64,000 nucleotides of DNA, from positions 224,563-288,562 of the forward strand of contig CBDBLR010000003.1 of assembly GCA_965207115.1 (NCBI GenBank). The letters are read 5' to 3'. The position numbers and the translations under genes were made by a program. Source of the stretch: Dehalococcoidia bacterium (GTDB lineage Bacteria; Chloroflexota; Dehalococcoidia; UBA6926). Numbering within the stretch: position 1 is the stretch's first letter; the number at the start of each line of letters is the position of its first letter. The notes beneath the pieces are model-generated. The model did not search any database and was not told the DNA's origin. It saw nothing but the letters and a program-made list of their open reading frames with translations. This document shows, piece by piece, positions 1 through 64,000 of this stretch.

Positions 1-238
1 AGCAAGTCAATAATGCTCGCGACCTACATCTCCGCCTGGAAGCCAGGTATCTTTCTACACGAGAGGATTACGCACTCTACCTTGAGGCTCACAGAAGCTG
101 GTCGTGCTGGGTTGAAAGCGCCGGGCAGAGCACTGGTGAAGGGCATGTTCCCTTCACATGCTAGCTGAGTAAACGGCCTTATAATTCCCCTGGGAATGCG
201 GCAGGATCTTCGCTGGGGATGCAGCACCCTCACCCTAA

Positions 239-262
239 CCCTCCCCCACAAAGGGGGGAGGG
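239..262. other. GC-rich stem-loop (CCCTCCCCC-acaaa-GGGGGGAGGG) just 3' of the CoA-transferase gene
   Basis: Inverted repeat read directly in the sequence, 14 nt beyond the stop codon at 276-278 (minus strand). There is no U-tract, so terminator function is unproven. Confidence 0.35.
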
Positions 263-275
263 GAATTTGGGAGTC

Positions 276-2687
276 CTAGACCAGAACTCCTCCCTCGGTG
301 AGTTCGCGGATGTCTGACTCGGAGAGACCGAGCAGCTCACGCATGACGAAGTTGTTGTGCTCGCCAAGGGCAGGGGCGCCCGTGCGGATTGCGCCGGGGG
401 TTTCTTCAAGCTTCGCGCCATAGGAGGCGTGGCCAATGTTGCCCCACTGCGGTTCCACATGCGGCACGTTGACGATGTAGCCGCGCGCGTTCAAGGCAGG
501 ATCGTAGTAGACCTCCTCCGTCGTCTGGGCGGCGGTGGCGGGCACGCCATGTTTCTGGAGCGTCAACATGACCTGCCGCGGAGTGAGGTTCCTCGTCCAC
601 TCGGATACGAGTTCATCGAGAGCTTCACGGTTGGCGAGACGTGCCTCCAACGTGGCGAAACGCGAGTCCTGCGTCCACTCCGGCGGATCCTGGTTGGGCG
701 GCGTCATACCGCGCACAAGCCCCTGCCATTCCTCCTCCGTGTGACAGGCGATGACACACCAGCGATCATCTCCAGCGCAGGGGTAGGCGTCGTGCGGGGC
801 GGCGTATTCGCGCCGGTTGCCCGTCGGTTCCTGGTTAACACCGTTGATGACGTAGTCCAGCAACGGCACGCCGAGCGCGTTTGCCTGCGCCTCTACCTGC
901 GAGACCTCAATGCGCTGGCCCTGTCCGGTCTTGAGCTTGTGATAAAGGGCGGTCTGCAGCATGTAGCCCGAGAGCCCGCCCACAAAGAAATCGGCATAGT
1001 AGACGCCGCAGCGAAGAGAGGGCGGCGATTCCGGATGTCCCCAGAGGTAGGTGACGCCGGAGGCTGTCTGCGCCTGGAGTCCAAACAAGACGTGGGACGC
1101 GAATGGGCCGGTGCTGCCCCACCCGGGCATGCTCATGTACACGATGTCCGGCTTGACGGCGCGGATGCCCTCATAGTCCAGACCCCAGCGTGAGAGCGCG
1201 CCTGCGGCGTAGTTCTCAACGACGGCATCGCTGGTCGCCGCAAGCTTGCGGACGATGTCTTGCCCCTCTTCAAAGTGGAGGTCCACGGTGATGCTCATCT
1301 TGTTGCGGTTGAGCTCCGGGTGCATGGGGAGGAGTCCGGCGATGCGGGACGCGGGGTCGAATAGCGACGATTCAATCTTGATGACCTCCGCGCCGAAGTC
1401 CGCAAGTTGCCGTGTTCCGTACGGGCCGACCCAGATGCGCGTCAGGTCTGTGATACGCACGCCCTCCATCGGCATGCGTCCATTGCCGGGGTTGGCCATG
1501 ACGGGGGCTGCCGGCGTCGATGGCGCGGCGTTGTCCGCCTCCGCAAGCACCTCGTCCGTGTGCTGTCCGAGCGTGGGTGCGGGGCGGCGCAACGACCATG
1601 GCGTCTCACTCAACCGTCCGGCAGGGCCGGGGAGCTTGTAGTTGCCCAGAACCGGATGCGTCACGTCCTGGAAATAGCCGCGGAAGAGCAGGTGAGGGTT
1701 TTCGGCGAGGTCGGCGGGAGAACTGACTGGCGCGGCGGGAATGCGGCGCGCCTGCGCCTCGTCCACGGCTTCCGCGACGGTCTTTGTGAGGAAGAACTCC
1801 ACCGCGATCTCGTTGATGAAGTCCTTGTTCTCCTGGCGGAGGGTGAGATCCCTGAACATCTCGTCCTGGATGACTTCATTGCCCGTCCACTGCGCGAACG
1901 ACATGAACTGGCCGGGCTGGATGGGAGAAAATCCGATCCAGCCGTCGGAGCATTCAAAGACGCCGGTCCCGCCGCCTCCGCCCGTGCCCGGGCGCGCCGC
2001 GACGGTGCTGCTGTAGCCGAACTGGGCGACGATGAACAGGATGTTCGCTGTTGCCTCCGTCATTGAGACGTCCACGCGCTGGCCGCGGCCTGAATGCTCC
2101 CGAGCGAAGAGCGCGTTCATGATTCCGATGGCCGCGTGCGTGCCGCCGACGGAATAGCCGAGGAAGGAGGGGGACATAACAGGTTGGTAATCGGGATCGC
2201 CCTGGAGAAGCATCAAACCGCCCATTGCCTCGGCGTGGATGTCCGTGCCCTTGTAGGAGGCGTAGGGGCCGGTCTGGCCGTAGGGTGTGACTGAACAGAG
2301 AATCAGGCCGGGGTTGTCAGCACGCAGACTTTCGAAATCAAGGCCAATCTCGTTGATGTAGCCGGGGGAGTTGGTTTCCAGGATGACGTCGACGGTTCGC
2401 GCGAGACGGCGGATTGTGTCCCGGCCCTCGTCCGTTGTGATGTCGGCGACGACACTGCGCTTGTTCGTGTGGAACGAGTGAAAGACGAGACTGCGCTCCT
2501 GGCCAGGTTCGTTGGCAGCGTAAGGCGGCATGTGGCGGCTCGCGTCGCCATTCGGTCCCTCAACGAGGATGACATCCGCGCCAAAGTCGGCGAGAAGCTT
2601 GGAGCCGTACATGGATGGCAGCCCACCAAGATCAAGCACACGCACGCCATCGAGCGCGCCGGCGGCATTATCGGTTTGAGATGTCAT
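276..2687 (-). CDS. Tandem two-domain family III (CaiB/BaiF-type) CoA-transferase, 803 aa
   Basis: N-terminal GVRVLDLGG...LLADFGADVILVE motif, and a second copy near residue 416 (GVRITDLTRIWVGPYGTRQLADFGAEVIKIE). GGGAGAAGG Shine-Dalgarno sequence upstream of the ATG at 2687. Confidence 0.85.
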   Translation of the reverse strand: MTSQTDNAAGALDGVRVLDLGGLPSMYGSKLLADFGADVILVEGPNGDASRHMPPYAANEPGQERSLVFHSFHTNKRSVVADITTDEGRDTIRRLARTVDVILETNSPGYINEIGLDFESLRADNPGLILCSVTPYGQTGPYASYKGTDIHAEAMGGLMLLQGDPDYQPVMSPSFLGYSVGGTHAAIGIMNALFAREHSGRGQRVDVSMTEATANILFIVAQFGYSSTVAARPGTGGGGGTGVFECSDGWIGFSPIQPGQFMSFAQWTGNEVIQDEMFRDLTLRQENKDFINEIAVEFFLTKTVAEAVDEAQARRIPAAPVSSPADLAENPHLLFRGYFQDVTHPVLGNYKLPGPAGRLSETPWSLRRPAPTLGQHTDEVLAEADNAAPSTPAAPVMANPGNGRMPMEGVRITDLTRIWVGPYGTRQLADFGAEVIKIESSLFDPASRIAGLLPMHPELNRNKMSITVDLHFEEGQDIVRKLAATSDAVVENYAAGALSRWGLDYEGIRAVKPDIVYMSMPGWGSTGPFASHVLFGLQAQTASGVTYLWGHPESPPSLRCGVYYADFFVGGLSGYMLQTALYHKLKTGQGQRIEVSQVEAQANALGVPLLDYVINGVNQEPTGNRREYAAPHDAYPCAGDDRWCVIACHTEEEWQGLVRGMTPPNQDPPEWTQDSRFATLEARLANREALDELVSEWTRNLTPRQVMLTLQKHGVPATAAQTTEEVYYDPALNARGYIVNVPHVEPQWGNIGHASYGAKLEETPGAIRTGAPALGEHNNFVMRELLGLSESDIRELTEGGVLV

Positions 2688-2716
2688 GTAACCTTCTCCC
2701 TGTTGTGTCCCTTGAA

Positions 2717-4042
2717 TCAGTCGAAAGCAAGTTGTGGGAACTGGTCGAAATTGTAGGATGAACCCTCATGGACAAGCGCGTCCCACCAGTCGATTCCGAA
2801 CCCGACCTTTTCCTCGAAATTTTCGCAAAGTATCTTTAAGTGCGGGTCACGATCAAACCGCTCATGTTTGTAGACGACCAAGCCGAGTCGCCGAGTAAGG
2901 AGTTCATGCATTTCGTTGAATAGCCTCACATTGGACTGCTTGGGTCGCAACCATACGACCATTTGCCCAGGTAGGCCGGTTCGGACATTACGAGGCATGC
3001 TCGTATGGTCAGTTAGCAGGGCGCTTGCGACGGAGAATCCCCGGGTGAACGCCGCTACGACCGATTCAGCAGAGGCCATTAACCCCTTGGGTAGCCGAAA
3101 ACCGTCGCAGTTCGTTTGTGGGGCAAAGGCTTGTGTAATGACTTCAAATGCTTTTGAGTCATCGGAGAGGTCAATAGTGACGGCCTGTTCGGACACTTCA
3201 ACCGTTGAATCGGGTAGCGCCCGCCGTGCCTGAATCGCTATCTCATCCGGGATAGTGCGTAACGCAGTTGCCGCTTCAAATGATTGATTCCTTACCGTGA
3301 TGCGACCTTCGTTGTAGCTGGCAGCCCGGAAGAGAAGACGAATTCTGATTGATGATTCCGTCAGATTCAGTTCTCCTCTAGCCGCAATTGCGCCCATCAG
3401 ATACGCCGCCTCAAGTGAGGGCCACGCAAATGGCTTCCTTGCAGCCGACTGCAAGTGCTCGGTCAGAGTTCGTAGTGCTCCACGTGACCGTCTTTCACCA
3501 CGCAACCAAGATGTCCTCAGGCGACCACAGTAGAGCTCATAGAGACGCGCGGCTTCGTGGTCGATATAGGATGCTTGTGGGTTGTTCCACAGGGACTCAA
3601 ATGCTTCATGTAGCATCCTGTTCTCCTGTGAATCAGACGGGCAATCAAGGACGATGCCATACTCCACGTTGCGGTTGAGAGCGGCGCCGGTCAGGTTCCC
3701 AGAACCGACTATCGAACTAGCTCCGGTGTCCATCTCTGTGAGATAGAGCTTGGCGTGGAAATTCCCACCATCGTCTTTCGGAAGCAGAGTCTTGAGTGTC
3801 ATCGTCTCATGGGCTTCCTGCAATGCGACCAGCGACCACACTGCGGACGGATCGGTGTTGCCGCTCTGAAGGTCAATGAGGAAGCGGATCTGGCGACCGT
3901 CGCGCAGTAAAGTCTCGATTTGCGGCATGACTATATCAAGCCCCTCTTTGGAGACGTAGGCAACGGCAATACTCACGTCGCTGTCTGACGACAATAGTGC
4001 TGGAATGTCTGCCCCATAGTCAGCGGAGCGAATCATCGTCAT
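2717..4042 (-). CDS. PLD/HKD-superfamily nuclease-like protein with an unrelated C-terminal domain; candidate restriction endonuclease, 441 aa
   Basis: Single HKD motif HAKLYLTEMDTGASSIVGSGNLT (H96, K98). The start ATG overlaps the methyltransferase stop (ATGA at 4039-4042). Local GC is lower than the flanks. Confidence 0.7.
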   Translation of the reverse strand: MTMIRSADYGADIPALLSSDSDVSIAVAYVSKEGLDIVMPQIETLLRDGRQIRFLIDLQSGNTDPSAVWSLVALQEAHETMTLKTLLPKDDGGNFHAKLYLTEMDTGASSIVGSGNLTGAALNRNVEYGIVLDCPSDSQENRMLHEAFESLWNNPQASYIDHEAARLYELYCGRLRTSWLRGERRSRGALRTLTEHLQSAARKPFAWPSLEAAYLMGAIAARGELNLTESSIRIRLLFRAASYNEGRITVRNQSFEAATALRTIPDEIAIQARRALPDSTVEVSEQAVTIDLSDDSKAFEVITQAFAPQTNCDGFRLPKGLMASAESVVAAFTRGFSVASALLTDHTSMPRNVRTGLPGQMVVWLRPKQSNVRLFNEMHELLTRRLGLVVYKHERFDRDPHLKILCENFEEKVGFGIDWWDALVHEGSSYNFDQFPQLAFD

Positions 4043-4899
4043 TTTGGCTTCTGGAAGATGTTTATGTACTCGTGAACCTTGTTGATGCGAAAGACGGACG
4101 GGTGACCCAAGGGGCGAAGATTGTTGTACTCGCTGCTGCGATCCCAGATGATGATGTCATCGAGGACAAACCCAACCTTTTCCATGTATTGGGCTAGGTC
4201 TGCATGGAACGGATAGAATCGATCCTTTTTGCGCAAGTCCATGACAATTACGCAACAATAGGCTCCAGGCTTTATGGCGAGATAAACCTTGCTGAAAACT
4301 TCTGTCAACTCTTCAAGGAAGGCGTGGTAGTCTTCAATCGTGCCTAGATCTCCTTCAGCATTCCCATAATGGCGAACGTCTTTGTAGTCCGCAGTGCGAT
4401 CTCTTTGGAGTATGTCCCAGTAAGGCGGGGACGTTATCACAAGGTCTACTGTTTCCGGCTCCACGAATTCCAGGAGGTTTCGCGCGTCCGCGACATGCAG
4501 TTGTCTCTCGCCAAGCTCCGCCGCGGTATTTAGAAGCGGTTGAGGCCGCGTGTGCGCTTTCGTAATGTAATCAACCGACAGGTCAAGCCCGATGCCGATC
4601 TTGCCCGCCGCCTCTGCGGCAATGACCGTCGAACCGACACCGACAAATGGGTCAAGGACTATCCGTTGGTCATTCGTCGTGAGACTCTCAATGAGCCGTG
4701 TTACCAGTTGACCCGGGAACATGGCGGGGTGCTTTAGGTTTTGTTCCTCGCTCGTCTTGCGGATGTCATTCCACACGCTGATGGAGTTGCGCAGCCACGC
4801 TGCGCCGTCAAGATCGTTCGCCCTCTTGCGTGGGGACCTCGGCTTGGATGGAGGTTTTTCCTCTCCGGGCAACAATCGTTGCTGTGCTTCTGTGGCCAA
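4039..4899 (-). CDS. N6-adenine/N4-cytosine DNA methyltransferase (PF01555-like), 286 aa, TTG start
   Basis: KHPAMFPGQL...VLDPFVGVGSTVIAAE (motifs X and I) followed by VDLVITSPPYWD (motif IV). Translationally coupled to the downstream PLD gene. Confidence 0.85.
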   Translation of the reverse strand: MATEAQQRLLPGEEKPPSKPRSPRKRANDLDGAAWLRNSISVWNDIRKTSEEQNLKHPAMFPGQLVTRLIESLTTNDQRIVLDPFVGVGSTVIAAEAAGKIGIGLDLSVDYITKAHTRPQPLLNTAAELGERQLHVADARNLLEFVEPETVDLVITSPPYWDILQRDRTADYKDVRHYGNAEGDLGTIEDYHAFLEELTEVFSKVYLAIKPGAYCCVIVMDLRKKDRFYPFHADLAQYMEKVGFVLDDIIIWDRSSEYNNLRPLGHPSVFRINKVHEYINIFQKPK

Positions 4900-4972
4900 A
4901 ACTCGTGTCCCCCAGCGCGTATCGTTCTCAGAATGAGCCTACATGAGTGGTCGCATGGGGGCAATGCGTGCT

Positions 4973-7351
4973 CTAGGTTAACGCTCCTACGTCCTGTAGT
5001 TTCTGCACTTCGTCGTCTGAGAGGCCGAGGATTCCGCGGAGGACGTAGTCATTGTGCTGGCCGAGGGCGGCGGAGGGCATCCGCGAGCCGCCGGGCGTTT
5101 CTGACAGGCGGACGGTGACGCCCGGCTGCTGCAAGACACCCCAATCCGGGTGATCCAGCGTTTGGATGTAGCCGCGCTCACGCAGGTGCGGGTCCCAGTA
5201 CAGCCCCTCGCCGTCGAGGACGGCGGTGGCAGCGACGCCTGAGCGTTGGAGCAGGTGCATGACTTGGCGTGGCGTCTGCGTTCGCGTCCACTCGGACAGT
5301 TCGGCGTTCAGCGCGTCCTCGTTGGCTTTACGTCCCTCTTGCGTCGCATAGTCTGGAGTCTGCGTCCATGCAGGAGCGCCAATGGCCTGAACGAGCGCTT
5401 CCCATTCCTGGTCCGTCCTGCAGGCGATGGCGCACCATTCATCGCTGCCCTTGGCGGGATAGATGCCGTGCGGGGCGTGGACGGGGTGGCGGTTGCCAAC
5501 GGGCTCGCCGGGACGGCCGTTGACCTTGTAGTCCATGAAGGGCATGGCCATGGTGTTGCCGACGGCCTCCACCTGCGCCATCTCTACGTACTGGCCGCGT
5601 CCCGTCTCTGCCTTGTGATAGATGGCGGCAAGAGCGGCGAGCGCGGTAAGGCTGGCGATGAGAAAGTCAGGGTAGTCGAACTTGCAGCGGGCGTTCGGTT
5701 CCGACTCCGGGTGTCCCCATGTGTAGCTGAGGCCGGAGACGGAGACGAGGCTGAATCCGAAGGCGACGTGATCCTTAAGCGGCCCGATGCTGCCCCACCC
5801 GGGCATGCTGACCTGGATGATCTCCGGGTTGACCTTACGCAGTTCCTCGTAGCCGAGATCGAAGCGGTCGATGACGCCGAGCGCGAAGTTGTCTATGACG
5901 AGGTCAGAGACGGCGGCGATGCGCATGGCGACTTCCCGCGCCTCATCGTGATGCAGGTCAAGCGTGATGCCGTGCTTGTTGCGGTTGAGATCGGCAACGA
6001 ATGGCATCGTGCCCATGCGGTTGTTGGTGTCGAACAGGGACGACTCAACCTTGATAACTTCCGCGCCGTAGTCGGCAAGCTGACGCGTGCAGTACGGCCC
6101 CGCCCAGATTCGCGTGAAGTCCAGGACTCGCACGCCCTCAAGCGGTAGCACGGGGGTCGCGCCGTTCTCCGCCGCTCCGGCGGGCGCAGGTTGGCGTTCC
6201 GAGACTTGACCGGCGTGTTCGTTCAACAGAGGGGCGGGTTTGGGCTGGGGGATGGGTGTTTCCGACATACGGAAGGGCGGGCCGGGGAGAGGATATTCAC
6301 CGATATCGGGGTGTTTGACTGTCGTGAAATAGTCACGCTCAGCGAACTGGACATTGTCGGCAAAGTCGCCGGGGCGATTGACGGGCGCGGCTGCGAGGCG
6401 TCGACTCTGTGCCTCTTCCACGAACTCGGCCACCGTAAACTGCTCGATGAACGGCCTGGTGAGGGAATCGATGAACAGCATGTTCTCGCCCTGCCGGTTG
6501 ATAAGCGGATACCAGAACTCGTCCTGCAGGGCGGGCTCGCCCATCCAGTCGAAGAAGACCCTTGCCTGCGGGGCGAGGAGCACGGCAAGGCTCACCCATC
6601 CGTCCTTACACCGGTAGATGTTGTAGGGGGCGAGGTTGCCGGTTGCGCCGATGCGCTCTCCGATCTCCGACGTGGCCGAGTAGCGGATGATCTGGTAGAA
6701 GATGTTGGCCAGCACCTCCTGCATGGAGACTTCCACGTGCTGGCCTCGGCCAGTCTTGCGGCGCGCCATGAGCGCGTAGAAGACTCCGTGCGCGGCGTGG
6801 ATGTTGGCCATGATATATGCCTGGTCGAGGGGAGCGGCTGCGGGGGGCTGCTCGTCGTCGCCCTGGATAGTTGTCAGCCCGCTCATGGCAATGGCATGGA
6901 GGTCTGAAGCCAGGTAATCGCCATAGGGGCCGGACTCGCCGAACGGCGTGACGGAGACGGTGATCAGGCGAGGATTGTCCTCTCTCAAGACGCCATCAGG
7001 CAGCCCGATGGTGGCGAGGTAGCCGGGCTCGAAACTGTCCAGCACGACATCGGCGGACCGCGCCATGTCCAGCAACTGTTGGCGGCCATTGTCCGTTGCA
7101 ATGTCGATGACGACGCTCGACTTATTGGAGTTGTAGGCGAGCCAGCGGAGGCTGCGGTTTAGGCCCGGTTCATCACCGGCGAACGGAGGCAGGAACCGGA
7201 CGGGATCGCCGCCCGGGGGCTCGATTTTGATGACCTCCGCGCCCATGTCTGCCAGCAGGCGACCGGCGTACTGCCCGGCCAACCCGGACAGGTCAAGCAC
7301 GCGGATTCCTGCCAAGACGGACGGAGACGTTCCATTGGCTGTCGTTGTCAT
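4973..7351 (-). CDS. Tandem two-domain family III (CaiB/BaiF-type) CoA-transferase, 792 aa; paralog of 276..2687
   Basis: GIRVLDLSGLAGQYAGRLLADMGAEVIKIE and a second GVRVLDFTRIWAGPYCTRQLADYGAEVIKVE. Shares the SMPGWGS.GP and NRNK motifs with the paralog. Confidence 0.85.
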   Translation of the reverse strand: MTTTANGTSPSVLAGIRVLDLSGLAGQYAGRLLADMGAEVIKIEPPGGDPVRFLPPFAGDEPGLNRSLRWLAYNSNKSSVVIDIATDNGRQQLLDMARSADVVLDSFEPGYLATIGLPDGVLREDNPRLITVSVTPFGESGPYGDYLASDLHAIAMSGLTTIQGDDEQPPAAAPLDQAYIMANIHAAHGVFYALMARRKTGRGQHVEVSMQEVLANIFYQIIRYSATSEIGERIGATGNLAPYNIYRCKDGWVSLAVLLAPQARVFFDWMGEPALQDEFWYPLINRQGENMLFIDSLTRPFIEQFTVAEFVEEAQSRRLAAAPVNRPGDFADNVQFAERDYFTTVKHPDIGEYPLPGPPFRMSETPIPQPKPAPLLNEHAGQVSERQPAPAGAAENGATPVLPLEGVRVLDFTRIWAGPYCTRQLADYGAEVIKVESSLFDTNNRMGTMPFVADLNRNKHGITLDLHHDEAREVAMRIAAVSDLVIDNFALGVIDRFDLGYEELRKVNPEIIQVSMPGWGSIGPLKDHVAFGFSLVSVSGLSYTWGHPESEPNARCKFDYPDFLIASLTALAALAAIYHKAETGRGQYVEMAQVEAVGNTMAMPFMDYKVNGRPGEPVGNRHPVHAPHGIYPAKGSDEWCAIACRTDQEWEALVQAIGAPAWTQTPDYATQEGRKANEDALNAELSEWTRTQTPRQVMHLLQRSGVAATAVLDGEGLYWDPHLRERGYIQTLDHPDWGVLQQPGVTVRLSETPGGSRMPSAALGQHNDYVLRGILGLSDDEVQKLQDVGALT

Positions 7352-7454
7352 AGTCTCCCCTGTGTCGCCTTCATCCGATCAGTGGTAAATGGATAGCGGC
7401 GCGGCGGCGATGTCGCGCCGGATATTCGCAAGCGTAGCAGGATGGGACGCGCCG

Positions 7455-8990
7455 TCAAGCATATTCGGTGATCGGCTGCGCGAGGATCCAGAGACTGACC
7501 ATCGTGTAGCCGACCATCAGGATGAGCATGGCGCGTTGGCTTCTCAAGGCGACATCATGCGCTCCGAAATGCCGCAGCGCCGTGACGTGCGCGAGGAAGA
7601 CGGCGATGACGTGGCCGATGATGATGGCGACGATCGCCAGTATCCAGACAAACTGCGCGTTGATGATGCCGATGTTGACCTGGTAGTCGGACGTGCCGAA
7701 CAGGTCCCAGCCGAATCCGAACGGGTCGGAAGCGTGGGGGATTACCACCTGCCCCTGGATGAGCAAGTAGGAGAAGAAGTGAGCGAGATGGTAGGCGAAA
7801 GCGATGGGCACAAGAGAGAGGGCAAAGACACGGGCGGCCGCCATCGTGTTCCGTGTCTCCGGCGTCTCGCCCGAGCGGGCCATGACAGCACAAAAGAGGA
7901 GATAGGCGGCCACGAATATCCCTGCGAAGGCCATAAGGCCGGCGGTGTTCACCAGCGTGACGGCGGTGGACGTCCATCCGGGCGAGTTGACGAATGCCCG
8001 GTGGACGAGTTGTGCCCAGGGCGGTGTGTCCTGCAGGCCGTCAAACGTGACGGTGGACAGGAGGACGACGACAAGAATCATGTAGGAGGTAGTCGTGCCC
8101 GCACCGCTCAGCAGTCCTGCGCCCGGGGGTCTCAGGCCAACCTCTCGTCGTTCAGGCGGGGCGGCGCGAAAGGCCTCGACATCATCGATGGATTCTGTCT
8201 CGCCACTCTCGGAGACGACGCGCAGTTCGGTTGGGGCGAATCGAGAGAGGATGCCAAAGATTAGGGAGAACACGTCTGCGTTGCGCATCCAGGCGTCCGC
8301 TCCGAATATGGCCATGCCCCACCACGTGATCATGCAGTAGCCGATGATGGCAATGGCGAGCGACAGGGGCTCCGCAGAACCCTCGTAGGCAATCTCAAAC
8401 CATGCGAAAAGGGCAAAGACGATGACGGCGGGCCACGCGCCCCATGCCGGCGGGTAGGAAGAATCGTCCTGTCCGAAACTGAGGCCGCCCGGGACGACGC
8501 GCCGCGCGAGCGCGTCTATCCATTCGTAAATCGTACGGACGGGGTTTACTAAACCCCAGACGTTTCCGATGAGCGCGGATACAAACGCGATCCCGACCCA
8601 CCAGTAGACCCATACGAGGACGGGGGCGATGTTGGCTGTCGAACGGTTGACGCCCAACGCGCCGGTGAGCAGGACGAGCAAGAGGAGCAGGACACTGAGG
8701 ACGCGAATTACCTGAATGACAGGGGTACTCGCCAACATTCGGACAGGCCACAGCTTGAGCAGGTTGAAGCGGGGGTAGTCGGTTGCGCTGGGTGTTCGGC
8801 GCACAAAGACGGCAACGATGACGAATGAGAGGGCGACAGCCAACCCCGCGCCCGTCACATAGAGCGTGAGGGGCAGGGGCAGGTCATATTTCTCGCCGAA
8901 GCCGTGAGCGAATGCGACCCCGGGGATGAGCCATGCGAGAACCGCTAACGCAGTCGCAAGCGGGAGAATAGTTACAGCGAGCCTTTTCAT
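7455..8990 (-). CDS. Polytopic integral membrane protein of unknown function, 511 aa
   Basis: N-terminal signal-like segment ending AFA followed by HGFGEKYDLPLPL, then more than 10 hydrophobic segments. Lies 15 nt downstream of the cupredoxin-like gene on the same strand. Confidence 0.7.
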   Translation of the reverse strand: MKRLAVTILPLATALAVLAWLIPGVAFAHGFGEKYDLPLPLTLYVTGAGLAVALSFVIVAVFVRRTPSATDYPRFNLLKLWPVRMLASTPVIQVIRVLSVLLLLLVLLTGALGVNRSTANIAPVLVWVYWWVGIAFVSALIGNVWGLVNPVRTIYEWIDALARRVVPGGLSFGQDDSSYPPAWGAWPAVIVFALFAWFEIAYEGSAEPLSLAIAIIGYCMITWWGMAIFGADAWMRNADVFSLIFGILSRFAPTELRVVSESGETESIDDVEAFRAAPPERREVGLRPPGAGLLSGAGTTTSYMILVVVLLSTVTFDGLQDTPPWAQLVHRAFVNSPGWTSTAVTLVNTAGLMAFAGIFVAAYLLFCAVMARSGETPETRNTMAAARVFALSLVPIAFAYHLAHFFSYLLIQGQVVIPHASDPFGFGWDLFGTSDYQVNIGIINAQFVWILAIVAIIIGHVIAVFLAHVTALRHFGAHDVALRSQRAMLILMVGYTMVSLWILAQPITEYA

Positions 8991-9005
8991 TGCGGCTCGC
9001 TTATT

Positions 9006-9509
9006 TTACGGCCTGACTTCGAGAGTGGCGATGAGGCGCTCTCTGACACTCGTCCCGGCCGCCGTATCGGTCGTCACATGATCGGTGTGCTCCATGGATG
9101 AGGAATCAGACGGAGAATCCATGCTGCCCATGTCATCCATTCCCGAGTCTGCCGTGAGAACGCCTTCGGCGGCGTGAATAAAGATGTCATACCGCCCTGT
9201 CGCATGTGCCTCGAAACTCATCGGCGCTGTCACCCCGGGCCCCACCTCCGCCTCGATGTTATAGCCATGCAAATGGACCAGGAGCGGCAAGTCGCTCGTC
9301 CAATCGATCGTGACTGTATCCCCCTGATTGACCGTCAAAGTTGATTCGTCGGCGGTCAATTCGCCTCCGACGATTTCCATTTCAAAGGCAACGTCCTGAG
9401 GCTCACGATCCTCACACGCGGCGGCAAGGAGGGCGGCCAACACTATCGCCATGGCAATCGTTGCCGTCCTCAACAGGTTCGTGACGTTCAAATGGTCACC
9501 TTGTTCCAC
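9006..9509 (-). CDS. Putative lipoprotein with a cupredoxin-like fold and a Met/His/Asp-rich tail, 167 aa
   Basis: Hydrophobic N-terminus with LAAAC. LTVNQGDTVTIDWTSD...VHLHGYN...FEAHATGRYDIFIH resembles cupredoxin-like domains. C-terminal MDDMGSMDSPSDSSSMEHTDH is a metal-binding-type low-complexity region. The exact start is uncertain. Confidence 0.5.
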   Translation of the reverse strand: MEQGDHLNVTNLLRTATIAMAIVLAALLAAACEDREPQDVAFEMEIVGGELTADESTLTVNQGDTVTIDWTSDLPLLVHLHGYNIEAEVGPGVTAPMSFEAHATGRYDIFIHAAEGVLTADSGMDDMGSMDSPSDSSSMEHTDHVTTDTAAGTSVRERLIATLEVRP

Positions 9510-9608
9510 GGTGTTTTTGGGCGGCCGGACTGACTGTCGTTTGTTAGGTGAACGTCCTGGGCGTGGGGGTGGTTAGGTATCAGTTTACAGGTGGGATGGG
9601 GATGTTCA

Positions 9609-9735
9609 CCCTTCGACAAGCTCAGGGCGAAGGGAACGGGGTTGGCTGCGGATTGAGGCTTTGGATTCTTCGCTGCGCTCAGAATGACGGAGAGGGCGGG
9701 AATGACGGAGGGGGCGGCCCTTCGACAGGCTCAGG
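9609..9735. repeat. Composite intergenic repeat cluster
   Basis: 18-nt direct repeat CCCTTCGACARGCTCAGG at 9609-9626 and 9718-9735 (17/18 identical). A full copy of the CCGTCATTC...GAATCC family lies at 9663-9690 (reverse orientation), with a partial GGGAATGACGG at 9698-9708. Track ORFs here translate to typical repeat-derived peptides (LSLSKG, PELVEG, RSEES). Confidence 0.75.
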
Positions 9736-9750
9736 ACGAGCGAGGTGGGG

Positions 9751-10584
9751 TTAGAGGTCTTTGAGGATGTCTTCGGAGAGGGGGCGGGTGTGTTCGCTTG
9801 TGGGGAATGTACCGTCGCGGACTTCCTGGGCGTATTCGTTGACGGCGGCGCGGATTGTGTCACTCAGGTCCGCGTAGCGCTTGACGTGCCGCCCGACATG
9901 GTCTGAGACGATGCCGAGCATGTCGCTCACAACCTGCACTTGCGCATCGCAATGCGGGCCGGAGCCGATGCCGATGGTAGGGATGTTGAGGCGCTCTGTG
10001 ATGATCTGCGAAAGCTGCTCCGGCACCAGTTCCAGCACTATGGAAAACGCTCCGGCCTCCTGCACGGCCTCAGCGTCTCGGATCATCTTGCGCGCGTCTT
10101 CAACGTTGCGACGTCCCTGGAAGCGCCGTCCGATCTGGAACTCCGACTGTGGTGTGAAACCGATATGGCCCATGACGGGGATGCCGCGGTCGACGAGCGC
10201 CCTGATCGTCTCGGCCATGACCTCGCCGCCTTCGAGCTTGACGCTTTGTGCGCCGGCCTCTTGCAGGAATCGCGCGGCGTTACGCAGGGCATCCTCAGGG
10301 CTCGTCTGGTATGACATGAACGGCATATCGGCGATGACGAGGGCCCTCTTTGTGCCGCGAGACACAGCTGCGGTGTGGTGGATCATGTCGTCCATCGTGA
10401 CGGACACGGTGGAGTCATAGCCGAGCACGACGTTGCCGAGGCTATCGCCAACAAGAATGGCCGGGACGCCGGACTCATCGATTGCACACGCGGTGTAGTA
10501 GTCGTAGGCGGTCAGAACCGGAAAGCGCTCGCCCCGGTCCTTGAATTCCTGGATCGTCTTGATGGTTGTGCGCACGGGCGTCAT
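9751..10584 (-). CDS. panB: 3-methyl-2-oxobutanoate hydroxymethyltransferase
   Basis: LTAYDYYTA...VGDSLGNVVLGYDSTVSVTMDDMIHHT, 277 aa. Lies in a pantothenate gene context. Confidence 0.95.
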   Translation of the reverse strand: MTPVRTTIKTIQEFKDRGERFPVLTAYDYYTACAIDESGVPAILVGDSLGNVVLGYDSTVSVTMDDMIHHTAAVSRGTKRALVIADMPFMSYQTSPEDALRNAARFLQEAGAQSVKLEGGEVMAETIRALVDRGIPVMGHIGFTPQSEFQIGRRFQGRRNVEDARKMIRDAEAVQEAGAFSIVLELVPEQLSQIITERLNIPTIGIGSGPHCDAQVQVVSDMLGIVSDHVGRHVKRYADLSDTIRAAVNEYAQEVRDGTFPTSEHTRPLSEDILKDL

Positions 10585-10614
10585 TCCCTTGCCGCAGCCC
10601 CGGAGAATTGTCTT

Positions 10615-10998
10615 CTAGTAGTAGCTGCGGGCCTCGATGCGGTTGGTGCGGGAGACGATGCGATTGCGGGCGTCGACGCGCACGATGCGCGGGCTGACAC
10701 GACAGGCATCCTCCTCGGACATGTGCAAGAAGTGGAGAACGATGATCATGTCCCGCTCACGCACGAGCAGACCGGCTGCGCCGTTCACACAGACCTGCCC
10801 AGAGCCGCGCTCTCCCTCAATGGCGTACGTCTCGAGCCTGGCGCCGTTCGTGATGTCCAGCACCTGCACGAGTTCATATGGCAGGATGCCGGCGGCCTCC
10901 ATCAGATCAGGGTCGATTGTTATCGAGCCCTCGTAGTCCACGTTAGCCTCGGTCACGGTGGCGCGGTGAATCTTCCCGGCCAGCATTGTGCGCATCAT
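10615..10998 (-). CDS. panD: Aspartate 1-decarboxylase
   Basis: MMRTMLAGKIHRATVTEANVDYEGSITID, including the self-processing GS site, 127 aa. Confidence 0.95.
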   Translation of the reverse strand: MMRTMLAGKIHRATVTEANVDYEGSITIDPDLMEAAGILPYELVQVLDITNGARLETYAIEGERGSGQVCVNGAAGLLVRERDMIIVLHFLHMSEEDACRVSPRIVRVDARNRIVSRTNRIEARSYY

Positions 10999-11006
10999 GA
11001 GTTCAT

Positions 11007-11900
11007 CTATCCTGTCGTCTCTGATGACTCGCCCACCAGGGCGAGAATCTCCGCTCCTCTCGTCCCATCGAGCCGTTGCGAGTCAACGGCAAACTTCGCC
11101 GTCGCCTGCGCGAGCGCCGCGTATAAGGGTACTACGCCCGGCAAGGTAGCCTGCAACTGCTCAAGGTGCGCCTGCACGGTCCCGAGGTCTCCCCTGACTA
11201 TCGGGCCTGTCAACGCGGCAGCCGCTCCATCGCGTTCGATATTCCCCACCGTTCCACGAATCAGCGGCAGCAACGCCCGCAAGGCTTGCGACTGATTGTA
11301 CCCGAATTGCGCCCAAAGGCCAGCGGCCTCGGCAATAATCGCTATCAAGTAGTTTGACGCGAGCACTCCTGAGATATGGTAGAGGGCGCGTGATTTCTCG
11401 TTGATGTCGATGGCGTGGCCGTGGAGGGCATGAGCCATGTCACGGAGTTGATGGTGCAGGGCCGGGTCCTGGCTTTCGATGGCGAACGTCACGTTTTCGA
11501 GTGTTGTTGTTCTCAACGAGTTTTGGGGAAAAGTGTAGAGGGGATGGAATCCGCCAGTCACCGCTCCATAGCCACTAGCGCACTCCAGTACGCTCACAGG
11601 TGTTCCGCCGGAGCAATGGACGGCCGCCATGCCATCGCGCCACGGCACGCTTTCCGCGACGGAACCAATCACGTCGTCAGGCACGGTTAGGAAGACGGTG
11701 TCGGCCAGATCAACTAGCAGACCCGCCTGCTGGGTATGTATAGCACCGCCCACACGACCGGCAAGGTCCTTGGCGCGTGGCGCGTTGCGACTCATGATTG
11801 CCGTGATGTTGTATCCGGCATCGGCGAGACCGACGGCAAGCGCCGTGCCAACGGCTCCCGCGCCAAGGATGCCGACTCTGTCGCCGCGAAGCGTCGTCAT
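11007..11900 (-). CDS. Rossmann-fold DUF2520-type oxidoreductase; possible ketopantoate reductase substitute
   Basis: VGILGAGAVGTAL dinucleotide-binding motif at the N-terminus. C-terminal HISGVLASNYL and TGPIVRGD segments are typical of DUF2520. Its start overlaps the stop of the upstream S58 gene (ATGA). Confidence 0.7.
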   Translation of the reverse strand: MTTLRGDRVGILGAGAVGTALAVGLADAGYNITAIMSRNAPRAKDLAGRVGGAIHTQQAGLLVDLADTVFLTVPDDVIGSVAESVPWRDGMAAVHCSGGTPVSVLECASGYGAVTGGFHPLYTFPQNSLRTTTLENVTFAIESQDPALHHQLRDMAHALHGHAIDINEKSRALYHISGVLASNYLIAIIAEAAGLWAQFGYNQSQALRALLPLIRGTVGNIERDGAAAALTGPIVRGDLGTVQAHLEQLQATLPGVVPLYAALAQATAKFAVDSQRLDGTRGAEILALVGESSETTG

Positions 11901-12931
11901 TGCCTAAGGTGTCCGTTCATGCCGGATATGTGTTCAGCTGCGGACGGGACACCGGCGATGCCCGTAGCGGATCGAATCGAATCGACGATGGCTAGTTCGA
12001 CCGCTTCCGCTGCTGCCGCGCCGATAGGTGTGAGCCCAAAGGTATCCACCGGTGTTGCGTCCGGCGGGGCCGTGGAGACGAAGAAAAGCGTATCGCCGTC
12101 GCCCATGCCGTATGACGGGACGATGGCGCGGGCGATGCCGCTGTGCGCCATCATGGCGAGCCGGTTGGCTTGCGCGACGGTCAAGGGCGCGTCTGTTGCA
12201 ACGACGCCGATGGTCGTATTGGTTGGCTGCTGGCCGAATCGACCTCCCGGTCCGCCTCTGCCACCGCTGCGCAGGATCTCGCGCGTGCTGAGGAAGGGCG
12301 GCCCGTCCGCGCGATCGTTGCGCGGCCCGGCGATGAGCGCGCCGGTCTCGGGATCCACAATGTCGCCAAAGGCGTTGACCACCATGACCGCGCCGATTCT
12401 GTGCCCGCTGGCCAGGTCCATTGCTGCCGTGCCGACGCCGCCCTTGAGAGCACGATCCTGCCCGAGTGTTTTGGCGACGGTCGCGCCGGTACCGGCTCCG
12501 ATGCTGCCCGACTCGCCGGGCGCGTCCGATGCTTCGCGTGCGCCGTCAAGACCGAAATCGCGCGTTACGCGTCGATCAGTGCCTCCTATGCCAAGGTCAT
12601 AGATCACCGCGCCGGGGACGATGGGGACCACGCCGCCGGGTGTGGGGAATCCGATGCCCTCCACCTCAAGGTGGCGCATGATGCCTTCCGCGACGTTCAT
12701 GCCAAAGGCGCTGCCGCCGGTGAGGAAGATGGAATGAACGCGTTCAACGAGGGTGCCGGGGCGGAGGAGATCGGTCTCCCGAGTTCCGGGGGCTGCGCCG
12801 CGGACCTCGACACCGCCAATCGCGCCGTAGTCTGGGAAGAGAAGGACGGTTGTCCCCGTCACGGCATCCCTATCCGTGATGTGCGCGAGACGGACGCCCG
12901 GAACGGACGTGATTGTCCGATTCTCGTTCAT
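11897..12931 (-). CDS. Peptidase family S58 (DmpA/BapA-like Ntn hydrolase; P1 aminopeptidase)
   Basis: VPGVRLAHITD...TGTTVLLF...GGVEVRGAAPGTRETDLL, 344 aa. First gene of the pan cluster. Confidence 0.8.
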   Translation of the reverse strand: MNENRTITSVPGVRLAHITDRDAVTGTTVLLFPDYGAIGGVEVRGAAPGTRETDLLRPGTLVERVHSIFLTGGSAFGMNVAEGIMRHLEVEGIGFPTPGGVVPIVPGAVIYDLGIGGTDRRVTRDFGLDGAREASDAPGESGSIGAGTGATVAKTLGQDRALKGGVGTAAMDLASGHRIGAVMVVNAFGDIVDPETGALIAGPRNDRADGPPFLSTREILRSGGRGGPGGRFGQQPTNTTIGVVATDAPLTVAQANRLAMMAHSGIARAIVPSYGMGDGDTLFFVSTAPPDATPVDTFGLTPIGAAAAEAVELAIVDSIRSATGIAGVPSAAEHISGMNGHLRQ

Positions 12932-13073
12932 GAGACGCGCAGGGCGTCCCGACAGCGCATTTGCGCCATGCGTGCTGCCCCTCCTCCCGTCCAGGCGGCG
13001 CGCCGTGTAAAACAGAATGATACAGCGAAGAGCTGTGTTGCGGGGCTAATTCAGCGACAGTTATGCTGAATGC

Positions 13074-13874
13074 GTGATGCGTTCCCGCCCTATTGCCCCG
13101 AAATTGCCGTTGCTTACCGTATTTGTGGTGGCCATTGGCGTTGCCCTGGCCATTGGGGCGATTGCGTGCGAGGTGCGGGAAGACACACCAATCCCGACCC
13201 CGATTCCCACGTTCACTCCGATTCCGACGGCAACATCGATTCCTGATTCAAGCGCCGGTGGCACAACTGATTCGACCATGGAATCGGATTGCCCCACACC
13301 GGTGGCCGCTACGCCCGTAGATAGAGAGGAGACTCTTACCGTGACTGAGAAGCTGAATCGTTGGTCCTCACCGCCCGAGATGCAGATCGACTCGTCGAAG
13401 TGCTATTCGGCGACTTTTGAGACGGACGTGGGAAACTTCGTCATCGAGTTGACGGCGGACAAGACGCCCATCACCGTCAACAACTTTGTGTTCCTGGCGC
13501 GCGAAGGGTACTACGACAACACGACGTTCCACCGCGTGATTCCTGATTTCATGGCGCAGGCCGGGGATCCGGGCGGCACAGGGACGGGCGGCCCCGGCTA
13601 CACCATCCAGGATGAGTTTGACTCCACGCTTCGCCACGACGGCCCGGGCATCCTGTCCATGGCCAACATTGGACGCCCCAACACGGGTGGCGGGCAGTTC
13701 TTCATCACGTTCGGGCCGACGCCGTGGCTTGATGACGCCCACGCCGTGTTTGGCCGTGTGACGGAGGGCATGGATGTGGTGAGGTCGATCCGTATCAGGG
13801 ACCCACAGTCGGACCCGAATCCGGGCACAAGCCTCCACAGCGTGACGATTACGGAAACCGTCGCGGAATCTTAA
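13074..13874 (+). CDS. Exported cyclophilin-type peptidyl-prolyl isomerase with a Pro/Thr-rich tether
   Basis: N-terminal hydrophobic segment ending AIGAIAC, then linker PIPTPIPTFTPIPTATSIP. Cyclophilin core FHRVIPDFMAQAGDP...GGQFFIT. Confidence 0.9.
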   Translation: MMRSRPIAPKLPLLTVFVVAIGVALAIGAIACEVREDTPIPTPIPTFTPIPTATSIPDSSAGGTTDSTMESDCPTPVAATPVDREETLTVTEKLNRWSSPPEMQIDSSKCYSATFETDVGNFVIELTADKTPITVNNFVFLAREGYYDNTTFHRVIPDFMAQAGDPGGTGTGGPGYTIQDEFDSTLRHDGPGILSMANIGRPNTGGGQFFITFGPTPWLDDAHAVFGRVTEGMDVVRSIRIRDPQSDPNPGTSLHSVTITETVAES

Positions 13875-13916
13875 GTGACTCCCTTTTGGGGAGTTGACGG
13901 CAACCGGCCGCTATTG

Positions 13917-14057
13917 TCAGCCGCTGCTTTGGTTCAATTTATCGACGTACTCCGCCAACTTGTCGATAACGGGAACTAGCCTGAGGAGCACGATCAGGAC
14001 TCCGACGGCGACTAGTAGGGTTCCGGCAGCCGCAATAACTGATGCAACATCACCCAT
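13917..14057 (-). CDS. Small single-pass membrane protein, 46 aa; not in the ORF track
   Basis: My translation is MGDVASVIAAAGTLLVAVGVLIVLLRLVPVIDKLAEYVDKLNQSSG. GGAGGA lies about 6 nt upstream of the ATG at 14057. Confidence 0.4.
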   Translation of the reverse strand: MGDVASVIAAAGTLLVAVGVLIVLLRLVPVIDKLAEYVDKLNQSSG

Positions 14058-14289
14058 CACATTCCTCCAACTCTCGCGGTACCTCTAAGGATTCGCGCCG
14101 CTTAAACGCGCCCTATTTCATACATAAGACGTTCGATTTGTCAATTATTGTTCGCCGCGCTTTGGCCCACCAACCAGTTGCGCCTACCAAGGTGTACGCG
14201 CCATAATGTCGCCATTCTGAGCGTGCGCTTATTGATAGCGAACGCGGGACGAACTATGGCTCCCCGGAGCCACGGGAGGGGTGAATACG

Positions 14290-15504
14290 ATGGATTTTCG
14301 GCTTGATGCTGCCGATCAGGCTCTGCAAGACGAGGCGCGTGAATTCACGCGAGTCGAATGGAATGAGAAGGTCGCGGATTCGCGCGGGTGGGATGAGATC
14401 GGCTTGTTGTCTCCGTATCACGCAGACACGGACGCGCTGCAGGCACAACGTGATTTCTCAAAGAAGCTGGTGGACAAGGGCTGGTGGACGATGCACTGGC
14501 CAGAGGAATACGGCGGTCGCGCCGTTTCCATCGAAACCCAGCTTGCCTACCGCGAGGGCATGGCCTATGAGGGCGCTCCGGCATCGTTCGGAGGCGGCCT
14601 GGTTGCCCCCGTACTGATGATTCATGGCTCGGACTGGCAGAAGGAAGAGTTCCTGCCAAAGGTGGCTAACGCGGATATCGATTTCGCACAGGGATTCTCG
14701 GAGCCGAACGCCGGCTCTGACCTTGCCAGCCTTCAGACCCGCGCCGTCCGCGACGGCGATGACTACGTGATCAACGGCCAGAAGATTTGGACGTCCGGCG
14801 CGCACTACGGCGAGTGGTACCACGTGCTGGTGCGCACCGACCCGGACGCGCCCAAGCACCGCGGCATCAGCTATGTCCTGATGCAACTGCGTGATGATGA
14901 CGGCGAAATCACGCCCGGCGTCACGTTGCGGCCCCTGTATGACATGACGGGCACGCGCCGCTGGAGCGAGGTCTTCTTTGACAATGTCCGCGTTCCGGTG
15001 CGGAACCTCATCGGTGAGGAGAACCGCGGTTGGTACGCGGCGATGACGACGCTCTCCTTTGAGCGATCCGGCATCGAGACCGCTGCGAAGTACCTCGGGG
15101 AGCTTGACAGGTTTATCGCCGTCATTCGGGAGACCCGCTTCAATGGCGAGGATGTGCTGAACGACCCGCTCATCCGCCACAAGGTTGCCGATCTGAAGAT
15201 TGAGCTTGAGACGCGCCGGATGCTCTCATACCGCGTCGCCTTCATGCAGTCGCGCGGCGAACTTCCTGTGAAGGAAGGCTCCATGGGCAAGGCGTGGGGC
15301 GACAATCTCGGCAAGAAGTGGCCGCAGTTGATGGCAAGCATCTTGCAGGAGTATGGCAGGCTTGGCCTCGGTGAGCCTCGCGCGCCAATGGGCGGCTACC
15401 CGGGCTTCCGCTACGAAGCCATGCACGGGAGTGGCCTCGGCGGCGGCACCACAGAGGTGCAACGCAACCTCATTGCGCAGCGGGGATTGGGGCTGCCTCG
15501 GTAG
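14290..15504 (+). CDS. Acyl-CoA dehydrogenase
   Basis: GFSEPNAGSDLASLQTRAVRDGDDYVINGQKIWTSGA and a C-terminal GGTTEVQRNLIAQRGLGLPR. I prefer the ATG at 14290, behind GGGAGGGG, over the track GTG at 14281. Confidence 0.9.
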   Translation: MDFRLDAADQALQDEAREFTRVEWNEKVADSRGWDEIGLLSPYHADTDALQAQRDFSKKLVDKGWWTMHWPEEYGGRAVSIETQLAYREGMAYEGAPASFGGGLVAPVLMIHGSDWQKEEFLPKVANADIDFAQGFSEPNAGSDLASLQTRAVRDGDDYVINGQKIWTSGAHYGEWYHVLVRTDPDAPKHRGISYVLMQLRDDDGEITPGVTLRPLYDMTGTRRWSEVFFDNVRVPVRNLIGEENRGWYAAMTTLSFERSGIETAAKYLGELDRFIAVIRETRFNGEDVLNDPLIRHKVADLKIELETRRMLSYRVAFMQSRGELPVKEGSMGKAWGDNLGKKWPQLMASILQEYGRLGLGEPRAPMGGYPGFRYEAMHGSGLGGGTTEVQRNLIAQRGLGLPR

Positions 15505-15526
15505 TCTCCAATTGGTTTCGGAGAAC

Positions 15527-15567
15527 AGTGGGGGCGGCCATTTGGCCGCCCCCACTTCATTTGTTTT
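15527..15567 (+). terminator. Rho-independent terminator
   Basis: 13-bp perfect stem AGTGGGGGCGGCC/GGCCGCCCCCACT with a 4-nt loop, followed by TCATTTGTTTT. Confidence 0.8.
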
Positions 15568-15611
15568 GAGCGATGGGCGCATCCAAATAGCGCTAGCCAA
15601 GGAGAACTGCT

Positions 15612-16043
15612 ATGGGCCTCGATCTGGAGCGCATTACTTACAAGCAACTCAATGCAAAACAGAGGGAGACTTACAACTTCCAGAAAGTGGCGGCCGTCTT
15701 GGCAGACTACGGATTCAACTGCATCAAGCTGGATGATGACTGGTTGGGAGCTGATTTTCTCGCATTCCACAAAGACGGGAAACAGACACTCAAAGTGCAG
15801 CTGAAAGGCGGTCTAGTTATTGACAAGAAGTACACGGGCAAGGACATTTACCTCTGCTTTAGAATCCAGAACAAAGGGCCGTGGTATCTAATCCCTCATG
15901 ATGAACTCGTCAATGAGGCAGGTCGACTTACGCCGTGGCTGACTACGAATTCGTGGCGCAATAGAGGTCGTTACTTCGCCAGCCAACCGTCAAAACGTTT
16001 TGTGTCTGCAATCGCGGCTTATGTTCTAACTGAGGCATCCTAA
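15612..16043 (+). CDS. Small PD-(D/E)xK nuclease-fold-like protein (PDDEXK_5-like), 143 aa
   Basis: YGFNCIKL...GADFLAFHKDGKQTLKVQLKGG fits a D...(E/Q)xK core. Local GC is about 47% on a sampled line. Confidence 0.45.
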   Translation: MGLDLERITYKQLNAKQRETYNFQKVAAVLADYGFNCIKLDDDWLGADFLAFHKDGKQTLKVQLKGGLVIDKKYTGKDIYLCFRIQNKGPWYLIPHDELVNEAGRLTPWLTTNSWRNRGRYFASQPSKRFVSAIAAYVLTEAS

Positions 16044-16067
16044 TTGGCGTGCCTGTTCATCTTTCTT

Positions 16068-16961
16068 CTAAGAGATAGCTTTCCACGTGATGATGGCGGG
16101 GCGGCGAGGGGCGATGCCGTTGACGGTATAGCCTCGATCTGTCTCCTCAAGGAGTTCATCTAGAGCGGCAAGGAGACGTGAGTCCTCCGGTGTGTTTTCC
16201 TCAACATCCAGTCGGCGGCGAATCTGACTCGTTATCTCCTCGCGGTCGCGGCCCATGACGGCGGTCTCCGGCGGGAGCATCGTGACGTCGGGGTGGATTT
16301 GCATTGCCCAGAGGAGTTGCAAGAGTTCTGGCACGCCGGGCATGGGGGTGGGCACGGCGCCGTAAACACGCTCGTAGAAGGGGACTTCAAGAGCGCTGGG
16401 TGGCTCCATCATCTCGATGATTGCCACGCGGCCCGATGCTCGCTCCTGCATCTTTGTGATGAACGCCGCGCCCTCCGGCACGTGGTGTAGGACGAGTGAA
16501 CAAAGGACGAGATCAGCGGTCGCGATATCCGCGTCTTCCCATCGCTCATTTACGACAGTGATGTTGGGCAGTCCGGCCTCGGCGGCGCGCTCCCGCAGTA
16601 TGCCTACCGCTTCATCCGATGGTTCGACGACAGTGACGTGTTTGGCGCGGGTTGCCAGTGGAAGCGCGAATCGCCCCGCGCCGCCGCCAACGTCCAGCAC
16701 CGTTGAGGCTGAATCGATTAAGGCGAAGAGGGCGTTCACGGCGGGGTCGTCGGTCCGATAGAGGTCTCGTGGGCGGTTAGTGTACGAGAAACCGCCGTGG
16801 CCTCCGTGAACGTGGCCATCATCATGCTCGTGCTCACTGTCTTCATGGTCATCGTGATGGTGGTCGTGTCCCGGGCCATGGCCGCTGCGCAGCGCTGTGG
16901 CCTCTCGGTCGTGGGCGATGATTCGGTCACGCCATGCGTCGATTGCAGACTGTATCGTCAT
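16068..16961 (-). CDS. Class I SAM-dependent methyltransferase with a His/Asp-rich N-terminal insert
   Basis: VLDVGGGAGRFALPLA (motif I), preceded by HGPGHDHHHDDHEDSEHEHDDGHVHGGHGG. Confidence 0.8.
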   Translation of the reverse strand: MTIQSAIDAWRDRIIAHDREATALRSGHGPGHDHHHDDHEDSEHEHDDGHVHGGHGGFSYTNRPRDLYRTDDPAVNALFALIDSASTVLDVGGGAGRFALPLATRAKHVTVVEPSDEAVGILRERAAEAGLPNITVVNERWEDADIATADLVLCSLVLHHVPEGAAFITKMQERASGRVAIIEMMEPPSALEVPFYERVYGAVPTPMPGVPELLQLLWAMQIHPDVTMLPPETAVMGRDREEITSQIRRRLDVEENTPEDSRLLAALDELLEETDRGYTVNGIAPRRPAIITWKAIS

Positions 16962-17107
16962 TTCCGATTCCCTCTTTGAGTCGTCCGATGCTCAAATTGT
17001 ATGGTTCTGCTGCCTACGGCTGGCTAGTGGTTTTGAGTCTCAATTTGGGTCTCGAATCGGCTACACTGAGGCGTCGGATGCCCGAATGACAGGGAGGGGG
17101 AGGCATC

Positions 17108-18292
17108 ATGGACTTCCAACAGTCGGCTGAGGACCTCGCGTTTCGTGATGAGATTCGCGATTTTGTTGCGGAGAATTGGGACGATACTCGCTACCACATG
17201 AGCGACGTGTCCAATGCGTCGTGGCACCTGGATGACCCGGAGGCGCTGGACGCCGCCCACCAATTTGCCAAGAAGCTTGTGGACAAGGGCTGGTACACCA
17301 TGCATTGGCCCACGGAGCATGGCGGGCAGGACGCCGGGTTCACACGGATGCTGACCTATCGCGAGGAGATGGCGTACCGCGGCGCGCCTGCAAGTGGTGC
17401 ATTCGGCGGGGATGCCGTTATCCTGCACGGAACGCCAAGGCAGAAAGAGGAATGGCTGCCGAAGATCGCGACGGCTGATATGCCCATCGCGCTTGGACTC
17501 TCGGAGCCCGGTAACGGATCCGACCTGGCGGGCGTGACGACGCGGGCGGTCCGCGACGGCGATGACTATGTGATCAACGGCCAGAAGATGTGGACGTCGA
17601 CCGCGCACCATTCCACGTGGATCCGGATGCTGGTGCGGACTGACACGGACGCGCCCAAGCATCGCGGCCTTTCGATATTCTTCGTGCCCCTGGATTCTCC
17701 CGGCATCACGATTCGCCCCATCCATGACATGGCGGGTCGGCGTCGCTGGAGTGAGGAGTTCTTCGAGGACGTGCGGGTGCCATCGCAGTACATGCTCGGC
17801 GAGGAGAATCGTGGCTGGTACGTTATGGCGGCGTCGCTGACGGCTGAGCGCGTGGAGGTTGGCTCTCCCGCCGCGCTGCTGCGTGAGTGGGAGCGGTTCG
17901 TGGACTTTGCGCGGACGTACAGGGCCGACGGCGGCACACCTCTGGATGATCCCATTAACCGCCAGTTGCTGGCGGACCTGCGGGTCAAGCTCGGCATGTT
18001 CCGCGCCATCTGCTGGAAGGGCGCGTGGGACAGTCGTCAGGGCGAGGATGTGTCTCGTATCGCGTCGATCTCACGCGTGTTGTCCGGCGAGCTGGTACAG
18101 GAGCTGTGGCGGGGGTTCACACGGATTATCGGCGATGCCGCGCAGGTGATGCCGAACGGCGCAGAGTGGGCGCCCATGAAAGGATTCATCGGCGTGAACG
18201 CCCTGATGAGCACGGGCCGCACCTTCGGCCACGGCACGAAGGAGATCCAGCGGAACATCGTCGCGACACGGGGGCTGGGGCTGCCACGGTAG
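17108..18292 (+). CDS. Acyl-CoA dehydrogenase; paralog of 14290..15504
   Basis: GLSEPGNGSDLAGVTTRAVRDGDDYVINGQKMWTSTA and a C-terminal GTKEIQRNIVATRGLGLPR. Confidence 0.9.
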   Translation: MDFQQSAEDLAFRDEIRDFVAENWDDTRYHMSDVSNASWHLDDPEALDAAHQFAKKLVDKGWYTMHWPTEHGGQDAGFTRMLTYREEMAYRGAPASGAFGGDAVILHGTPRQKEEWLPKIATADMPIALGLSEPGNGSDLAGVTTRAVRDGDDYVINGQKMWTSTAHHSTWIRMLVRTDTDAPKHRGLSIFFVPLDSPGITIRPIHDMAGRRRWSEEFFEDVRVPSQYMLGEENRGWYVMAASLTAERVEVGSPAALLREWERFVDFARTYRADGGTPLDDPINRQLLADLRVKLGMFRAICWKGAWDSRQGEDVSRIASISRVLSGELVQELWRGFTRIIGDAAQVMPNGAEWAPMKGFIGVNALMSTGRTFGHGTKEIQRNIVATRGLGLPR

Positions 18293-18337
18293 GGGACGGT
18301 TCACACCCCGAAGCAATTCAGCTAATACAGTTCTGCT

Positions 18338-18961
18338 GTGAATCTCTGGCAGCCTGGGGAGTACATCACCGGGCGGAATATCTGGCATGGACGGGTGTTC
18401 ACGGCGTGGGTTTTTGTTGTTGTCGAGGATAGTGGGGATGTAATCGCGGCCTTTACGCCGCCGGGGACAGTCTGGAAAAGCCCCGTTGATATGGCGGGCA
18501 ATGACGTTCGGTTGCCACACGGTGACTGGCAGCTGCGGGATAACGTCTGGCATGGTCGTGGAATGGTGAGGGTTTTCCTCAAGGACACGGCCCATTCGGT
18601 GCTCGTCTTCTTGGGAGACGGCGACGTTCGGTGGTGGTACGTGAACCTGGAGGCGCCGTTTCGACGCACTGCCATTGGCCTCGATACAACCGACCTACAC
18701 CTTGATGTTGTCTTTCCATCGAATCTGAGCGAGCCCCAGTGGAAAGACGAGCATGAGGTCGAAGAGGCGGTCGCGTTTGGGAGCATGACTCGCGAGGATG
18801 CGGAGGCGGCGCGCGTGGAGGCAGAGCGGGCAATCAAATGGATACAGAGCGGCGATCATCCTGCTATCGATGATCGCTGGCGCACCTGGGTGCCGCCGAC
18901 CGAATGGGGAATCCCGACGCTGGCACCCAGCTGGGAGACGCTGTCTACTGAGATATCGTAG
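18338..18961 (+). CDS. DUF402-family protein (FomD/nucleoside phosphatase-like)
   Basis: WWYVNLEAPFRRT...DTTDLHLDVVF...WKDEHEVEEA pattern typical of DUF402. GTG start. Confidence 0.6.
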   Translation: MNLWQPGEYITGRNIWHGRVFTAWVFVVVEDSGDVIAAFTPPGTVWKSPVDMAGNDVRLPHGDWQLRDNVWHGRGMVRVFLKDTAHSVLVFLGDGDVRWWYVNLEAPFRRTAIGLDTTDLHLDVVFPSNLSEPQWKDEHEVEEAVAFGSMTREDAEAARVEAERAIKWIQSGDHPAIDDRWRTWVPPTEWGIPTLAPSWETLSTEIS

Positions 18962-18977
18962 GCGGCTTATCTTGCTT

Positions 18978-19051
18978 TGGCTGGGGAACGTGGATTCGAA
19001 CCACGACTAACAGATTCAGAGTCTGTCGTCCTACCGTTAGACGATTCCCCA
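18978..19051 (-). tRNA. tRNA-Gln (anticodon CTG), CCA encoded
   Basis: Manual cloverleaf: acceptor TGGGGAA/TTCCCCA, anticodon stem ACAGA/TCTGT with loop CTCTGAA, T-arm CGTGG-TTCGAAT-CCACG, 74 nt. Confidence 0.95.
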
Positions 19052-19116
19052 GCAGGAGCATCGCGCTATCCATAGTACCCCCAAATCGCAATCTCAGGGC
19101 GCGCGATTTCAGTAGA

Positions 19117-19356
19117 ATGGGTACGCAAGGGGGGACGATGGCGACATACTCGATTGAAGTGGTGCTCTATCGTGAGGGCGATACATGGGTTGCGCAGGCG
19201 CTCAATGTCGATGTGTCGTCTTTCGGTGATACCCGTGATGAAGCCCGGGTGGCGATCACAGAGGCACTTGAACTGTATTTCGAAGACGCGTCTGATGCGG
19301 ATCTGATTCCGGCGGCGGATGCGGAATTAGACCGTATCACCGTTGAGGCGGTATAG
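19117..19356 (+). CDS. hicB: HicB-family antitoxin (UPF0150-like)
   Basis: YSIEVVLYREGDTWVAQALNVDVSSFGDTRDEARVAITEALELYFED. The start may be the second ATG at 19138. Confidence 0.7.
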   Translation: MGTQGGTMATYSIEVVLYREGDTWVAQALNVDVSSFGDTRDEARVAITEALELYFEDASDADLIPAADAELDRITVEAV

Positions 19357-19564
19357 CAGTCAAGACATCGTCCGAGCCCTGACACGACTCGGGTTCGAAC
19401 GGGTTTCACAGAGAGGGAGCCACCTCAAGCTGAGGGCATTTCGCGATGGCCGTAGGCGCACGGTTATCGTGAAAATGGGCGCGCGCATCGTGCCACCCGG
19501 AACCGTTTCGTCGGTTCTGCGACAGGCGGGAATCGATAGAGTCGAGCTTAATGAGGCACTGTAG
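19343..19564 (+). CDS. hicA: HicA-family mRNA interferase toxin
   Basis: IVRALTRLGFERVSQRGSHLKL...VIVKMGARIVPPGTVSSVLRQAGI. TTG start overlaps the end of hicB. Confidence 0.8.
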   Translation: MRRYSSQDIVRALTRLGFERVSQRGSHLKLRAFRDGRRRTVIVKMGARIVPPGTVSSVLRQAGIDRVELNEAL

Positions 19565-19611
19565 GGTACCGGACTTTCGTCCATCTGAATCCATAGGCGT
19601 ACACTATTCGT

Positions 19612-22107
19612 ATGGCAACCACTGAATCTGACAACAGGCTTTCGGAGCTTGAGACCATTTCTATCAGCGTCTCCGGCATGACGTGCGCCGCGTGTGTGAT
19701 GCATGTGGAGCATGCGCTAACTGACGTGCCCGGTGTTGAAGAGGCACGGGTCAACCTGGCGACGGAGCGCGCAATGGTGGAAGTTCCCGAGGGGCTTTCG
19801 TTTGACGTGCTCGCCTCCGCCGTCAAGGACGCGGGCTACGGCGCCCGAACGGAGACACAGCGGCTATTCATCGAACCGGACGCGAACGGCGATGATCCGC
19901 GTGACAAGGCCGTCTCTGCGCTCATGAACCTGCGCGGTGTCCGGTGGGTGACGCCGGACGAGGATGACTCCACCGCCGTCACAATCGAGCACTACAGCGC
20001 CGCCGTTGACGCGAGCGATCTGCGCGGCGCAGTGGTGGAAGCGGGTCTGCGGGTCGCGGGCATCGAGGAGAAGGAGGACGCTCGCGTCGTCGCCAAGGAG
20101 GAAGAGGAGTGGGCGCTGAGGATGCGGTTCCTCGTTGCGCTGTCCAGTGGCGCGTTCGTCATGCTGCTGGGAATGCTCAGCGGCGTGCCCGACCAGATTG
20201 CCCACCTGATCATGTTCGCAATCGCGACGCCCATCCAATTCTGGGCGGGGTCGCTGTTCTATGCCAGCGCGTGGTCTGCGCTGAAGCAGCGAACGTCCAA
20301 CATGAATACGCTCATCTCGCTCGGAACGACGGCCGCGTATCTCTACAGCGTTGCAGCGACGTTTGTGCCGGAATTCTTTGAATCAGCGGGCGGCGCGGCG
20401 GCGGTCTATTACGATACGGCGATCATCATTATCGCGCTCATCCTCATGGGGCGTTGGATGGAGGCGCGGGCGCGAGGCAAGGCATCGGACGCCATCGCGT
20501 CGCTCCTTGGTCTGCAGCCAAAGTCCGCGCGGGTGATTCGCGACGGCGCGGAGGTGATGCTGCCCGTGGAGAGCGTGCTGCCGAATGACATCGTCGCCGT
20601 GCGCCCGGGGGAGCGGCTGCCGGTGGATGGCATCGTCACTGAGGGCGCATCCACCATCGACGAATCGATGCTGACGGGGGAGAGCATCCCTGTTGATAAG
20701 CGCGAGGGCGATGAGGTTTACGGCGCGACGGTGAACGGGACGGGCGCGTTCCGCCTGCGTGCGACTCGCGTTGGCAAGGACACTGCGCTCTCGCAGATCG
20801 TCCGACTCGTGGAGGAGGCGCAGGGTTCCAAGGCGCCGGTGCAACGGCTCGCGGACTTGATCTCGTCCTATTTCGTACCGACGGTCGTCGCCATCTCCAT
20901 CATCACGTTCATCTTCTGGATCACGCTGGGGCCTGATCCGGCATTCACACTCGCCACACTGAACATGGTGGCGGTGCTGATCATCGCCTGCCCGTGCGCA
21001 CTGGGACTTGCCACGCCCACGGCCATCATGGTCGGTACCGGCAAGGGCGCGGAGAACGGCGTTCTTATCAGAAACGCGCAGGCGCTTGAGCTTGCCAGCA
21101 AGATTCGAACTGTCGCCCTGGACAAGACCGGAACCATCACGCAGGGCCGCCCCGCCGTCACCGATGTTTTTCTACGTGACACTTCCGCTGAGGCCGAAGT
21201 CCTGGCTATCGCCGCAGCGGTTGAGGCGAACTCTGAACATCCGCTGGCGGAGGCCGTACTGTCACGCGCGGGTAATGCGGCGGGGCAGGGCATGACGGTC
21301 ACGGACTTTGAGGCGCTGCCGGGCGCAGGCGTCACGGCCATCGTCGATGACCGCCGTGTCGTCATTGGCAGCGCGCGACTCCTTGCTGAGCGCAACGTGG
21401 AGATACCTGAGTCCCTACGGAAGAATGCGGACACACTCGCTGAGCAGGGCAAAACGCTGATGTTCGTCGCATCAGACGATGAGGCTGTCGGAGTGCTGGC
21501 CATCCAGGACCCGGTGAAGCCGTCGGCGGCGCGGGCCGTTGAAAGACTTCATGCGCTAGGCGTCAGCACGGTGATGCTGACGGGAGATAACCGCGCGACG
21601 GCGCAGGCCATTGCCAGTCAGGTGGGGATCAGCGAGGTTCGTGCGGAGGTGCTGCCGGCGCAGAAGGCGGAAGCCGTGTCCGCGCTGCAGACCGGAAGCG
21701 GGTACGTTGCGATGGTGGGTGACGGCATCAATGACGCGCCCGCGTTGGCTCAGGCGGATGTCGGAATAGCCATCGGCACGGGAGCGGACGTCGCAATGGA
21801 AGCCGCGGACGTGACGCTGGTGAGCGGCGATCCGAACGGCATCGCAACGGCCATTCAACTCTCTCGCCGCACTGTGTGGACCATCTGGCAGAATCTCTTC
21901 TGGGCGTTTTTCTACAACGCGACGCTTATCCCGATCGCGGCGGGTTTGCTGTATGTGGTATTCAGTGACGGCGTGCCGACAGGCCTTCAGTTCGCGCTTG
22001 GCGAGCACGGCTTCCTCAATCCAATGATGGCCGCTGCCGCAATGGCAATGTCCAGCGTAAGCGTCGTGCTGAACTCCCTACGGTTGAAGGGGTTCAAGGC
22101 GGGGTAG
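19612..22107 (+). CDS. copA: Copper-translocating P1B-type ATPase
   Basis: HMA motif [15 protein letters not shown] motif [12 protein letters not shown], phosphorylation site DKTGTIT, and hinge [12 protein letters not shown]. Confidence 0.95.
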
Positions 22108-22306
22108 GGGCGGTACGGCGCGGGTTCGCGATCCGGCAGGTCAAGCCAAATGAGTCAGAGTGCCGCGTTCCAGCGTGGGCTTCGATAAAGCGCCCCCATT
22201 TGCTCTCAGCCCTTGGTGGAATCACAAATCTGCGCGGTGTGTTTGTGTGGGGTAGGATTGAGTATTGCTCCTGATCGGGGTTCAACGTGGATGGAGGTCT
22301 CGAACG

Positions 22307-22513
22307 ATGGTCAGCAAGTTTTTGGGGTTTATGAAGAAGGAAGAGCCGGCGGAGGATCCGGTCTGCCACATGATGGTCAGTCCGAGCAAGCCGCCCGGAG
22401 GCTCTTATGATCATGAGGGGACGACGTATTACTTCTGCGGCCCGGGCTGCCGTGTTGCGTTTTCCAAGGAGCCACAGTCGTATCTGAGCGGCGAAAAGAG
22501 CATGGATATGTAA
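22307..22513 (+). CDS. YHS/TRASH-domain metal-binding protein
   Basis: DPVCHMMVSP...YYFCGPGCRVAFSKEP. GGAGG lies upstream of the ATG at 22307; the track ORF starts at 22265. Confidence 0.8.
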   Translation: MVSKFLGFMKKEEPAEDPVCHMMVSPSKPPGGSYDHEGTTYYFCGPGCRVAFSKEPQSYLSGEKSMDM

Positions 22514-22524
22514 GGAGCTCTCGG

Positions 22525-24060
22525 TTGTTCACGAGTAGTATCCTCAAACTCCTCCCAAACTTGACCCGATCGATTCGGTCGGGTCGTGGTGCCACTTCAA
22601 CAAAGAAATCGGACAGTCGCCGCATGGCGGCGGCATGGCTTTGGCTTGCAGGAATTTTCGCCGTTGCGCTGATCGGCGCAGCCTGCGATGACTCCACGCC
22701 AGAGACGACAGGATCGCCGGATGCCCCGACGCCGACACCAGTCATCGACTTGGCCCCAACTGAAACGCCAATACCAACTGCAACTGCGACTACATTGCCG
22801 TCGCCAACTTCCGTCCCGCCAACTGCCACGCCCACTGAGATACCTGAGCCTTCGTGTGTGCTTGATCCGCCGGAGCTCGATCATCCGACCAATTCAGCGA
22901 GCGATGAGGCATGGCGTTTCCTGTTTGATTTGACGCGGGAATTCAGTCCTCGAGAGAGCGCGACGGACGAGGAATACGCGGCGGGTGAAGAGCTGAACTG
23001 TCTGCTGACGGAGATCGGCTACACCACTGAATTCCAGGATTTTCAGCGGCTGGTGGACACGGTGTCCTCGGTCATCGCTGGTCCCGAAGCGCCGGCCAGC
23101 CTGGGGGCGATCCAATCCGTGCCCATTGAGGATTCCTTTGTGGGAGAGGCTACCGGCGAGTTGGTCTTTGTTGGCTTGGCGCTGGAAAGCGATGTTGGTG
23201 CGCAACGGCTTGACGGCAAGGTTGCCCTGATTGAACGCGGAACGATTACATTCCAGGAGAAGGTGGAACGGGTTGAGGCTGCGGGCGCAGTCGGCGCGAT
23301 CATCGTCAATAGGGAGGATGGGCTGTTCCGGGGCGTCATGGTGACTCCGGATGACGTGCCCGGCATACCGGCAGTCGGCATCAGCCGCGGGAATGGCCTA
23401 GCGCTACAGGAGGCAATCGAAAGCGGCGGCCTGGAAGTGACCGTTGGTGTCGAGAATTTCTATCAGCCGTCGCGCAACCTGATTGCTGAGAAACCGGGCG
23501 GGCCGGACGGGCAGGGCGTTGTCATCGTCGGCGCACACTATGACACCGTGCATTTCACGGAAGGCGCCAATGACAACGGTTCCGGTCTGACGGCGCTTAT
23601 GGCAATCGCCAACACCATAATCGACACCGACTATCCGTTCACTGTGCGGCTGCTGCTGTTTGGCTCGGAAGAGGTGGGGCTGGTCGGCAGTAGGCACTAC
23701 GTGGAGCAACTGACCGAGGAAGAGCGTTCCGAGATCATCGCGATGATCAACTATGATTCCGTCGGTTCGGGCGCAAGAATCGAGGTACGGGGAGATGAGG
23801 AGCTCACCGGCGCGGCGATGTCGGCAGCGGAACAGATGGACATATCCTTCGCCGGTTACTTGACCAGGCACATTTCGAACAGTGATCATCGACCGTTCGA
23901 TGACGCAGGTGTGCCGGTCATCATCATCACGGCCGACGATGTCTCGCGCATCAACTCGCCGCGGGACACCCTGGATTTTGTTGACTCACAACTGGTTGTC
24001 TGGGCGGCGGACATCGGTATCGGTATTCTGGATCACCTGGCGGAGACCCATCGAAATTAG
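22525..24060 (+). CDS. Exported M28-family aminopeptidase with a PA domain and a Pro/Thr-rich tether
   Basis: GAHYDTVHFTEGANDNGSGL, LFGSEEVGLVGSRHY, NYDSVG, SDHRPF. The likely true start is the ATG at 22624, giving signal peptide MAAAWLWLAGIFAVALIGAAC. Confidence 0.85.
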   Translation: MFTSSILKLLPNLTRSIRSGRGATSTKKSDSRRMAAAWLWLAGIFAVALIGAACDDSTPETTGSPDAPTPTPVIDLAPTETPIPTATATTLPSPTSVPPTATPTEIPEPSCVLDPPELDHPTNSASDEAWRFLFDLTREFSPRESATDEEYAAGEELNCLLTEIGYTTEFQDFQRLVDTVSSVIAGPEAPASLGAIQSVPIEDSFVGEATGELVFVGLALESDVGAQRLDGKVALIERGTITFQEKVERVEAAGAVGAIIVNREDGLFRGVMVTPDDVPGIPAVGISRGNGLALQEAIESGGLEVTVGVENFYQPSRNLIAEKPGGPDGQGVVIVGAHYDTVHFTEGANDNGSGLTALMAIANTIIDTDYPFTVRLLLFGSEEVGLVGSRHYVEQLTEEERSEIIAMINYDSVGSGARIEVRGDEELTGAAMSAAEQMDISFAGYLTRHISNSDHRPFDDAGVPVIIITADDVSRINSPRDTLDFVDSQLVVWAADIGIGILDHLAETHRN

Positions 24061-24135
24061 ACGACATTCTCAGGGTTATGCTGGTTCCGTACTGTAGGGA
24101 TTGAAGAGAGCAAGACCGATCAGGGAGTAGCTGCC

Positions 24136-25542
24136 ATGACCACTGCGGCGCGTGAGTTTGATGTGATCGTGATTGGGACGGGATCAGGCGTGAGCATCGC
24201 GGACTCCGCCGCCGCGGAGGGCCTGACCGCTGCCATCGTGGAGAGCGGGCCGTTCGGCGGCACCTGCGTGAATCGCGGGTGCATTCCCTCCAAGCAGCTC
24301 ATCCACTCCGCCGACGTCATGGAGATTATCGACAAGGCGGCAGATTTCGGCATCATTGCACACGTCGATGCTATTGATTGGGACAAGATCATCAGCCGCG
24401 TCATTTCAGAGGCGGACGACTCAGCCAATACTGTCGAGTCCCGCTACCACGGCAATGACAAGGTGGCTATCTACAAGGGCGAGGGGCGATTCGTCGATTT
24501 CAAGACGATGGAGGTCAACGGCGAACGGATTACCGCGCCGAAGATCATGATTGCGGCGGGCAGCCGCCCCGTCGTGCCGCCCATTCCCGGCATCGATGAT
24601 GTGCCCTACCTGACATCCGACGAGGCCCTGCGGTATGACAAGCAGCCGGAGAAGCTCATCGTCGTGGGCGGCGGGTTTGTCGGCATTGAGCTTGCGCACT
24701 TCTACGGCGCGCTCGGTACGGACGTGACGGTTGTGCAGCGCGGGCCAACACTGCTGCCCATCGAGGATGAGGACGTGGCGCGCCGATTTACGGACCTTGC
24801 CAAGCGCAAGTACCGGGTGATTCTCGATGCGGAGACGCGCAGCGTGTCGCACAACAACGGCGAAATCTCGCTGGAGATAACGACACCGGGTGGCGATCAG
24901 ACTATCATCGGCGATACGCTCCTGCTCGCGACGGGACGCCGGCCCAATTCAGACCGGCTTGACCTGGACAAGACGGGCGTCCAGATGAATGCGCGCGGAC
25001 TGGTGGTTGTGGATGAATACCTGGAGACCAACGTGCCGGGCATCTGGGCGCTGGGCGATGTGGTGGGGCGCTACCAGCTCAAGCACAACGCGAACTGGGA
25101 GTGGTGGCACGCCGACCACAACATGTTTGATCGCGGGCCCAAGGCTGCCGTGAACTATCATGCGATGCCGCACGCCGTGTTCGCCTCGCCACAGATAGGC
25201 GCGGTTGGCATGACAGAACAGCAGGCGCGAGACGAGGGCGTGCCGTACGTGCTGGGGACGTATGAATACGCGTGGTCGGCGCACGGCATCGCCATCGGGG
25301 ATCTGACGGGCTTCGTGAAGATCATCGCGCATGCGGAGACACGGGAGATTCTTGGGGCGCACATCATGGGCACAGACGCGGCGACGTTGATCCAGGACAT
25401 CGCGAATGGAATACGGATCGGACTGACGACGGATGTGTACTCGCAGGGCATCTATGTGCATCCCGCGGCGCCGGAGGTTGTGTACGGCGCGATGCGATCC
25501 GTGCCGGGGACAAAGTTCCCACCTGTGCAGCCGAACGCCTAA
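24136..25542 (+). CDS. Class I FAD-dependent pyridine nucleotide-disulfide oxidoreductase (glutathione/mycothione reductase-like)
   Basis: VIVIGTGSG, the redox-active disulfide GGTCVNRGCIPSK, and a C-terminal HP..PE dyad. There is no C-terminal Cys pair, so it is not MerA. Confidence 0.85.
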   Translation: MTTAAREFDVIVIGTGSGVSIADSAAAEGLTAAIVESGPFGGTCVNRGCIPSKQLIHSADVMEIIDKAADFGIIAHVDAIDWDKIISRVISEADDSANTVESRYHGNDKVAIYKGEGRFVDFKTMEVNGERITAPKIMIAAGSRPVVPPIPGIDDVPYLTSDEALRYDKQPEKLIVVGGGFVGIELAHFYGALGTDVTVVQRGPTLLPIEDEDVARRFTDLAKRKYRVILDAETRSVSHNNGEISLEITTPGGDQTIIGDTLLLATGRRPNSDRLDLDKTGVQMNARGLVVVDEYLETNVPGIWALGDVVGRYQLKHNANWEWWHADHNMFDRGPKAAVNYHAMPHAVFASPQIGAVGMTEQQARDEGVPYVLGTYEYAWSAHGIAIGDLTGFVKIIAHAETREILGAHIMGTDAATLIQDIANGIRIGLTTDVYSQGIYVHPAAPEVVYGAMRSVPGTKFPPVQPNA

Positions 25543-25623
25543 TTGATACTCGTTTGCGCTTGCCATCGCGTGTGTAGTGGACTACTGTAGCCGCGTGCGG
25601 CAACTGTAGAGCCGGAACCACAG

Positions 25624-26382
25624 ATGGGAGGCACTATGAATTCCGAGGATCGAGCCACACGGAAAACCAGGGCGGCAGGCCTGGCATTTATGGTCGGACT
25701 TGTCGTGACGATGGTCGCGTCATTCTTCCTTCCGGGTGGATTCATCATTGAATACACAGACCCAGCTGATTACGGCGCTTCAGTTGCCGTGTTGGCGGAC
25801 TATGCAAACCTGGGCCACCTGGTTACGACAGTGTCAATTATCGGGATGCTGTTGATGATTGGAGGGGTGATTCGGCTCTACAGCGTATCTGAAGGCGAAG
25901 GAGCCCTGGCCCGTCCCCTCCTCAGGTTCGGCATCATTCTGACCGTGATTGAGTGGGCTATCGTCATCCTTGGACACGGCGAGCGGCACCTCCTGATTCA
26001 CCTCCTGCAGCGTGGTGAAGGGGAGAGCCTGAGCGCCGAGGTGATGGCGCAATATGATTCGCTGGTGATCGGGGGGTACGCGGATATGGTTGGCGGATTC
26101 CTCGCGTTCCTGTTCATCTTCCCGTTCGCCTCGTTCCTCCTGGGACTCGGATTGTCCTCACGGTTCAGCAGCCTGGACATATACAAGATTGCGTCCTACC
26201 TGCTGATGCTGGTTGGAATCGTTGGCTTCGTGGTGATCATGACAGGCATGCACTTCCCGGATCTTGATCTGCAGACTCTACTGGTCGTCAACAACCTGAA
26301 CCTGACGGTGGGAGCGGTGGCGCTGTTCATCATCGGCCTCGGCATGTACCAGGGCCGCAGCGAGCTCTCCTCGGAGGGTTAG
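25624..26382 (+). CDS. Integral membrane protein of unknown function, about 250 aa
   Basis: About 6-7 hydrophobic segments and a strong terminator immediately downstream. Confidence 0.65.
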   Translation: MGGTMNSEDRATRKTRAAGLAFMVGLVVTMVASFFLPGGFIIEYTDPADYGASVAVLADYANLGHLVTTVSIIGMLLMIGGVIRLYSVSEGEGALARPLLRFGIILTVIEWAIVILGHGERHLLIHLLQRGEGESLSAEVMAQYDSLVIGGYADMVGGFLAFLFIFPFASFLLGLGLSSRFSSLDIYKIASYLLMLVGIVGFVVIMTGMHFPDLDLQTLLVVNNLNLTVGAVALFIIGLGMYQGRSELSSEG

Positions 26383-26423
26383 GCTACCCGTCAGTCCAAA
26401 CTGACTGAATACGGAACAGGAAA

Positions 26424-26462
26424 CCCTGCCGCCCCTTTTGAAGGGACGGCAGGGTGGTTTTT
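26424..26462 (+). terminator. Rho-independent terminator
   Basis: CCCTGCCGCCCCTT / AAGGGACGGCAGGG stem followed by TGGTTTTT. Confidence 0.75.
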
Positions 26463-26490
26463 GGGGTCATTAACCTCGCAAACACCAACT

Positions 26491-26517
26491 CCGTCATTCC
26501 CCCCGAAAGCGGGGATC
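26491..26517 (+). repeat. Copy of the CCGTCATTC...GAATCC-type short repeat; left flank of the low-GC cassette
   Basis: CCGTCATTCCCCCCGAAAGCGGGGATC with an internal hairpin. It shares the CCGTCATTCC head with the reverse complement of 28204-28230 and of 9663-9690. Confidence 0.7.
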
Positions 26518-26530
26518 TGACGTTGTCCTT

Positions 26531-27697
26531 CTAAAAGCCAGGTATATTTGCCAATTCTCCGGCTCTTGTCTGGAATGAGTTGGCGGTGTCATCAATGCGC
26601 TGCTTGCTCTTGTAGTAGAAAAGATCGTCTTCGGTAAGCCCAGTGATGTTTAGCGCAATCTCCAGCATGTGCGGGCGAAGATGTTTGTTCAAATACATCC
26701 CAACGCCGGCACCCACCACCGTTCCTGCCGTACCAGCGACGACATTCCCTACTCCGGGAATCGCGCTGCCAACAGTGCCGCCCCCCATGCCACCTACTAT
26801 TGCAAGGACAGAGGAGGCACTCATCTTAGACATCAGCGTCAAAGTCTGGACTACCTGAATTTGGTTGCGCGTTGTTCGTTCGGCTGCCTTGAAGTCTCTC
26901 TCAGTCTTGACCACGCTGTAGATTAGACGAGCTCCGCCAACGACTGCCGCAGCGTAGGGCACCATGTCTACAATGCCATCGGGGATGTCGATTCCCATAT
27001 TGGCGCTGAGGGTATTCAGCGCATCTGTCGTTTCACCGACTAGTTCGTAGTCAGAACCGATGTCGCTTATCGTCCTTTCCCCCACGTCGATTCCTGATGC
27101 TTGAACCTTGTCGTATATTTCAGTCCCAAGCGCGTAGTGGTCAGCATAATCCTCGTGGCCCAACGGATACTTATCCATGTGCTCCTGGATTCGGCTTGCG
27201 CTATAGGATTGGCCAGTTTTTACCTGTGTCTGTGTGTAATTTCCCTCAGGGTCCGTCCCGAAGAAATCCCATCCACGTTGGCTACTACTGTTTGGAGCCG
27301 GCTCAACGCTCCCACCTGCCTGATTCTGGCTGTCAATAACGTGAATTTCCGCTAAGCCGCCTTTGAGACCGTTCATGAAAGTGTTGTCGTATGTTTCAGG
27401 ATTGTTCAGAGCATCCTGATGATGCTTCCAGACAGATCGACTCTCATTCGGGAATTTCAACTCATGAGCCAAATTGATTGTTGCTCTCTTGTAATCGTCT
27501 ATATTGACACCGTCGGTCAGCGGCGTGCCTTCAAAAAGAGGCCAAAGGCCAAAGGATGTGGCGGACGTAAACTCAGCCGCGAACATTGAGCGATCCATGC
27601 CCACGATTCCGGCAAGCGTGTCCCTAAATGTCTGTCGCTCAGGTGACACGTTGCCGGGCAGTTGCCGAAGCGCGGGGAGCAGGTCTGACGATTTCAT
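26531..27697 (-). CDS. Uncharacterised 388-aa protein: soluble N-terminal region with a PD-(D/E)xK-like motif, plus a C-terminal glycine-zipper membrane region
   Basis: GLAEIHVID...GWDFFGTDPEGNYTQTQVKTG (E117, D144, QVK158-160). Hydrophobic IVDMVPYAAAVVGGARLIYSVV, then SVLAIVGGMGGGTVGSAIPGVGNVVAGTAGTVVGAGVGMYL. GC is about 42-50% on sampled lines. Confidence 0.7.
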   Translation of the reverse strand: MKSSDLLPALRQLPGNVSPERQTFRDTLAGIVGMDRSMFAAEFTSATSFGLWPLFEGTPLTDGVNIDDYKRATINLAHELKFPNESRSVWKHHQDALNNPETYDNTFMNGLKGGLAEIHVIDSQNQAGGSVEPAPNSSSQRGWDFFGTDPEGNYTQTQVKTGQSYSASRIQEHMDKYPLGHEDYADHYALGTEIYDKVQASGIDVGERTISDIGSDYELVGETTDALNTLSANMGIDIPDGIVDMVPYAAAVVGGARLIYSVVKTERDFKAAERTTRNQIQVVQTLTLMSKMSASSVLAIVGGMGGGTVGSAIPGVGNVVAGTAGTVVGAGVGMYLNKHLRPHMLEIALNITGLTEDDLFYYKSKQRIDDTANSFQTRAGELANIPGF

Positions 27698-27719
27698 ACT
27701 TACGATTATTCTCCGCTTT

Positions 27720-28061
27720 CTAGGCGAGAATTTTTACGCCAAGTGAGACAATAGCCACTGTTACTGCTGCGCTGGCTAAACCAATGAGAATATTGCGCAT
27801 CCTGAGCCACTCTGCTCGGAGCTCATTTCTGGCGTCCCTCACGGCATCCTCAAAGCGACGGTTGTCCTCTTCTCTGGCTTCTCGCACGGCCTGGCTAACG
27901 GCCTTCGCTGCCAGTTCAGGCAGGTCGTCGTGCTCCGCGATGTGCTTAGTGAGTAACTCGTTCTGGCGGATTACCCGGGGAATCAACTCTTGGTTGATTC
28001 TGTCCTGCTCTTCCCAAAAGCGAACCTTATCCTGAATCGATTCTCGATCCGACGTGGTCAT
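27720..28061 (-). CDS. Uncharacterised 113-aa coiled-coil protein with a C-terminal transmembrane anchor
   Basis: I prefer the ATG at 28061 behind GGAGGG (the track ORF starts at 28148). A charged helical region is followed by ILIGLASAAVTVAIVSLGVKILA. There is a 22-nt gap to the downstream gene. Confidence 0.65.
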   Translation of the reverse strand: MTTSDRESIQDKVRFWEEQDRINQELIPRVIRQNELLTKHIAEHDDLPELAAKAVSQAVREAREEDNRRFEDAVRDARNELRAEWLRMRNILIGLASAAVTVAIVSLGVKILA

Positions 28062-28203
28062 TGAGTTACCCTCCACACCATTACGTAGCCGCACCACTGT
28101 AGTACGCACTCTCTGGTGCCATAATATGGGGTCTGGCCGACAAACCAATAGACGCGTCGAGTCACGAGCACGGGGAAGTAGGCCGCTCGGCGGGCCACGC
28201 GAT

Positions 28204-28230
28204 GGATTCCGGCCTGCGCTGGAATGACGG
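28204..28230 (-). repeat. Copy of the CCGTCATTC...GAATCC-type short repeat; right flank of the low-GC cassette, inverted relative to 26491-26517
   Basis: The reverse complement reads CCGTCATTCCAGCGCAGGCCGGAATCC. Confidence 0.7.
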
Positions 28231-28258
28231 CTGGTGGCGCAAGGCTACCCCAGCGCTT

Positions 28259-29716
28259 CTAATCCTTGGCTGACACTTCCGCTTCCAGATCGTCGTCGTA
28301 GTCCGGTTCGGGCATGAGGACGAATTCGGGGTATGACTCCATGCCGAGTTCGCCTGCGTCCTGGCCTAGTTCCTCAACCTGGCGCGACACCCTCGCGCTC
28401 AGCGTCATGTCCAGCGCCTTCCAGACGAGCCAGGCGATACCGAAGACCGTGACGCCGATGACGACGACGCCCAGCAGTTGGATGTGGAGCTGCGCGCCGA
28501 CGGTAATGCTCGCCGCCAGCGTTCCCCAGATGCCCGCAAAGAGGTGGGCGGGGACTGCGCCGACGACGTCATCAATCTTGATACGCTCAAGCAATCGCAG
28601 GCCAACCGTGCAAACAAGTCCTCCCACGGCGCCAATGATGATGGCCCAATAGTGGTCGACAAAGTTGGGCGCGGCGGTGATGGACACAAGACCCGCAATT
28701 GCGCCGTTCAGTACGGCGAAGAGATCCGTGCGCCCCAGGATGTACCGGGACGTAAAGAGGGCGACCAGTACACCGGATGCTGCGGAGAGGTTCGTGTTCA
28801 CCAGTACGATGCTCATCCAAATAGCATCGGTTGCGCCACCGAGGGCTAGCTGCGATCCACCGTTGAATCCCAGCCAGCCGAACCAGAGGATAAAGACCCC
28901 TAAGGTGACGGAGATGATATTGGAGGGTGGTGTGGGACGCGCGCTGCCATCGCGGCGGAACTTGCCCAGCCGTGGACCGATGACAATGAGGCCGGCCAGC
29001 GCGGCCCAACCGCCGGTGCCGTGGACGATGGTGGAGCCGGCGAAGTCGGTGAAGCCGAGATCGCTCAACCAGCCGCCGCCCCAGGTCCACGCGCCGATGA
29101 GGGGATAGATGAAGGCGGTGAGCGAGAGGGTGAAGATGAAGAAAGACCACATCTTGACTCTCTCAGCGAGCGCGCCGGAGACGATGGAGGCCGTTGTGGC
29201 GACGAAGACCATCTGGAAGAACCAGTCGGACATGCCGGCATAGGTGGAATCTTCCAGGACGCCTGCCGCCGAGGCTCCCGCTTCAGCTTCGAGAAGCGCC
29301 ACTTCTGCCGCAGACGAACTGTAGGTGAGGGTGAACGTGCCGATGAGATCGCCAACGTTGAGGCCAAGGATGTTCAGGTCTCGGCCAACATCCACGTACA
29401 TGAGGTTGTAGCCAATGATGTAGTACGCGAGTCCGGCGATCGAGTAGAGGCCGATGTTCTTCATGCAGATCATGGCGGCGTTTTTCGTCCGAACGGAACC
29501 GGCTTCCAGCATGGTGAATCCGGCGCACATCCACATCACGAGCGCGCCCCATATCAGGAAAGAGAGGGTGTTGAAGACGAATGAGGTCTCCTGTTCAACA
29601 CCTACTGCGTGCGCGACACCGGGCCGGAGAAGCATGAGTACGAGGGTCGCGATGGCGCTCGCGGCGAGGATGGTGGGGATGCGTTGATTGGTCATCAACC
29701 ACTGCATAGTTCTCAT
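28259..29716 (-). CDS. amt: Ammonium transporter (Amt family)
   Basis: FVFNTLSFLIWGALVMWMCAGFTMLEAGSVRTKN, TIVHGTGGWAALAG, and 11-12 TM segments. Confidence 0.95.
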   Translation of the reverse strand: MRTMQWLMTNQRIPTILAASAIATLVLMLLRPGVAHAVGVEQETSFVFNTLSFLIWGALVMWMCAGFTMLEAGSVRTKNAAMICMKNIGLYSIAGLAYYIIGYNLMYVDVGRDLNILGLNVGDLIGTFTLTYSSSAAEVALLEAEAGASAAGVLEDSTYAGMSDWFFQMVFVATTASIVSGALAERVKMWSFFIFTLSLTAFIYPLIGAWTWGGGWLSDLGFTDFAGSTIVHGTGGWAALAGLIVIGPRLGKFRRDGSARPTPPSNIISVTLGVFILWFGWLGFNGGSQLALGGATDAIWMSIVLVNTNLSAASGVLVALFTSRYILGRTDLFAVLNGAIAGLVSITAAPNFVDHYWAIIIGAVGGLVCTVGLRLLERIKIDDVVGAVPAHLFAGIWGTLAASITVGAQLHIQLLGVVVIGVTVFGIAWLVWKALDMTLSARVSRQVEELGQDAGELGMESYPEFVLMPEPDYDDDLEAEVSAKD

Positions 29717-29864
29717 CGCACGCTCCTTCCAGTGGGCCGGGTGAATCAGAGCTAACGGTTATTCGGACTCTAGCACTATCGCAGTAGTGGCGCACGAGTA
29801 GTTGAGACCCCGCCCCGTTTCACTTACGGGACATGCTTTCGCGGGAGAGACGAGTGAGGGTTAT

Positions 29865-30692
29865 TCAGATTGTGGCGTGGAGGGCCAGCAGGCTTTCGCC
29901 TGCTTCCGGCGGCGTTCCAGAGCCGCCGAGCGGGCATTCCGCGGCGCGGCCGGGACCGTGGTAGTCGCTGCCGCCGAGCGCGAGCAGGCCGTGTTCATCG
30001 GCGAGCGACTTAAGGCGTGCCCGTAAGTCTTCCGAATAGAGGCCGTAGTAGACCTCCATGCCTGCAAGACCTGCCTCTACCCATCCGGGGAGCAGGGACT
30101 CGACCTGCGGCGTTTCGTCCGGGTGAGCGAGGACCGGCAAACCGCCGTACTGGCGTATAAGGCGAAAGGCCTCTTCCGGGAGCATCTTGCGGCGGCCGCT
30201 GTAGGCGGGGCCGTCGTTGCTGATGTAGCTATCGAATGCCTCGCGGATGCTTGGGACGTGCCCCGCTTCCATGAGCGCCTGGGCGATATGCGGACGGCCT
30301 ATCGCGCCGTCACCCGCTATCTCCGCAACACGCTCCCATGACACGGGCACGCCAAGGTTTCCAAGGTTCTCGACCATGCGCATGGCGCGGCCAACGCGGT
30401 CGTCGCGGAATGAGGCCAGCGTTGCCTGCAGTTCTGTGTTGTCGACATCAAAGAGGTAGCCGAGGATGTGCGCCTCGCCCTCTTCTACATCCGTCGAGAT
30501 CTCGATGCCGGGGATGAGCGTCAGGCCGGGGTGTTGTGCCGCTGCCTGCTGCGCTTCGGCAAGCCCCTCCGTGGAGTCGTGATCCGTCAGCGCAAGATAC
30601 GTGACGCCCGCCGCTGCCGCCTGGTGGACAAGCTCTGCGGGCGGGAGGACGCCGTCCGAGATGGTCGAGTGGGTGTGGAGGTCGGAGCTCAT
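29865..30692 (-). CDS. PHP-domain phosphoesterase (TrpH/YciV-like)
   Basis: DLHTHSTISDG...LALTDHDS...LAHP...GGSDYHG. Confidence 0.8.
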   Translation of the reverse strand: MSSDLHTHSTISDGVLPPAELVHQAAAAGVTYLALTDHDSTEGLAEAQQAAAQHPGLTLIPGIEISTDVEEGEAHILGYLFDVDNTELQATLASFRDDRVGRAMRMVENLGNLGVPVSWERVAEIAGDGAIGRPHIAQALMEAGHVPSIREAFDSYISNDGPAYSGRRKMLPEEAFRLIRQYGGLPVLAHPDETPQVESLLPGWVEAGLAGMEVYYGLYSEDLRARLKSLADEHGLLALGGSDYHGPGRAAECPLGGSGTPPEAGESLLALHATI

Positions 30693-31462
30693 TCTGTGTC
30701 GGCGCAGTCCATGCGCCGGATGGACACGGCAAGGCCGGTTGTGTCGTCCGTTTCGATTAGGACGGAATTGAATCGGCTGGGACCGCTTCCAACGTTGAGG
30801 CGAACGGGAATCCCGGTCAGAAATCGCTCCAGCACGGGGCCCGGGTCGCTGCCGATGATTGAATCAATTGCGCCGCACATGCCAAGGTCGGTTACGAATG
30901 CCGTCCCTTTGGGCAGCACGCGGGCGTCCGCAGTGGCGACGTGGGTGTGTGTGCCGACAACGCCGCTCACGCGACCGTCCACGTGCCACGCAAGCGCGCC
31001 CTTTTCAGACGTTGCCTCCGCGTGAAAATCCACGACGATGGCACGAGGGCGCTCACTCAGCGTGTCCAGCAGCTGATCCATCGCCGTGAACGGATCATCG
31101 ATCTGGACGGGCATGAATGTGCGTCCCTGAAGGCTGATGACGAGGGCGCCATTTGCCATGGTCATACCTCGACCGGGTGCGGCCTTTGGATAGTTGAGGG
31201 GCCGCAGCACGGGAGTCTCCTCATCCATGTGCGGCATCATTTCCTTGTTGTCCCAGATATGGTTGCCGGACGAGATGACATCCACGCCGGCGTCGAGCAG
31301 CTCCTTGGCCACCTTGGGCGTGATGCCGAAGCCGGCTGCGGAGTTCTCGCCGTTGGCGACTACAAGTTCAATGTCGTGCTCATCGCGCAGACCGGGCAGG
31401 TATTTCTTGACGGCCTGCCGCCCCGGGCTGCCCATAACGTCGCCGATCATCAGGATGCGCAT
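30689..31462 (-). CDS. ymdB: YmdB-like metallophosphoesterase (2',3'-cyclic-nucleotide phosphodiesterase family)
   Basis: MRILMIGDVMGSPGR...VVANGENSAAGFGIT...SGNHIWD...DFHAEATSEK. Lies downstream of rny, as in Bacillus. Confidence 0.85.
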   Translation of the reverse strand: MRILMIGDVMGSPGRQAVKKYLPGLRDEHDIELVVANGENSAAGFGITPKVAKELLDAGVDVISSGNHIWDNKEMMPHMDEETPVLRPLNYPKAAPGRGMTMANGALVISLQGRTFMPVQIDDPFTAMDQLLDTLSERPRAIVVDFHAEATSEKGALAWHVDGRVSGVVGTHTHVATADARVLPKGTAFVTDLGMCGAIDSIIGSDPGPVLERFLTGIPVRLNVGSGPSRFNSVLIETDDTTGLAVSIRRMDCADTE

Positions 31463-31479
31463 GATGCGTCGGTCGGCCT

Positions 31480-33036
31480 CTAGCGTGCGTATTCGACGGC
31501 ACGGGTCTCGCGAATCACCATGACCTTGATCTGGCCGGGATACTCCATGGAGTCCTGGATCTTCTTGGTCATGTCGCGGGCCATGCGCATAGCGGCAACG
31601 TCATCCACGCTGTCCGGCTGGACCATCACGCGAACTTCACGCCCGGCCTGGATGGCATAGGCCTTGTCCACGCCGCCAAATCCCAGGGCGATCTGCTCAA
31701 GGGTTTCAAGCCGCTTGATGTATTGCTGGGCACTCTCTCGCCTCGCGCCGGGTCGCGCGCCGCTGATGGCGTCCGCAGCGGCCACAACAAAGGCATCCGT
31801 GCTCTTCCAACCCTCTTCACCGTGATGATCACCGACGGCGCGAACGACGCGTTGGTTGACCTTGTAGCGCTCAAGGAGGTCGGCGCCGACTGCGGCGTGA
31901 GGACCCTCAACCTCGTGGGAGAGGGCCTTTCCGATGTCATGAAGGAAACCGGCACGTCGGCAGATGTCCACATTGGTGCGAAGCTCAGAAGCGAGCGATG
32001 CGGCAAGGTGAGCCGTCTCGATGCTGTGCTGGAGAACGTTCTGGCCGTAGCTGTAGCGGAACTTCAGACGGCCAAGGGTCTTGACGAGGTCAGGGTGGAG
32101 GCCCTGGACGCGGGCGTCGTAGCAGGCTTCCTCGCCCGCTTTCTTCATGATTTCTTCCATCTCTTCTTGCGCCTTGACGACGAGCTCTTCGATGCGCGCC
32201 GGCTGGATACGCCCGTCCATGACGAGGCGTGAAACGGCCATACGTGCCACTTCACGGCGTACGGGGTCGAAGGCGGAAAGCGTCACCACTTCCGGCGTGT
32301 CATCCACAATGAGGTTGACGCCGGTGGCGTTCTCCAGGGCGCGGATGTTGCGTCCCTCGCGGCCAATGAGTCGGCCTTTCATCTCGTCGTTGGGGAGGGA
32401 GACGACGCTGGTCGTGAGTTCGGAGACGACTTCATTGGCGTAGCGCTGCATGGACTGCGCCATGATCTTGAAGGAGCGCTCTGTGGATTCCTCCAACACC
32501 GCCTCTTCCATCTCACGTACGCGGCGGGACGCCTCGATCTCGATTTCGCTCTCCAACTGACTGAGAAGCAATTCGCGTCCCTCGTCCATGGTGAGCTGAG
32601 CGACCCGTTCAAGCTCTCGCAGATGCTCTGCGTGCAGCTCATCCACCTGCGCGCGGACGGCGTCGATCTCCGTTTCCTTCTCGTTGAGTTGGCGTTCCCG
32701 CTTCTCGAAGTTGTCGAGACGGCGGTCGACCTGCTCCTCCTTGCGTTGGAGGCGCCTCTCTACGCGCTGTACTTCGCTGCGTTGCTCGCGGACTTCCTTT
32801 TCGGACTCATCGCGAACCCGGATGGCCTCCTGCTGGGCGCGGAGGAGGAGTTCCTTGCTCTCGGTCTCGCCCTCCTCCAGGCGGCGCTGAACCTCAAGGG
32901 ATGCGCCGCGGATGTTTCCAGACGTAATGATGCGCTGCAGGACGAATCCGGCCGCTGTGCCGGCCGCGCCAAGCAGGAGCACAAGAAAGACGAACAGGAC
33001 AGGATCGATGGTCATGATGATTCTCCCCGGATCCAC
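31480..33036 (-). CDS. rny: Ribonuclease Y
   Basis: N-terminal TM segment, long coiled coil, KH region (GRLIGREGRNIRALE), and HD domain (FLHDIGKA). The likely start is the ATG at 33015. Confidence 0.95.
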   Translation of the reverse strand: MDPGRIIMTIDPVLFVFLVLLLGAAGTAAGFVLQRIITSGNIRGASLEVQRRLEEGETESKELLLRAQQEAIRVRDESEKEVREQRSEVQRVERRLQRKEEQVDRRLDNFEKRERQLNEKETEIDAVRAQVDELHAEHLRELERVAQLTMDEGRELLLSQLESEIEIEASRRVREMEEAVLEESTERSFKIMAQSMQRYANEVVSELTTSVVSLPNDEMKGRLIGREGRNIRALENATGVNLIVDDTPEVVTLSAFDPVRREVARMAVSRLVMDGRIQPARIEELVVKAQEEMEEIMKKAGEEACYDARVQGLHPDLVKTLGRLKFRYSYGQNVLQHSIETAHLAASLASELRTNVDICRRAGFLHDIGKALSHEVEGPHAAVGADLLERYKVNQRVVRAVGDHHGEEGWKSTDAFVVAAADAISGARPGARRESAQQYIKRLETLEQIALGFGGVDKAYAIQAGREVRVMVQPDSVDDVAAMRMARDMTKKIQDSMEYPGQIKVMVIRETRAVEYAR

Positions 33037-33130
33037 GGCGGTGTGATATCCGCCCGTTGTGGTGTTTTGGCGTGAACGAATGACGGCGCCGAGCGGCGCC
33101 GCGATTCCATGCAGTAGCTATCGATAGACA

Positions 33131-33163
33131 AAGAAAAAGGGGCGCGGTTATCCCGCAGCCCCT
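33131..33163 (-). terminator. Rho-independent terminator downstream of recA
   Basis: The minus-strand RNA reads GGGGCUGCGGGAUAACCGCGCCCC followed by UUUUUCUUUG. Confidence 0.75.
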
Positions 33164-33192
33164 TGTGTCCAGATTTAAGTTCGAATATAGAG

Positions 33193-34284
33193 TCAGGTGA
33201 CTTCCTCCGTATCGTCATCGACGGATGCCGGTGTGGAGCCGTTGGCTTTGCCGTTTTGGGAAGCTTCGCCGTTGCGAATGTCCTGTTCAAGGGCGTTGGC
33301 GAGTTCCGTATTAGATTGGAGGAAGGCCTTGGCGTTCTCACGACCTTGTCCGAGACGGACATCTCCGTACGAATAAAAGGCTCCCGTCTTCTTGAGGAAA
33401 CCGCCTTGCGCGCCGAGATCGATGAGATCGGCCTCGCGGCTGATGCCATGTCCAAACATGATGTCAAACTCGGCGACGCGGAAGGGCGGGGCCATCTTGT
33501 TCTTGACCACACGCGCGCGCAGGTGCAGACCCACGCTCTCCGTCCCTTGCTTGATGGTTTCCATGCGTCTCAAATCAATTCGAACCGACGAATAGAACTT
33601 CAACGCGCGTCCGCCGGGGGTGACTTCGGGGCTGCCGAAAAGGACACCGACCTTCTCACGGATCTGGTTGATAAAGATGACCGCCGTCTTCGAACGATGT
33701 GTGGTTCCTGTCAGTTTCCGCAGGGCCTGGGACATCAGGCGGGCTTGCAGGCCCACGTGCATATCTCCCATGTTCCCTTCAATCTCGGCCTTCGGCACCA
33801 GCGCGGCCACGCTGTCAATGACGATGGCATCCACTGCGGCGCTCCTCACCAACGCCTCCGTGATGTCCAACGCCTGTTCTGCGTTGTCCGGCTGGGAGAT
33901 CAGCAGATCATCGATGCTGATGCCGCAGGCGGCGGCATACGTGGGGTCCATAGCGTGCTCGGCGTCGATATACGCCACCGTGCCGCCCTGTTTCTGCCCA
34001 CTCGCAATAACGTGCTGTGCCAGCGTGGACTTGCCGGATGATTCCGCGCCGTAGATCTCTGTGATGCGTCCGCGCGGAATGCCGCCAATGCCAAGCGCGA
34101 GGTCAAGTGAGAGAGAACCGGTGGGAATGACATCCACGTCAAAGCGTCCGGCGGCGTCGCCGAATCGCATGAGGGAACCCTTGCCGAAGCTGCGCTCGAT
34201 AAGCGTCAGCGCCTGCTCGAGCGCCTTTTCCTTCTCCGTCACCATCGTGTCCGCGCTTTCTCGGGCTTTGATTGCCGTTGCCAT
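33193..34284 (-). CDS. recA: Recombinase A
   Basis: [23 protein letters not shown], Walker [10 protein letters not shown], and [28 protein letters not shown]. Confidence 0.98.
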
Positions 34285-34328
34285 AATACCATTCCTCCCG
34301 CTTGTATCTCAATCTGGCCGGGGCCGAG

Positions 34329-34357
34329 CGAACGCGCGTTCCACGAACGCTTGTACG
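34329..34357. promoter_or_regulatory. Two adjacent LexA (Cheo-type) SOS boxes upstream of recA
   Basis: CGAACGCGCGTTCC (34329-34342) fits CGAACRNRYGTTYC at every position. A weaker CGAACGCTTGTACG lies at 34344-34357. Both sit 45-73 nt upstream of the recA ATG. Confidence 0.7.
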
Positions 34358-34443
34358 TATCCTAACACATCAACGGCGGAATGATACCCTTGTTCTTGGA
34401 CAATTCACCGGTTTGAATCACGGGGGTCAGGAGGGACTCATTC

Positions 34444-35340
34444 ATGAGTGACTACGAAAACGTATTGTATGAGCGGCAGGGCAAGGGCGTTGTTATTACG
34501 CTGAATCGCCCCGCCCAGATGAACGCATTCAACCTTGGACTGCGGACGGATGTCCACGCGGCGTTCGATGAGGCCGAGCAGGATCCGGATGTCCGATACA
34601 TCATCCTGACGGGCGCGGGTCGGGCATTCAGCGCGGGCGCGGACCTGGCACTGGGCGCCGGCGGCGGCAACTCGGACACCGTCTGGCCGTACGGCCTACA
34701 AGAAGGGCAGTCCGTCGCGTCGTTCCTGGACCAGTGGCGAACACAGGACAGGACGGGCATCCGCCGTCTCATGCACATGTGGGAACTCACCACGCCGATC
34801 ATCGGCGCGATCAACGGCTGGGCGCTCGCATGGGGCTCTTGGTATGCGCTGACAACGCATATCACCGTCGCGTCCGAGAATGCGGTGTTTGGTCAGCCGG
34901 AGATTCGCCACATCTCAAATACAAACTTCATCTGGACACTGCTGGCGGGCTATAAGCACGCGCTGCGCTACGGCCTGACGGGCGACCACATCGACGCGCA
35001 GGAGGCTTTGCGCATCGGTCTCGTGAACAAGGTTGTGCCGCACGAGGACCTGATGGAGGAGTGCACCTACATCGGCGAGCGAATCGCGCTGGTCAGCCCG
35101 GAGACGGTGAAGATCAATCTTGCCGTTGCGACGCAGGGCCTGAACATGATGGGATTCCACAACGCGTGGAACCTGAACGCGGAGCTGTCCGCTCTGGCGC
35201 ACACGTCTCAGCGCGAGGACTTTAAGCGCAAGATGGAGGACGCCGGTAAAGAGGGCGGCCTGCGGGCGTATCTGCAGGAGCGGGACGGCCCCTTCCAGCC
35301 GGAGCCCTTCGGGCCGAGGTCGGCAGCGGCGAGAGACTAA
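34444..35340 (+). CDS. Enoyl-CoA hydratase/isomerase (crotonase) family protein
   Basis: ITLNRPAQMNAF...ILTGAGRAFSAGADL...INGWALAWG. Confidence 0.9.
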   Translation: MSDYENVLYERQGKGVVITLNRPAQMNAFNLGLRTDVHAAFDEAEQDPDVRYIILTGAGRAFSAGADLALGAGGGNSDTVWPYGLQEGQSVASFLDQWRTQDRTGIRRLMHMWELTTPIIGAINGWALAWGSWYALTTHITVASENAVFGQPEIRHISNTNFIWTLLAGYKHALRYGLTGDHIDAQEALRIGLVNKVVPHEDLMEECTYIGERIALVSPETVKINLAVATQGLNMMGFHNAWNLNAELSALAHTSQREDFKRKMEDAGKEGGLRAYLQERDGPFQPEPFGPRSAAARD

Positions 35341-35367
35341 GTCTTCTTCGCTCGCAAAGAAAGCGAA

Positions 35368-35408
35368 GCGCCCCCTCCACTCTTGAGCGGAGGGGGCGCA
35401 CTTGTTTA
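35368..35408. terminator. Stem-loop between convergent genes; likely a bidirectional terminator
   Basis: GCGCCCCCTCC / GGAGGGGGCGC 11-bp stem followed by ACTTGTTTAT. Confidence 0.6.
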
Positions 35409-35417
35409 TGCGAGGGC

Positions 35418-35816
35418 TTATTCTCGGGCGTCCAGTGTTTGGAGGTTGGCGCTCCATTGCAGAATCTGCTCATCGGCTGTTACGAGTTGATGTCCTGCGA
35501 GAGCAGTCGAGACGATGATGCGGTCGGCGGGGTCGCCCGGTAGTCCGGCAAGGGCTCCGGCGCGGGCGGCAATTTCGCCGTTGACGGGAATCTCCGTCAA
35601 TCCGGACTGCAGGAGAGAAGCTCTCCAGGTTGGAACGTCAATCATCATTGCCAGGCGTCCCCTGTCATGGAGCATGGCAATCTCCCAGAAAGTGATTGCG
35701 GAGACACAAACATCGCGTTGTAGCAGCGCTGTCCCGATGATGTCGCGTGCTCGCCTTCCCAGTTTGCTGTCACCTGTGCGATTCCAAATCAGGACATGGG
35801 AATCAAGGAGGAGCAT
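35418..35816 (-). CDS. vapC: PIN-domain toxin (VapC-type)
   Basis: MLLLDSHVLIW...FWEIAML...DPADRIIVSTAL. I prefer the start at 35816, which overlaps the antitoxin stop, over the track start at 35912. Confidence 0.8.
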   Translation of the reverse strand: MLLLDSHVLIWNRTGDSKLGRRARDIIGTALLQRDVCVSAITFWEIAMLHDRGRLAMMIDVPTWRASLLQSGLTEIPVNGEIAARAGALAGLPGDPADRIIVSTALAGHQLVTADEQILQWSANLQTLDARE

Positions 35817-36093
35817 CGTGACCGTCAATGAGGCCCTGTTCAGCCTCCCACACCACGTCAATTGGCGACACGATGTCACCGATAATGCGTATTTTGTCTC
35901 GATCCGCGCCAAACCACGTCAGCGGTGTTTGCTTCTCCGTGGGTGTTAGCTTGGCGACGGGTTTGCCGTTCTTGGTGATGATGATTTCCTCGCCGGACTC
36001 CGCCACCTCGTCCATGAGCTTGAGGCACGTTGCCTTAAACTCAGAGGCCTTGATGGTGCGCGGGTTGCCGGGCGTTCCTGCCGGTGTCGTCAT
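35803..36093 (-). CDS. Phd/YefM-type antitoxin
   Basis: IKASEFKATCLKLMDEVAESGEEIIITKNGKPVAKL. Lies upstream of, and overlaps, the PIN toxin gene. Confidence 0.75.
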   Translation of the reverse strand: MTTPAGTPGNPRTIKASEFKATCLKLMDEVAESGEEIIITKNGKPVAKLTPTEKQTPLTWFGADRDKIRIIGDIVSPIDVVWEAEQGLIDGHDAPP

Positions 36094-36129
36094 TTCTGAA
36101 TCTCCCTCACCAATGGATTAGTGGCAATG

Positions 36130-36153
36130 TGACCATAGTCATGACCATGGTCA
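36130..36153. promoter_or_regulatory. Tandem 12-bp palindromes; probable toxin-antitoxin operator
   Basis: TGACCATAGTCA (36130-36141) is immediately followed by the perfect palindrome TGACCATGGTCA (36142-36153), 37-60 nt upstream of the antitoxin ATG. Confidence 0.6.
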
Positions 36154-36343
36154 TATTCTAATGAATCGACGTTGGTCTGTCATTTTCGTCCTGGCTGGAA
36201 TGACGAACGCACAGAGGTAACTAACCGACATTCATCTGCAAGGCAGTTGACACGTTACGTCTTGAGGAGTATACCGTCCGTGTAGAGCGGGTCGGGGACC
36301 CGAAAGGGATGGCAAAGTTGCCCGGCCTGCGAAGGAGGGCGAC

Positions 36344-36712
36344 ATGTTTGGAAGCCTTCATATCGGGGCGGTTCTTCTGCAAGGAGCACCCCTCATCTTC
36401 AATGTACCGGCGGGCTCCAGACGCGAGCCCGGTCCGCCTCCGGCAAAGCCTTCACACCACAGTGCCGAAGAGAGTCTGGAACGCCCCACGGATGTGTCCG
36501 CTCTTGCGCTCTTCAGGGATACCGGCATCGCAAGCGCTCCGCCTGCCGCCCACAACGTGCGCAGGAACTCCGAGCGTGATGCGCCGCAGGAGTCGATCAT
36601 GGGCGAATCCGTCGACGATGAGTACATTCCCTGGGAGGATGAGGTGCTGCCGGCGTGGCTGGAGCCCCCGGCCCCGCAACTCTACACGCTCACCGGCCTT
36701 GAGCTGAACTGA
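36344..36712 (+). CDS. Hypothetical protein, 122 aa; weakly supported
   Basis: Open frame with an acidic C-terminus, followed 8 nt later by a 15-bp hairpin. No recognisable motif, and competing ORFs exist in other frames. Confidence 0.3.
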   Translation: MFGSLHIGAVLLQGAPLIFNVPAGSRREPGPPPAKPSHHSAEESLERPTDVSALALFRDTGIASAPPAAHNVRRNSERDAPQESIMGESVDDEYIPWEDEVLPAWLEPPAPQLYTLTGLELN

Positions 36713-36720
36713 GATCAGCG

Positions 36721-36754
36721 CCCGCCGCGTGACCCACAAGGGTCACGCGGCGGG
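36721..36754 (+). other. Perfect 15-bp stem-loop (CCCGCCGCGTGACCC-acaa-GGGTCACGCGGCGGG)
   Basis: Read directly in the sequence, followed by TAGGCGGATTTTG. Lies between the hypothetical ORF and the EEP gene start. Confidence 0.6.
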
Positions 36755-36800
36755 TAGGCGGATTTTGCCCGCAGGTGACTGCGTGGCCTACGATTCGCGC

Positions 36801-37529
36801 ATGGTTCGGGTGGTGAATTGGAATGTACAGTGGGCAACGCCGCGATCGGTTCGCACGCCGGAGATTCTTCGACGTATCGACGCGCTCGCGCCCGAGATCG
36901 TCTGTCTGACCGAGACGCATGACCAACTCCTGTCACGGGACGGCTACTCGATCAGCGCGCAGGCCGACTATGGCTATGGCGACAAGGGAGCCCGCCGCAA
37001 GGTATTGCTATGGTCGAAACATCCATGGCGAAGCGTTGACGATCTTGGACATGAATCGCTGACGCCAGGCAGATTCATCTCCGGGATTACCCAAACGTCC
37101 ATCGGCGAAGTCGTGGTGATGGGAATCTGTATTCCCTGGTTCGGTTCACGCACGGAGGCGCGCCGCGACGCAGAGCGCAGGGAACGCTGGGAAGACCATC
37201 AACAGTACCTCGCCGCGCTGACCAACATTCTTGCCGAGCAGCCCGTCAGACCTACCATCATCATGGGCGATTTCAACCAGGTCATCGGACAGGGAGCTCG
37301 CGCCCCTGTCCACCTAAGAGGGGCTCTCAAAGACGCCTTCTCAACGAACCTAAAGATCGTGACAGCAGACGTCTCATTTGAGGGGCGCAGAAACATCGAC
37401 CACATCGCTCTGAGCGCGGACCTGACCTGCGAAACCGTGGAGCCAATCAGCAACATCCACCATGACAAGAAACTCTCAGACCACTACGGGATTGTTGCCA
37501 CGGTGTCTGCTGTACCATCAAACGCATGA
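36801..37529 (+). CDS. Endonuclease/exonuclease/phosphatase (EEP) family protein
   Basis: VVNWNVQWA...IVCLTETH...IIMGDFNQ...NIDHIALS...SDHYGIVA. I prefer the ATG at 36801; the track ORF starts at 36729. Confidence 0.8.
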   Translation: MVRVVNWNVQWATPRSVRTPEILRRIDALAPEIVCLTETHDQLLSRDGYSISAQADYGYGDKGARRKVLLWSKHPWRSVDDLGHESLTPGRFISGITQTSIGEVVVMGICIPWFGSRTEARRDAERRERWEDHQQYLAALTNILAEQPVRPTIIMGDFNQVIGQGARAPVHLRGALKDAFSTNLKIVTADVSFEGRRNIDHIALSADLTCETVEPISNIHHDKKLSDHYGIVATVSAVPSNA

Positions 37530-37539
37530 TTAGCGTTTA

Positions 37540-37869
37540 TTGGCGCCACACAGAATGACCATCCCAACCGCACAAGATTGGCTAGCCGTGTTTGAGGCGG
37601 TGCCGTCTTTGGCGCAGGACTCGTCGCTGTTGGAGCATGTGCGGCAGCGGTTTCATGGCAAGTACCTGGAAACGATTATGCGGGCGCGCAACGAGATGGC
37701 GGAGGATCGCGCGTGGGAGGGGTTCTACTTCTGGATGGTCTTTCCGGAGACGAATCGCAAGCCGTTTGAGATACCGCCCGAGGAGGCCGGCGCGTTGTTG
37801 GAGTCGCTGAAACCGCTTGTGGCGCGGCTACGAGAGGGTCTGCGGGAGCAGCACTCTAGCCAAGCTTGA
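37540..37869 (+). CDS. Hypothetical protein, about 105-109 aa
   Basis: Open frame with plausible composition and no recognisable motif. Its 3' end overlaps the ffh stop region convergently. Confidence 0.45.
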   Translation: MAPHRMTIPTAQDWLAVFEAVPSLAQDSSLLEHVRQRFHGKYLETIMRARNEMAEDRAWEGFYFWMVFPETNRKPFEIPPEEAGALLESLKPLVARLREGLREQHSSQA

Positions 37870-39187
37870 ACGGCAGGCCGCGGATCTTCTTGCCGGATGA
37901 TAGCTGCCGCATCATCTTGCGCATCTCGCCGAACTGATTGAGCAGCCTGTTCACGTCCGCCGTCTGCGTGCCGCTGCCACGAGCAATTCGCTTGCGGCGA
38001 CTGCCACCGATGATCTCCGGCCTCTGCCGTTCCTCGGGAGTCATGGACAGCACGATTGCTTCCACTCGCTTGATCTGTTTCTCATCGAATGCGTCTGCGG
38101 ACACCTTGCCCTTCATCTGGGAGAAGCCCGGCACCAGGTCGAGAACCTGCGACATGCCGCCCATGCTGCGCAGTTGGTTCATCTGGTCCAGGAAATCGTT
38201 GAGGTCGAAGCTTGCCGTTCGAAGCTTGCGCTCTATCTCCTGCGCTTTTTCTTCGTCGATGGTCTGCTGCGCCTTCTCAACGAGCGTTACGACATCGCCC
38301 ATGCCGAGGATGCGGCCCGCCAGCCTGTCCGGGTGGAACGGCTCCAGCGCGTCCATGCGCTCACCGACGCCGATGTACATGACGGGCAGGCCGGTGACGG
38401 ACGTGATGGACAGAGCCGCGCCGCCACGCGCGTCGCCGTCCATCTTGGTGAGCACGAGGCCCGTCAGCGGCACTTGGCGATGGAACTCTTCAGCGGCGTT
38501 CACGGCGTCCTGGCCGGTCATCGCATCGACAACGAGGAGCACTTCGGCGGGATTCAATGCCTTGCGGACGTCCGCAAGCTCTTTCATCAACTCATCATCG
38601 ACCTGCAGTCGTCCGCCGGTGTCGAAGATATGCCAGTGCGCGTTGGCGTCACGGGCGGCCGCCAGAGACGATTTGGCGACGGCGACGGCGTTCGAGTTGC
38701 CGGGCTCCGCGTGGACGGGCACACTGATCTGCTTGCCGAGCGCGGTCAGTTGTTCGATGGCGGCGGGACGGCGTACGTCGCCCGCGCCGAGCGAGACGGC
38801 CTGCCCTTGTTGCACGAGGTTGGACGCGAGTTTGGCAGCGGTCGTTGTCTTGCCTGAGCCTTGAAGGCCAACGAGAAGTATCGTGGCGGGGCGGTTGTTG
38901 CCCGCTTCGAGATTCCGATGCTCCTTACCGAGGACCTCCGTCAATTCCTCCTGGACGATCTTGATGATCTGCTGGACAGGAGTGACGGACTGGAGGACTT
39001 CATTGCCGACGGCGCGGTCGCGGATGGACTGTTGTAGGTCGCGTACCACGCGCAGGTTGACGTCGGCTTCAAGGAGCGCCCGGCGCACCTCGCGCAGTGC
39101 ATCTTCAACGTCCGCTTCGGTGATGCGCCCACGGCCGGAGAGTTTATTGAATACGCCGGTGAGCCGATCAGTTAGTGCTTCAAACAT
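37856..39187 (-). CDS. ffh: Signal recognition particle protein
   Basis: LLVGLQGSGKTTT, DTGGRL, TKMDGDARGGAALS, and a Met-rich M domain. Confidence 0.97.
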   Translation of the reverse strand: MFEALTDRLTGVFNKLSGRGRITEADVEDALREVRRALLEADVNLRVVRDLQQSIRDRAVGNEVLQSVTPVQQIIKIVQEELTEVLGKEHRNLEAGNNRPATILLVGLQGSGKTTTAAKLASNLVQQGQAVSLGAGDVRRPAAIEQLTALGKQISVPVHAEPGNSNAVAVAKSSLAAARDANAHWHIFDTGGRLQVDDELMKELADVRKALNPAEVLLVVDAMTGQDAVNAAEEFHRQVPLTGLVLTKMDGDARGGAALSITSVTGLPVMYIGVGERMDALEPFHPDRLAGRILGMGDVVTLVEKAQQTIDEEKAQEIERKLRTASFDLNDFLDQMNQLRSMGGMSQVLDLVPGFSQMKGKVSADAFDEKQIKRVEAIVLSMTPEERQRPEIIGGSRRKRIARGSGTQTADVNRLLNQFGEMRKMMRQLSSGKKIRGLPFKLG

Positions 39188-39284
39188 GGTTCCTTAAGTG
39201 TAACGGGTGGAGAGGTGCCCACGCCGAAACGCGGCGGACCAACTCCATGAAGAACGCAAGCCGAATCGCGGACTTTAAAACAAA

Positions 39285-39359
39285 TGGAGCGGGCGATGGG
39301 GATCGAACCCACGACATTCTGCTTGGGAAGCAGACACTCTACCACTGAGTTACGCCCGC
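39285..39359 (-). tRNA. tRNA-Gly (anticodon CCC), CCA encoded
   Basis: GCGGGCGTAACTCAGTGGTAGAGT..., anticodon stem TCTGC/GCAGA with loop TTCCCAA, T-loop TTCGATC, 75 nt. Confidence 0.95.
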
Positions 39360-39584
39360 TCGGCTGAGCGCGCCGCCCCTTAGGCGGCAGTGCAAAACTA
39401 TGTATGCGCTCACCAGGGTGAGTTGTCAAGAAATTTTGGAGTTCGCGATCAGACGTGGTGTATGAAGGAAAGGAGTCGCCGCGTTCCGGCGCGAGGGTTG
39501 ATTGGCAATGGTTGCTCGCTTTGGGGAGTGGGCACATGATGGATTAGGTATTCGATTGAACGCGGCGCCTGGGGGTTCAGAGCG

Positions 39585-40802
39585 GTGAATGCGGAAACGT
39601 TCAACAGCTTGCTGTCGAGAAGGGGCGGCCTGCAACACCCGTGGAGCAGCGTTGCGCCCGCGCCCGAGGGAACAATCAGCTTTGGCGCCGGTGTGCCTGA
39701 CCCGGAAACGCTGCCGCTGGAGCAGTTAGATGAGGCGGCACGGGCTGTTATTGCGGAAGAGGGAATTGCGGCGCTCCAATATGGCTCGTCGATGGGTGAC
39801 ATCGCCCTGCGAGAGCAAATCGCGGAACGGGTCATGAGGCTGCATGGGGTCGAGACACCACCGGAGAACGTTGTCATCACGACGGGCGCATCGCAGGCAC
39901 TGGATATCGTCTGCGCCACGTTCATCGATCCCGGCGATGTTGTGATCACGGAGAACCCGACGTTCACCGGCTCGCTGTGGACGTTCCGGGCGCATGGCGC
40001 GCGGCTCGTGCCGGTTTCGTCCGGCCCGAACGGACTGGACATCGATGAGCTGGAACAGACTCTCTCAGACCTGCGCGCGGCGGGTGACCGCCCCAAGCTG
40101 ATCTATCTCACGCCAGACTTTCAGAATCCCACCGGCGCGCAGATGCCGACCATGTTGCGCAGGCGGCTGGTGGAACTTGCCGTGAACGCAGGCTGCCTGG
40201 TTGTCGAGGACGCGGCGTATGCAGAGGTGGGCATCGACGGCATTGATGCGCCGTCATTGCTGTCTCTTGCGCCGGAGCAGACGGTGCAGGTGGGCACGTT
40301 CAGCAAGGTGATCGGCCCCGGGCTGAGAATCGGCTGGCTAACCGGTTCACCTCCCGCCGTTCAGCAAGCGGCGGCCAACCGCACAGATATGGGGACGAGC
40401 GTGACGCTCTCGCGGATGTTGGCGCGATTCATTGCCAATGGAGAACTTGATCCGCATCTCAATCGAGTGCGTGAGGTATATCGGAGCAAACGTGTCGCGT
40501 TCCGTCTTGCGGCACGGGAGAACCTTGGCCCTATGATGCAGTGGACCACCCCGGCGGGGGGATTCTTCTTCTGGCTTGAGGCGAACGAGAAGTTGGACGT
40601 GTCGCGACTGTGGGAACTGGCGCGTGAGGAGCGCGTGTCCTTCGCGCCGGGGTTCCGATTCTTCGCGGAAGACGAGCCGCCCATGCGCCACATGCGGTTC
40701 GCGTTCAGCGAGGTGTCCATAGACAACATTGGCGAAGGGCTGAGACGCCTTGGCCGCGCTGTGGAACGACTCGAGGACGAAAGCCGGGGGCGGTTGTTCT
40801 AA
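39585..40802 (+). CDS. PLP-dependent class I/II aminotransferase (2-aminoadipate/aromatic type)
   Basis: YGSSMG, NPTG, the FSKVIGPGLRIGW lysine motif, and a C-terminal RFAF. GTG start. Confidence 0.85.
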   Translation: MNAETFNSLLSRRGGLQHPWSSVAPAPEGTISFGAGVPDPETLPLEQLDEAARAVIAEEGIAALQYGSSMGDIALREQIAERVMRLHGVETPPENVVITTGASQALDIVCATFIDPGDVVITENPTFTGSLWTFRAHGARLVPVSSGPNGLDIDELEQTLSDLRAAGDRPKLIYLTPDFQNPTGAQMPTMLRRRLVELAVNAGCLVVEDAAYAEVGIDGIDAPSLLSLAPEQTVQVGTFSKVIGPGLRIGWLTGSPPAVQQAAANRTDMGTSVTLSRMLARFIANGELDPHLNRVREVYRSKRVAFRLAARENLGPMMQWTTPAGGFFFWLEANEKLDVSRLWELAREERVSFAPGFRFFAEDEPPMRHMRFAFSEVSIDNIGEGLRRLGRAVERLEDESRGRLF

Positions 40803-40936
40803 GTGAGGTCTGCCAGGCGACTTTGCCATGCAATTGCTATCGTGACTATCCTTAAGTGGACAGATGATAAGAGGGTTCGGTCAGCGACTGGGCATGTCAC
40901 AGAGATTCCGTGACCGAGGGACGCAGGAGAGAAGAA

Positions 40937-41641
40937 ATGAATGGTGATCGAGCATCGGGTTTCTACGAGATTCCCGAGGCTGCTCGATTTCTGCGCGCAT
41001 ATTTCTCAGCGCAATTTGCGGAAGAGGATGTCCTTGCAAATGTGACGTCGATTAAGTTGGGGCGCTGGGTTCGGGCGGGGTTGGCAGGACCGGGCAATAC
41101 TGAGAGGGTGGACCGAAAGCTGTGGATCACCTTTTATCAGCTTGTTTCCTTGCAGATTGTCGCCGCGCTCCGTGGTAAACGCTTGTCGATGCAGAAGATT
41201 CGTCGTGCTCAGGAGTGGATGCGTGACTATACAGGCCACCCTGTACCATTCGCTACTGAGGATGTATGGACTGATCGGAACAATATTTTCGCGGAAATGC
41301 GGGGAGATATGGCAGCCGTTGACCGCGGCGGCCAATTGGCTTTCGCATACGTACGTGAGCGCCTGATCAAGGTGCCGCGACTTACGTTTGATGAGGCAGG
41401 TGTTGTAGCCACTTGGGAACCGATAGACGGAGTACTTGTCGATCCGAATATCCAATTCGGCGCACCCTGCATCAAGGGAACACGCATCCAGACTTGGGTT
41501 CTCTCTAACCTAGCCCGGTACGGCGAATCGGAGGAATCGATTAAGGAAGACTACGGTGTTACACGGGCCGATATTGAAGCAGCCATGGAATGGGAGGCCC
41601 TGACCACTGGCCAATCTATCGACTTTCCAGTTCCTGCTTGA
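40937..41641 (+). CDS. HTH plus DUF433 protein; VapB45-like putative antitoxin
   Basis: C-terminal DPNIQFGAPCIKGTRIQTWVL...GESEESIKEDYGVTRADIEAAMEW is DUF433-like. I prefer the ATG at 40937 behind AGGAG; the track GTG is at 40910. Confidence 0.75.
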   Translation: MNGDRASGFYEIPEAARFLRAYFSAQFAEEDVLANVTSIKLGRWVRAGLAGPGNTERVDRKLWITFYQLVSLQIVAALRGKRLSMQKIRRAQEWMRDYTGHPVPFATEDVWTDRNNIFAEMRGDMAAVDRGGQLAFAYVRERLIKVPRLTFDEAGVVATWEPIDGVLVDPNIQFGAPCIKGTRIQTWVLSNLARYGESEESIKEDYGVTRADIEAAMEWEALTTGQSIDFPVPA

Positions 41642-42044
41642 TGAGAACCTGAGTCCCGAGGCCGCTCGTTTCCTAAGGCGAGTTGGATATGGCATCACCC
41701 ATGTGAAGTCCGAGTCTTTGGGTGCGGGTGCCACTGACCAGGAAATCATTGAATGGTGTGGGCAAAATAACCGCGTATGGATTACAGCGGATCGCTCAGC
41801 ACGAACTGAACACGCCGCGGAGATTCTTGCTGCGGGCATTAGGGTCGTATGGCTAAGCCAGCCGCCTAACAACCATCCACTGAGACGTGCTGGCACTTTG
41901 AGAGTCTTAGCGTATCAACTTCCCCGTATTGTCGATAGATTCTACGATTATGATGACCATCTATATTACCGGATTGATTTCATTGGGGATCCGCTGTTTG
42001 ATGGATTTCGCCTTAGGCGCACGTCAGTTCAGGCGTCTGTCTAG
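41607..42044 (+). CDS. DUF5615 (Mut7-C/PIN-like) protein; VapC45-like putative toxin; proposed CTG start
   Basis: FLLDENLSPEAARFLRRVGYGITHV...ATDQEIIEWCGQNNRVWITADRS. The conserved N-terminus lies upstream of the first canonical start (GTG at 41703). CTG at 41607 sits 9 nt behind GGGAGG. Confidence 0.65.
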   Translation: MANLSTFQFLLDENLSPEAARFLRRVGYGITHVKSESLGAGATDQEIIEWCGQNNRVWITADRSARTEHAAEILAAGIRVVWLSQPPNNHPLRRAGTLRVLAYQLPRIVDRFYDYDDHLYYRIDFIGDPLFDGFRLRRTSVQASV

Positions 42045-42871
42045 CCTGCCAGCCGGCGCGCCGTGGTGATGAAGCCTGTGTGGGCGACCATGCGGTGGGC
42101 AGGGCGGAGGGTCTGCGGCCCCGCGTCCCACTGACGCAGCGCAATCTCAAACTGATCGATCAGGTCGAATACAGGGTCGGCATCCAGTTGCTGCCAAAGT
42201 CTGTGTAGCTGCAAGGTCGTTGGGACAAAGGCCAAAAAGATTCCGCCCGGTCGCATCGCCTCCTGCGCATGAGGAATGACCCGCGACGGCTCCGGCAGGT
42301 CTAAAACGACTCGATCCACGTCGTTTTCCTGGATGCCGTCCGTGTAGATGTCAGATACGTGGACTGTGAGTCTATTGGCTGATTCAGCAGGCAGGAATTC
42401 GGAGACGTTTCCCTGAGCAAGCGCGGCAAAGTCCTCACGGTTTTCATAGGAATAGACGCGGCCGGATTCGCCGACGGCCTGGAGCAGCGCGATGGTCAAC
42501 GCGCCGGAGCCTATGCCGGCCTCAACGACTCGGGCCCCGGGACGGATGTCCGCATGTGTGAGGATCGCGCCGATGTCCTTGGGGTAGATCGGCGTCGCGC
42601 CGCGCTTCATCGTCAGGATGTAGTCGCCCAATGTGGGGCGAATGGCGAGATACACGCCGCCCTTCTGAGCGGTTCTGAACTCGCTGCCCTCCGGCCGGCC
42701 AATCATGTCGTCGTGCTGAATGATGCCGGCGTGGGAATGAAACTCACCACCATCTTGTAGCGTGATCAGGTACTTGCGGCGCTTGCGGTCGATGAGCAGC
42801 ACAAGGTCACCGGCCTGGAACGCGCCGGCAGTCATCTCAGGTTCTTTAGAGTCGGTGCTCACTATGTGCAT
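42041..42871 (-). CDS. trmI: tRNA (adenine-N1)-methyltransferase (TrmI/GCD14 family)
   Basis: FQAGDLVLLIDRKRRKYLITL...FHSHAGII..., then the SAM-binding VVEAGIGSGALT. Confidence 0.85.
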   Translation of the reverse strand: MHIVSTDSKEPEMTAGAFQAGDLVLLIDRKRRKYLITLQDGGEFHSHAGIIQHDDMIGRPEGSEFRTAQKGGVYLAIRPTLGDYILTMKRGATPIYPKDIGAILTHADIRPGARVVEAGIGSGALTIALLQAVGESGRVYSYENREDFAALAQGNVSEFLPAESANRLTVHVSDIYTDGIQENDVDRVVLDLPEPSRVIPHAQEAMRPGGIFLAFVPTTLQLHRLWQQLDADPVFDLIDQFEIALRQWDAGPQTLRPAHRMVAHTGFITTARRLAG

Positions 42872-42895
42872 CCAGGGATTTAAGGCAAAGAAAAA

Positions 42896-43016
42896 GCCCC
42901 GGCAACGACCTATTTTCCACAGAGGGCTGCCCCTCCAGTATCGTCGGCGCTGAAACGTTTCACTTCCGTGTTCGGGATGGGAACGGGTGGGTCCGCTTCG
43001 CCAGAGTCACCGGGAC
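42896..43016 (-). rRNA. rrf: 5S ribosomal RNA, stand-alone
   Basis: The minus strand reads ...CCCACCCGTTCCCATCCCGAACACGGAAGTGAAACGTTTCAGCGCCGACGATACTGG...TAGGTCGTTGCCGGGGC, matching the bacterial 5S consensus core. Helix I pairs GUCCCGGUGAC with GUCGUUGCCGGGGC. A U-run follows. Confidence 0.9.
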
Positions 43017-43172
43017 AGGAACGATTGTACAGCATCATTAGCGTGTGGGATAGGGCTGGGACGTTTGGCGTGTCGATAGCTGGCCATGTATGATTGGCCG
43101 AAAGCTCAGCGATAGGAACAAGGGACACCGGCGGCTTGGCCATGGCCGCCCGCCGGACGCACTCCCACGGGG

Positions 43173-45479
43173 ATGGCTCCAATGCCAATTTTTCGATACG
43201 GCCGATGGGATAATTCGCAGGAACCTTTCGGCACCGCGCCGGAAGACCTGATGGAGGCCATCTCGGACGACCTCGCCACCCATGGCGATATTCGACGTGC
43301 CCTGCGCCGCATGATGATGCGCGGCTTTGATGGCCAGGACGGCCGCAATATCGACGGCATCCGCCAGATGACTGAGCGCCTCCGCCAGCAGCGGCAAGAC
43401 TACATGGACCGCTATGATCTCAACTCCGTGTTGGACGGTATCCGAGAGAAACTGCAGGAGATTCGCGACCTCGAGCGAGACACTCTCGGGCAGCGGATGC
43501 AGGAAGCGCGTGAGGCTATGGGCGACTCACCTGACGCCGATCAGGATGGGGGAAACGCGCCATCAGAATCACAGAACGGCCAATCCGCCCAGCAGGACTC
43601 CGATAACACGCAGCCCGGCTCAGGCCGGCAGGCGGCGGAGGAAGAGCTACAGCGATTTCTCGAGCAGCTTGAGCGGGAACTAGGTTCCCGCAAGGACCAG
43701 GAAAACTCTGACTCCGATTCAGACTCGGGACAGCAGTCAGGCGACCAGTCCGGTGGCGAGCAGGGCGACCAACAGCAGGGCGCGGGGCAGCGCTCACAGC
43801 GTGGGCAGGGCATGGACCGCATGACGGCTCAGGCACTGGAGAACATGGCCCAGCGCAAGATGGACTTCATGGAGTCGTTGCCGAACGATCCCGGCGGCGC
43901 CATCAAGGAACTCAGCGATTACGACTTCATGGATGAAGAGGCGCGGGAGAAGTTCCAGGAACTGATGGATTCACTGCGGCAGCAGGCATCGCAGTCCTAC
44001 ATGCAGAACATGATGCAGCAGATGCAGAACATCACGCCTGAGCAGATGGAAGCGAGCAGGCAGATGATGCGCGATCTGAACGACATGCTGCGCGATTACG
44101 CCCAGGGCAACCAGCCGAACTTTGATGAGTTCATGCAGAAGTGGGGCAGCATGTTCGGGGACGACCCGCCTCGCAACATCGAGGAATTGCTCGATCGCCT
44201 GATGGAGCAGATGTCGCAGTTCCAATCGCTCATGGACAGCCTGCCGGAGGAGATGCGGCAGCAGCTGCAGGAGACCATGGAGGCGGCGCTCAATGACCCT
44301 GAACTGATGCAGGAGATGGCGGAACTCTCGTCGCTCATGGAATCCCTGATGCCCATGCAGGAGATGCGGCAGAACTATCCGTTCGCCGGTGATGAGTCTC
44401 TGTCGCTGCAAGAAGCCATGCGTCTGATGGACCAGCTGCAGCAGATTGATGATCTTGAGGCACAGCTACGGGGCGCAGAGCGCCGGGGCGACATCGACGA
44501 AATCGACCGTGAGCAGGTGGAGAATCTCATCGGTGAGGATGCCGCGCGCGATCTTGATTGGCTCCGCCAACTGCAAGAGCAGCTCGAAAAGGCAGGCTAC
44601 ATCCGCAAGAACGGCGACAAGCTGGAACTGACGCCCCGTGGCATCAGAAAGATCGGTGAGAAGGCTCTCAAGGACATCTTCAACAGGCTGCGGAGCGCCG
44701 GAATCGGCGCGCATGAGATGCGCAAAAACGGCCTCTTCGGCGAGAAGGACGAGGAGTCCACGAAGATCTGTGAATTCGGGGATCACTTTGACGTCCACAT
44801 GTCGCGGACGGTGAAGAACGCCGTCATGCGGAGCGGCCCCGGTACCCCACTTACAATTGCCCCCGATGATTTTGAGGTCTATCGCGACGAGGCGCTGACG
44901 CAGGCGAGCACGGTGATCCTGCTCGACCAAAGCCGGTCAATGGCAATCAGCGGCAGCTTCGATGCCGCCAAGCGCATGGCGCTGGCCCTCCACACGCTCA
45001 TCAAGATGCAGTTCCCTCGCGACAACCTGTACGTGGTCGGTTTCGCCGACTATGCGTGGGAGCTCAAGGGAGATGAGCTGATCAAGGCCACGTGGGGCGG
45101 CTATTCACCCGGCACCAACATGCAGCACGCGCTGATGATTTCACGCCAGCTGCTCAACAAGCACCGCTCCAGCACGCGGCAGGTGATCATGGTTACGGAT
45201 GGCGAGCCGACGGCCCACCTTGAGAATGGCGTCCCCTATTTCACATACCCGCCCAGCCAGCGCACCATCGATATGACGCTGCGTGAGGTCAAGCGCTGCA
45301 CGCAGGAGGGCATCACCATCAACGTCTTCATGCTGGAGATGGCGTATTACCTGGTCAACTTCGTGCGGCAGATGACACGGCTGAATCGTGGTCGCGCCTT
45401 CTTCACCCAGCCTGACAAGCTGGGGCAGTACGTGCTTGTCGATTATCTCAACAACAAGCGCAGCGCCATCGCGTCCTGA
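43173..45479 (+). CDS. von Willebrand factor A domain protein with a long acidic/Gln-rich coiled region (COG4867-like)
   Basis: N-terminal FRYGRWDNSQEPF, and a C-terminal MIDAS-type motif ILLDQSRSMAISGS...VIMVTDGEPTAH. Confidence 0.8.
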   Translation: MAPMPIFRYGRWDNSQEPFGTAPEDLMEAISDDLATHGDIRRALRRMMMRGFDGQDGRNIDGIRQMTERLRQQRQDYMDRYDLNSVLDGIREKLQEIRDLERDTLGQRMQEAREAMGDSPDADQDGGNAPSESQNGQSAQQDSDNTQPGSGRQAAEEELQRFLEQLERELGSRKDQENSDSDSDSGQQSGDQSGGEQGDQQQGAGQRSQRGQGMDRMTAQALENMAQRKMDFMESLPNDPGGAIKELSDYDFMDEEAREKFQELMDSLRQQASQSYMQNMMQQMQNITPEQMEASRQMMRDLNDMLRDYAQGNQPNFDEFMQKWGSMFGDDPPRNIEELLDRLMEQMSQFQSLMDSLPEEMRQQLQETMEAALNDPELMQEMAELSSLMESLMPMQEMRQNYPFAGDESLSLQEAMRLMDQLQQIDDLEAQLRGAERRGDIDEIDREQVENLIGEDAARDLDWLRQLQEQLEKAGYIRKNGDKLELTPRGIRKIGEKALKDIFNRLRSAGIGAHEMRKNGLFGEKDEESTKICEFGDHFDVHMSRTVKNAVMRSGPGTPLTIAPDDFEVYRDEALTQASTVILLDQSRSMAISGSFDAAKRMALALHTLIKMQFPRDNLYVVGFADYAWELKGDELIKATWGGYSPGTNMQHALMISRQLLNKHRSSTRQVIMVTDGEPTAHLENGVPYFTYPPSQRTIDMTLREVKRCTQEGITINVFMLEMAYYLVNFVRQMTRLNRGRAFFTQPDKLGQYVLVDYLNNKRSAIAS

Positions 45480-45508
45480 GGCCCGTTCTTCACCTCGCGT
45501 ATTACGGT

Positions 45509-46333
45509 ATGACTAACGGAGCAGAGTCTGATCTAAGTCGTATTGCCGCCGCGTTGGAAGAGTCCGCCGAGCTTGCCAGCACGTTCTCGCCGTCCTCCGT
45601 GTATGTGCAGCACAAGGGTTGGGACGGCCCGGTTACTGAAGCCGACCACGCCCTCGATGAACAGTTACACAAGGCTCTCGTTCGCCCCGGGGAAGGGTGG
45701 TTGTCTGAAGAAACCCATGATGATGGGCATCGCATCGGCATGGAGCGCGTGTGGGTGGTCGATCCCATCGACGGTACCAGGGGCTTCCTGGCGGGACGGC
45801 CTGAATGGTGCGTATCAGTCGGGTTGTCTGTAGACGGGGAAATCACTGCCGCAGGAATCCTGAATCCGTGGGCCAATGAGTCCTATCTGGCAGAACGCGG
45901 CGGCGCGGCCACACTGAACGGCGAAACCGCGCAGACCAATGACCATGAAGAACTGTCTTCTGATGTCACGATTCTTGCGTCGCACAGCGAGGTTCGATGG
46001 GGGATGTGGAATCGCTTTCGAGGCGGATCCTTCAAGGTGCGAACACTCGGCTCCATCGCGTACAAAATGGCGCTTGTTGCCGCGGGCAAGGCGGACGCCG
46101 TTATCAGCCTTGAACCAAAGAATGAATGGGACGTTGCCGCCGGCGCATTGCTTGTAGAGGCGGCGGGCGGCGTGGTGACGGACGCGGATGGACAACCCAT
46201 GCAGTTCAATCGGCGGGACACGCTGGTTGACGGTGTTATCGCGGCGGGGCCGAATACCCATGCCGCAATCCGGGAGTTGATGAACCGCCGCCCCGCAACG
46301 TCCACGCATCTCTGGACTCCGGGGCACCACTAG
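45509..46333 (+). CDS. Inositol monophosphatase / CysQ-family phosphatase
   Basis: LSEET...WVVDPIDGTRGF...WDVAAG. Confidence 0.85.
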   Translation: MTNGAESDLSRIAAALEESAELASTFSPSSVYVQHKGWDGPVTEADHALDEQLHKALVRPGEGWLSEETHDDGHRIGMERVWVVDPIDGTRGFLAGRPEWCVSVGLSVDGEITAAGILNPWANESYLAERGGAATLNGETAQTNDHEELSSDVTILASHSEVRWGMWNRFRGGSFKVRTLGSIAYKMALVAAGKADAVISLEPKNEWDVAAGALLVEAAGGVVTDADGQPMQFNRRDTLVDGVIAAGPNTHAAIRELMNRRPATSTHLWTPGHH

Positions 46334-46375
46334 TAAACGCCCCCACGGGCCGTCACGCCATTAGCGTCAAGTGGT

Positions 46376-46612
46376 TCAAGTGATGCCGTTGTGTGTGTGG
46401 CCGGCGTGGCCGCCGCCATCGCCACCCATGCCGGGGAATCCAAAACCGAGGTCCGAGCCGCCGCTCGTCATGCCGAACAGCGATATGACTTTGTGCGTAT
46501 CGGTAGAACCGCAGCCCGGGCATTCCACCTCGCCCGGCTCTGCGTTGATGCTGCGGGTCAGTTTCTCAAAACGACCGTCACAGCCGTGGCATTCGTATTC
46601 AAAGAGGGGCAT
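46376..46612 (-). CDS. FmdB-family zinc-ribbon protein
   Basis: MPLFEYECHGCDGRFE...VECPGCGS (CxxC...CxxC). Confidence 0.8.
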   Translation of the reverse strand: MPLFEYECHGCDGRFEKLTRSINAEPGEVECPGCGSTDTHKVISLFGMTSGGSDLGFGFPGMGGDGGGHAGHTHNGIT

Positions 46613-46659
46613 CGCTCAGGCCCGCCGCGTCCCTGCCTATATCCGCAGTACGCTTCAGA

Positions 46660-46890
46660 TTAGGCGATGCAGCGGAACGGGTCGTCCGGCCGTACGCGCT
46701 GGGGCTTCGGCATCTCAAATTGGGGGGCGTTGCTCTGCCAGACGCCCGTGACGCCGACGGCGGACATCTTGCGCTCGACCTCCTCGCTCTCGCAGGAGGG
46801 GCATGTCACACCGACAGGCGTGTTGTAGCCGCGAATGAACTTGTCAAAGCCGTTTCCGCAAGTCTTGCAGCCGTATTCAAAGATGGGCAT
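46660..46890 (-). CDS. FmdB-family zinc-ribbon protein; tandem paralog
   Basis: MPIFEYGCKTCGNGFD...VTCPSCES. Confidence 0.8.
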   Translation of the reverse strand: MPIFEYGCKTCGNGFDKFIRGYNTPVGVTCPSCESEEVERKMSAVGVTGVWQSNAPQFEMPKPQRVRPDDPFRCIA

Positions 46891-46944
46891 TTTCCCTGTG
46901 CCTCCGTGTAGCGGATTATAGTCGCCCTAACCCTTAGCGGCAAC

Positions 46945-48018
46945 TCACTCCCGCGGGAAGACGGGCAGGGGATGGCCGGGGGTGATGCGGAGACTGACTC
47001 GCGCCCCAACCTCTATAGCGGTTGCGTGGGAGGCCATGGCGCGGCACACAACCCCGGAATCCAATTCCACGTTGTAGGCGTAGAATGCTCCATTGAAAAT
47101 CCGCCCAACAACGCGACCGTTTCCTATGTCATCCGGGCTGATGGACAGGTCTTCCGGCCTCACCATCAAGTCCATGTCGGCCTCGCCATCAAGTGTCAGC
47201 GTGCTGCTCACTTCCGCCTCCCCCAGCTCCGTCAGCACCCGCGATTCAACTGCCGTCGGCTCCGCGGGAATGAAGTCGGCCTCACCGAGGAACGCAGCGA
47301 CGAACCGGTTGACGGGGCGATGGAACGCCATGTCCGGCGCTCCGACCTGTTGGATGCGACCTCGATCCATGACAGCGATGACATCGCCCATGGACAGCGC
47401 CGCCTCCTGGTCATGCGTCACGAACACCACCGTGATGCCCGCTTCATGCAGGATTTCACGTACCTCCAGTTGCAAGCGAGCGCTCAGGTTGGGATCAAGG
47501 TTCGAGAACGGCTCATCCATCAGGAGAACCTTGGGGGAAGGCGCTAGAGCGCGGGCAAGCGCCACCCTCTGCCTCTCGCCGCCGGAGAGTTCATGAGGGC
47601 GGCGGTTGCGGCGGTCAGAAAGGTTGACGAGATCGAGCAACTCATCGATGCGCTGTTCGCGGTTGGGGGCGTCGCGCTGCAAGCCGTAGGCGATGTTGGA
47701 TTCCACCGTCATGTGCGGGAAGAGGGCATAGTCCTGGAACACAAAGCCCACGCTGCGGTGTTCCGGCTGCACAAAGACGCCTCTCCCCGTGACCGTTCGG
47801 CCATCGACCTCGATTGCTCCTTCATCCGGGCTTTCCAGCCCCGCAATGGCGCGCAACAGCGTGGTCTTGCCACAGCCGCTTGGGCCGACGAGCGCAAGGA
47901 TCTGCCCCTCGGTAACTTCAAGAGAAACATCGTGTGCCCCCGCGCCGGAGGGCGCGTATTGCTTCGTCACACCGGCGCAGCGGAGCATGACGCGGGGCGA
48001 CTGTTGGATGGTTGTCAT
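46945..48018 (-). CDS. ABC transporter ATP-binding protein (FbpC/PotA-like)
   Basis: Walker A GPSGCGKTT, signature LSGGERQRVALARAL, and Walker B LLMDEPFS. Confidence 0.9.
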   Translation of the reverse strand: MTTIQQSPRVMLRCAGVTKQYAPSGAGAHDVSLEVTEGQILALVGPSGCGKTTLLRAIAGLESPDEGAIEVDGRTVTGRGVFVQPEHRSVGFVFQDYALFPHMTVESNIAYGLQRDAPNREQRIDELLDLVNLSDRRNRRPHELSGGERQRVALARALAPSPKVLLMDEPFSNLDPNLSARLQLEVREILHEAGITVVFVTHDQEAALSMGDVIAVMDRGRIQQVGAPDMAFHRPVNRFVAAFLGEADFIPAEPTAVESRVLTELGEAEVSSTLTLDGEADMDLMVRPEDLSISPDDIGNGRVVGRIFNGAFYAYNVELDSGVVCRAMASHATAIEVGARVSLRITPGHPLPVFPRE

Positions 48019-49646
48019 GCGTGTTGGCTCCTGCCTCGGCCGATAAGGAAGAACATCGGAACTGCGGAAATCGCGATGAGCAACAGGGCGGGCAGGGCAG
48101 CACGAGCGAAGTACGCCTCCGAGCTCGCGGCCCAGATTGTCGTTCCCAAACTGCTGAAATCAAGCGGGCTCAAGAGCAAGGTCGCAGGAAGCTCCTTCAT
48201 CGCCGTGAGGAATACCAGCGCGCCTCCGGCGAGGATGCCGGGGCGCAGCAAAGGCACTGTAATTGTACGGAAAACCGTGAGTGGACGATGGCCAAGTGTC
48301 CGTCCCGCCTCCTCCACACGGGGATTGACTTGCAACAGTGATGTCCGCAACGGCCCTATCGCAATCGGCAGGAATAATATGACGTAGGCCATGACCAGCA
48401 TGACATGCGTCTGGTAGAGCGCGGGGGCGAGCCTCGAGCCGAAGAAGACGAGCGCGAGTGCAATGACGATTCCGGGGAGGGCAAAGCCGACGTGGCTTAT
48501 GCGGTCGATCAACATGCTGAAGCGTCCCGGGAATCGCACGGCAAGAACCACGACGGGCAGGGCGACGAAGACCCCGGCGATCGCTGCCAACGACGATACC
48601 AACGCCGAATTGATTGCCGGACCCCAAACCGCGCTCAGCTCTTCTCCCGCTCCAATACCGCGAACCAGCCAGAACAACAGGACGGCCATCGGGACAAGCA
48701 GCGCAAAGACGCCGACGAGCGAACACAGCCCCAACGCCGGATACTTCCACGGACCGAGCGGGACGGACGGCGAGTCCGCTCCGCCCATCTCCGCCTGATG
48801 TGTCTCCTCCATGGGGCGGTCGCCGTGGGCCGTCGTTTCCGTCAGGAAAAGCACAACGGCAAGCCCGACCAGGACAAGCGAGAGTGCCGCCGCAGCCGTG
48901 CGATCAACATAGCTCGTGTATTGGAGGTAGATCGCCCACGTGAATGTCTCATAGCGCATCAGGGACACCGCGCCGAAGTCGCTGATTGTATAGAGAGCCA
49001 CCAAGAGACTCCCGGAGGCCAGCGCGGGCCGCATCTGCGGCAGGGTTACGCGGAGGAACGTCTCCCAGGGCCCCTTGCCCAGGGTGCGGGAGGCTTCTTC
49101 CAGAGCGCGCCCCGAACCACGCAGTGCCGCACGGACTGTCAACAGCGTGTACGGGTACGACACGAGAATGAGCACGATGGCCGCCCCCGGCAGGCCGTAG
49201 AACGACGGTATCTCTTCGATGCCGAACGGCTCGGCGAAGATTCTCTGGACCATGCCCCGCGGAGCGAAGACGGAAATGAACAGGAACGCCATGATGTAGC
49301 TGGGGATGACGAGCGGGAGCACCGTCACGATGCTCCACAACCGCCTGAACGGCAGATCCGTGCGCTCGATAAGCCAGCCCAGAGCCAACGCGAGCACAGC
49401 TGATCCGCCGGAGACAATGATGACGAGCGCCATACTGCGCACGATGATTGCCGCCGTTCTTGGGCGAAACAGGAGGTCTGCCAGCGAATCCAGACCTGCG
49501 TCGAGGGTCCGAATAAACAGGTAGATGATGGGCAAGAGCAGGGCAAGGCCGATGATGGACGTCGTGAGGCTGAGCGTGAACGGCGGCCAGCGTCGTTGAC
49601 GCCGGATCGCCCGGAGCCGTTGGATGCCGGCCGCCGTCCCACTCAT
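48015..49646 (-). CDS. ABC transporter permease, duplicated-domain Fe(III)-type (FbpB-like)
   Basis: 543 aa with about 12 TM segments and two permease halves. Overlaps both neighbouring genes. Confidence 0.9.
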   Translation of the reverse strand: MSGTAAGIQRLRAIRRQRRWPPFTLSLTTSIIGLALLLPIIYLFIRTLDAGLDSLADLLFRPRTAAIIVRSMALVIIVSGGSAVLALALGWLIERTDLPFRRLWSIVTVLPLVIPSYIMAFLFISVFAPRGMVQRIFAEPFGIEEIPSFYGLPGAAIVLILVSYPYTLLTVRAALRGSGRALEEASRTLGKGPWETFLRVTLPQMRPALASGSLLVALYTISDFGAVSLMRYETFTWAIYLQYTSYVDRTAAAALSLVLVGLAVVLFLTETTAHGDRPMEETHQAEMGGADSPSVPLGPWKYPALGLCSLVGVFALLVPMAVLLFWLVRGIGAGEELSAVWGPAINSALVSSLAAIAGVFVALPVVVLAVRFPGRFSMLIDRISHVGFALPGIVIALALVFFGSRLAPALYQTHVMLVMAYVILFLPIAIGPLRTSLLQVNPRVEEAGRTLGHRPLTVFRTITVPLLRPGILAGGALVFLTAMKELPATLLLSPLDFSSLGTTIWAASSEAYFARAALPALLLIAISAVPMFFLIGRGRSQHA

Positions 49647-50701
49647 TACGGAAGGATTCCCGTGTCGCGGAGCAGGTCGACCGTGCCTTCAAGGTCTCCC
49701 AGGTCCGCCATGTCGATCTGCGGAGCGTTGATCTCATCCAGTGGAGTCAACAGCCGGTTCACGTTTACTCCCTCAACGAGGGGGTATTCGTATGTCTGCC
49801 CGGCGAAGTATTGCTGCGCGACGGTGGACAGCAGGAACTCGATGAATCGAATCGCGTTGTCGCTGTTCTCCGCGCCGTCCAGCACACCGGCCCCCGCTAC
49901 AAGGATGATGGAGCCCGGCCCGCCGCCGTCCAGATGGGCGTTCCGCGCGGCAAATTCCTCACCCTCTTCCGCAAGGAAACGGTACAGGTAGTAGTGGTTG
50001 ACGAATCCGATGTCGATCTCACCTGCGCCGGCGGCTGCCACGGTAGGGGTGTTCTTGGGGTAGATGGTCGGGTTATTGGCCTGGATTCCTTCAAGCCACG
50101 CCCGTGTCTCCTCCTCGCCCCACGTCACCCGCATGGCCGTTACCATCGCCTGGAATGAACCGTTGGTGGGCGGCCAGCCGATGCGGCCCTCCCACTCCGG
50201 ATCTGTGAAGCCGCGCAGGTCGCTTGGCAGGTCGTCCGGGGAAACCCGCTCGGTGTTGTAGACGATGACGCGCGCGCGGCCCGATAGTCCGATCCACTTG
50301 CCGTCCGGCGAACGGAAATTGGCTGGAACACGATCCAGCACATCACCCGGCAGTGTGGCAAACATGGACTCCACTGCGGCAAGCCCACCGGGGTCTTGCG
50401 CGAAGAAGATGTCCGCGGGCGAGTTCTCGCCCTCCTCAAGGATGGTGGCGGCTATCTCCGAGGTGCTGCCGTACTTGACGCTAACATCGATGCCGCTCGC
50501 CTCTGCGAATTGCTCGATAAGCGGCGCGACGAGGCTCTCGCTCCGACCGGAATAGACGACTAACTCGCCGTTGCTTTCTGTGCTGGACGCGCTCGAATCG
50601 GTAGTGGATTCAGGCGTTGACGTAGGATCGGAATCCGCTTGGCACGCGGCTGCCGAAAGAAGAGTCAGGACTCCAATGAGTCCGATAAGTAATCGGGAAA
50701 T
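49646..50701 (-). CDS. Fe(III)-type ABC substrate-binding lipoprotein (FbpA/FutA-like); proposed ATT start
   Basis: The frame is open from 50704 with no ATG/GTG/TTG until 50374. It nevertheless encodes a signal peptide (I)SRLLIGLIGVLTLLSAAAC and a conserved ELVVYSGRSESLVAPLIEQF. GGAGGTGA lies 6 nt upstream of ATT at 50701. NHYYLY Tyr motif is present. Confidence 0.8.
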   Translation of the reverse strand: MSRLLIGLIGVLTLLSAAACQADSDPTSTPESTTDSSASSTESNGELVVYSGRSESLVAPLIEQFAEASGIDVSVKYGSTSEIAATILEEGENSPADIFFAQDPGGLAAVESMFATLPGDVLDRVPANFRSPDGKWIGLSGRARVIVYNTERVSPDDLPSDLRGFTDPEWEGRIGWPPTNGSFQAMVTAMRVTWGEEETRAWLEGIQANNPTIYPKNTPTVAAAGAGEIDIGFVNHYYLYRFLAEEGEEFAARNAHLDGGGPGSIILVAGAGVLDGAENSDNAIRFIEFLLSTVAQQYFAGQTYEYPLVEGVNVNRLLTPLDEINAPQIDMADLGDLEGTVDLLRDTGILP

Positions 50702-50710
50702 GGGTCACCT

Positions 50711-50747
50711 CCAATTGAACGAAGAAACGATTTTCAACGTCAATTGG
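50711..50747 (-). promoter_or_regulatory. Inverted repeat abutting the Shine-Dalgarno sequence of the substrate-binding-protein gene
   Basis: CCAATTGAACG...CGTCAATTGG with an AT-rich 16-nt spacer. In the mRNA, the 3' arm CAAUUGG runs directly into the SD GGAGGUGA. Confidence 0.45.
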
Positions 50748-51291
50748 AGCGTCCGGTAGTCTGGGCAGTCGATACGCCGACCGTAATCTCAGTCGGCTGC
50801 GTCGATGGGCGTGTCGGATGACGGTCGGGCCATGCACCGCCGTCTCGTGGGATGGCGTACGTTGTTCCGGAGTGGGTGTGTCGTGGCCTGTGGAAGTCTT
50901 CTCCGGGTTGTGCTGCCAGCTTCCCATCTGCGCCGGTGCGCAGGACTCCGGCGTAGGTGGGGCGATAGGACCATTTCTACGCCTGCGCGCAAGCGACGCA
51001 AGGGCAACTATGGTCCTGACACAGGCAGGTGTAACAGCGGGTGAAGCGTCGTCGGTCGGAGTCTGATTGTCGACCTCAAGGCTGAGAACGACCGGAGCGG
51101 TGCGATGTGAATCTTCGGATTGTTCGGTGGTGCGCGTCGTGAGCAATGAGGATGCCCGCAGTCGCAACAGCGTACGCGAGCAACTGATATTCAACCCGGC
51201 TGCTCCTTGCGGGGCAGCGTGGGTGGAGATGCGCTCCGGCGAGGCTGAGAGTCGAAGCTGACTCATAGCTCGCCGAGTCCACTAGCGCAGA

Positions 51292-52200
51292 TCATGAGCC
51301 CCTTTCGCGCTCTTCTCGCGCCTTGGCGGAGCGAGGGCCGAAGGGCTCCGGCTGGAATGGCTCATCCCGCTTGCGGATGAATGCGCGGAGGCCGCCCTCC
51401 TTGCGCGCTTCCTCCAGCGGGGCGGTGAATTCTTCCCTCTTGGAGACGATGACAGCGGCGGCCAACTCAGAGTTGAGCCGCATCACGTTGTGGAGGCCCA
51501 TTGTTTCAAGGCCGCGCATCGCCACTGCAAGGTTGATCTTCACTGTTTCCGGGCTGACGAGAGCGAGACGCTCAACCAGTTGAAAAGCTTCTTCAAGCGC
51601 GTCGTCCTTGGTTGGGACGACCTTGTTGACGATGCCGATGCGCAGCGCCTCCTGCGCGTCGATGTGGTCGCCGGTGAGGGCGTAGCGCAGGCCGTTCTTG
51701 TAGCCGGCGTGGTGAATCCATATGTAGTTGTCGTCAGAGATCATGCGGACTTCAACCTGCCCAAAGACGGCGTCCTCCGCCGCGATGGTGATGTGTGAGG
51801 TCAGCGCGTACCAGGAGCCGCCGCCCATGCACCAGCCGCTGACGACGGCAATGATCGGCGTGTCGATTTCATCGATGATTCGGGCGATGCGGCCGTGCTC
51901 CTTCTTCCAGAAGCGCGTGCGCCAGCGGTCAATTTCCGCCGCGATGTTGGAGCCTTCCGGTAGGCCATACGGCCAGACATAGTCCGCGCCTCCGCCTGCG
52001 ATGTCGAATCCGGCTGAAAAAGCCTGTCCCGCGCCGGTGAGCACGATGGCGCGCACTTCGGGATCGGCATCGGCGGCGTCGAGGGCGTGGTGAAGCTCAA
52101 TGTCCAACTCATCGGAGATGGCGTTCATCACCTCGGGACGGTTGAGCGTGATGAGCACGCCGTTACGCTGTTTCTCATAGAGCAGATTCTGGTAGTCCAT
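51292..52200 (-). CDS. Enoyl-CoA hydratase/isomerase family protein; paralog of 34444..35340
   Basis: MDYQNLLYEKQRNGVLITLNRPEVMNA...LTGAGQAFSAGFD. Collinear similarity to the other crotonase, including the C-terminal FQPEPFGPRSA. Confidence 0.9.
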   Translation of the reverse strand: MDYQNLLYEKQRNGVLITLNRPEVMNAISDELDIELHHALDAADADPEVRAIVLTGAGQAFSAGFDIAGGGADYVWPYGLPEGSNIAAEIDRWRTRFWKKEHGRIARIIDEIDTPIIAVVSGWCMGGGSWYALTSHITIAAEDAVFGQVEVRMISDDNYIWIHHAGYKNGLRYALTGDHIDAQEALRIGIVNKVVPTKDDALEEAFQLVERLALVSPETVKINLAVAMRGLETMGLHNVMRLNSELAAAVIVSKREEFTAPLEEARKEGGLRAFIRKRDEPFQPEPFGPRSAKAREERERGS

Positions 52201-52305
52201 ATCGCCCTTCCCCCGAATCTCGGCCCCGTCTGAACGCTAAACCGGTGACGGTGACAGTGTACCTGATTGGGCGGGTCAATCGCGATGGCGAGCCGGGGTT
52301 CTCTA

Positions 52306-52920
52306 CTAGTCGGCCTCGCCCACGTTGCCCCAGCGGGCGACGCCTAGACGCCATAGTACGACCATGTTGGTAAGGACGCCGATGACGGCCAGTGTTGCCA
52401 CACCCTGACCGATGATCGCGCCGATCATGATGACGAACAGCCGGAGGTCGCGTGACGCCAGCGCGCCGGGCAGGCCCTCGAACGGCTGGCCGAATGTCGC
52501 TTCTGCCCGCGCGCGGCTGTAGCTGATCATCAATGAGCCGACAATGGCGACACCGGCGAGAAGCGTCACGGTTGTTTGATCGGCTCCGGCCTGGAATTTG
52601 AATGCCCAATAGCCGAACCCGGCAAGGATGACCGCGTCCGCGTAGCGGTCCAACAGGGCATCGAAGAACCCGCCAAATCTGCTTGCCATGTTCTTGGCGC
52701 GAGCCAGATCGCCGTCAACGCCATCCACGATTGACGATGCCTGGACGAGAACGCCCGCCCATATGTTGAGGTCGTAGTAGAAGAGTGCAGCCGCGCCCAC
52801 TGCCATCAGGAACGCGATGAACGAGACCTGGTTCGGCGTGACGGGAGTGTGGGCGAGCGCCCGCGCGATGGGGCGCGAGAAGCGTCGGTTCAGGTACCGG
52901 GATACAAAGCCTTCGTGCAT
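52306..52920 (-). CDS. CDP-alcohol phosphatidyltransferase family protein
   Basis: DGVDGDLAR...GGFFDALLDRYAD matches D(x)2DG(x)2AR...G(x)3D(x)3D. Multiple TM segments. Confidence 0.85.
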   Translation of the reverse strand: MHEGFVSRYLNRRFSRPIARALAHTPVTPNQVSFIAFLMAVGAAALFYYDLNIWAGVLVQASSIVDGVDGDLARAKNMASRFGGFFDALLDRYADAVILAGFGYWAFKFQAGADQTTVTLLAGVAIVGSLMISYSRARAEATFGQPFEGLPGALASRDLRLFVIMIGAIIGQGVATLAVIGVLTNMVVLWRLGVARWGNVGEAD

Positions 52921-52929
52921 GCGTCGGCG

Positions 52930-53658
52930 CTACGTGACGTACCCGAGGGCCTCACGCGCCAGCTTCAGATCCTCCCACGTGTCCACGTCAAACCAGAATG
53001 CGCCCTCCACATCGTGGGCATGCAGGCCATTGCCTGAGAGGATCATGCGCGTCACGGCCTGGCTCAACTCATCGTGGGAACTGTCCTCAGCGAGCTTGTC
53101 TTGAATCGCATCAAAGATAGCGGGCGTGAAGAGGAACACACCGCAATCGATTCCATTCCAGTTCGGCAGATTCTTGCCGATGGCCACGATATGACCGGTG
53201 TCATCCACACTAACCCGAGTCCCCTCTTCGACATCCCGGTCGTCAGGGTCGAAATCCACGGCCAGCGCATTGAGATTCCACCCGTTCTCCTTTGCGCCGT
53301 CGACAAGCCCTCTGATGATATCTGCGGATGGCATGTGATCGGCCATGGAGAGGATGAACGGTTCTGTGCCGACCTCTTCCTTCGCGGTGAGGACGGAAAC
53401 GGCGTTTCCTCGATGGTGCTCCGTGTTCATGACATATGTGATGTTGAGGCCTCGCGTTGAGCCGTCCCCAAGCACGTCCTGCAGCGCCTGCCCCTCATGG
53501 CCAATGACGATGCAGATGTCCGTTATACCGGCCTGTTGCATCCCGTCCAGTGTGTGGTCAATCACCGTCTGCCCGTTGACAGGCAGGAGCGCCTTGTGGC
53601 GGACACCGTATTGGCTAAAGCGAGAGCCATGTCCCGCTGCCAAAATGACAGCCTTCAT
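52930..53658 (-). CDS. Nucleotidyltransferase (sugar- or alcohol-phosphate cytidylyl/uridylyltransferase fold)
   Basis: MKAVILAAGHGSRF signature. I prefer the ATG at 53658 behind AAGGAG; the track ORF starts at 53757. Confidence 0.8.
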   Translation of the reverse strand: MKAVILAAGHGSRFSQYGVRHKALLPVNGQTVIDHTLDGMQQAGITDICIVIGHEGQALQDVLGDGSTRGLNITYVMNTEHHRGNAVSVLTAKEEVGTEPFILSMADHMPSADIIRGLVDGAKENGWNLNALAVDFDPDDRDVEEGTRVSVDDTGHIVAIGKNLPNWNGIDCGVFLFTPAIFDAIQDKLAEDSSHDELSQAVTRMILSGNGLHAHDVEGAFWFDVDTWEDLKLAREALGYVT

Positions 53659-53843
53659 ACAAATCTCCTTTGTGCGGCGGCGAGGCTCTCTCCCCACTCG
53701 AGCCCTTCGCGGCCAAGAATCGTCGGCTAACGCCGGATGGAGTAGTCTAACACGCAATCGTTAAGAATTTGCGAATCCTGAACAGCCCGGCGCTGCACCC
53801 AAAATTGCCGGCAGAAACGGATGCCGGCTGCACGACTTCCCCC

Positions 53844-56800
53844 CTAATTCGCCGTGACGAGCGCGGCTCCCTCAACCTTCTTGAGTACCTCGGCGAGTGA
53901 GAGATTCTTGTCACGTAGCTGCGCGGGCAGGGCCTTCCAGAACATCCCACGGTACCTGTCCCAATCGGACAGGATTTCTGCGGAGCGCTTGCTGCCGGTC
54001 GTCTCGGCATGGCGCTCAATGAGCTCCAGAACGTGCCGCTCGTCGTCATCGTCTTCAAGCCTGTCCAGAACCAACAGCTCCTGGTTGTAGAGCGATGGAA
54101 AATCGCCGGTCTCGTCCAGAACGAACGCCGCGCCGCCGGACATGCCCGCTCCGAAATTGCGCCCCACCGTTCCGAGCACGACCACGATGCCGCTGGTCAT
54201 GTATTCACAGCCGTGATCGCCCACGCCCTCCACAACGGCCTGCGTGCCGCTGTTGCGCACTGCGAATCGCTCGCCTGCCCGTCCGGCGACAAAGAAGTAT
54301 CCTCCTGTTCCGCCGTAGATACAGGTGTTGCCGATGATGGAGTTCTTGTGCGACTCGAAATTTGCATCGGCTGGCGGCCTGATGACGAGTTCTCCGCCCG
54401 CCATGCCCTTGCCGACGTAGTCATTCGCCTCGCCTGTCAGCGTCATCCGGACGCCCTCATTCAGGAACGCGCCGAAGCTCTGTCCGGCGGAACCGGCGAA
54501 TGACAGGTCGATCGTGCCGGGGGGCAGGCCCTTGATGCCGTAACGGTGGGCGATGGCTCCCGAGACACGCGCGCCGACGGTGCGCTGGGCATTCCTGATG
54601 TCATAGGACAGCGAGACGGGAGTTCGACTCTCGATTGCGCCGGTGATTTCCGAGAGGATGCGGTCATCCAACTTCTCGTCGTTCGGCCTGTCGTTGCGGT
54701 CTTGCTCATTGCTGACCGGGCGCTGGAAAGCGGGGTCGGCAGGGGCAATCAACTTGAGGGCGTCCACGAACCTGGCGCGCTCGAACTCTTCGATGTCCGG
54801 GCGGAGCGTCAGGAACTCGGGATGGCCGATGATCTCATTCAGCGAGCGTACGCCGATGCTTGCAAGGAGTTCGCGAACTTCCGTTGCGACGAAGGTGAAG
54901 TAATTCACGACCGTCTCGACAGAACCGTTGAACTTGGCGATCAAGTCGTCTCGCTGCGTGGCCACCCCGACGGGGCAGCTGTTCAGATGACATTGACGCG
55001 CCATTTCACAACCCAGTGCGAGCAGGGCAACTGTGCCAAAACCGACTTCATCTGCGCCGAGCATTGTCGCTATGACGACATCGCGCCCCGTGCGGATACC
55101 GCCGTCCGTGCGCAACTTGACGCGGCCGCGCAGGTCATTCATCACCAGGACTTGCTGTGCCTCTGTCAGGCCCAGCTCCCATGGCGTGCCGGCGTTCTTG
55201 ATGGATGACAGCGGACTCGCGCCCGTGCCGCCCTCATGACCGGAGATCTGAACCTTGTCCGCGTAGCCCTTGGCGACGCCGGCGGCGATTGTGCCGACGC
55301 CAGCTTCCGCCACCAGCTTGACGCTGACCTTGGCTCGGGGATTGACCGTCTTGAGGTCATAGATGAGCTGTGCCAGATCCTCGATGGAGTAGATGTCGTG
55401 GTGCGGCGGCGGCGAGATCAGCGTGATCCCGGGCTGCGTGTGGCGGATGTAAGCGATGTACTCGATGACCTTGTGGCCGGGGAGCTGCCCGCCCTCGCCG
55501 GGCTTGGAGCCCTGCGCCATCTTGATCTCAAGCTCCTCGGCCATGGCGAGGTATTCCGGCGTGACGCCGAAACGGCCTGACGCGACCTGCTTGATCTTGG
55601 AGTTGGCATTGTAGCCACGCGTAAGGCCACGGAAGCGTCGGGGATCCTCACCGCCCTCGCCGGTATCAGCCGCGCCGCCGATGTGGTTCATGGCCATAGC
55701 CAGCGTCTCATGCGCTGGTGGGCTCAACGCGCCGAGCGACATTGCGCCCGTCGTGAAGTGCTTCCAGATCTCTTCGATTGGCTCCACCTCATCGATGGGG
55801 ATTGGCTCACGCGTCTTGTTGAACGTCAGCACGTCCCGCAGCGAGGAAACCGGCCGATTGTTCAGCGCGTCGCGGTAGGGAACATAGTCCTCGTAGTCGC
55901 CGGATCGGACAGCCCTGTGCAGCGTCCGCACGACGATGGGGTTGTTGGCGTGGAACTCGCCGCTCTTGCGATAGCGGATGAATCCGTGGTCTTCGAGCTT
56001 GGATTTTGGCGTCAGTTCCGTGTTGAACGCCCGCTCATGCCGGGCGAGGATATCTGTCGCCAGCTCGCGGAATCCCAGTCCGCCCACCTGCGACGGCGTG
56101 CTCACAAAACACTTCTGAATAATATCGTCGCTCAGGCCGATGGCCTCAAATATCTGCGCGCCGTGGTATGACGTGACCGTGGAGATGCCAATCTTGGACA
56201 TGATCTTCAGCACGCCCTTGTTGGCAGACGCCTGGTACTTGGCGAGGGTGTAGTCCTCGTCCTCCTCCTCGCTGAACTCTCCGCGTTCGAAGAGTTCACG
56301 CAGGCTCTCCCAGATGAGATACGGATTGACGGCGCTCGCGCCATACCCGATGAGCGCCGCGAAGTGGTGTACCTCTCTCGCCTCGCCCGTGTCACATACA
56401 AGGCTCGCCTTCATGCGCTTGCCGCGTCGGATGAGGTCGTGATGGACCGCCCCGAGGGCCAGCAACATTGGGATGGGCGCGTGTCGCTCGTCTACGGGCC
56501 TGTCCGAGAGAACGATGATCGAGTGTCCCGCGTCCACCGCGGAGACTGCCTGTTCACACAGATCGTCTATTGCCTTTTCCAGAGCGTCCGGACCATCCCC
56601 TGCGGTGAAGACAGCCGGCAGCGTGACGGACGAGAGGCTTGGTGAATCTACCCCACGGATTGCGTCGAGCTCATGGTCACGGATAACGGGTCCGGGGACG
56701 GCGAGCAGATGTGCCGCCTCCTCGCGTTCCCGCAGCATGCTGTCGCGCGGGCCGAGGTACGTCTCTGCGGACATGACGATGGCCTCGCGGATAGGGTCGA

Positions 56801-58427
56801 TTGCCGGGTTTGTCACCTGCGCGAATCGCTGCTTGAAATAGTTGAACAGGGAGGGCTGCATCCGGGAGAAGACCGCCAACGGCGTGTCATCGCCCATCGA
56901 ATACGTGGCGTCCTTGCCCTCCTGCACCATGGGCTTGATGACGATGAGCAGCTCTTCCGCCGTCATCCCGAAGGCCTTTTGGCGGCGCATCAACTCCATC
57001 TCAGATTCAAGGTGATGCCCCGCGCCGTTCTGCATGGAGTGTATTGGCACGTTCAGCTGGATGTACTGACGTTCCGCCCACTCGCGATAGGGCTGCTGCA
57101 CGGCGATTTCACTCTTGATCTCGCCGTTCTTCATGATGCGCCCGCTGCGGGTGTCAACGGCAATCATGTGCCCGGGGCCAAGACGGCCCTTTTCGATGAT
57201 GCGCTCATTCGCGATGTGCGGCAGGACGCCGACCTCTGAACCCATGACCACAAGGCCGTCATCCGTGATGATGTAGCGGGCAGGGCGCAGGCCGTTGCGA
57301 TCCAGCGATGCCCCGACTGTCTCGCCGTCCGACCATGCCAGCGCGGCGGGGCCGTCCCACGGCTCGGTCAGGGATGCGTGGTATCGATAGAATCCGCGAA
57401 GATCCTCGTCCATGTGCGGCATGTTCTCCCACGCCTCCGGCGTGAGCATCATCATGGAGTGCAACAGGCTCCGACCGGACACCTGCAGGAGTTCAAATGC
57501 GTGATCCAGAGAGGCGGAGTCCGAGACCGTCTGCGATGTTAGCGGCGTGATTGTGCGGATATCGTCCTTCGACCACACTTCGGAACTGAGGTCGGCCTCG
57601 CGTGCTCGCAGCCAATTGCGGTTGCCCTGCAGGGTGTTGATTTCACCGTTGTGGGCCAGGAATCGGAATGGCTGCGAAAGCTGCCAATTGGGGAACGTGT
57701 TGGTGGAATAGCGCTGATGGAAGACGGCCAGAGCCGATTCAAAGTCTGGGTCATCAAGATCTTTGTAGAAGCCCGACAACTGCGTTGCGACAAGTAGACC
57801 CTTGTACACGACTGTCCTTGATGAAAAGGACGGGATGTAGAACTCGGTGTCGTCCTGCGCCGTCATTTCGTTTTCGACGGCTCGCCGTACCAGGTACAGC
57901 GCGCGTTCAAACGCGTCATTATCCAGGTCCGACGGGCGGGCAATAATCGCTTGTCGAATATCCGGCTGGGTGGCCAGCGCCTGTTCGCCGAGTACGGAGG
58001 GATCGTTCGGCACATCCCGCCACGTCAGGAAGCGAAGGCCGCGCTTCGCCGTCTCCTGCTCGACCATCTTGGCCGCATGCTTCGAGCCATCCGGGTTCTC
58101 GGCGTTAAAGAACACCATGCCGAGCGCGAGGTCATCGCCTGAGACATCGGAAATGCCATGAGAGGCGAGCTCGCGAAGGAGCAGCTTGCGTGGAAGTTGT
58201 GTCAGGATACCTGCGCCGTCACCCGTGCGAGCGTCTGCAGATACTGCGCCTCGGTGGGTGAGATTGACCACGGCAGTAATCGCCTGCCTGACAATGTCAT
58301 ACGACGGAACGCCGGAAACCTGTGCGATAAAGCCGGTTCCGCAGGCATCCTTTTCGTGGATGGGATCGTATAGCGGCGGCGCGTCAGGACGCCGCCACTG
58401 ACGTGCTTCTATTGAGGCCATAGCCAA
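53844..58427 (-). CDS. gltB: Glutamate synthase large subunit, 1527 aa
   Basis: N-terminal amidotransferase domain with KDACGTGFIA, FMN and Fe-S regions, and a C-terminal GXGXG domain. No gltD is adjacent. Confidence 0.97.
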   Translation of the reverse strand: MAMASIEARQWRRPDAPPLYDPIHEKDACGTGFIAQVSGVPSYDIVRQAITAVVNLTHRGAVSADARTGDGAGILTQLPRKLLLRELASHGISDVSGDDLALGMVFFNAENPDGSKHAAKMVEQETAKRGLRFLTWRDVPNDPSVLGEQALATQPDIRQAIIARPSDLDNDAFERALYLVRRAVENEMTAQDDTEFYIPSFSSRTVVYKGLLVATQLSGFYKDLDDPDFESALAVFHQRYSTNTFPNWQLSQPFRFLAHNGEINTLQGNRNWLRAREADLSSEVWSKDDIRTITPLTSQTVSDSASLDHAFELLQVSGRSLLHSMMMLTPEAWENMPHMDEDLRGFYRYHASLTEPWDGPAALAWSDGETVGASLDRNGLRPARYIITDDGLVVMGSEVGVLPHIANERIIEKGRLGPGHMIAVDTRSGRIMKNGEIKSEIAVQQPYREWAERQYIQLNVPIHSMQNGAGHHLESEMELMRRQKAFGMTAEELLIVIKPMVQEGKDATYSMGDDTPLAVFSRMQPSLFNYFKQRFAQVTNPAIDPIREAIVMSAETYLGPRDSMLREREEAAHLLAVPGPVIRDHELDAIRGVDSPSLSSVTLPAVFTAGDGPDALEKAIDDLCEQAVSAVDAGHSIIVLSDRPVDERHAPIPMLLALGAVHHDLIRRGKRMKASLVCDTGEAREVHHFAALIGYGASAVNPYLIWESLRELFERGEFSEEEDEDYTLAKYQASANKGVLKIMSKIGISTVTSYHGAQIFEAIGLSDDIIQKCFVSTPSQVGGLGFRELATDILARHERAFNTELTPKSKLEDHGFIRYRKSGEFHANNPIVVRTLHRAVRSGDYEDYVPYRDALNNRPVSSLRDVLTFNKTREPIPIDEVEPIEEIWKHFTTGAMSLGALSPPAHETLAMAMNHIGGAADTGEGGEDPRRFRGLTRGYNANSKIKQVASGRFGVTPEYLAMAEELEIKMAQGSKPGEGGQLPGHKVIEYIAYIRHTQPGITLISPPPHHDIYSIEDLAQLIYDLKTVNPRAKVSVKLVAEAGVGTIAAGVAKGYADKVQISGHEGGTGASPLSSIKNAGTPWELGLTEAQQVLVMNDLRGRVKLRTDGGIRTGRDVVIATMLGADEVGFGTVALLALGCEMARQCHLNSCPVGVATQRDDLIAKFNGSVETVVNYFTFVATEVRELLASIGVRSLNEIIGHPEFLTLRPDIEEFERARFVDALKLIAPADPAFQRPVSNEQDRNDRPNDEKLDDRILSEITGAIESRTPVSLSYDIRNAQRTVGARVSGAIAHRYGIKGLPPGTIDLSFAGSAGQSFGAFLNEGVRMTLTGEANDYVGKGMAGGELVIRPPADANFESHKNSIIGNTCIYGGTGGYFFVAGRAGERFAVRNSGTQAVVEGVGDHGCEYMTSGIVVVLGTVGRNFGAGMSGGAAFVLDETGDFPSLYNQELLVLDRLEDDDDERHVLELIERHAETTGSKRSAEILSDWDRYRGMFWKALPAQLRDKNLSLAEVLKKVEGAALVTAN

Positions 58428-58475
58428 TTGTACACAAAACCCCCTTGAAACTCACGGGGCGGGCAGGGACGGCGG

Positions 58476-59915
58476 CTATAGGGTTTGCAGGTAGCGGTCG
58501 ATCTCAAAGTCGGTCACATGCGCGCGGAACGCCTCCCACTCAATCCGCTTGTTCTCAATGAAGCTATTGAATATGTGGTCACCCAAGGCATCGCGCACAA
58601 GGTCACTCTTCTCCGTCAGCAGGATTGCTTCATGCAGGCTGCGGGGCAGTTCTCCAATGCCCATCTCAGCCCGCTGCGCCCCGGACATGCCGAACGCGTT
58701 TTCGTTCAACGCGTCGGACGGCTGCAGATTGCGCTCGATGCCGTCAAGGCCGGCAGCGAGCATAACGGAGAAGGCGAGGTACGGATTGCAGGCCGGATCG
58801 GGCGCCCTGTATTCGAGGCGCGCAGCCTCCGGGTTGCTGGGCGGAACGCGCGGAATGCGGATGAGATCCGAGCGGTTGCGGTGGGCCCACGTCAAATACA
58901 CCGGGGCCTCATAGCCCGGCACAAGCCGCTTGTAGGAGTTGATCCACTGGTTGGTGATGGCCGTGAATGCAGGCGCGTGCTCAAGCAGTCCCGCGATGAA
59001 ATTCAGGGCGATCGGAGATAGGTGATTGGGGTCGTCCGCCGAATAGAAAGCGTTGGCCTCACCCCTGAAGAGCGACTGATGCGTGTGCATGCCGCTGCCG
59101 TTTTCAGTGGTAATGGGTTTCGGCATGAATGTAGCGTGAACGCCATGCTGCCGCGCGATTTCACGTACCACCAGGCGATACGTCATGCAGTTGTCGGCCA
59201 TCGTCAGCGCGTCAGTGTACCGGAGGACGATCTCATCCTGGCCGGGCGCGACCTCATGATGGCTGTATTCCGCCTCGATGCCCATTTCCTCCAGCGTCAG
59301 GATGGTTTCCCTGCGGAGGTCGGAGGCGACGTCCAATGGCATCTGGTCGAAATAGCCGCCGTTGTCCAGCGGGGTCGGGTCGTCAGGGCCGCGGAAATAG
59401 TAGTACTCAAGCTCCGGCCCCACGTAGAACGTGTAGCCGAGTTCCTGCGCGCGCTGCAGATTGCGGCGCAGAACATAGCGCGGATCGCCATCGAAGGGCT
59501 CGCCCTCCGGCGTGTAGATATCCGCGAAGATGCGGGCGACGCCCGGATGCTCAGGACGCCAGGGCAAGATGGCGAATGTGGACGGGTCCGGCACGGCGAC
59601 CATGTCCGATTCATCTACACGGGCGAATCCCTCAATGGATGCGCCGTCGAAACCGATGCCGTGCTCAAGCGCGACCTCAAGCTGCGCGGGACTCAAAGAG
59701 AATCCCTTGAGGTTCCCGAGGATGTCCGAGAACCATAGCCTGATGAACTTGACGTTGCGCTCCCTGACCGTGCGGAGCACGAATTCCCTTGCCGATTCGT
59801 CAGCCTGTATTGCCACTGTTCCCACCGTCTTCCCGTGGCTTCTCGTGGTTGACCGTTCCGCGACGCTGCGTATTACGGCCATGAGGGGCGGCGACTGCCT
59901 GCGAGACTCGGCCAC
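58476..59915 (-). CDS. Glutamine synthetase family protein (type I-like second copy)
   Basis: VKFIRLWFSDILGNLKGF, EYSHHEVAPGQDEI, KPITTENGSGMHTHQSL, and NRSDLIRIP. The N-terminal extension and start are uncertain. Confidence 0.85.
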   Translation of the reverse strand: MAESRRQSPPLMAVIRSVAERSTTRSHGKTVGTVAIQADESAREFVLRTVRERNVKFIRLWFSDILGNLKGFSLSPAQLEVALEHGIGFDGASIEGFARVDESDMVAVPDPSTFAILPWRPEHPGVARIFADIYTPEGEPFDGDPRYVLRRNLQRAQELGYTFYVGPELEYYYFRGPDDPTPLDNGGYFDQMPLDVASDLRRETILTLEEMGIEAEYSHHEVAPGQDEIVLRYTDALTMADNCMTYRLVVREIARQHGVHATFMPKPITTENGSGMHTHQSLFRGEANAFYSADDPNHLSPIALNFIAGLLEHAPAFTAITNQWINSYKRLVPGYEAPVYLTWAHRNRSDLIRIPRVPPSNPEAARLEYRAPDPACNPYLAFSVMLAAGLDGIERNLQPSDALNENAFGMSGAQRAEMGIGELPRSLHEAILLTEKSDLVRDALGDHIFNSFIENKRIEWEAFRAHVTDFEIDRYLQTL

Positions 59916-59967
59916 TCATTGGCCTGAGAATCCCGCAGGCGCGCCGCTGTGCTTTGGGTGTCGCCGT

Positions 59968-61440
<1,473 letters not shown>

Positions 61441-61544
61441 CAAAAACTCCTTCCGGTGTTGTTCTGCCAATTAATCGGAGTGAGCCTGACCAATTGGCCA
61501 GCCCCTGCCCCACATCCAGAATGCTGACGCAGGTGGGGTGTTGG

Positions 61545-61560
61545 GTTACGAACGTGTTAC
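61545..61560 (-). promoter_or_regulatory. GTAAC-n6-GTAAC direct repeat upstream of glnA; GlnR-box-like
   Basis: The minus strand reads GTAACACGTTCGTAAC, 105-120 nt upstream of the glnA ATG. It resembles the actinobacterial GlnR site pattern gTnAc-n6-GaAAc. Confidence 0.4.
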
Positions 61561-61584
61561 AGTCCGCGAATCGATGTTGGTTGT

Positions 61585-62271
61585 CTACCGTGAATCCGGG
61601 TTGGCACGAAGACGGTACCCCACGTTGCGCACCGTCTCAACGAACGTGTGCGTGGGATCCTCGATCTTGCTGCGCAAGCGGCGCACGTGAACGTCCACTG
61701 TTCGCGTGCCGCCGAAATAGTCATAGCCCCACACCACGTCCAGCAAGGTGTTGCGTGTGAAAACATGGCCGGGGCGCGAGGCGAGGATGCGCAGCAGTTC
61801 GTACTCCTTGAAGGTGAGTGTGACCTGCCGAACGCCTACCCAGACTTCATAGCGGGCGAGATTGATGCGAAGATCACCAACGTTTATCTCATCCTCATTG
61901 GCGGAGCGGGCGCGATACCGCGCATAGAGGAGGGCAAGGCGCGCGATTACCTCTGAGGGATCGGCGGGAACCAGGACGAAATCATCAAGGCCCAGCGATG
62001 CCTCAATTTCGCGGAGCTGTCCGGGGTGCACCAGGCCGAGAACAGGGACATAGACATCCTTGTGGCAGGCTGAAGCAATCTCGCGGACGTAGGCGGACCT
62101 CGCAAGCGGCCCTGCCATGTCGATGATCAGGATGTCATGGGGCCCCTGCGAAACCTCCTCCGTATCGTCGGCCTCAGTGAGCGGCGTGCATGCGATGACC
62201 TCACGGTCGAATGCGGCCGTCAGGTCGGTAAAGGCCGACGCTTCCTGAGCGCTCAATAATGCGACATGCAT
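61585..62271 (-). CDS. OmpR/PhoB-family response regulator with a degenerate receiver; GlnR-like orphan
   Basis: The winged helix LTFKEYELLRILASRPGHVFTRNTLLDVVWGYDYFGGTRTVDVHVRRLRSKI is canonical. The receiver lacks the N-terminal acidic pair, the conserved Thr/Ser and the conserved Lys. I prefer the ATG at 62271; the track ORF extends to 62643. Confidence 0.8.
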   Translation of the reverse strand: MHVALLSAQEASAFTDLTAAFDREVIACTPLTEADDTEEVSQGPHDILIIDMAGPLARSAYVREIASACHKDVYVPVLGLVHPGQLREIEASLGLDDFVLVPADPSEVIARLALLYARYRARSANEDEINVGDLRINLARYEVWVGVRQVTLTFKEYELLRILASRPGHVFTRNTLLDVVWGYDYFGGTRTVDVHVRRLRSKIEDPTHTFVETVRNVGYRLRANPDSR

Positions 62272-62337
62272 GTGGACGTACTCATTGGAGACTGAATGAG
62301 TATAGCTTGTGCTGCCGATGGTATTCTGGTGAGCACA

Positions 62338-63216
62338 ATGACCCTGACAGTTGAACAACCCATGCCGCGGCCGCGTCGCCTGCCGGAGTGGTTCAAGGTT
62401 CCCGCCCCGGGCAGCGAGCGCTACCGTAAGTTGAAGGCCCTCGTGGAGGGCAATTCGCTTCATACGGTCTGTGAGGAGGCGCGGTGCCCCAACATCGGCG
62501 ATTGCTGGGATCGGGGCACGGCAACGTTCATGATCCTCGGCGACACGTGCACACGCGCCTGCCGTTACTGCGCCGTCAAGACCGGCGACCCGGGTGGTGT
62601 GGTCGATGCTCTTGAGCCCTTGCGCGTTGCGCAGGCCGTCCACCGTATGGGCATCACGTACGCCGTCATCACATCTGTCGACCGTGACGATTTGCCCGAC
62701 GGCGGAGCGGCCATCTTTGCCCAGACGATTGGTGCAGTGAGGCGCGTCGCGTCAGGCGTTGGTGTTGAGGTACTCATTCCGGATTTCGGCGGGAATTGGG
62801 ACGCGCTGCGCGCAGTAATCGATGCGGCGCCGGATGTCCTTAACCACAACATCGAAAGTGTGCCGTCCGTGTTTCGCACGGTGAGGCCGCGGGGAAACTA
62901 CTGGCTATCGCTGGAACTGCTGGAACGGGCCAAGCGGGAAGGCATGCGCACGAAGTCCGGCATCATGGTCGGGCTGGGGGAGACTCGCGAGGAACTCCTC
63001 TCGACGATGAATGATCTGGTCAGCGTTGGATGCGACATTCTCACCATCGGTCAGTACCTGCGGCCAACACCGTCACACGCGCCACTGGACAGGTTCTATA
63101 CGCCTGCAGAGTTTGCCGAACTTCGCGAGGAAGGGATGGCGCGTGGCTTCAAGCACGTGGAATCCGGACCCCTCGTCCGAAGCTCCTACCATGCGGAGGA
63201 ACAAGCGGGACGCTAG
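62338..63216 (+). CDS. lipA: Lipoyl synthase
   Basis: LHTVCEEARCPNIGDCW and radical-SAM CTRACRYCAV. I prefer the ATG at 62338; the track ORF starts at 62296. Confidence 0.95.
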   Translation: MTLTVEQPMPRPRRLPEWFKVPAPGSERYRKLKALVEGNSLHTVCEEARCPNIGDCWDRGTATFMILGDTCTRACRYCAVKTGDPGGVVDALEPLRVAQAVHRMGITYAVITSVDRDDLPDGGAAIFAQTIGAVRRVASGVGVEVLIPDFGGNWDALRAVIDAAPDVLNHNIESVPSVFRTVRPRGNYWLSLELLERAKREGMRTKSGIMVGLGETREELLSTMNDLVSVGCDILTIGQYLRPTPSHAPLDRFYTPAEFAELREEGMARGFKHVESGPLVRSSYHAEEQAGR

Positions 63217-63935
63217 CTGCCGTTCACCTCGACGTCTTGGGAACCCATTCCCTTTAGGGACACCGTCGCCCCGGCCCAGGCAACCCCCATCTCAACGATG
63301 GTGGCGAGGCCGATGAGCAGAGTCGCCTGCAGGAAGAAAAACTGCGGGAAGAGCTGAATCATCCTGTCGTCTGCCGTTCCCCGCCACAGATCGTTGGAGA
63401 AGCTGAGCAGGTGGAATTGCAGGAAGAGGAAATTGAACCCGCCCAGCGCCGCGAACAGGCCGATACCGATGATTGCCAGCACTGTCCAGAACGCGCCCTG
63501 ACGGATACGACGAAAGATGATTGCGGCCAGATCCGGCCGTCCGCGCGCCGCAACAACCGTAGCCGCGATTAATATGCCAAGGATGGTGACAGTCGCTACT
63601 GCCTGTACGAAGTAGACGCGGTTGAGCAGGTCACGGACATCCCGGAAGTGAATGGCCTCCGGTTCGGTAAACAGCGGCTCGCTGATGCCGTTGACGACAA
63701 TCTCGGTTGTAATCAGGTCCTCATCCGACTCGAAGTAATCGATGAGCCCGGCAGTGCCCTTGATCAGTTCAGCGCGTTCGACACCCGTTCGTTCCGGCGC
63801 GTCAAATGCATCGATGACGTAGGTATAGACGGCCTGACTGTGGAAGGCGATTCGGACGTTTGTCGTGATGAACAGGGCGGGCAAGGCAAGGACGATAACT
63901 ATGCCGAGCACCTGGAACAATCGTATGGATAACAC
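63213..63935 (-). CDS. DUF1461/TIGR01906-like integral membrane protein
   Basis: An N-terminal TM segment, an extracytoplasmic domain, and then 3-4 C-terminal TM segments. This is an architecture-based call only. Confidence 0.55.
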   Translation of the reverse strand: MLSIRLFQVLGIVIVLALPALFITTNVRIAFHSQAVYTYVIDAFDAPERTGVERAELIKGTAGLIDYFESDEDLITTEIVVNGISEPLFTEPEAIHFRDVRDLLNRVYFVQAVATVTILGILIAATVVAARGRPDLAAIIFRRIRQGAFWTVLAIIGIGLFAALGGFNFLFLQFHLLSFSNDLWRGTADDRMIQLFPQFFFLQATLLIGLATIVEMGVAWAGATVSLKGMGSQDVEVNGS

Positions 63936-64000
63936 GTCCGCAAGAATAAGGAACAGATGCAGAAGGTGTCAAAAGCGGAAAGGGGCGGCGCATTGCGCCG

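Follow-up and report, generated by a model that had tools for sequence, protein, structure and literature searches.

A putative mobile restriction–modification cassette of Dehalococcoidia that pairs a permuted DNA methyltransferase with a PLD nuclease carrying a predicted degenerate LAGLIDADG-like domain

Introduction

Type II restriction enzymes have been described with the PD-(D/E)XK, HNH, GIY-YIG, PLD, and half-pipe folds (PMC2441816, PMC1952068). Among the PLD enzymes, the type IIS endonucleases BfiI and BmrI consist of an N-terminal PLD domain with a single HKD motif, a linker, and a non-catalytic C-terminal domain with the fold of a B3-like barrel; they form dimers with one shared, metal-independent active site, and their stand-alone nuclease gene neighbors a gene for a methyltransferase and is not partnered by an ATPase. 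The asymmetric site of BfiI is served by two methyltransferases. In the ATP-dependent NgoAVII/CglI systems, a PLD R-protein is instead combined with a DEAD-helicase N/H-protein.

LAGLIDADG homing endonucleases, such as I-DmoI, I-SceI, I-Tsp061I, and the endonuclease domain of PI-SceI, are encoded in introns, in inteins, or as free-standing genes, and a metal-binding acid ends each of their LAGLIDADG helices. Double-LAGLIDADG scaffolds normally read asymmetric sites of 14–22 bp, and in engineered fusions inactive I-SceI has been joined as the reader with PvuII or FokI. A review of homing endonucleases names WhiA as a host-encoded protein with the LAGLIDADG fold, and suspects its LAGLIDADG domain of having ceded DNA binding to the HTH domain (PMC3384342). 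On the side of PLD cleavage modules, BmrI198-C.BclI is an engineered chimeric nuclease (PMC2094064). In the literature that we searched, we found neither a LAGLIDADG fold described in any restriction enzyme or restriction–modification (R–M) system nor a PLD/HKD nuclease combined with a LAGLIDADG domain in an R–M setting.

Here, we describe a methyltransferase–nuclease gene pair in a 64-kb stretch of a Dehalococcoidia genome (the whole stretch is hereafter called the window). We propose, with a probability of about 0.68, that the pair is a two-gene, horizontally mobile R–M cassette in which a PLD nuclease is directed by an inactivated LAGLIDADG reader.

Organization and base composition of the locus

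An earlier note on this DNA had described a DNA methyltransferase gene and a single-HKD PLD gene that overlap by ATGA and lie between two same-strand CoA-transferase paralogs. The ORFs, the Pfam matches, and the minus-strand sequence, which reads ...AAAATGACG... at the gene junction with the start and stop codons overlapping as ATGA, all agree with this layout (Table 1). The flanking genes (276–2687 and 4973–7351) lie on the same strand as each other, and each encodes two fused CoA_transf_3 domains, with 46% identity between the two genes. The GC content, given in the same note as about 42%, had been underestimated: it measures 53.6% in the pair, versus 63.6% in the flanks, and 49.8% in the lowest 500-bp segment. 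No other 2.2-kb stretch of the window (mean 60.5%, sd 2.0%) is as low in GC as the pair. The GC3 of the two genes is 0.58–0.62, versus 0.79 in the flanking genes, and in nine of nine genomes the GC content of the pair lies 5–14 points below that of the flanks.

Table 1. Features of the methyltransferase–nuclease cassette and its products, in window coordinates.
Feature	Position	Strand	Description
Whole cassette	2688..4969	minus	2282 bp; present here, missing in L013, the closest relative found
Upstream spacer, cassette-borne	4900..4969	minus	Conserved in the window, L001, and L002 (alignment)
Methyltransferase gene	4899..4039	minus	286 aa, TTG start; PF01555 N6_N4_Mtase 3e-30
Methyltransferase motif I (SAM binding), FVGVGS, residues 85–90	4630..4647	minus	
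Methyltransferase motif IV (catalytic), SPPY, residues 157–160	4420..4431	minus	
ATGA overlap	4039..4042	minus	ATG 4042–4040, nuclease start; TGA 4041–4039, methyltransferase stop
Nuclease gene	4042..2717	minus	441 aa; PLD domain, helical linker, predicted degenerate double-LAGLIDADG domain
PLD domain, single HKD, residues 1–155	3578..4042	minus	PF13091 PLDc_2 4e-9, residues 16–152
Catalytic residues H96, K98, N116, E127	3662..3757	minus	phmmer alignment to BfiI 2c1l
Two-helix interdomain linker, residues 156–199	3446..3577	minus	Lowest model confidence at residues 182–185
C-terminal degenerate double-LAGLIDADG fold (predicted), residues 200–441	2720..3445	minus	AF2 model, Foldseek; no Pfam model
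First LAGLIDADG-like helix, YLMGAIAARG, residues 214–223	3374..3403	minus	Invariant R222 at the catalytic Asp position
Second LAGLIDADG-like helix, FTRGFSVASA, residues 332–341	3020..3049	minus	Ser/Cys at position 340, the catalytic acid site

The TTG start of the methyltransferase gene is preceded by GGGGGA approximately 8 nt upstream. The spacer in front of it contains a 5-bp hairpin (CGCAT/ATGCG) and possibly a weak promoter (TTGCCC, 17 nt, TGTAGGCT). A consensus scan of positions 2500–5200 matched no promoter or terminator, so the pair may simply be transcribed by read-through from the CoA-transferase genes.

The methyltransferase is a circular permutant

The methyltransferase scored 106 bits against PF01555 (gathering cutoff 26.7), but was matched in two swapped pieces. 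Its motif I precedes motif IV, which is not the linear IV–TRD–I order, and the same swap appeared against its best solved relative, TTHA0409 (2zie; 2e-27), where query residues 128–256 correspond to chain residues 18–140 and query residues 11–115 to chain residues 176–273. This motif order and the swapped segments in both comparisons identify the protein, at the level of sequence, as a circular permutant of the family. It shares the family, the motif I form FxGxG, and the motif IV form (D/S)PP(Y/F) with the beta-class enzymes M.PvuII, TTHA0409, N4CMT, and CcrM, and differs from them in that their motif order is not permuted. Of the PADLOC type II methyltransferase models, one or more have the motif I-before-IV order; PDLC03363 (MTase_II), which matched the protein collinearly, is among them. 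In the beta-class layout, the target-recognition domain sits in the region where the permuted methyltransferase has its break. TTHA0409 itself is without an assigned specificity.

Motif IV is SPPY in the N4-cytosine enzyme N4CMT and DPPY in the adenine enzyme CcrM (PMC10406627). Because the methyltransferase of the cassette has SPPY, as in N4CMT, its product is probably N4-methylcytosine.

The PLD domain has the catalytic residues of BfiI

The nuclease contains one HKD motif (H96-x-K98 ... G113-S-x-N116), and its residues H96, K98, N116, and E127, which are invariant across 20 family members, align in phmmer with H105, K107, N125, and E136 of BfiI (2c1l), the catalytic residues of that enzyme (PMC4267654). 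Otherwise, the similarity to BfiI is marginal (E = 8e-4 over 43 residues of the PLD domain), and a match to PF09565 RE_NgoFVII over the same domain (6e-4) was below the cutoff. In a Foldseek search, the PLD domain matched the nuclease domain of SauUSI (1.7e-10), PLD3, NucT, Nuc, Zucchini, NgoAVII, and BfiI; SauUSI was the best match in both fold and sequence, with the similarity limited to the PLD domain. Phosphatidylserine synthase structures were among the lower fold matches (~4e-6), as might be expected if the protein were a phospholipid enzyme of the cardiolipin or phosphatidylserine synthase type that lies beside a methyltransferase gene by coincidence. However, a single HKD motif is present where such enzymes have two, the nearest fold matches are nucleases, the PLD domain is fused to what is predicted to be a nucleic-acid-enzyme fold, and the linkage to a DNA methyltransferase is obligate, so that this explanation is effectively refuted. 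The earlier note had regarded a grouping with phospholipid or cardiolipin synthases as fatal to its proposal; the PLD domain is nearest in fold to nucleases instead.

The NCBIfam and PADLOC models returned only sub-threshold matches to the PLD domain (DrmC, ZacB, PbeA, and REase_II), with no model covering the whole protein, and the database names of the nuclease clusters are limited to "HKD family nuclease". In plasmid and phage collections, matches were confined to the PLD domain, and no full-length relative was found. The DISARM protein DrmC was considered and rejected: NF038319 scored 29.9 bits against a cutoff of 133, and no DISARM genes occurred nearby in the window or at three gene-called relative loci.

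The C-terminal domain is predicted to have a LAGLIDADG fold

The AF2 model of residues 195–441 has a pLDDT of 91.6 and a pTM of 0.90. When it was compared with the PDB using Foldseek, the best 50 matches were all LAGLIDADG homing endonucleases or WhiA, and included the TliVMA endonuclease domain (5e-7), I-Tsp061I (TM 0.63), PI-SceI, I-SceI, I-DmoI, and I-OnuI, with the WhiA structures 3hyj, 3hyi, and 8dy9 among the best. A profile search against the PDB and Pfam scans of 14 members yielded no significant sequence match to the domain; LAGLIDADG_WhiA appeared once among these 14 members, at E = 0.17, and one protein found with the domain profile (P0094) had a weak Pfam LAGLIDADG_3 score (3e-4). 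It is through comparison of predicted folds, and by that route only, that the domain is assigned to LAGLIDADG.

In the modeled fold, both catalytic acids appear to be absent and are replaced by R222 and S340, their positions having been assigned from the predicted helix ends, not by structural superposition. WhiA of T. maritima has an Arg at the same position as R222 (PMC3384342). The C-terminal domain would thus resemble WhiA/DUF199, which is domesticated and catalytically dead, in being a monomeric double-LAGLIDADG scaffold with its acids replaced and with Arg at the first position, whereas the nuclease lacks the C-terminal HTH and any significant Pfam LAGLIDADG or WhiA match. Moreover, WhiA is a transcription factor, whereas this scaffold forms part of a nuclease and is encoded beside a methyltransferase gene. 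From the homing endonucleases, with which it would share the fold, it differs in the loss of both acids and in its genetic setting, a PLD fusion in a methyltransferase–nuclease operon between metabolic genes. Where the second half of the canonical DNA-binding saddle has its first β-hairpin, the model shows a long invariant loop (residues 345–362).

These features bear on whether the nuclease simply belongs to the BfiI/BmrI or NgoAVII/CglI groups, its B3-like domain having diverged beyond recognition. The weak PF09565 and BfiI matches over the PLD domain and the common domain order (PLD domain, linker, C-terminal domain) would be expected of such a member. Nevertheless, there was no B3 or BfiI-C structure among the 50 best matches of the C-terminal model, which has a degenerate double-LAGLIDADG fold of approximately 240 residues where BfiI has a B3-like barrel; the sequence matches were confined to the PLD domain; and fold matches of the full-length model to BfiI and NgoAVII spanned only about 175–180 alignment columns. 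Furthermore, no gene for a DEAD-helicase N-protein, or any other helicase or ATPase, was found in the cassette or conserved nearby, in the window or at the three gene-called relative loci. Membership of these groups seems scarcely tenable, and the models already contradict it for the DNA-binding half. The analogy to BfiI drawn in the earlier note therefore holds for the catalytic half, in which the tetrad is intact, and fails for the DNA-binding half, the predicted fold of which is LAGLIDADG and not B3-like.

Gene linkage in relatives and sister operons

As in type II R–M systems generally, the methyltransferase and nuclease genes are adjacent and inherited together: the former lies directly upstream of the latter in nine of nine related Dehalococcoidia genomes. 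At six of these junctions the genes overlap by 4 bp, and at three the methyltransferase match ends just before the nuclease start, with an 11-bp overlap in the called genes at one of the three. Because the arrangement recurs in all nine genomes, the overlap of the two genes is, on this comparative evidence, not due to chance. The identities to the relatives also fall in parallel, from 89% to 62% for the methyltransferase and from 82% to 41% for the nuclease. The fusion of PLD and LAGLIDADG-like domains is conserved in at least 24 sequence clusters; in one divergent locus (L023), a fusion with 23% identity is likewise overlapped by a methyltransferase of the same family, and in another (L024) a divergent fusion occurs with no methyltransferase nearby. 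No third conserved gene was found, and the neighborhoods differ between genomes. The 70-aa antisense ORFs located just downstream of the pair in two genomes (L011 and L012) were considered for this role and rejected, as they are unrelated to each other.

The strict pairing is difficult to explain if the PLD protein depends on modified DNA (type IV-like), or if it has no functional relation to the methyltransferase and the latter is an orphan or has a regulatory role. SauUSI, the best match of the PLD domain, is a type IV enzyme, and the family of the methyltransferase, often found on its own, far exceeds that of the nuclease in size; both points speak for such an explanation. However, a nuclease that cut its partner's product would make the overlapping operon, with the methyltransferase first in nine of nine genomes, self-destructive; the likeness to SauUSI stops at the PLD domain, with no helicase or SRA-type reader; and both genes have decayed jointly in one genome, as described below. 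We consider this explanation very unlikely.

In several other loci (L016, L018/L019, L020, L021, and L022), methyltransferases of the same family are followed by a protein that has the LAGLIDADG-like domain (hhalign probability 97.3%, E = 1.7e-11) and no PLD domain. In L020 and L021, the next gene encodes a small protein with a D...ExK motif, a putative PD-(D/E)xK nuclease. These sister operons suggest that the LAGLIDADG-like domain stays with the methyltransferase and that the nuclease is exchangeable.

The C-terminal domain is probably the sequence reader of the nuclease, because its catalytic acids are replaced, as in WhiA, and the protein contains no other candidate DNA-binding domain. Since the WhiA domain may not bind DNA, the fold alone is no proof of DNA reading, and the domain could instead serve protein contacts or autoinhibition, for example as a dock for the methyltransferase or a gate over the PLD site. 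In that case, specificity would lie elsewhere or be absent, and the nuclease would degrade DNA with loose specificity, held in check by methylation alone. The suspected loss of DNA binding in WhiA (PMC3384342) fits this alternative, as does the replacement of the saddle hairpin by the invariant loop, and the constant co-occurrence of the domain with one methyltransferase family would suit a physical complex of the two proteins. Yet a restriction nuclease needs an element that reads its target, for which the protein offers no other domain, and the sister operons place the domain as a separate protein between the genes for the methyltransferase and a small putative nuclease, which is the layout of a specificity subunit. 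A non-reading role therefore appears unlikely.

Gain, loss, and decay of the cassette

In the closest relative found (L013), the CoA-transferase genes are only 47 bp apart and the whole cassette is missing. In blastn, positions 1–2687 and 4970–9112 of the window align with this relative at 93–94% identity, and nothing between them aligns. The divergence of the cassette is uncoupled from that of its flanks: it shows approximately 80% nucleotide identity to both L001 and L002, whereas the flanks show 73–75% and 86–87%, respectively. Because relatives more distant than L013 carry the cassette at the same site, the cassette is equally likely to have been gained here or lost from the lineage that lacks it. 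In another genome (L008), the two genes have decayed together: an IS630-like element splits the nuclease gene, and a frameshift interrupts the methyltransferase gene at SPPY. The earlier note had proposed a compact type II-like R–M module acquired horizontally. The strict pairing, the catalytic tetrad, the empty site, and the joint decay support an R–M nature and mobility, but for the event at this site insertion and loss are equally likely.

The presence–absence polymorphism at exactly the same site, together with the mismatched divergence of flanks and cassette, could also indicate that the pair is less a defense system than a selfish addiction or homing-like element. Its reader would target a long, rare site and so help the cassette to spread or persist at specific loci, one of which would be the space that separates the CoA-transferase paralogs. 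Long sites are typical of LAGLIDADG scaffolds, and CoA_transf_3 genes adjoin the pair in five of the nine genomes. In the other genomes, however, the pair lies among unrelated genes, and neither a target-site duplication nor an inverted or terminal repeat was evident at the junctions in the alignment with L013. Moreover, a homing element destroys its own target upon insertion and needs no methyltransferase, and selfishness is a known property of ordinary R–M systems rather than an alternative to them. Such an element is an improbable explanation of the pair.

Proposed restriction–modification system

In the R–M cassette that we propose, the methyltransferase would modify a short sequence in the host DNA, most likely by producing N4-methylcytosine. 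The nuclease would be a natural chimera of a BfiI-type PLD domain and a monomeric double-LAGLIDADG scaffold. By analogy to BfiI and BmrI, its PLD domain is expected to dimerize to form one metal-independent active site and to cleave via a covalent phospho-histidine intermediate. The approximately 240 C-terminal residues would read the sequence, as the B3-like domain does in BfiI, and would guide the PLD site to those copies of the target that lack methylation. The order of the genes and the ATGA overlap would couple translation of the nuclease to that of the methyltransferase. We infer that cleavage is sensitive to methylation and that the pair acts against phages. The cassette has one small methyltransferase, unlike the pair that serves the BfiI site, and a reader that recognized 14–22 bp, by analogy to known double-LAGLIDADG scaffolds, would be hard to reconcile with a single small methyltransferase protecting a short site. 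An analysis of k-mer avoidance in the window pointed to no particular target; the palindromes GATC, CTAG, GGCC, and GGCGCC were depleted among many others, none attributable to the cassette. Such palindrome depletion is common to many genomes.

If this proposal is correct, the cassette represents a new DNA-recognition fold for restriction enzymes. It would follow the design principle of engineered chimeras such as BmrI198-C.BclI, in which a non-specific or PLD cleavage module is tethered to a separate sequence reader, and nature would have built the chimera that engineers made by hand from a cleavage module and a dead meganuclease. Unlike the engineered chimeras, the fusion is natural, recurs in the sequence clusters noted above, and comes with what is, judging from its sequence, its own protective methyltransferase. 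It would also provide a compact, metal-independent nuclease with a specificity domain drawn from the best-studied reprogrammable DNA-binding scaffold. If the proposal is wrong, the locus is still an ordinary uncharacterized R–M pair.

The sister operons allow a broader and more tentative interpretation, against which we judge the odds to lie slightly: the LAGLIDADG-like domain might be a general and hitherto overlooked target-recognition module of restriction and defense systems that co-evolves with a single family of permuted SPPY methyltransferases and has interchangeable effectors. These effectors would be the PLD nuclease in cis, the small PD-(D/E)xK-like protein in trans (L020 and L021), and, in larger proteins, McrB-N plus EVE or GreA/B C-terminal domains. 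If so, the LAGLIDADG fold of homing endonucleases would here have its first role in restriction–modification.

The locus documents an active gain-and-loss site for defense genes in the Dehalococcoidia, which are mostly uncultured. Orphan methyltransferases with approximately 61% identity to that of the cassette occur in phage-like regions, and one of these enzymes belongs to a genome in which the pair is present as well. They are possibly a phage countermeasure, and as prophage-borne genes they suggest an arms race in the Dehalococcoidia.

Organization, composition, and mobility of the gene pair

The methyltransferase–nuclease pair can best be explained as a restriction–modification (R-M) cassette that combines a PLD nuclease with a dead LAGLIDADG reader domain, a reading to which we assign a probability of roughly two in three. 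The two genes described in the earlier note were both recovered on the minus strand, and the ATGA overlap proposed at positions 4039–4042 is present in the minus-strand junction, AAAATGACG, where the stop codon of the methyltransferase and the start codon of the nuclease share these four bases. As claimed, the pair lies between two CoA-transferase paralogs on the same strand, which are 46% identical to each other. The GC content of about 42% given in that note was wrong: the value for the pair is 53.6%, and no 500-bp window falls below 49.8%. The pair is the lowest-GC 2.2-kb stretch of the window (mean 60.5%, sd 2.0%), with a third-codon-position GC of 0.58–0.62 versus 0.79 in the flanking genes.

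The closest relative found, a metagenome contig (L013), matches the flanks with 93–95% DNA identity; at the protein level, the two CoA-transferases it encodes share 96% and 98% identity with those of the window. Its CoA-transferase genes are only 47 bp apart, and the whole of window 2688–4969 is missing. This empty site and the low GC content mean that the cassette is a presence/absence polymorphism of foreign composition, either gained in the lineage of the window or lost in that of L013. The cassette occupies the same site in the more distantly related L002 (flanks 86–87% identical) and L001 (flanks 73–75%). The cassette is approximately 80% identical to both copies, so its divergence does not track that of the flanks; these discordant distances would be accounted for if cassettes had been exchanged by recombination in the conserved flanks. 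In each of the nine genomes carrying it, the pair was 5–14 points lower in GC than its local flanks, and no target-site duplication or terminal repeat was seen at the cassette junctions.

Coordinates of the gene pair and associated features (the first seven rows are positions in the window; the others are positions within relative loci)
Feature	Location	Strand	Description
Methyltransferase ORF	4899..4039	-	286 aa; TTG start with GGGGGA ahead of it; PF01555 N6_N4_Mtase, 3e-30
Nuclease ORF	4042..2717	-	441 aa; PF13091 PLDc_2, 4e-9; one HKD motif
CoA-transferase	276-2687	-	fusion of two CoA_transf_3 domains, ~800 aa
CoA-transferase	4973-7351	-	fusion of two CoA_transf_3 domains, ~800 aa
5S rRNA gene	42897-43014		
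tRNA-Gln	18978-19051		
tRNA-Gly	39285-39359		
Decayed copy	L008:5110-8503		ORFs of the IS630-like element, 6927-7457 and 7454-8104
Type IIG R-M gene	L012:13476-16565		1029 aa; MmeI/Eco57I-like
Second methyltransferase	L015:3556-5891		61% identical to that of the window
Sister operon	L020:126-2399		methyltransferase, ~300-aa LAGLIDADG-like protein, 156-160-aa protein
Sister operon	L021:244-4187		methyltransferase fusion, ~300-aa LAGLIDADG-like protein, 156-160-aa protein
Divergent PLD–LAGLIDADG-like protein	L024:4001-5320		27% identity

A permuted methyltransferase

The methyltransferase matches both the Pfam model and its best solved relative, TTHA0409 (2zie, 2e-27), in two swapped pieces (residues 128–256 and 11–115 correspond to chain residues 18–140 and 176–273, respectively), and its motif I, FVGVGS (residues 85–90), precedes motif IV, SPPY (157–160). 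The swapped matches indicate that the enzyme is a circularly permuted member of the beta-class family. Among type II enzymes this motif order has a precedent, since a PADLOC model for type II methyltransferases, PDLC03363, matched collinearly. The N4-cytosine enzyme N4CMT also carries SPPY, in contrast to the DPPY of the adenine enzyme CcrM (PMC10406627), and by this analogy the product is probably N4-methylcytosine.

Domain structure of the nuclease

In the PLD half of the nuclease, H96, K98, N116, and E127 pair with H105, K107, N125, and E136 of BfiI in the phmmer alignment to 2c1l, these being the published active-site residues of BfiI (PMC4267654), and all four are invariant among 20 aligned family members with identities down to 41%. 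The full-length AF2 model has a pLDDT of 88.5. Nucleases led the fold matches of the PLD domain (SauUSI, 1.7e-10, then PLD3, NucT, Nuc, Zucchini, NgoAVII, and BfiI), with phosphatidylserine synthase below them, so the protein does not group with the lipid synthases, the affinity that the earlier note had regarded as contrary to its R-M reading. The analogy with BfiI holds for catalysis, given the four aligned residues, but fails for the second domain, which is predicted to be LAGLIDADG-like, not B3-like.

That second domain (residues 200–441) had no Pfam match, and its profile found nothing when the PDB was searched by sequence. By fold, all of the 50 best PDB matches were monomeric LAGLIDADG homing endonucleases or WhiA, including the TliVMA intein endonuclease domain (5e-7), I-Tsp061I (TM 0.63), PI-SceI, I-SceI, I-DmoI, and I-OnuI, and none was a B3-like structure. 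Two G-rich helices in the family alignment, YLMGAIAARG and FTRGFSVASA, resemble degenerate LAGLIDADG motifs, and P0094, a protein found with the domain profile, weakly matches Pfam LAGLIDADG_3 (3e-4), which may serve as a thin sequence-level bridge to LAGLIDADG. With the catalytic positions equated via the predicted helix ends and not by superposition, the first motif helix ends in the invariant R222 and the second in Ser or Cys at position 340, where homing endonucleases have metal-binding Asp or Glu. WhiA, which a review of homing endonucleases names as the host protein sharing their fold and which is not a nuclease, has Arg and Gly at these positions in T. maritima (PMC3384342); the nuclease thus resembles this domesticated protein in the Arg at the first position. 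The exclusively LAGLIDADG-type fold matches and the replacement of both acids argue that the domain, as modeled, is a dead LAGLIDADG scaffold. Because the BfiI/NgoAVII family is defined by a B3-like second domain (PMC4267654), the predicted fold places the nuclease outside it.

Relatives of the pair

The protein collection contained 71 full-length nuclease homologs of 413–453 amino acids and two shorter entries, for which the sole name in any source is "HKD family nuclease". Nine loci were found in reference genomes, all from Dehalococcoidia or Tepidiformaceae MAGs, and the methyltransferase is directly upstream of the nuclease in every one. The genes overlap by 4 bp in six loci; in the remaining three, the match to the methyltransferase stops just short of the nuclease start, with an 11-bp overlap between the called genes in one of them. 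Across the nine loci, identities drop in step, from 89 to 62% for the methyltransferase and from 82 to 41% for the nuclease. In L008, both genes have decayed: the nuclease gene is split by an IS630-like element and the methyltransferase gene is frameshifted within SPPY. No third gene is conserved around the pair, the neighbors varying from genome to genome, and no helicase like the N-protein of NgoAVII is next to it in the window or in the three relative loci with called genes, a difference from that system.

CoA-transferase family III genes adjoin the pair in five of the nine genomes (including L003, L006, and L008), with 28–32% identity in the distant ones; this reflects either chance in genomes rich in such genes or a preferred site. 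The type IIG R-M gene of a Tepidiformaceae genome (L012) lies approximately 4 kb from the pair, hinting at a small defence cluster. In another locus (L011), a SocA_Panacea gene lies approximately 5 kb from the pair.

Wider occurrence of the LAGLIDADG-like domain

The domain profile matched 78 of 1.84 billion representative proteins. A PLD domain was present in 24 (12 of which also matched the NgoFVII PLD model) and a GreA/GreB C-terminal domain in three, while about 30 were stand-alone proteins of approximately 300 amino acids without a Pfam match. One protein (P0093, 1735 aa) also contains McrB-N and EVE domains, the latter a modified-base reader. The McrB-N/EVE and GreA/GreB associations suggest that defence-type proteins use the domain more widely. 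It is also found at the end of several large proteins of unknown function (P0093 itself and, at 905–1242 aa, P0090, P0094, P0095, P0098, P0101, and P0107), and P0081 and P0085 (412 and 423 aa) likewise end in it.

Genes for domain proteins lacking PLD immediately follow those of the same permuted methyltransferase family, whose members are 64% (L016), 54% (L020), 45% (L018/L019), and 46% (L021) identical to that of the window; in L022, just the last 21 methyltransferase residues are present before the contig end. The L016 protein matched the domain profile with an hhalign probability of 97.3% (E 1.7e-11). The L021 family member forms one half of a 611-aa protein in which Dam-like and N6_N4 methyltransferases are fused, and a controller-like HTH gene precedes it. 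In the sister operons of L020 and L021, the LAGLIDADG-like protein consists of the domain and a conserved tail, HPxEN..LPxELRGKHFxxYxxICxALGC. The small third proteins are 41% identical and have a common motif, D-x13-D-L-V-F-V-E-C-K; that of L020 had a sub-threshold UPF0102 match (E 0.084). At the level of a guess from this motif, they may be PD-(D/E)xK nucleases.

A PLD fusion 23% identical to the nuclease (L023) is encoded by a gene overlapped by the same methyltransferase family. The divergent L024 protein retains its HxK and GSxN motifs, and no methyltransferase gene lies within 4 kb of it; it may be solitary or guarded by a methyltransferase that the genome encodes elsewhere. Upstream of it lies a gene for a 167-aa protein of DLAELKAEIK-type repeats. 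Overall, 13 of the 14 contexts sampled pair the domain with this methyltransferase family, whereas the nuclease part is variable; such a pattern would be expected of a domain that reads the methyltransferase's own target sequence.

Proposed mechanism

These comparisons support the R-M interpretation of the earlier note. By analogy, the methyltransferase would modify a short site, probably as N4-methylcytosine, and the nuclease would dimerize via its PLD domains to form, like BfiI, a single metal-independent active site. The dead LAGLIDADG scaffold of each subunit would bind the unmethylated site and bring nearby DNA to the active site, presumably in defence, and the ATGA overlap would tie nuclease synthesis to prior translation of the methyltransferase. 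This scheme faces one main difficulty: the sites read by LAGLIDADG scaffolds are usually long and asymmetric, but the presence of just one methyltransferase, of 286 aa, points to a site that is short and probably symmetric. A further difficulty for the reader role comes from WhiA, whose own LAGLIDADG domain may lack DNA binding altogether (PMC3384342).

The reviews and engineering papers that a literature search found on LAGLIDADG together with PLD, HKD, BfiI, or R-M describe no natural PLD–LAGLIDADG restriction enzyme; BmrI198-C.BclI is an artificial chimera (PMC2094064). Plasmid and phage collections contained no full-length relative of the nuclease. Set against these sources, the pair is proposed to be an R-M system of the PLD family whose recognition fold is new, its interest lying in the domesticated LAGLIDADG domain and the partnership of that domain with a single methyltransferase family.

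Other observations

The genome of L006/L010, which carries the pair, also encodes a second methyltransferase (L015), within a phage-like run of small unannotated genes, with a C5 DNA methylase as its neighbor and a UDG gene close by. This enzyme may serve a prophage in counter-defence. A similar orphan copy occurs in L017. The 5S rRNA gene of the window seems unlinked from other rRNA genes, because no 23S or 16S rRNA match was found anywhere in the 64 kb; the only tRNAs there are tRNA-Gln and tRNA-Gly.

Follow-up and report, generated by a model that had tools for sequence, protein, structure and literature searches.

A probable BfiI-like R-M cassette in a Dehalococcoidia genome, with a PLD nuclease fused to a predicted double LAGLIDADG domain

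Two adjoining genes on the minus strand of the window (the whole 64,000-nucleotide stretch of DNA analysed), at 4039-4899 and 2717-4042, probably form a horizontally acquired, BfiI-like Type II R-M cassette in which R is a PLD nuclease guided by a cutting-dead double LAGLIDADG domain; we place the probability of this reading at roughly 0.6. The evidence comes from the pairing of the genes, the predicted folds of the R protein, the residues replaced in its C-terminal half and the company that this half keeps in distant genomes.

The gene pair and its PLD nuclease domain

The methyltransferase gene lies upstream of the gene for the PLD protein, and the ATG of the R gene (2717..4042, minus strand; 441 aa plus stop) overlaps the methyltransferase stop codon in an ATGA at 4039-4042. 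GC content within the cassette is 0.48-0.57, compared with 0.62-0.66 in its flanks. The operon is located between two CoA-transferase genes, and the PLD-LAGLIDADG gene is neither inside an intron or intein nor a homing gene standing alone at its target site. The same methyltransferase was found directly 5′ of the PLD-LAGLIDADG fusion in all eight Dehalococcoidia/Tepidiformaceae loci. Across these eight loci we found no third conserved gene, and no ATPase, helicase, DISARM or DEAD-family N/H partner is kept. Copies of the cassette in some related loci are decayed or IS-interrupted, with joint decay of both genes. Relatives of the PLD-LAGLIDADG protein were absent from both PLSDB plasmids and IMG/VR viral contigs, so that a phage or plasmid origin is without any support.

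The methyltransferase (4039..4899, minus strand; 286 aa from a TTG start) is matched by Pfam N6_N4_Mtase in two stretches (E 3.1e-30). Its motif I, DPFVGVGST, precedes motif IV, SPPY, and the enzyme is thus circularly permuted relative to beta-class enzymes. This order is also seen in the comparison with PDB 2zie, in which residues 128-256 of the query correspond to 18-140 of the chain and residues 11-115 to 176-273. A single small methyltransferase of this kind is not an easy match for a site that is long and asymmetric.

The N-terminus of the R protein had been taken for a PLD domain from the letters of the sequence, and this was confirmed by Pfam PLDc_2 above its cut-off (E 4e-9, 36.9 bits vs 27), with RE_NgoFVII at E 6e-4. 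Pfam and Foldseek together delimit the nuclease domain to residues 1-160 (3563..4042, minus strand), and its Foldseek matches include SauUSI, Nuc, NgoAVII (4rct) and BfiI. The HxK catalytic motif, H96-A-K98 (3749..3757, minus strand), is invariant in 41 homologues; G113, S114 and N116 of the GSxN motif, G113-S-G-N116 (3695..3706, minus strand), are likewise invariant, as is E127 (3662-3664, minus strand), which completes the active site. When aligned to BfiI, H96, K98, N116 and E127 fall opposite H105, K107, N125 and E136, so that equivalents of all four active-site residues named for that enzyme (PMC4267654) are present. Each chain carries a single HxK copy, which by analogy with BfiI and Nuc implies a PLD homodimer with one putative shared active site (PMC4267654). 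For this protein, the NCBIfam matches were confined to DrmC-like PLD models and the PADLOC matches to the PLD domain. A basic linker, residues 161-204 (3431..3562, minus strand; pI 10.75), follows the nuclease domain and is modelled as two helices (162-176 and 181-200). We found 49 homologues, and the near-full-length ones have the same architecture of PLD plus C-terminal domain.

Predicted fold and degenerate motifs of the C-terminal domain

Residues 205-441 are predicted to form a single-chain double LAGLIDADG fold of ~237 aa. An AF2 model of residues 198-441, built without templates, reached a pLDDT of 93.6 and a pTM of 0.91, and when it was compared with the PDB by Foldseek all 50 matches listed were LAGLIDADG proteins (best E 1.1e-6; 31 at E <= 0.001), with a probability of 1.00 to many LAGLIDADG structures. 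The alignments, of 204-247 columns, cover both halves of the domain. Among the matches listed are I-Tsp061I (TMq 0.57, TMt 0.66), the TliVMA and PI-SceI intein endonucleases, WhiA, I-DmoI, I-SceI and the I-OnuI family. A full-length model has the same topology, with LAGLIDADG inteins among its Foldseek matches, and the order of secondary-structure elements in both models fits the LAGLIDADG superfamily fold. The sequence-only reading had suspected a double LAGLIDADG scaffold in this part of the protein (2717-3430, which corresponds to residues 205-441 plus the stop codon) and had proposed a fold comparison; the confident model and the exclusively LAGLIDADG matches listed by Foldseek bear it out.

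The first LAGLIDADG-like half, defined from the model and Foldseek (residues 205-312; 3107..3430, minus strand), is the more variable one and runs in the order alpha1, beta1, beta2, extra hairpin, alpha2, beta3, beta4, alpha3. The second half, together with the C-terminal helices (residues 313-441; 2720..3106, minus strand), is more conserved. Each half contains a degenerate LAGLIDADG motif. In motif 1, AYLMGAIAARGE (residues 213-224; 3371..3406, minus strand), the catalytic-acid position is taken by R222 (3377-3379), and in motif 2, AFTRGFSVASAL (residues 331-342; 3017..3052, minus strand), by S340 (3023-3025). Small residues are found in the motif register at G217, A221 and G223 of the first motif and at G335 and A341 of the second. 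In an hhalign comparison with the PDB-verified sequence of I-DmoI, the catalytic residues D21 and E117 fall opposite R222 and S340, respectively; since this alignment is weak, the equivalences depend on it together with the motif register. Of 45 relatives, 43 have R or K at position 222, whereas S, C, T, A, L or Q is found at position 340; D or E occurs at neither position, nor in the same columns of a further 117 relatives. The earlier claim that an arginine and a serine stand in place of the catalytic acids therefore agrees with both the alignment and the relatives.

The coordinates given in that reading needed some correction. YLMGAIAARGE is present but occupies residues 214-224, not 213-223, while SIRIRLLF is found at 231-238 and contains the predicted strand beta2 (SIRIR, 231-235). 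The segment placed at 318-392 comprises PKGLMASAESVVAAFTRGFSVASALL at 318-343 and QMVVWLRPKQSNVRLFNEMHELLTRRLGLVVYKHE at 360-394, so that its end at 392 was wrong. The model places strand beta2′ at 361-365 (MVVWL), helix alpha2′ at 372-386 (VRLFNEMHELLTRRL) and strand beta3′ at 390-393 (VYKH). Judged by the model, the motif resemblance is beyond chance. The extended beta1′-beta2′ hairpin region, LLTDHTSMPRNVRTGLPGQMVVWLRPKQ (residues 342-369; 2936..3019, minus strand), is highly conserved (mean column conservation 0.85-0.97), with T344, T347, M349, P350, G359, Q360, M361, V363, W364, L365, R366 and P367 invariant, and is a candidate DNA-contact element.

Proposed DNA recognition and the alternatives

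In the mechanism that we propose, the methyltransferase would mark the host's own sites, and the C-terminal domain would steer each R subunit to its target. Two R subunits would pair through their N-terminal PLD domains and so build one HxK/N/E active site, as in BfiI, and this site may cut DNA without metal ions via a covalent phospho-histidine intermediate, possibly at a distance from the recognised site. The C-terminal LAGLIDADG fold would bind DNA through its saddle and, because R222 and S340 stand in place of the two acids that bind metal, would be unable to cut it by the canonical mechanism.

Support for a recognition role comes from distant genomes, in which the LAGLIDADG-like module (776 profile hits) also occurs on its own. 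In all eight distant loci examined, a stand-alone version of ~300 aa directly follows an orthologous methyltransferase, and the methyltransferases upstream of such genes share 45-53% identity with that of the window. In six of these eight loci the module is followed in turn by a conserved ~160-aa protein that carries a D...ExK motif. Its assignment as PD-(D/E)xK depends on the invariant D...ExK motif, since no PDB sequence match was obtained and Pfam gave only a weak HSDR_N match (E 0.046). The heterodimeric Type IIS enzymes BspD6I, BtsI and BsrDI have a separate small nuclease subunit, and the split relatives resemble them in having a recognition-type protein followed by the ~160-aa D...ExK subunit; the large subunits of those enzymes are PD-(D/E)XK, not LAGLIDADG-like. 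Six of the eight stand-alone loci encode two methyltransferases, either separate or fused into a double enzyme. Two methyltransferases suit an asymmetric site, as in Type IIS systems, and a single-chain LAGLIDADG scaffold reads an asymmetric site. From these gene arrangements, the LAGLIDADG-like module appears to be kept while the nuclease changes. The C-terminal domain, the only globular non-PLD domain of the R protein, is thus most likely its DNA-reading part, a role for which these arrangements provide comparative-genomic support.

Alternatively, though rather improbably, the domain may not read DNA but serve as a protein-protein or regulatory scaffold, for example docking the methyltransferase or holding the PLD site closed, with DNA contacted by the basic linker or the PLD dimer. 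The domain is not basic (pI 5.6, and 4.7 for the acidic first half) whereas the linker is strongly so, which counts against DNA reading and recalls WhiA. WhiA is itself a precedent: Arg and Gly occupy its acidic positions, and its LAGLIDADG part possibly does not bind DNA (PMC3384342). The tight, ancient coupling of the module to one methyltransferase family would suit methyltransferase binding as well. However, some part of an R-M nuclease must confer specificity, and the protein has no further globular domain to do so. Moreover, two unrelated candidate nucleases accompany the same module, and the beta1′-beta2′ hairpin and the conserved R366, K368, R395 and K403 are located where homing endonucleases touch DNA. 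We therefore retain DNA reading as the preferred role.

It is also possible, but with little probability, that the pair does not perform classical restriction and is instead a Type IV-like methylation-dependent nuclease, a DrmC-like accessory nuclease or, for example, an addiction module without phage defence. The PLD domain does match DrmC, ZacB and SauUSI-type models as well, and within 6 kb of one diverged PLD-fused relative (L009, the one full-length relative given by a single-protein genome scan) there is no N6_N4 methyltransferase resembling that of the window. Against this, the M and R genes overlap, occur as a pair in all eight loci and decay jointly, all of which is typical of Type II R-M, and neither a DISARM nor a helicase partner is kept.

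At the sequence level, the LAGLIDADG link is visible only through weak sub-threshold matches in relatives, in addition to the structure comparison. The HMM search that the sequence-only reading had also proposed returned no LAGLIDADG match above threshold in Pfam or in PDB sequence searches: Pfam gave none at E <= 10 for the whole protein or its C-terminal half, phmmer and profile searches of the PDB gave nothing beyond noise for LAGLIDADG, and none of LAGLIDADG_1/2/3, Hom_end or LAGLIDADG_WhiA reached its gathering score on the window protein. For large multi-domain relatives, PADLOC and NCBIfam likewise gave no matches to the LAGLIDADG-like part. Sub-threshold matches to LAGLIDADG_3, Hom_end or WhiA were obtained in up to 8/32 relatives, and those whose position was mapped lie on the two motif helices; LAGLIDADG_3 came closest to its cut-off, with 21.3 bits (22.5 needed). 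One distant relative has a precomputed PF14528 match and another carries the UniRef name 'LAGLIDADG homing endonuc...'. We took two hhalign comparisons as register checks and not as proof of homology: the alignment of the family profile with I-DmoI reproduced the expected register, with weak statistics (P 1e-3 global, 0.024 local; probability <10%), and the two halves aligned to each other as an internal repeat in the right register, again weakly (P 0.021).

This lack of above-threshold sequence matches, together with a modelling alignment of only 50 fairly close sequences and moderate TM-scores to LAGLIDADG structures (0.45-0.57), could be taken to mean that the model is an artefact and that residues 205-441 really have another alpha/beta fold. 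We consider this very unlikely, given the very high confidence of the template-free model, the agreeing topology of the full-length model, the Foldseek matches listed, which are exclusively LAGLIDADG, the independent weak Pfam matches located exactly on the two motif helices and the register of the internal repeat. We regard as equally remote a non-canonical catalysis (e.g., as a nickase) retained by the LAGLIDADG-like domain via other residues, which would give the protein two nuclease activities: stand-alone relatives do have nearly invariant polar residues at columns 338 (D), 342 (H), 344 (R), 366 (E), 399 (E), 400 (H) and 403 (K), and two stand-alone loci are missing the ~160-aa partner, but most such positions are replaced in the PLD-fused clade (V338, L342, T344, R366, P400), as would be expected if any such function had passed to the PLD domain.

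Relation to known systems and significance

The parallel with BfiI (Type IIS, PDB 2c1l), a stand-alone PLD-family restriction endonuclease, had been drawn before our analysis and is strengthened by the active-site equivalents, the adjoining cognate methyltransferase and the absence of a conserved ATPase partner. In both proteins, a PLD domain with a single HxK stands at the N-terminus and is connected by a long linker to a non-catalytic C-terminal domain (predicted as such in the window protein). They differ in that the C-terminus of BfiI is a B3-like beta-barrel, whereas the C-terminal model of the window protein has LAGLIDADG folds only among the Foldseek matches listed; the window system also has one methyltransferase. 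R.NgoAVII and R.CglI, which are ATP-dependent PLD plus B3-like enzymes, have a similar PLD domain but a different C-terminal fold, and they need a DEAD-family N/H subunit whose gene is not conserved at the window loci. Monomeric LAGLIDADG homing endonucleases (I-DmoI, I-Tsp061I, I-SceI and the inteins PI-SceI and TliVMA) share topology and motif register with the C-terminal domain; unlike them, the window protein lacks the canonical D/E and is encoded outside any intron or intein, beside its methyltransferase gene.

WhiA/DUF199 (PDB 3hyi, 3hyj, 8dy9) is likewise a domesticated single-chain double LAGLIDADG protein without catalytic acids, and the T. maritima protein has Arg at the first acidic position, as does the window protein at R222. 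In the window protein, by contrast, the domain is preceded by a PLD nuclease and is encoded within an R-M operon, Pfam WhiA gives no match above threshold, and neither Pfam nor the model reveals an HTH domain, the C-terminus being the second half plus one helix. The window R is a novel combination of known kinds, a BfiI-type enzyme with a WhiA-like domesticated LAGLIDADG domain. The suggestion that such a fusion was undescribed is consistent with the literature searched, in which we found no description of a PLD plus LAGLIDADG fusion, an inactive LAGLIDADG in this setting or LAGLIDADG with R-M.

Restriction enzymes are sorted into a few nuclease folds (PD-(D/E)XK, HNH, GIY-YIG, PLD and half-pipe). 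Taking the fused and split loci together, we tentatively suggest, at somewhat less than even odds, an unrecognised R-M class in bacteria and archaea. It would combine a permuted N6_N4 methyltransferase and a degenerate LAGLIDADG recognition module, possibly for long or asymmetric sites, with an interchangeable nuclease: PLD in cis in Dehalococcoidia, and an adjacent small PD-(D/E)xK-like subunit in many archaeal and bacterial lineages. LAGLIDADG scaffolds recognise long asymmetric sites, and members of such a class may therefore represent naturally occurring rare-cutting enzymes of new specificity. The occurrence of fused and split arrangements with two nuclease folds would make it a clean system for studying the exchange of specificity and cleavage modules, and the hypothesis is directly testable, with one small operon to express. 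In a 2012 review of homing-endonuclease relatives, the WhiA/DUF199 family was named as the domesticated LAGLIDADG protein (PMC3384342); the present case, if true, would be a second LAGLIDADG domestication and the first within an R-M system. Evolution would then have made what protein engineers make, an inactivated meganuclease scaffold guiding a non-specific nuclease, as a natural counterpart of engineered dead-meganuclease-nuclease fusions, and the class would link homing endonucleases directly to R-M systems in evolution.

PLD domain and fold of the C-terminal half

The R protein is the product of a 441-aa ORF (2717-4042, reverse strand) that contains all of the peptides quoted in an earlier, sequence-only reading, and translation verified the window coordinates of every part. 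YLMGAIAARGE was present as quoted but with its numbering shifted by one, as it spans residues 214-224; SIRIRLLF corresponds to residues 231-238, PKGLMASAESVVAAFTRGFSVASALL to residues 318-343, and QMVVWLRPKQ...YKHE to residues 360-394. Residues 16-152 matched Pfam PLDc_2 (E 4e-9, 36.9 bits, cut-off 27), and this region had a weaker Pfam match to the PLD domain of the NgoFVII restriction enzyme. In a phmmer alignment against PDB sequences, residues 95-137 paired with BfiI residues 104-146, placing H96, K98, N116, and E127 opposite H105, K107, N125, and E136, the active-site residues of BfiI (PMC4267654). All four are invariant across 41 homologues. The match above cut-off and the presence of these four equivalents support the assignment of the N-terminal domain as a PLD nuclease.

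The HMM search proposed in the sequence-only reading did not yield the expected LAGLIDADG match in Pfam or PDB sequences, and searches of Pfam, NCBIfam, and PDB sequences gave no meaningful match for residues ~200-441 with either a single sequence or a 10-sequence profile. Structure prediction, by contrast, clearly indicated a LAGLIDADG fold. No-template AlphaFold2 models had a pLDDT of 86.8 for the full-length protein (41 sequences) and a pLDDT of 93.6 with a pTM of 0.91 for residues 198-441 (50 sequences). The predicted first half comprises helix 210-222, strands 223-226 and 231-235, an extra hairpin (247-256), helix 257-275, strands 280-284 and 287-291, and helix 296-306; the second comprises helix 326-340, an extended loop or hairpin, strand 361-365, helix 372-386, strands 390-393 and 401-405, and helices 406-412 and 418-434. 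When the C-terminal model was compared with the PDB using Foldseek, LAGLIDADG proteins alone appeared among the 50 matches listed, including the TliVMA intein endonuclease (E 1.1e-6, TMq 0.52), I-Tsp061I (TMq 0.57, TMt 0.66), WhiA (8dy9_I, 3hyj, 3hyi), PI-SceI, I-DmoI, I-SceI, and the I-OnuI family. The alignments, of 204-247 columns, spanned both halves. The full-length model also matched LAGLIDADG inteins, ranked below the PLD matches. The confident model and the exclusively LAGLIDADG matches listed thus bear out the double LAGLIDADG fold that had been proposed for this half.

A profile search with the C-terminal domain against 1.84 billion representative proteins returned 43 relatives. Sub-threshold Pfam matches in 32 of them included LAGLIDADG_3 (n=5), Hom_end (n=2), and LAGLIDADG_WhiA (n=1), the strongest being LAGLIDADG_3 in the relative P0072 (E 3.4e-4, 21.3 bits, cut-off 22.5); those that were located fell on the two motif helices. 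Among the 776 matches of a wider profile search, one came with a precomputed assignment to PF14528, and another had a UniRef name starting "LAGLIDADG homing endonuc...".

Positions of the catalytic acids

Using an I-DmoI sequence identical to PDB 2vs8, hhalign with the family profile placed AYLMGAIAARGEL opposite AYLLGLIIGDGGL and AFTRGFSVASA opposite AFIKGLYVAEG, which puts I-DmoI D21 at R222 and E117 at S340; the alignment is statistically weak (P ~1e-3), but its register is consistent with the predicted helices and with alignment of one half to the other. D21 and E117 are metal-binding residues according to a 2012 review of homing-endonuclease relatives (PMC3384342). Of 45 relatives, 37 carry R and 6 carry K at position 222; S, C, T, A, L, or Q stands at position 340, and D or E never occurs at either. 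The same two columns also lack D and E in 117 more distant stand-alone relatives, which have K or R at the first and T at the second. The review describes an Arg at the first acidic position of T. maritima WhiA (PMC3384342). Because neither column is ever acidic in the relatives, the canonical LAGLIDADG active sites are, as judged from these alignments, missing from the whole family, and the loss of catalytic acids noted from the sequence extends well beyond the window protein.

The columns corresponding to window positions 338, 342, 344, 366, 399, 400, and 403 are near-invariant in the 117 stand-alone relatives (D, H, R, E, E, H, and K, respectively), and most are changed in the PLD-fused clade of the window (V338, L342, T344, R366, P400). 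The pattern may reflect the loss, after PLD fusion, of some function, perhaps that of a non-canonical active site or of a contact to DNA or metal.

The methyltransferase cassette and its relatives

An N6_N4 DNA methyltransferase gene (4039-4899, reverse strand; Pfam E 3.1e-30) lies directly upstream of the R gene, its TGA stop overlapping the R-gene ATG in an ATGA. Its sequence is a circular permutation of the beta-class N6_N4 order, with motif X/I (HPAMFP...DPFVGVGST) ahead of motif IV (SPPY); residues 128-256 align with 18-140 of PDB 2zie and residues 11-115 with 176-273. Both the SPPY motif and the second-best match, to N4-cytosine methyltransferases, hint at an m4C product. The gene pair is a compact, horizontally acquired cassette in M-then-R order, with a GC content of 0.48-0.57 versus 0.62-0.66 in the flanks. 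Two paralogous genes for double-domain CoA-transferases of ~800 aa bracket it on the same strand (276-2687 and 4973-7351), just 29 and 73 bp away. Because two loci from close relatives (L001 and L002) share this arrangement, the cassette seems to lie within an operon. The window also contains tRNA-Gln(CTG) (18978-19051) and tRNA-Gly(CCC) (39285-39359), both on the reverse strand and unrelated to the cassette.

In related loci from Dehalococcoidia and Tepidiformaceae MAGs, with R proteins 41-82% identical to that of the window, a window-type methyltransferase was directly upstream of the R gene in 8/8 cases, and no third conserved gene was found. Two loci carry decayed copies. In L007 (6927-8104 and 5119-5984), an IS630-like element carrying two transposase ORFs interrupts the R gene after ~residue 315, and the methyltransferase gene has a frameshift; in L008 (6001-7276), the R gene forms two overlapping matching pieces, probably through a frameshift. 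Such decay and IS interruption are typical of R-M systems. L009 encodes a diverged PLD-LAGLIDADG-like fusion (6001-7284; 37% identity to the window protein) next to an IS5-like transposase fragment. No comparable N6_N4 methyltransferase lies within 6 kb, and the system may be orphaned or have a different partner.

Many bacteria and archaea, DPANN and Asgard MAGs among them, also encode the LAGLIDADG-like module as a stand-alone protein of ~285-318 aa. Our examination covered eight of these genes, all from long contigs (P0096, P0200, P0202, P0176, P0088, P0128, P0196, and P0205; loci L017 and L019-L028). All eight are immediately preceded by an orthologous methyltransferase (45-53% identical to that of the window over its whole length), and six have a second methyltransferase, fused or separate. 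In six, the gene directly after the module encodes a conserved protein of ~160 aa in which D65 ... E82-x-K84 is invariant (L019 5890-6372, L021 5884-6378, L023 5938-6423, L026 4905-5387, L027 4961-5449, and L028 4959-5441). It had only a weak HSDR_N match and no family in Pfam, and no match among PDB sequences. The residue pattern resembles a PD-(D/E)xK signature, and the protein probably serves a split R-M system as its small nuclease subunit. In L017 (Metallumcola ferriviriculae), positions 1-2852 resemble a defence island, with ThsB_TIR, TIR_2, caspase-like peptidase C14, another N6_N4 methyltransferase, an IS3-type transposase, HicB, and Fic. In further architectures (P0062, P0065, P0076, P0067, P0072, P0073, P0080, P0084, and P0085), the module either lies between a ~100-aa N-terminal region and a GreA/GreB C-terminal domain or forms the C-terminus of proteins of 900-1700 aa, one of which contains McrB-N and EVE domains.

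Role of the LAGLIDADG-like domain

We infer that the LAGLIDADG-like domain is the DNA reader, a role supported from three directions. The R protein has no other candidate for specificity save a basic helical linker (residues 161-204, pI 10.75); the methyltransferase lies directly upstream in all eight related loci with no third conserved gene; and, most tellingly, the stand-alone module follows an orthologous methyltransferase in all eight loci examined. Alternatively, the domain may be a WhiA-like scaffold. It is not basic (pI 5.6; first half 4.7), and its second half, with the extended hairpin 342-369 and conserved R366, K368, R395, and K403, is far more conserved than the first. DNA may therefore be bound chiefly through the second half, or the scaffold reading may apply instead. 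Against a scaffold, methyltransferase and module remain paired across lineages that have different candidate nucleases, a cis-fused PLD domain in the window and a small PD-(D/E)xK-like protein in trans elsewhere, which is the behavior expected of a specificity module. If the domain is indeed the reader, a long asymmetric site would fit awkwardly with a single small methyltransferase.

The predicted folds, the residue replacements, and the gene linkage are results of this analysis; how the enzyme dimerizes, binds DNA, and cuts, and whether it does so independently of metal, can be proposed by analogy with BfiI (PMC4267654). Two R subunits would pair so that their PLD domains build a single active site, each C-terminal domain would bind a copy of the target, and the PLD site would cut both strands successively without metal ions, while on host DNA the methyltransferase would block R binding. 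The BfiI parallel drawn from the sequence holds for the layout, the PLD active-site residues and chemistry, and the adjacency of M and R; however, the R protein lacks the B3-like domain. It shares a degenerate LAGLIDADG fold with WhiA but has no HTH domain and sits in an R-M setting, and it shares the fold of LAGLIDADG endonucleases but not their defining catalytic acids. WhiA/DUF199 appears in the 2012 review as the LAGLIDADG-derived host protein, and the R-M passages of that review seem to concern other nuclease families (PMC3384342). Our literature search, covering ~8.3 million full texts, found no description of a PLD-LAGLIDADG fusion, in agreement with the earlier suggestion that it was undescribed, or of R-M systems that use a LAGLIDADG-like module for recognition. 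The R enzyme is of interest to both restriction-enzyme and meganuclease research, and would be inexpensive to test.

Follow-up and report, generated by a model that had tools for sequence, protein, structure and literature searches.

Does a low-GC gene pair in the genome of a Dehalococcoidia bacterium represent a mobile, membrane-acting defence module? For the window, i.e. the whole stretch of 64,000 nucleotides that was analysed, the original prediction had described a horizontally acquired sensor-plus-membrane-effector pair bracketed by inverted repeats, with defence or abortive infection as its presumed role. ORF analysis confirmed two co-directional minus-strand genes, a small one followed by a large one after the predicted gap of 22 nt (27698-27719), and a GGAGGG motif is found 8 nt ahead of the small-gene ATG (Table 1). 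The GC content determined in 400-nt windows was 0.49-0.55 over positions 26400-28000 and 0.60-0.66 (about 0.62) in the flanks; GC3 values of the two genes were 0.57 and 0.58, with 0.72-0.80 for most genes of the window. The low GC content relative to the flanks was thus verified, whereas the 42% initially given was not attained at this window size.

Table 1. Positions of the gene pair, its encoded protein regions and surrounding elements in the window.
Feature	Position	Strand	Basis or remark
Variable slot of syntenic backbone, filled here by the unit	26467..28268		comparison with L078, L077 and L080
Transferable unit (leader, small gene, large gene)	26529..28128	-	DNA homology to L073 and L001
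Conserved 5' leader, moving with the pair	28062..28128	-	homology to L073 and L001 ends at 28128
Small gene	27720..28061	-	113 aa; ORF
Small protein, invariant head (residues 9-47)	27921-28037	-	motif VRFWEEQDKINQELIPRVIRQNELLTKHIAEHDNLP, 19 invariant positions
Small protein, predicted C-terminal TM segment (residues 91-112)	27726-27791	-	hydropathy
Large gene	26531..27697	-	388 aa + stop; ORF
Large protein, conserved N-terminal region (residues 1-60)	27518..27697	-	alignment
Large protein, predicted PD-(D/E)xK (Mrr-like) domain core (residues 100-217)	27047..27400	-	model, Foldseek, motif
Motif codons	E117 27347-27349; D144 27266-27268; Q158 27224-27226; K160 27218-27220	-	
Large protein, C-terminal putative membrane module (residues 218-388)	26534..27046	-	alignment
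Large protein, glycine-zipper hairpin (residues 296-336)	26690-26812	-	43-sequence alignment
REP-like hairpin GTCATTCCCCCCGAAAGCGGGGATC	26493..26517	+	14 nt downstream of large-gene stop
REP-like hairpin GTCATTCCAGCGCAGGCCGGAATC	28205..28228	-	between amt and the unit
15-bp GC-rich hairpin	26423..26455		between convergent 252-aa gene and large gene

DNA homology to the related loci L073 and L001 (80-82% identity) was confined to a 1.6-kb block (26528/26529-28128) with unrelated flanks. The leader included in this block is itself a conserved block in the alignment, in which a TATTAT-like box (CATATTATGGCACC) precedes the ATG by about 60 nt. Because a scan with the sigma-70 consensus gave no match, it was designated as the putative own promoter of the pair on the basis of its conservation. 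The same slot of the syntenic backbone holds other cargo in three backbone relatives (L078, L077, L080); homology to the backbone stops at 26464-26466 in L078 and L077 and at 26387 in L080, and restarts at 28269 (L078), 28290 (L080) and 29875 (L077). One backbone relative derives from a TARA sample. The genomic position of the pair varied among loci, the closest homologous loci having unrelated flanks, and in 61 of 71 loci the large gene was poorer in GC than its surroundings. Identities between members from different phyla amounted to 61-66%, above many values obtained within a phylum. The differing slot cargo, unrelated flanks, low GC content and high cross-phylum identity bear out the predicted horizontal acquisition.

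The proposed bracketing of the pair by inverted repeats held only in so far as two inverted copies are present; they were identified as REP elements of a hotspot slot and not as a feature of a cassette. Their exact complementarity is limited to 10 nt (CCGTCATTCC), and they belong to a dispersed REP-like family, GTCATTC-N(8-18)-GRATC, with three copies in the window (the third at 9664-9688) versus 0.29 expected. Both hairpins fall outside the 1.6-kb block common to the closest homologous loci. Among 73 related loci scanned, L073 alone has a repeat immediately behind the large-gene stop, while in L007 one lies approximately 220 nt further downstream; REP-like hairpins are abundant in the same slot of relatives without the pair. 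For these reasons, the repeats were rejected as cassette ends. The GC-rich hairpin at the other side of the downstream repeat sits inside the backbone homology and is likely a bidirectional terminator belonging to the backbone. The only Rfam match in the region, a sub-threshold one of this hairpin to the family RNAI, was put down to chance.

The small gene was located directly upstream of the large gene in 68 of 68 loci that retained the 5' end of the latter, with a spacing of 13-22 nt at the loci measured, which confirmed the co-conservation expected for a functional pair. These loci cover four phyla (Chloroflexota/Dehalococcoidia, Latescibacterota, Gemmatimonadota, Acidimicrobiales), and no further conserved gene besides the pair was found around related loci. 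Three genomes contained two separate loci each, two further loci showed a second nearby copy or a second small gene, and several loci carried interrupted or truncated copies. No relatives of the pair were detected in phage, viral-contig and plasmid collections. The MAG series SB0662, RHO1 and bin22 as well as the UUID-named assemblies are presumably of sponge origin. For Langseth Ridge, the link to sponge grounds was confirmed in the literature and is the sole habitat link confirmed in this way.

The 424 homologues of the small protein comprise 113-185 aa. Between the invariant head and the C-terminus they have a coiled-coil stalk of variable length. The protein of the window consists of a charged helical body and a single clear C-terminal hydrophobic segment with a hydropathy of 2.4 (Kyte-Doolittle 19-residue mean), as expected for the charged coiled coil with one C-terminal TM helix that had been proposed, and is thus predicted to be a tail-anchored coiled coil. 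Neither the small nor the large protein had a match above threshold in sequence searches of Pfam, NCBIfam, PHROGs, PADLOC and PDB; matches of the small protein to RbcX, MlaC and cytochrome b562 were dismissed as helical or compositional noise.

For the large protein 505 homologues were retrieved, of which none was named and none contained a Pfam domain; the family is small, with only 415 representative clusters in a set of 1.84 billion proteins. A search of the contig index for the identical window protein gave no entry. The N-terminal region is conserved with a mean pairwise identity of 60% and invariant residues S3, P8, L10, L13, E42 and W52, and no signal peptide was apparent in the N-terminus as judged by eye from the sequence. 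The full-length AlphaFold model was confident only at residues 68-217; the N-terminal region was of low confidence and the C-terminal half had pLDDT values <50, rendering the model unusable as a guide to this half. One homologue, P0390, appeared as a fusion of the small and the large protein. Since its sequence suggests a frameshift or a read-through within the TM region, it was rejected as a fusion and kept out of the evidence.

The restriction-endonuclease-like nature predicted for the central region was corroborated by a separate domain model (pLDDT 88.5, pTM 0.82), Foldseek searches, sub-threshold Mrr_cat matches and the conserved motif. The model exhibits an alpha-beta-beta-beta-alpha-beta core (elements in order: H41-67, E71-74, E86-89, E95-101, H108-117, E128-131), in which AEIHV lies in helix 1, WDFFG at the beginning of strand 2 and QTQVKTG in strand 3. 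The motif residues occupy the canonical positions, with E on helix 1, D where strand 2 begins and QxK on strand 3; K112, G113, E117 and Q158 were present in 43 of 43 sequences, D144 and K160 in 42. The QxK variant is presumably of the Mrr type. Top Foldseek matches in PDB and BFVD were almost all PD-(D/E)xK nucleases, with best E-values of 5e-3 and 1.4e-3, none reaching 0.001; they include the nuclease-bearing LlaBIII, DrdV and MspJI at TM-scores of 0.3-0.4. Mrr_cat (PF04471) was matched by 8 of 43 homologues, all under the Pfam gathering threshold (best E-value 7.8e-4), and the window protein gave no match at E-values up to 1. The domain shares the core and the E...D...QxK arrangement with Mrr_cat but differs in an extra N-terminal helical region and in its fusion to the C-terminal module. 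In the tandem-domain homologue P0247, only the copy adjoining this module has an intact motif. On the basis of model and motif, the domain is assigned a PD-(D/E)xK-type fold and is a candidate metal-dependent nuclease.

Conservation within the large protein is highest in the C-terminal module, with a mean pairwise identity of approximately 70%; the nuclease-like core shows about 40%, and the residues on its surrounding surface diverge. The module contains a GIDIPDG motif, a helix with R257-L258, the glycine-zipper hairpin and a DDLFYYKNKxRID motif. In the 43-sequence alignment, G306, G310, G317, G325, G329 and G333 of the zipper are invariant, and ≥90% of the sequences retain G302, G303, P314, G315, N318 and G322. 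The zipper is symmetric, with a GxxxGxxxG, a turn (P314-G315-x-G317-N318) and a second GxxxGxxxG, i.e. tandem GxxxG on two adjoining helices. The high conservation and the symmetric zipper with its invariant glycines suggest that the module may do more than anchor the protein. The glycine zipper of the original prediction is real, but the accompanying hydrophobic segments reach only 1.3-1.5 on the Kyte-Doolittle 19-residue scale (TM threshold 1.6), and membrane insertion of the large protein is for this reason no firmer than plausible. Sub-threshold matches were obtained to Gly-zipper_Omp, Rick_17kDa_Anti (glycine zipper 2TM), DUF1269 and DUF6861, the latter with 10 of 43 members (best 0.005); the Glycine zipper 2TM and Gly-zipper families (PF05433, PF13488) gave no HMM score above threshold. 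The module resembles Gly-zipper_Omp, glycine zipper 2TM, DUF6861 and Tde1 in its repeated GxxxG, its two helices and the tight turn. It differs in that the zipper is embedded in a conserved module of approximately 170 aa with the invariant polar motifs GIDIPDG and DDLFYYKNK.

Glycine zippers are common in membrane toxins, and the membrane domain DUF6861, known from polymorphic toxins, is built on such a zipper. The large protein could act as a membrane or DNA toxin that is neutralised by the small membrane protein, in the manner of a toxin-antitoxin addiction system. The compact small-then-large layout with its short spacing, the mobility, the multiple copies of some genomes and the variable contexts fit such a system. 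Yet no copies were found in the plasmid or phage collections, both proteins lack a match to known TA families, and the conserved head and long stalk of the small protein would be unusual for an antitoxin, which makes addiction quite unlikely. Alternatively, the zipper might carry the nuclease domain across the membrane of a target cell, the small protein serving as immunity protein or chaperone. Tde1 and DUF6861 toxins couple zippers to nucleases, a known toxin design (PMC10240207), and the weak DUF6861 matches are in line with it. However, the DUF6861 toxins have an N-terminal zipper and a variable C-terminal toxin, whereas in the large protein the nuclease-like domain precedes the zipper and conservation is strongest at the C-terminus. 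With this reversed domain order, conservation from end to end without a variable tip, no signal peptide apparent by eye and no secretion-system genes recurring among the neighbours, we consider an exported interbacterial toxin very improbable.

In distant relatives, the large protein has no nuclease-like domain and retains only the C-terminal module, and the small partner is present. Because both persist in these relatives, the small protein and the C-terminal module constitute the conserved core, to which the nuclease-like domain has been added in a clade-specific manner. The split of roles into a sensor and a membrane effector found no support: the strict partnership links the small protein with the C-terminal membrane module. 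This finding also bears on a reading in which zipper and small protein merely hold the Mrr-like nuclease at the inner membrane face, where it would cut entering DNA and stay away from the chromosome, by analogy to SNIPE and to ShdA of Shield. Residues of catalytic type show little or no variation, the QxK variant, presumably of the Mrr type, is supported by the weak Mrr_cat matches, and the variable stalk of the small protein could set the distance from the membrane. Moreover, membrane-bound nucleases are proven defence effectors (PMC13190303; PMC10270631). SNIPE (PD-lambda-1) combines a GIY-YIG nuclease and DUF4041 with a poorly conserved N-terminal anchor (PMC13190303); it is similar in concept, as its nuclease is kept at the inner membrane and cuts only entering DNA, but the pair has an Mrr-like domain and, in contrast to SNIPE, a membrane module that is much better conserved than this domain. 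ShdA is a membrane-bound RmuC-domain nuclease with an N-terminal TM segment (PMC10270631). It likewise represents a PD-(D/E)xK-superfamily domain held at the membrane on the cytoplasmic side in a small mobile system; however, ShdA unites TM segment and RmuC in one protein, whereas the pair uses a C-terminal zipper hairpin and a separate tail-anchored coiled coil. Neither GIY-YIG nor DUF4041 was detected in the large protein with Pfam profiles, RmuC or ShdA gave no match in Pfam and PADLOC, and the hydrophobic region of the large protein is C-terminal. Given the missing sequence relation to these nucleases and the relatives that retain partner and membrane module without the nuclease-like domain, direct defence by a tethered nuclease is regarded as unlikely.

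PADLOC-DB v2.0.0 contained no model that reached the threshold with either protein, in agreement with the earlier statement that the pair does not resemble any named defence system. The small protein had no match at all, and the only match of the large protein was LeoB (E-value 0.0011), a composition-type hit to the glycine-rich residues 295-332. The expected defence context was not found: the 137 nearest neighbours were mostly metabolic genes, the commonest Pfam matches being CoA transferase, amidohydrolase, SDR and aminotransferase, and the defence or mobile types Uma2, DDE_Tnp_1, HicB and AAA_21 occurred two to three times each (raw counts). Many PADLOC matches of neighbours were cross-hits of housekeeping enzymes, e.g. 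RecQ to DpdF models, and the immediate neighbours of the pair in the window are housekeeping genes. Such neighbours, the exclusively chromosomal location, the small and both taxonomically and ecologically narrow family and the strong conservation of the membrane module, as under purifying selection, would also suit a function outside of conflict, for instance as a niche-specific envelope or nucleoid-membrane organiser in what are apparently microbiomes of sponges or other marine hosts. Transfer would then spread the pair because it is useful in that habitat. Against this stand the patchy presence even in close relatives with the same backbone, the varying position, the decayed copies and the foreign composition in most hosts; a nuclease-type active site is hard to square with a purely structural role. 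Non-conflict physiology is thus a possible but doubtful explanation.

Our main reading, to which we assign a probability of about 0.3, is that the two genes constitute a membrane conflict module of a defence or abortive-infection kind, which is self-contained and moves horizontally. From the anatomy, co-conservation, mobility, fold class and conserved motif of the pair established above, we infer the following topology, complex, trigger and output. The C-terminal helix of the small protein would reside in the cytoplasmic membrane, with the conserved head extended into the cytoplasm by the coiled-coil stalk, whose length varies. The large protein, probably oligomeric, would attach to the membrane via the helical hairpin with the glycine zipper, and its C-terminal module would form the conserved core complex with the small protein. 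In this clade, the cytoplasmic Mrr-like PD-(D/E)xK domain may bind or cut DNA near the membrane; its engagement by foreign DNA would release the core, and the zipper hairpins would then permeabilise the membrane. In RexAB-type abortive infection, two genes couple a cytoplasmic, nucleic-acid-related trigger to a depolarising membrane component. The scheme proposed here is similar in its two genes and its combination of trigger and membrane component, but is not related to RexAB by sequence or fold; in the pair, a single polypeptide carries both the trigger-like and the membrane part, and the predicted tail-anchored coiled coil makes up the second protein. The conflict module has to be weighed against the lack of copies in the phage, viral-contig and plasmid collections, the metabolic and housekeeping neighbours, LeoB as the sole, composition-type PADLOC match, a hairpin hydropathy below the TM threshold, the low model confidence of the C-terminal half and Foldseek E-values above 0.001.

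Tentatively, the pair may represent a new family of membrane immunity in which a tail-anchored coiled-coil 'ruler' and a zipper channel module are combined with swappable cytoplasmic inputs, here an Mrr-like one, and which spreads between phyla in host-associated marine consortia such as sponge microbiomes. Comprising only two genes on 1.6 kb, the module is directly synthesisable and testable, and, having spread between phyla, it can serve to trace gene flow inside a single microbial community. If it is an immune or addiction system, it would be a defence architecture so far restricted to uncultured Chloroflexota, Latescibacterota, Gemmatimonadota and Acidimicrobiales, lineages rarely reached by discovery pipelines trained on Proteobacteria and Firmicutes. 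It would add two new protein families and a modular logic in which a conserved membrane core is combined with an exchangeable cytoplasmic domain.

The small and large genes (coordinates are given in the table) are, as originally described, two minus-strand ORFs separated by 22 nt. GC across the pair was 0.49–0.55 versus 0.60–0.66 on either side (400-nt windows). GC3 was 0.57 and 0.58, versus 0.72–0.80 in most genes of the window. The surrounding genes are housekeeping genes (M28 peptidase, pyridine-nucleotide disulphide oxidoreductase, 252-aa membrane protein, ammonium transporter, PHP-domain protein, YmdB). A nearby Rfam RNAI match was taken as chance. Elsewhere in the window, two further ORFs of low GC3 may represent another small acquired module, and a very large ORF of normal GC3 was noted.

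Positions of the gene pair and of other features in the window and in related loci of other genomes (L numbers)
Feature	Position	Strand	Description
Small gene	27720-28061	-	ORF, 113 aa
Large gene	26531-27697	-	ORF, 388 aa
Rfam RNAI match	26416-26493	-	25.3 bits (gathering score 47), over GC-rich terminator hairpin
Type II restriction-modification pair	2717-4896	-	GC3 0.58/0.62; PLD-family endonuclease (PLDc_2, weak RE_NgoFVII) + N6_N4 DNA methylase
Paralogous ORFs	276-2687 and 4973-7351		~800 aa each, 47% identical
Low-GC3 ORFs	40910-42044	+	GC3 0.54, 0.48; first with DUF433 domain, second without family
Very large ORF	53844-58427	-	1527 aa
Slot cargo, L078	L078 7920-8783		two small ORFs, 88/179 aa
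Slot cargo, L080	L080 7970-8915		Sod_Cu + 117-aa ORF
Slot cargo, L077	L077 7918-9352		three ORFs (89/259/134 aa) + thioesterase-fold (4HBT) gene; without amt
REP-like hairpin, window	9664-9708	-	
REP-like hairpins, other loci	L077 8951-10436; L078 8761-8784; L080 7834-7858; L073 9182-9205, 11539-11562		

In a 5.8-billion cluster database, 505 homologues of the large protein (E up to 0.001) were identified, none of them named or carrying a Pfam domain; the small protein gave 424. An exhaustive HMM search over 1.84 billion representatives yielded 415 clusters only; thus, the large-protein family is small. With each species represented by a single genome, a scan yielded 72 loci, from Chloroflexota (64, mostly Dehalococcoidia or SAR202-type MAGs), Latescibacterota (6), Gemmatimonadota (1), and Acidimicrobiales (1). 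Co-conservation of the two genes, raised with the original prediction, was evident: the small-gene head lies upstream on the same strand in 68/68 loci keeping the large-gene 5′ end, starting 345–1189 nt (median 480) 5′ of the large-gene start. Clustering of 1045 flanking ORFs revealed no third conserved gene, the next commonest family being a luciferase-like monooxygenase (14 loci). The two genes form a unit. Three genomes harbor two separate loci each (L009/L020, L037/L041, L039/L067), one locus (L017) contains two copies of the pair (2745–2975 and 5536–5763; two large genes), and a second small gene occurs in L068. In at least eight loci the large gene is damaged (split in L014, L059, L063, and L066; truncated or fragmentary in L029, L061, L067, and L069–L072).

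At the DNA level, the two nearest loci (L073, 82%; L001, 80%) resemble the window only over 26528/26529–28128, which comprises both genes and a 67 nt leader; in both loci this unit is placed after recQ, not after amt. The same backbone, recognised via orthologues of the 252-aa neighbor (72–85% identity), is present in three relatives that lack the pair (L077, L078, and L080). Backbone homology ends at 26464–26466 (L080: 26387) and picks up again at 28269 (L078), 28290 (L080), or 29875 (L077); this slot is variable, and the pair occupies it as an accessory insert. The slot cargo, mostly unannotated, differs in each of the three relatives; an 88/89-aa ORF right after the membrane-protein gene may be common to L077 and L078. 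In 61 of 71 loci, GC content is lower in the large gene than in the DNA on either side (mean gap 5 points). Latescibacterota copies are 61–66% identical to some Chloroflexota copies, exceeding the identity between many Chloroflexota copies. A toxin–antitoxin-like addiction pair would fit the compact layout and the mobility of the module, but IMG/VR, INPHARED phages, and PLSDB plasmids contained no relatives of the pair and known toxin–antitoxin families were unmatched, making this explanation improbable.

The pair had been described as bracketed by inverted repeats. Two such elements are present, but their exact complementarity amounts to 10 bases only, and both belong to a dispersed hairpin family (GTCATTC-N(8-18)-GRATC; three copies in the window versus 0.29 expected). 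The repeats are a feature of the hotspot rather than of the cassette, because the two flanking hairpins lie between backbone and conserved unit, outside the latter, and because the family is sporadic and mostly distant from the pair in other loci and dense in the slot of relatives without it (six copies in L077, one each in L078 and L080). The REP-like hairpins cluster in the variable slot between a 248-aa membrane-protein gene and amt/PHP and could mark a recombination hotspot. This family, of the GTCATTCC-CGCGAAAGCGG-GAATC type, is common to several Dehalococcoidia genomes.

The expected defence context was not recovered. Neither protein matches PADLOC-DB v2, and the frequent Pfam families among the 137 nearest neighbors across loci are metabolic, with Uma2, DDE transposase, HicB, and AAA_21 occurring 2–3 times each. 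Many PADLOC matches of neighbors were cross-hits of housekeeping enzymes (e.g., RecQ helicase to DpdF models), and the sole clear defence genes in the window, a low-GC3 type II restriction-modification pair flanked by two paralogous ORFs, are 22 kb away. Therefore, a defence-island association is not supported. A niche-specific, non-conflict membrane function, suggested by the housekeeping neighbors and the narrow family, is the strongest alternative reading, if less likely than not; the patchy presence and the nuclease-type active site speak against it.

AlphaFold2 modeling of the full-length large protein was confident only for residues 68–217. A domain-only model (residues 60–220; pLDDT 88.5, pTM 0.82) placed N-terminal helices ahead of an alpha-beta-beta-beta-alpha-beta arrangement. 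Foldseek searches with this model gave nothing at E 0.001 or better in the PDB and viral libraries; the top matches in both, all with E > 0.001, were almost uniformly PD-(D/E)xK enzymes (PDB: EcoO109I, I-Ssp6803I, VRR-NUC, LlaBIII, YaeQ, MspJI, SPARDA nuclease, NucS/EndoMS, a CdiA-CT, DrdV, and AvaII; viral: endonuclease I, MmcB-like, restriction endonucleases, NOV_C, VRR-NUC, and RecU). Mrr_cat was matched sub-threshold by 8 of 43 family members (best E 7.8e-4). In the 43-sequence alignment, K112, G113, E117, and Q158 are invariant and D144 and K160 are each present in 42; the conserved motif residues lie in helix 1, at the onset of strand 2, and in strand 3. These results agree with the restriction-endonuclease-like region originally proposed. 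Apart from the motif residues, the domain is less conserved than any other region of the large protein (40% mean pairwise identity). Longer aligned homologues (476–571 aa; P0094, P0045, P0101, P0115, and 540-aa P0247) contain a second domain copy; in P0247, the one read, the first copy lacks D and K and the second is intact.

Conservation peaks in the C-terminal 170 residues (about 70% mean pairwise identity), which contain a GIDIPDG motif, a helix in which R257-L258 is invariant, a charged loop, the symmetric glycine zipper already recognised in the original prediction, and a DDLFYYKNKxRID motif that hardly varies. The zipper region has a moderate hydropathy (1.3–1.5), and several members matched glycine-zipper families sub-threshold, among them "glycine zipper 2TM" and DUF6861. 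An exported glycine-zipper nuclease toxin is a known design (Tde1, PMC10240207), but the domain order is reversed in the large protein and a secretion context is missing, so that this assignment is very improbable. Distant low-GC relatives from the HMM search retain the C-terminal module alone behind unrelated short N-termini (P0363, P0366, P0367, P0369, P0373, and P0384), and in both readable contexts (2/2) a tail-anchored coiled-coil gene with an FWEEQ(D/E)KIN head lies directly upstream. Relatives without the nuclease-like domain thus retain this partner in the contexts read, which makes the C-terminal membrane module and the small protein the obligate pair; the PD-(D/E)xK domain was added in the clade of the window pair, where it would serve for input or output. 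A direct nuclease tethered to the membrane, following the logic of SNIPE (PMC13190303) and Shield (PMC10270631), appears rather unlikely, as conservation is higher in the membrane module than in the nuclease and the module also occurs on its own.

In the small protein, a head of about 40 residues (VRFWEEQDKINQELIPRVIRQNELLTKHIAEHDNLP) is invariant. It is followed by a coiled coil rich in Q/A/E, which repeated QQQYDAALEAAKQE-like units make longer or shorter in different homologues (total protein length 113 to 185 aa), and by a basic patch; the C-terminal TM helix is clear, and hardly any tail follows it. Hydropathy and sequence reading thereby bear out the predicted coiled coil and single TM helix. 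The tail-anchor layout and the positive-inside rule suggest a cytoplasmic head. The protein matched no family and no solved structure. One 361-aa database protein (P0390) combines, in a single frame, an extra N-terminal segment, a small-protein-like region, the TM start, a short linker, and the N-terminal end of a large-protein homologue; a frameshift or read-through is the probable cause, although the two might be naturally fused.

Neither protein has a curated family model, and no named system was found in which a tail-anchored coiled-coil partner accompanies a PD-(D/E)xK domain joined to a conserved glycine-zipper module; the components and general logic of the putative module are of known kinds. 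Our tentative main reading, with a probability of roughly 0.3, is that the small protein and the glycine-zipper module would form a membrane complex, the permeabilising activity of which would be under the control of the cytoplasmic Mrr-like domain when this domain meets foreign DNA. The components of the module are those of a membrane conflict system, and population-genetically it behaves as an accessory, mobile, dispensable unit.
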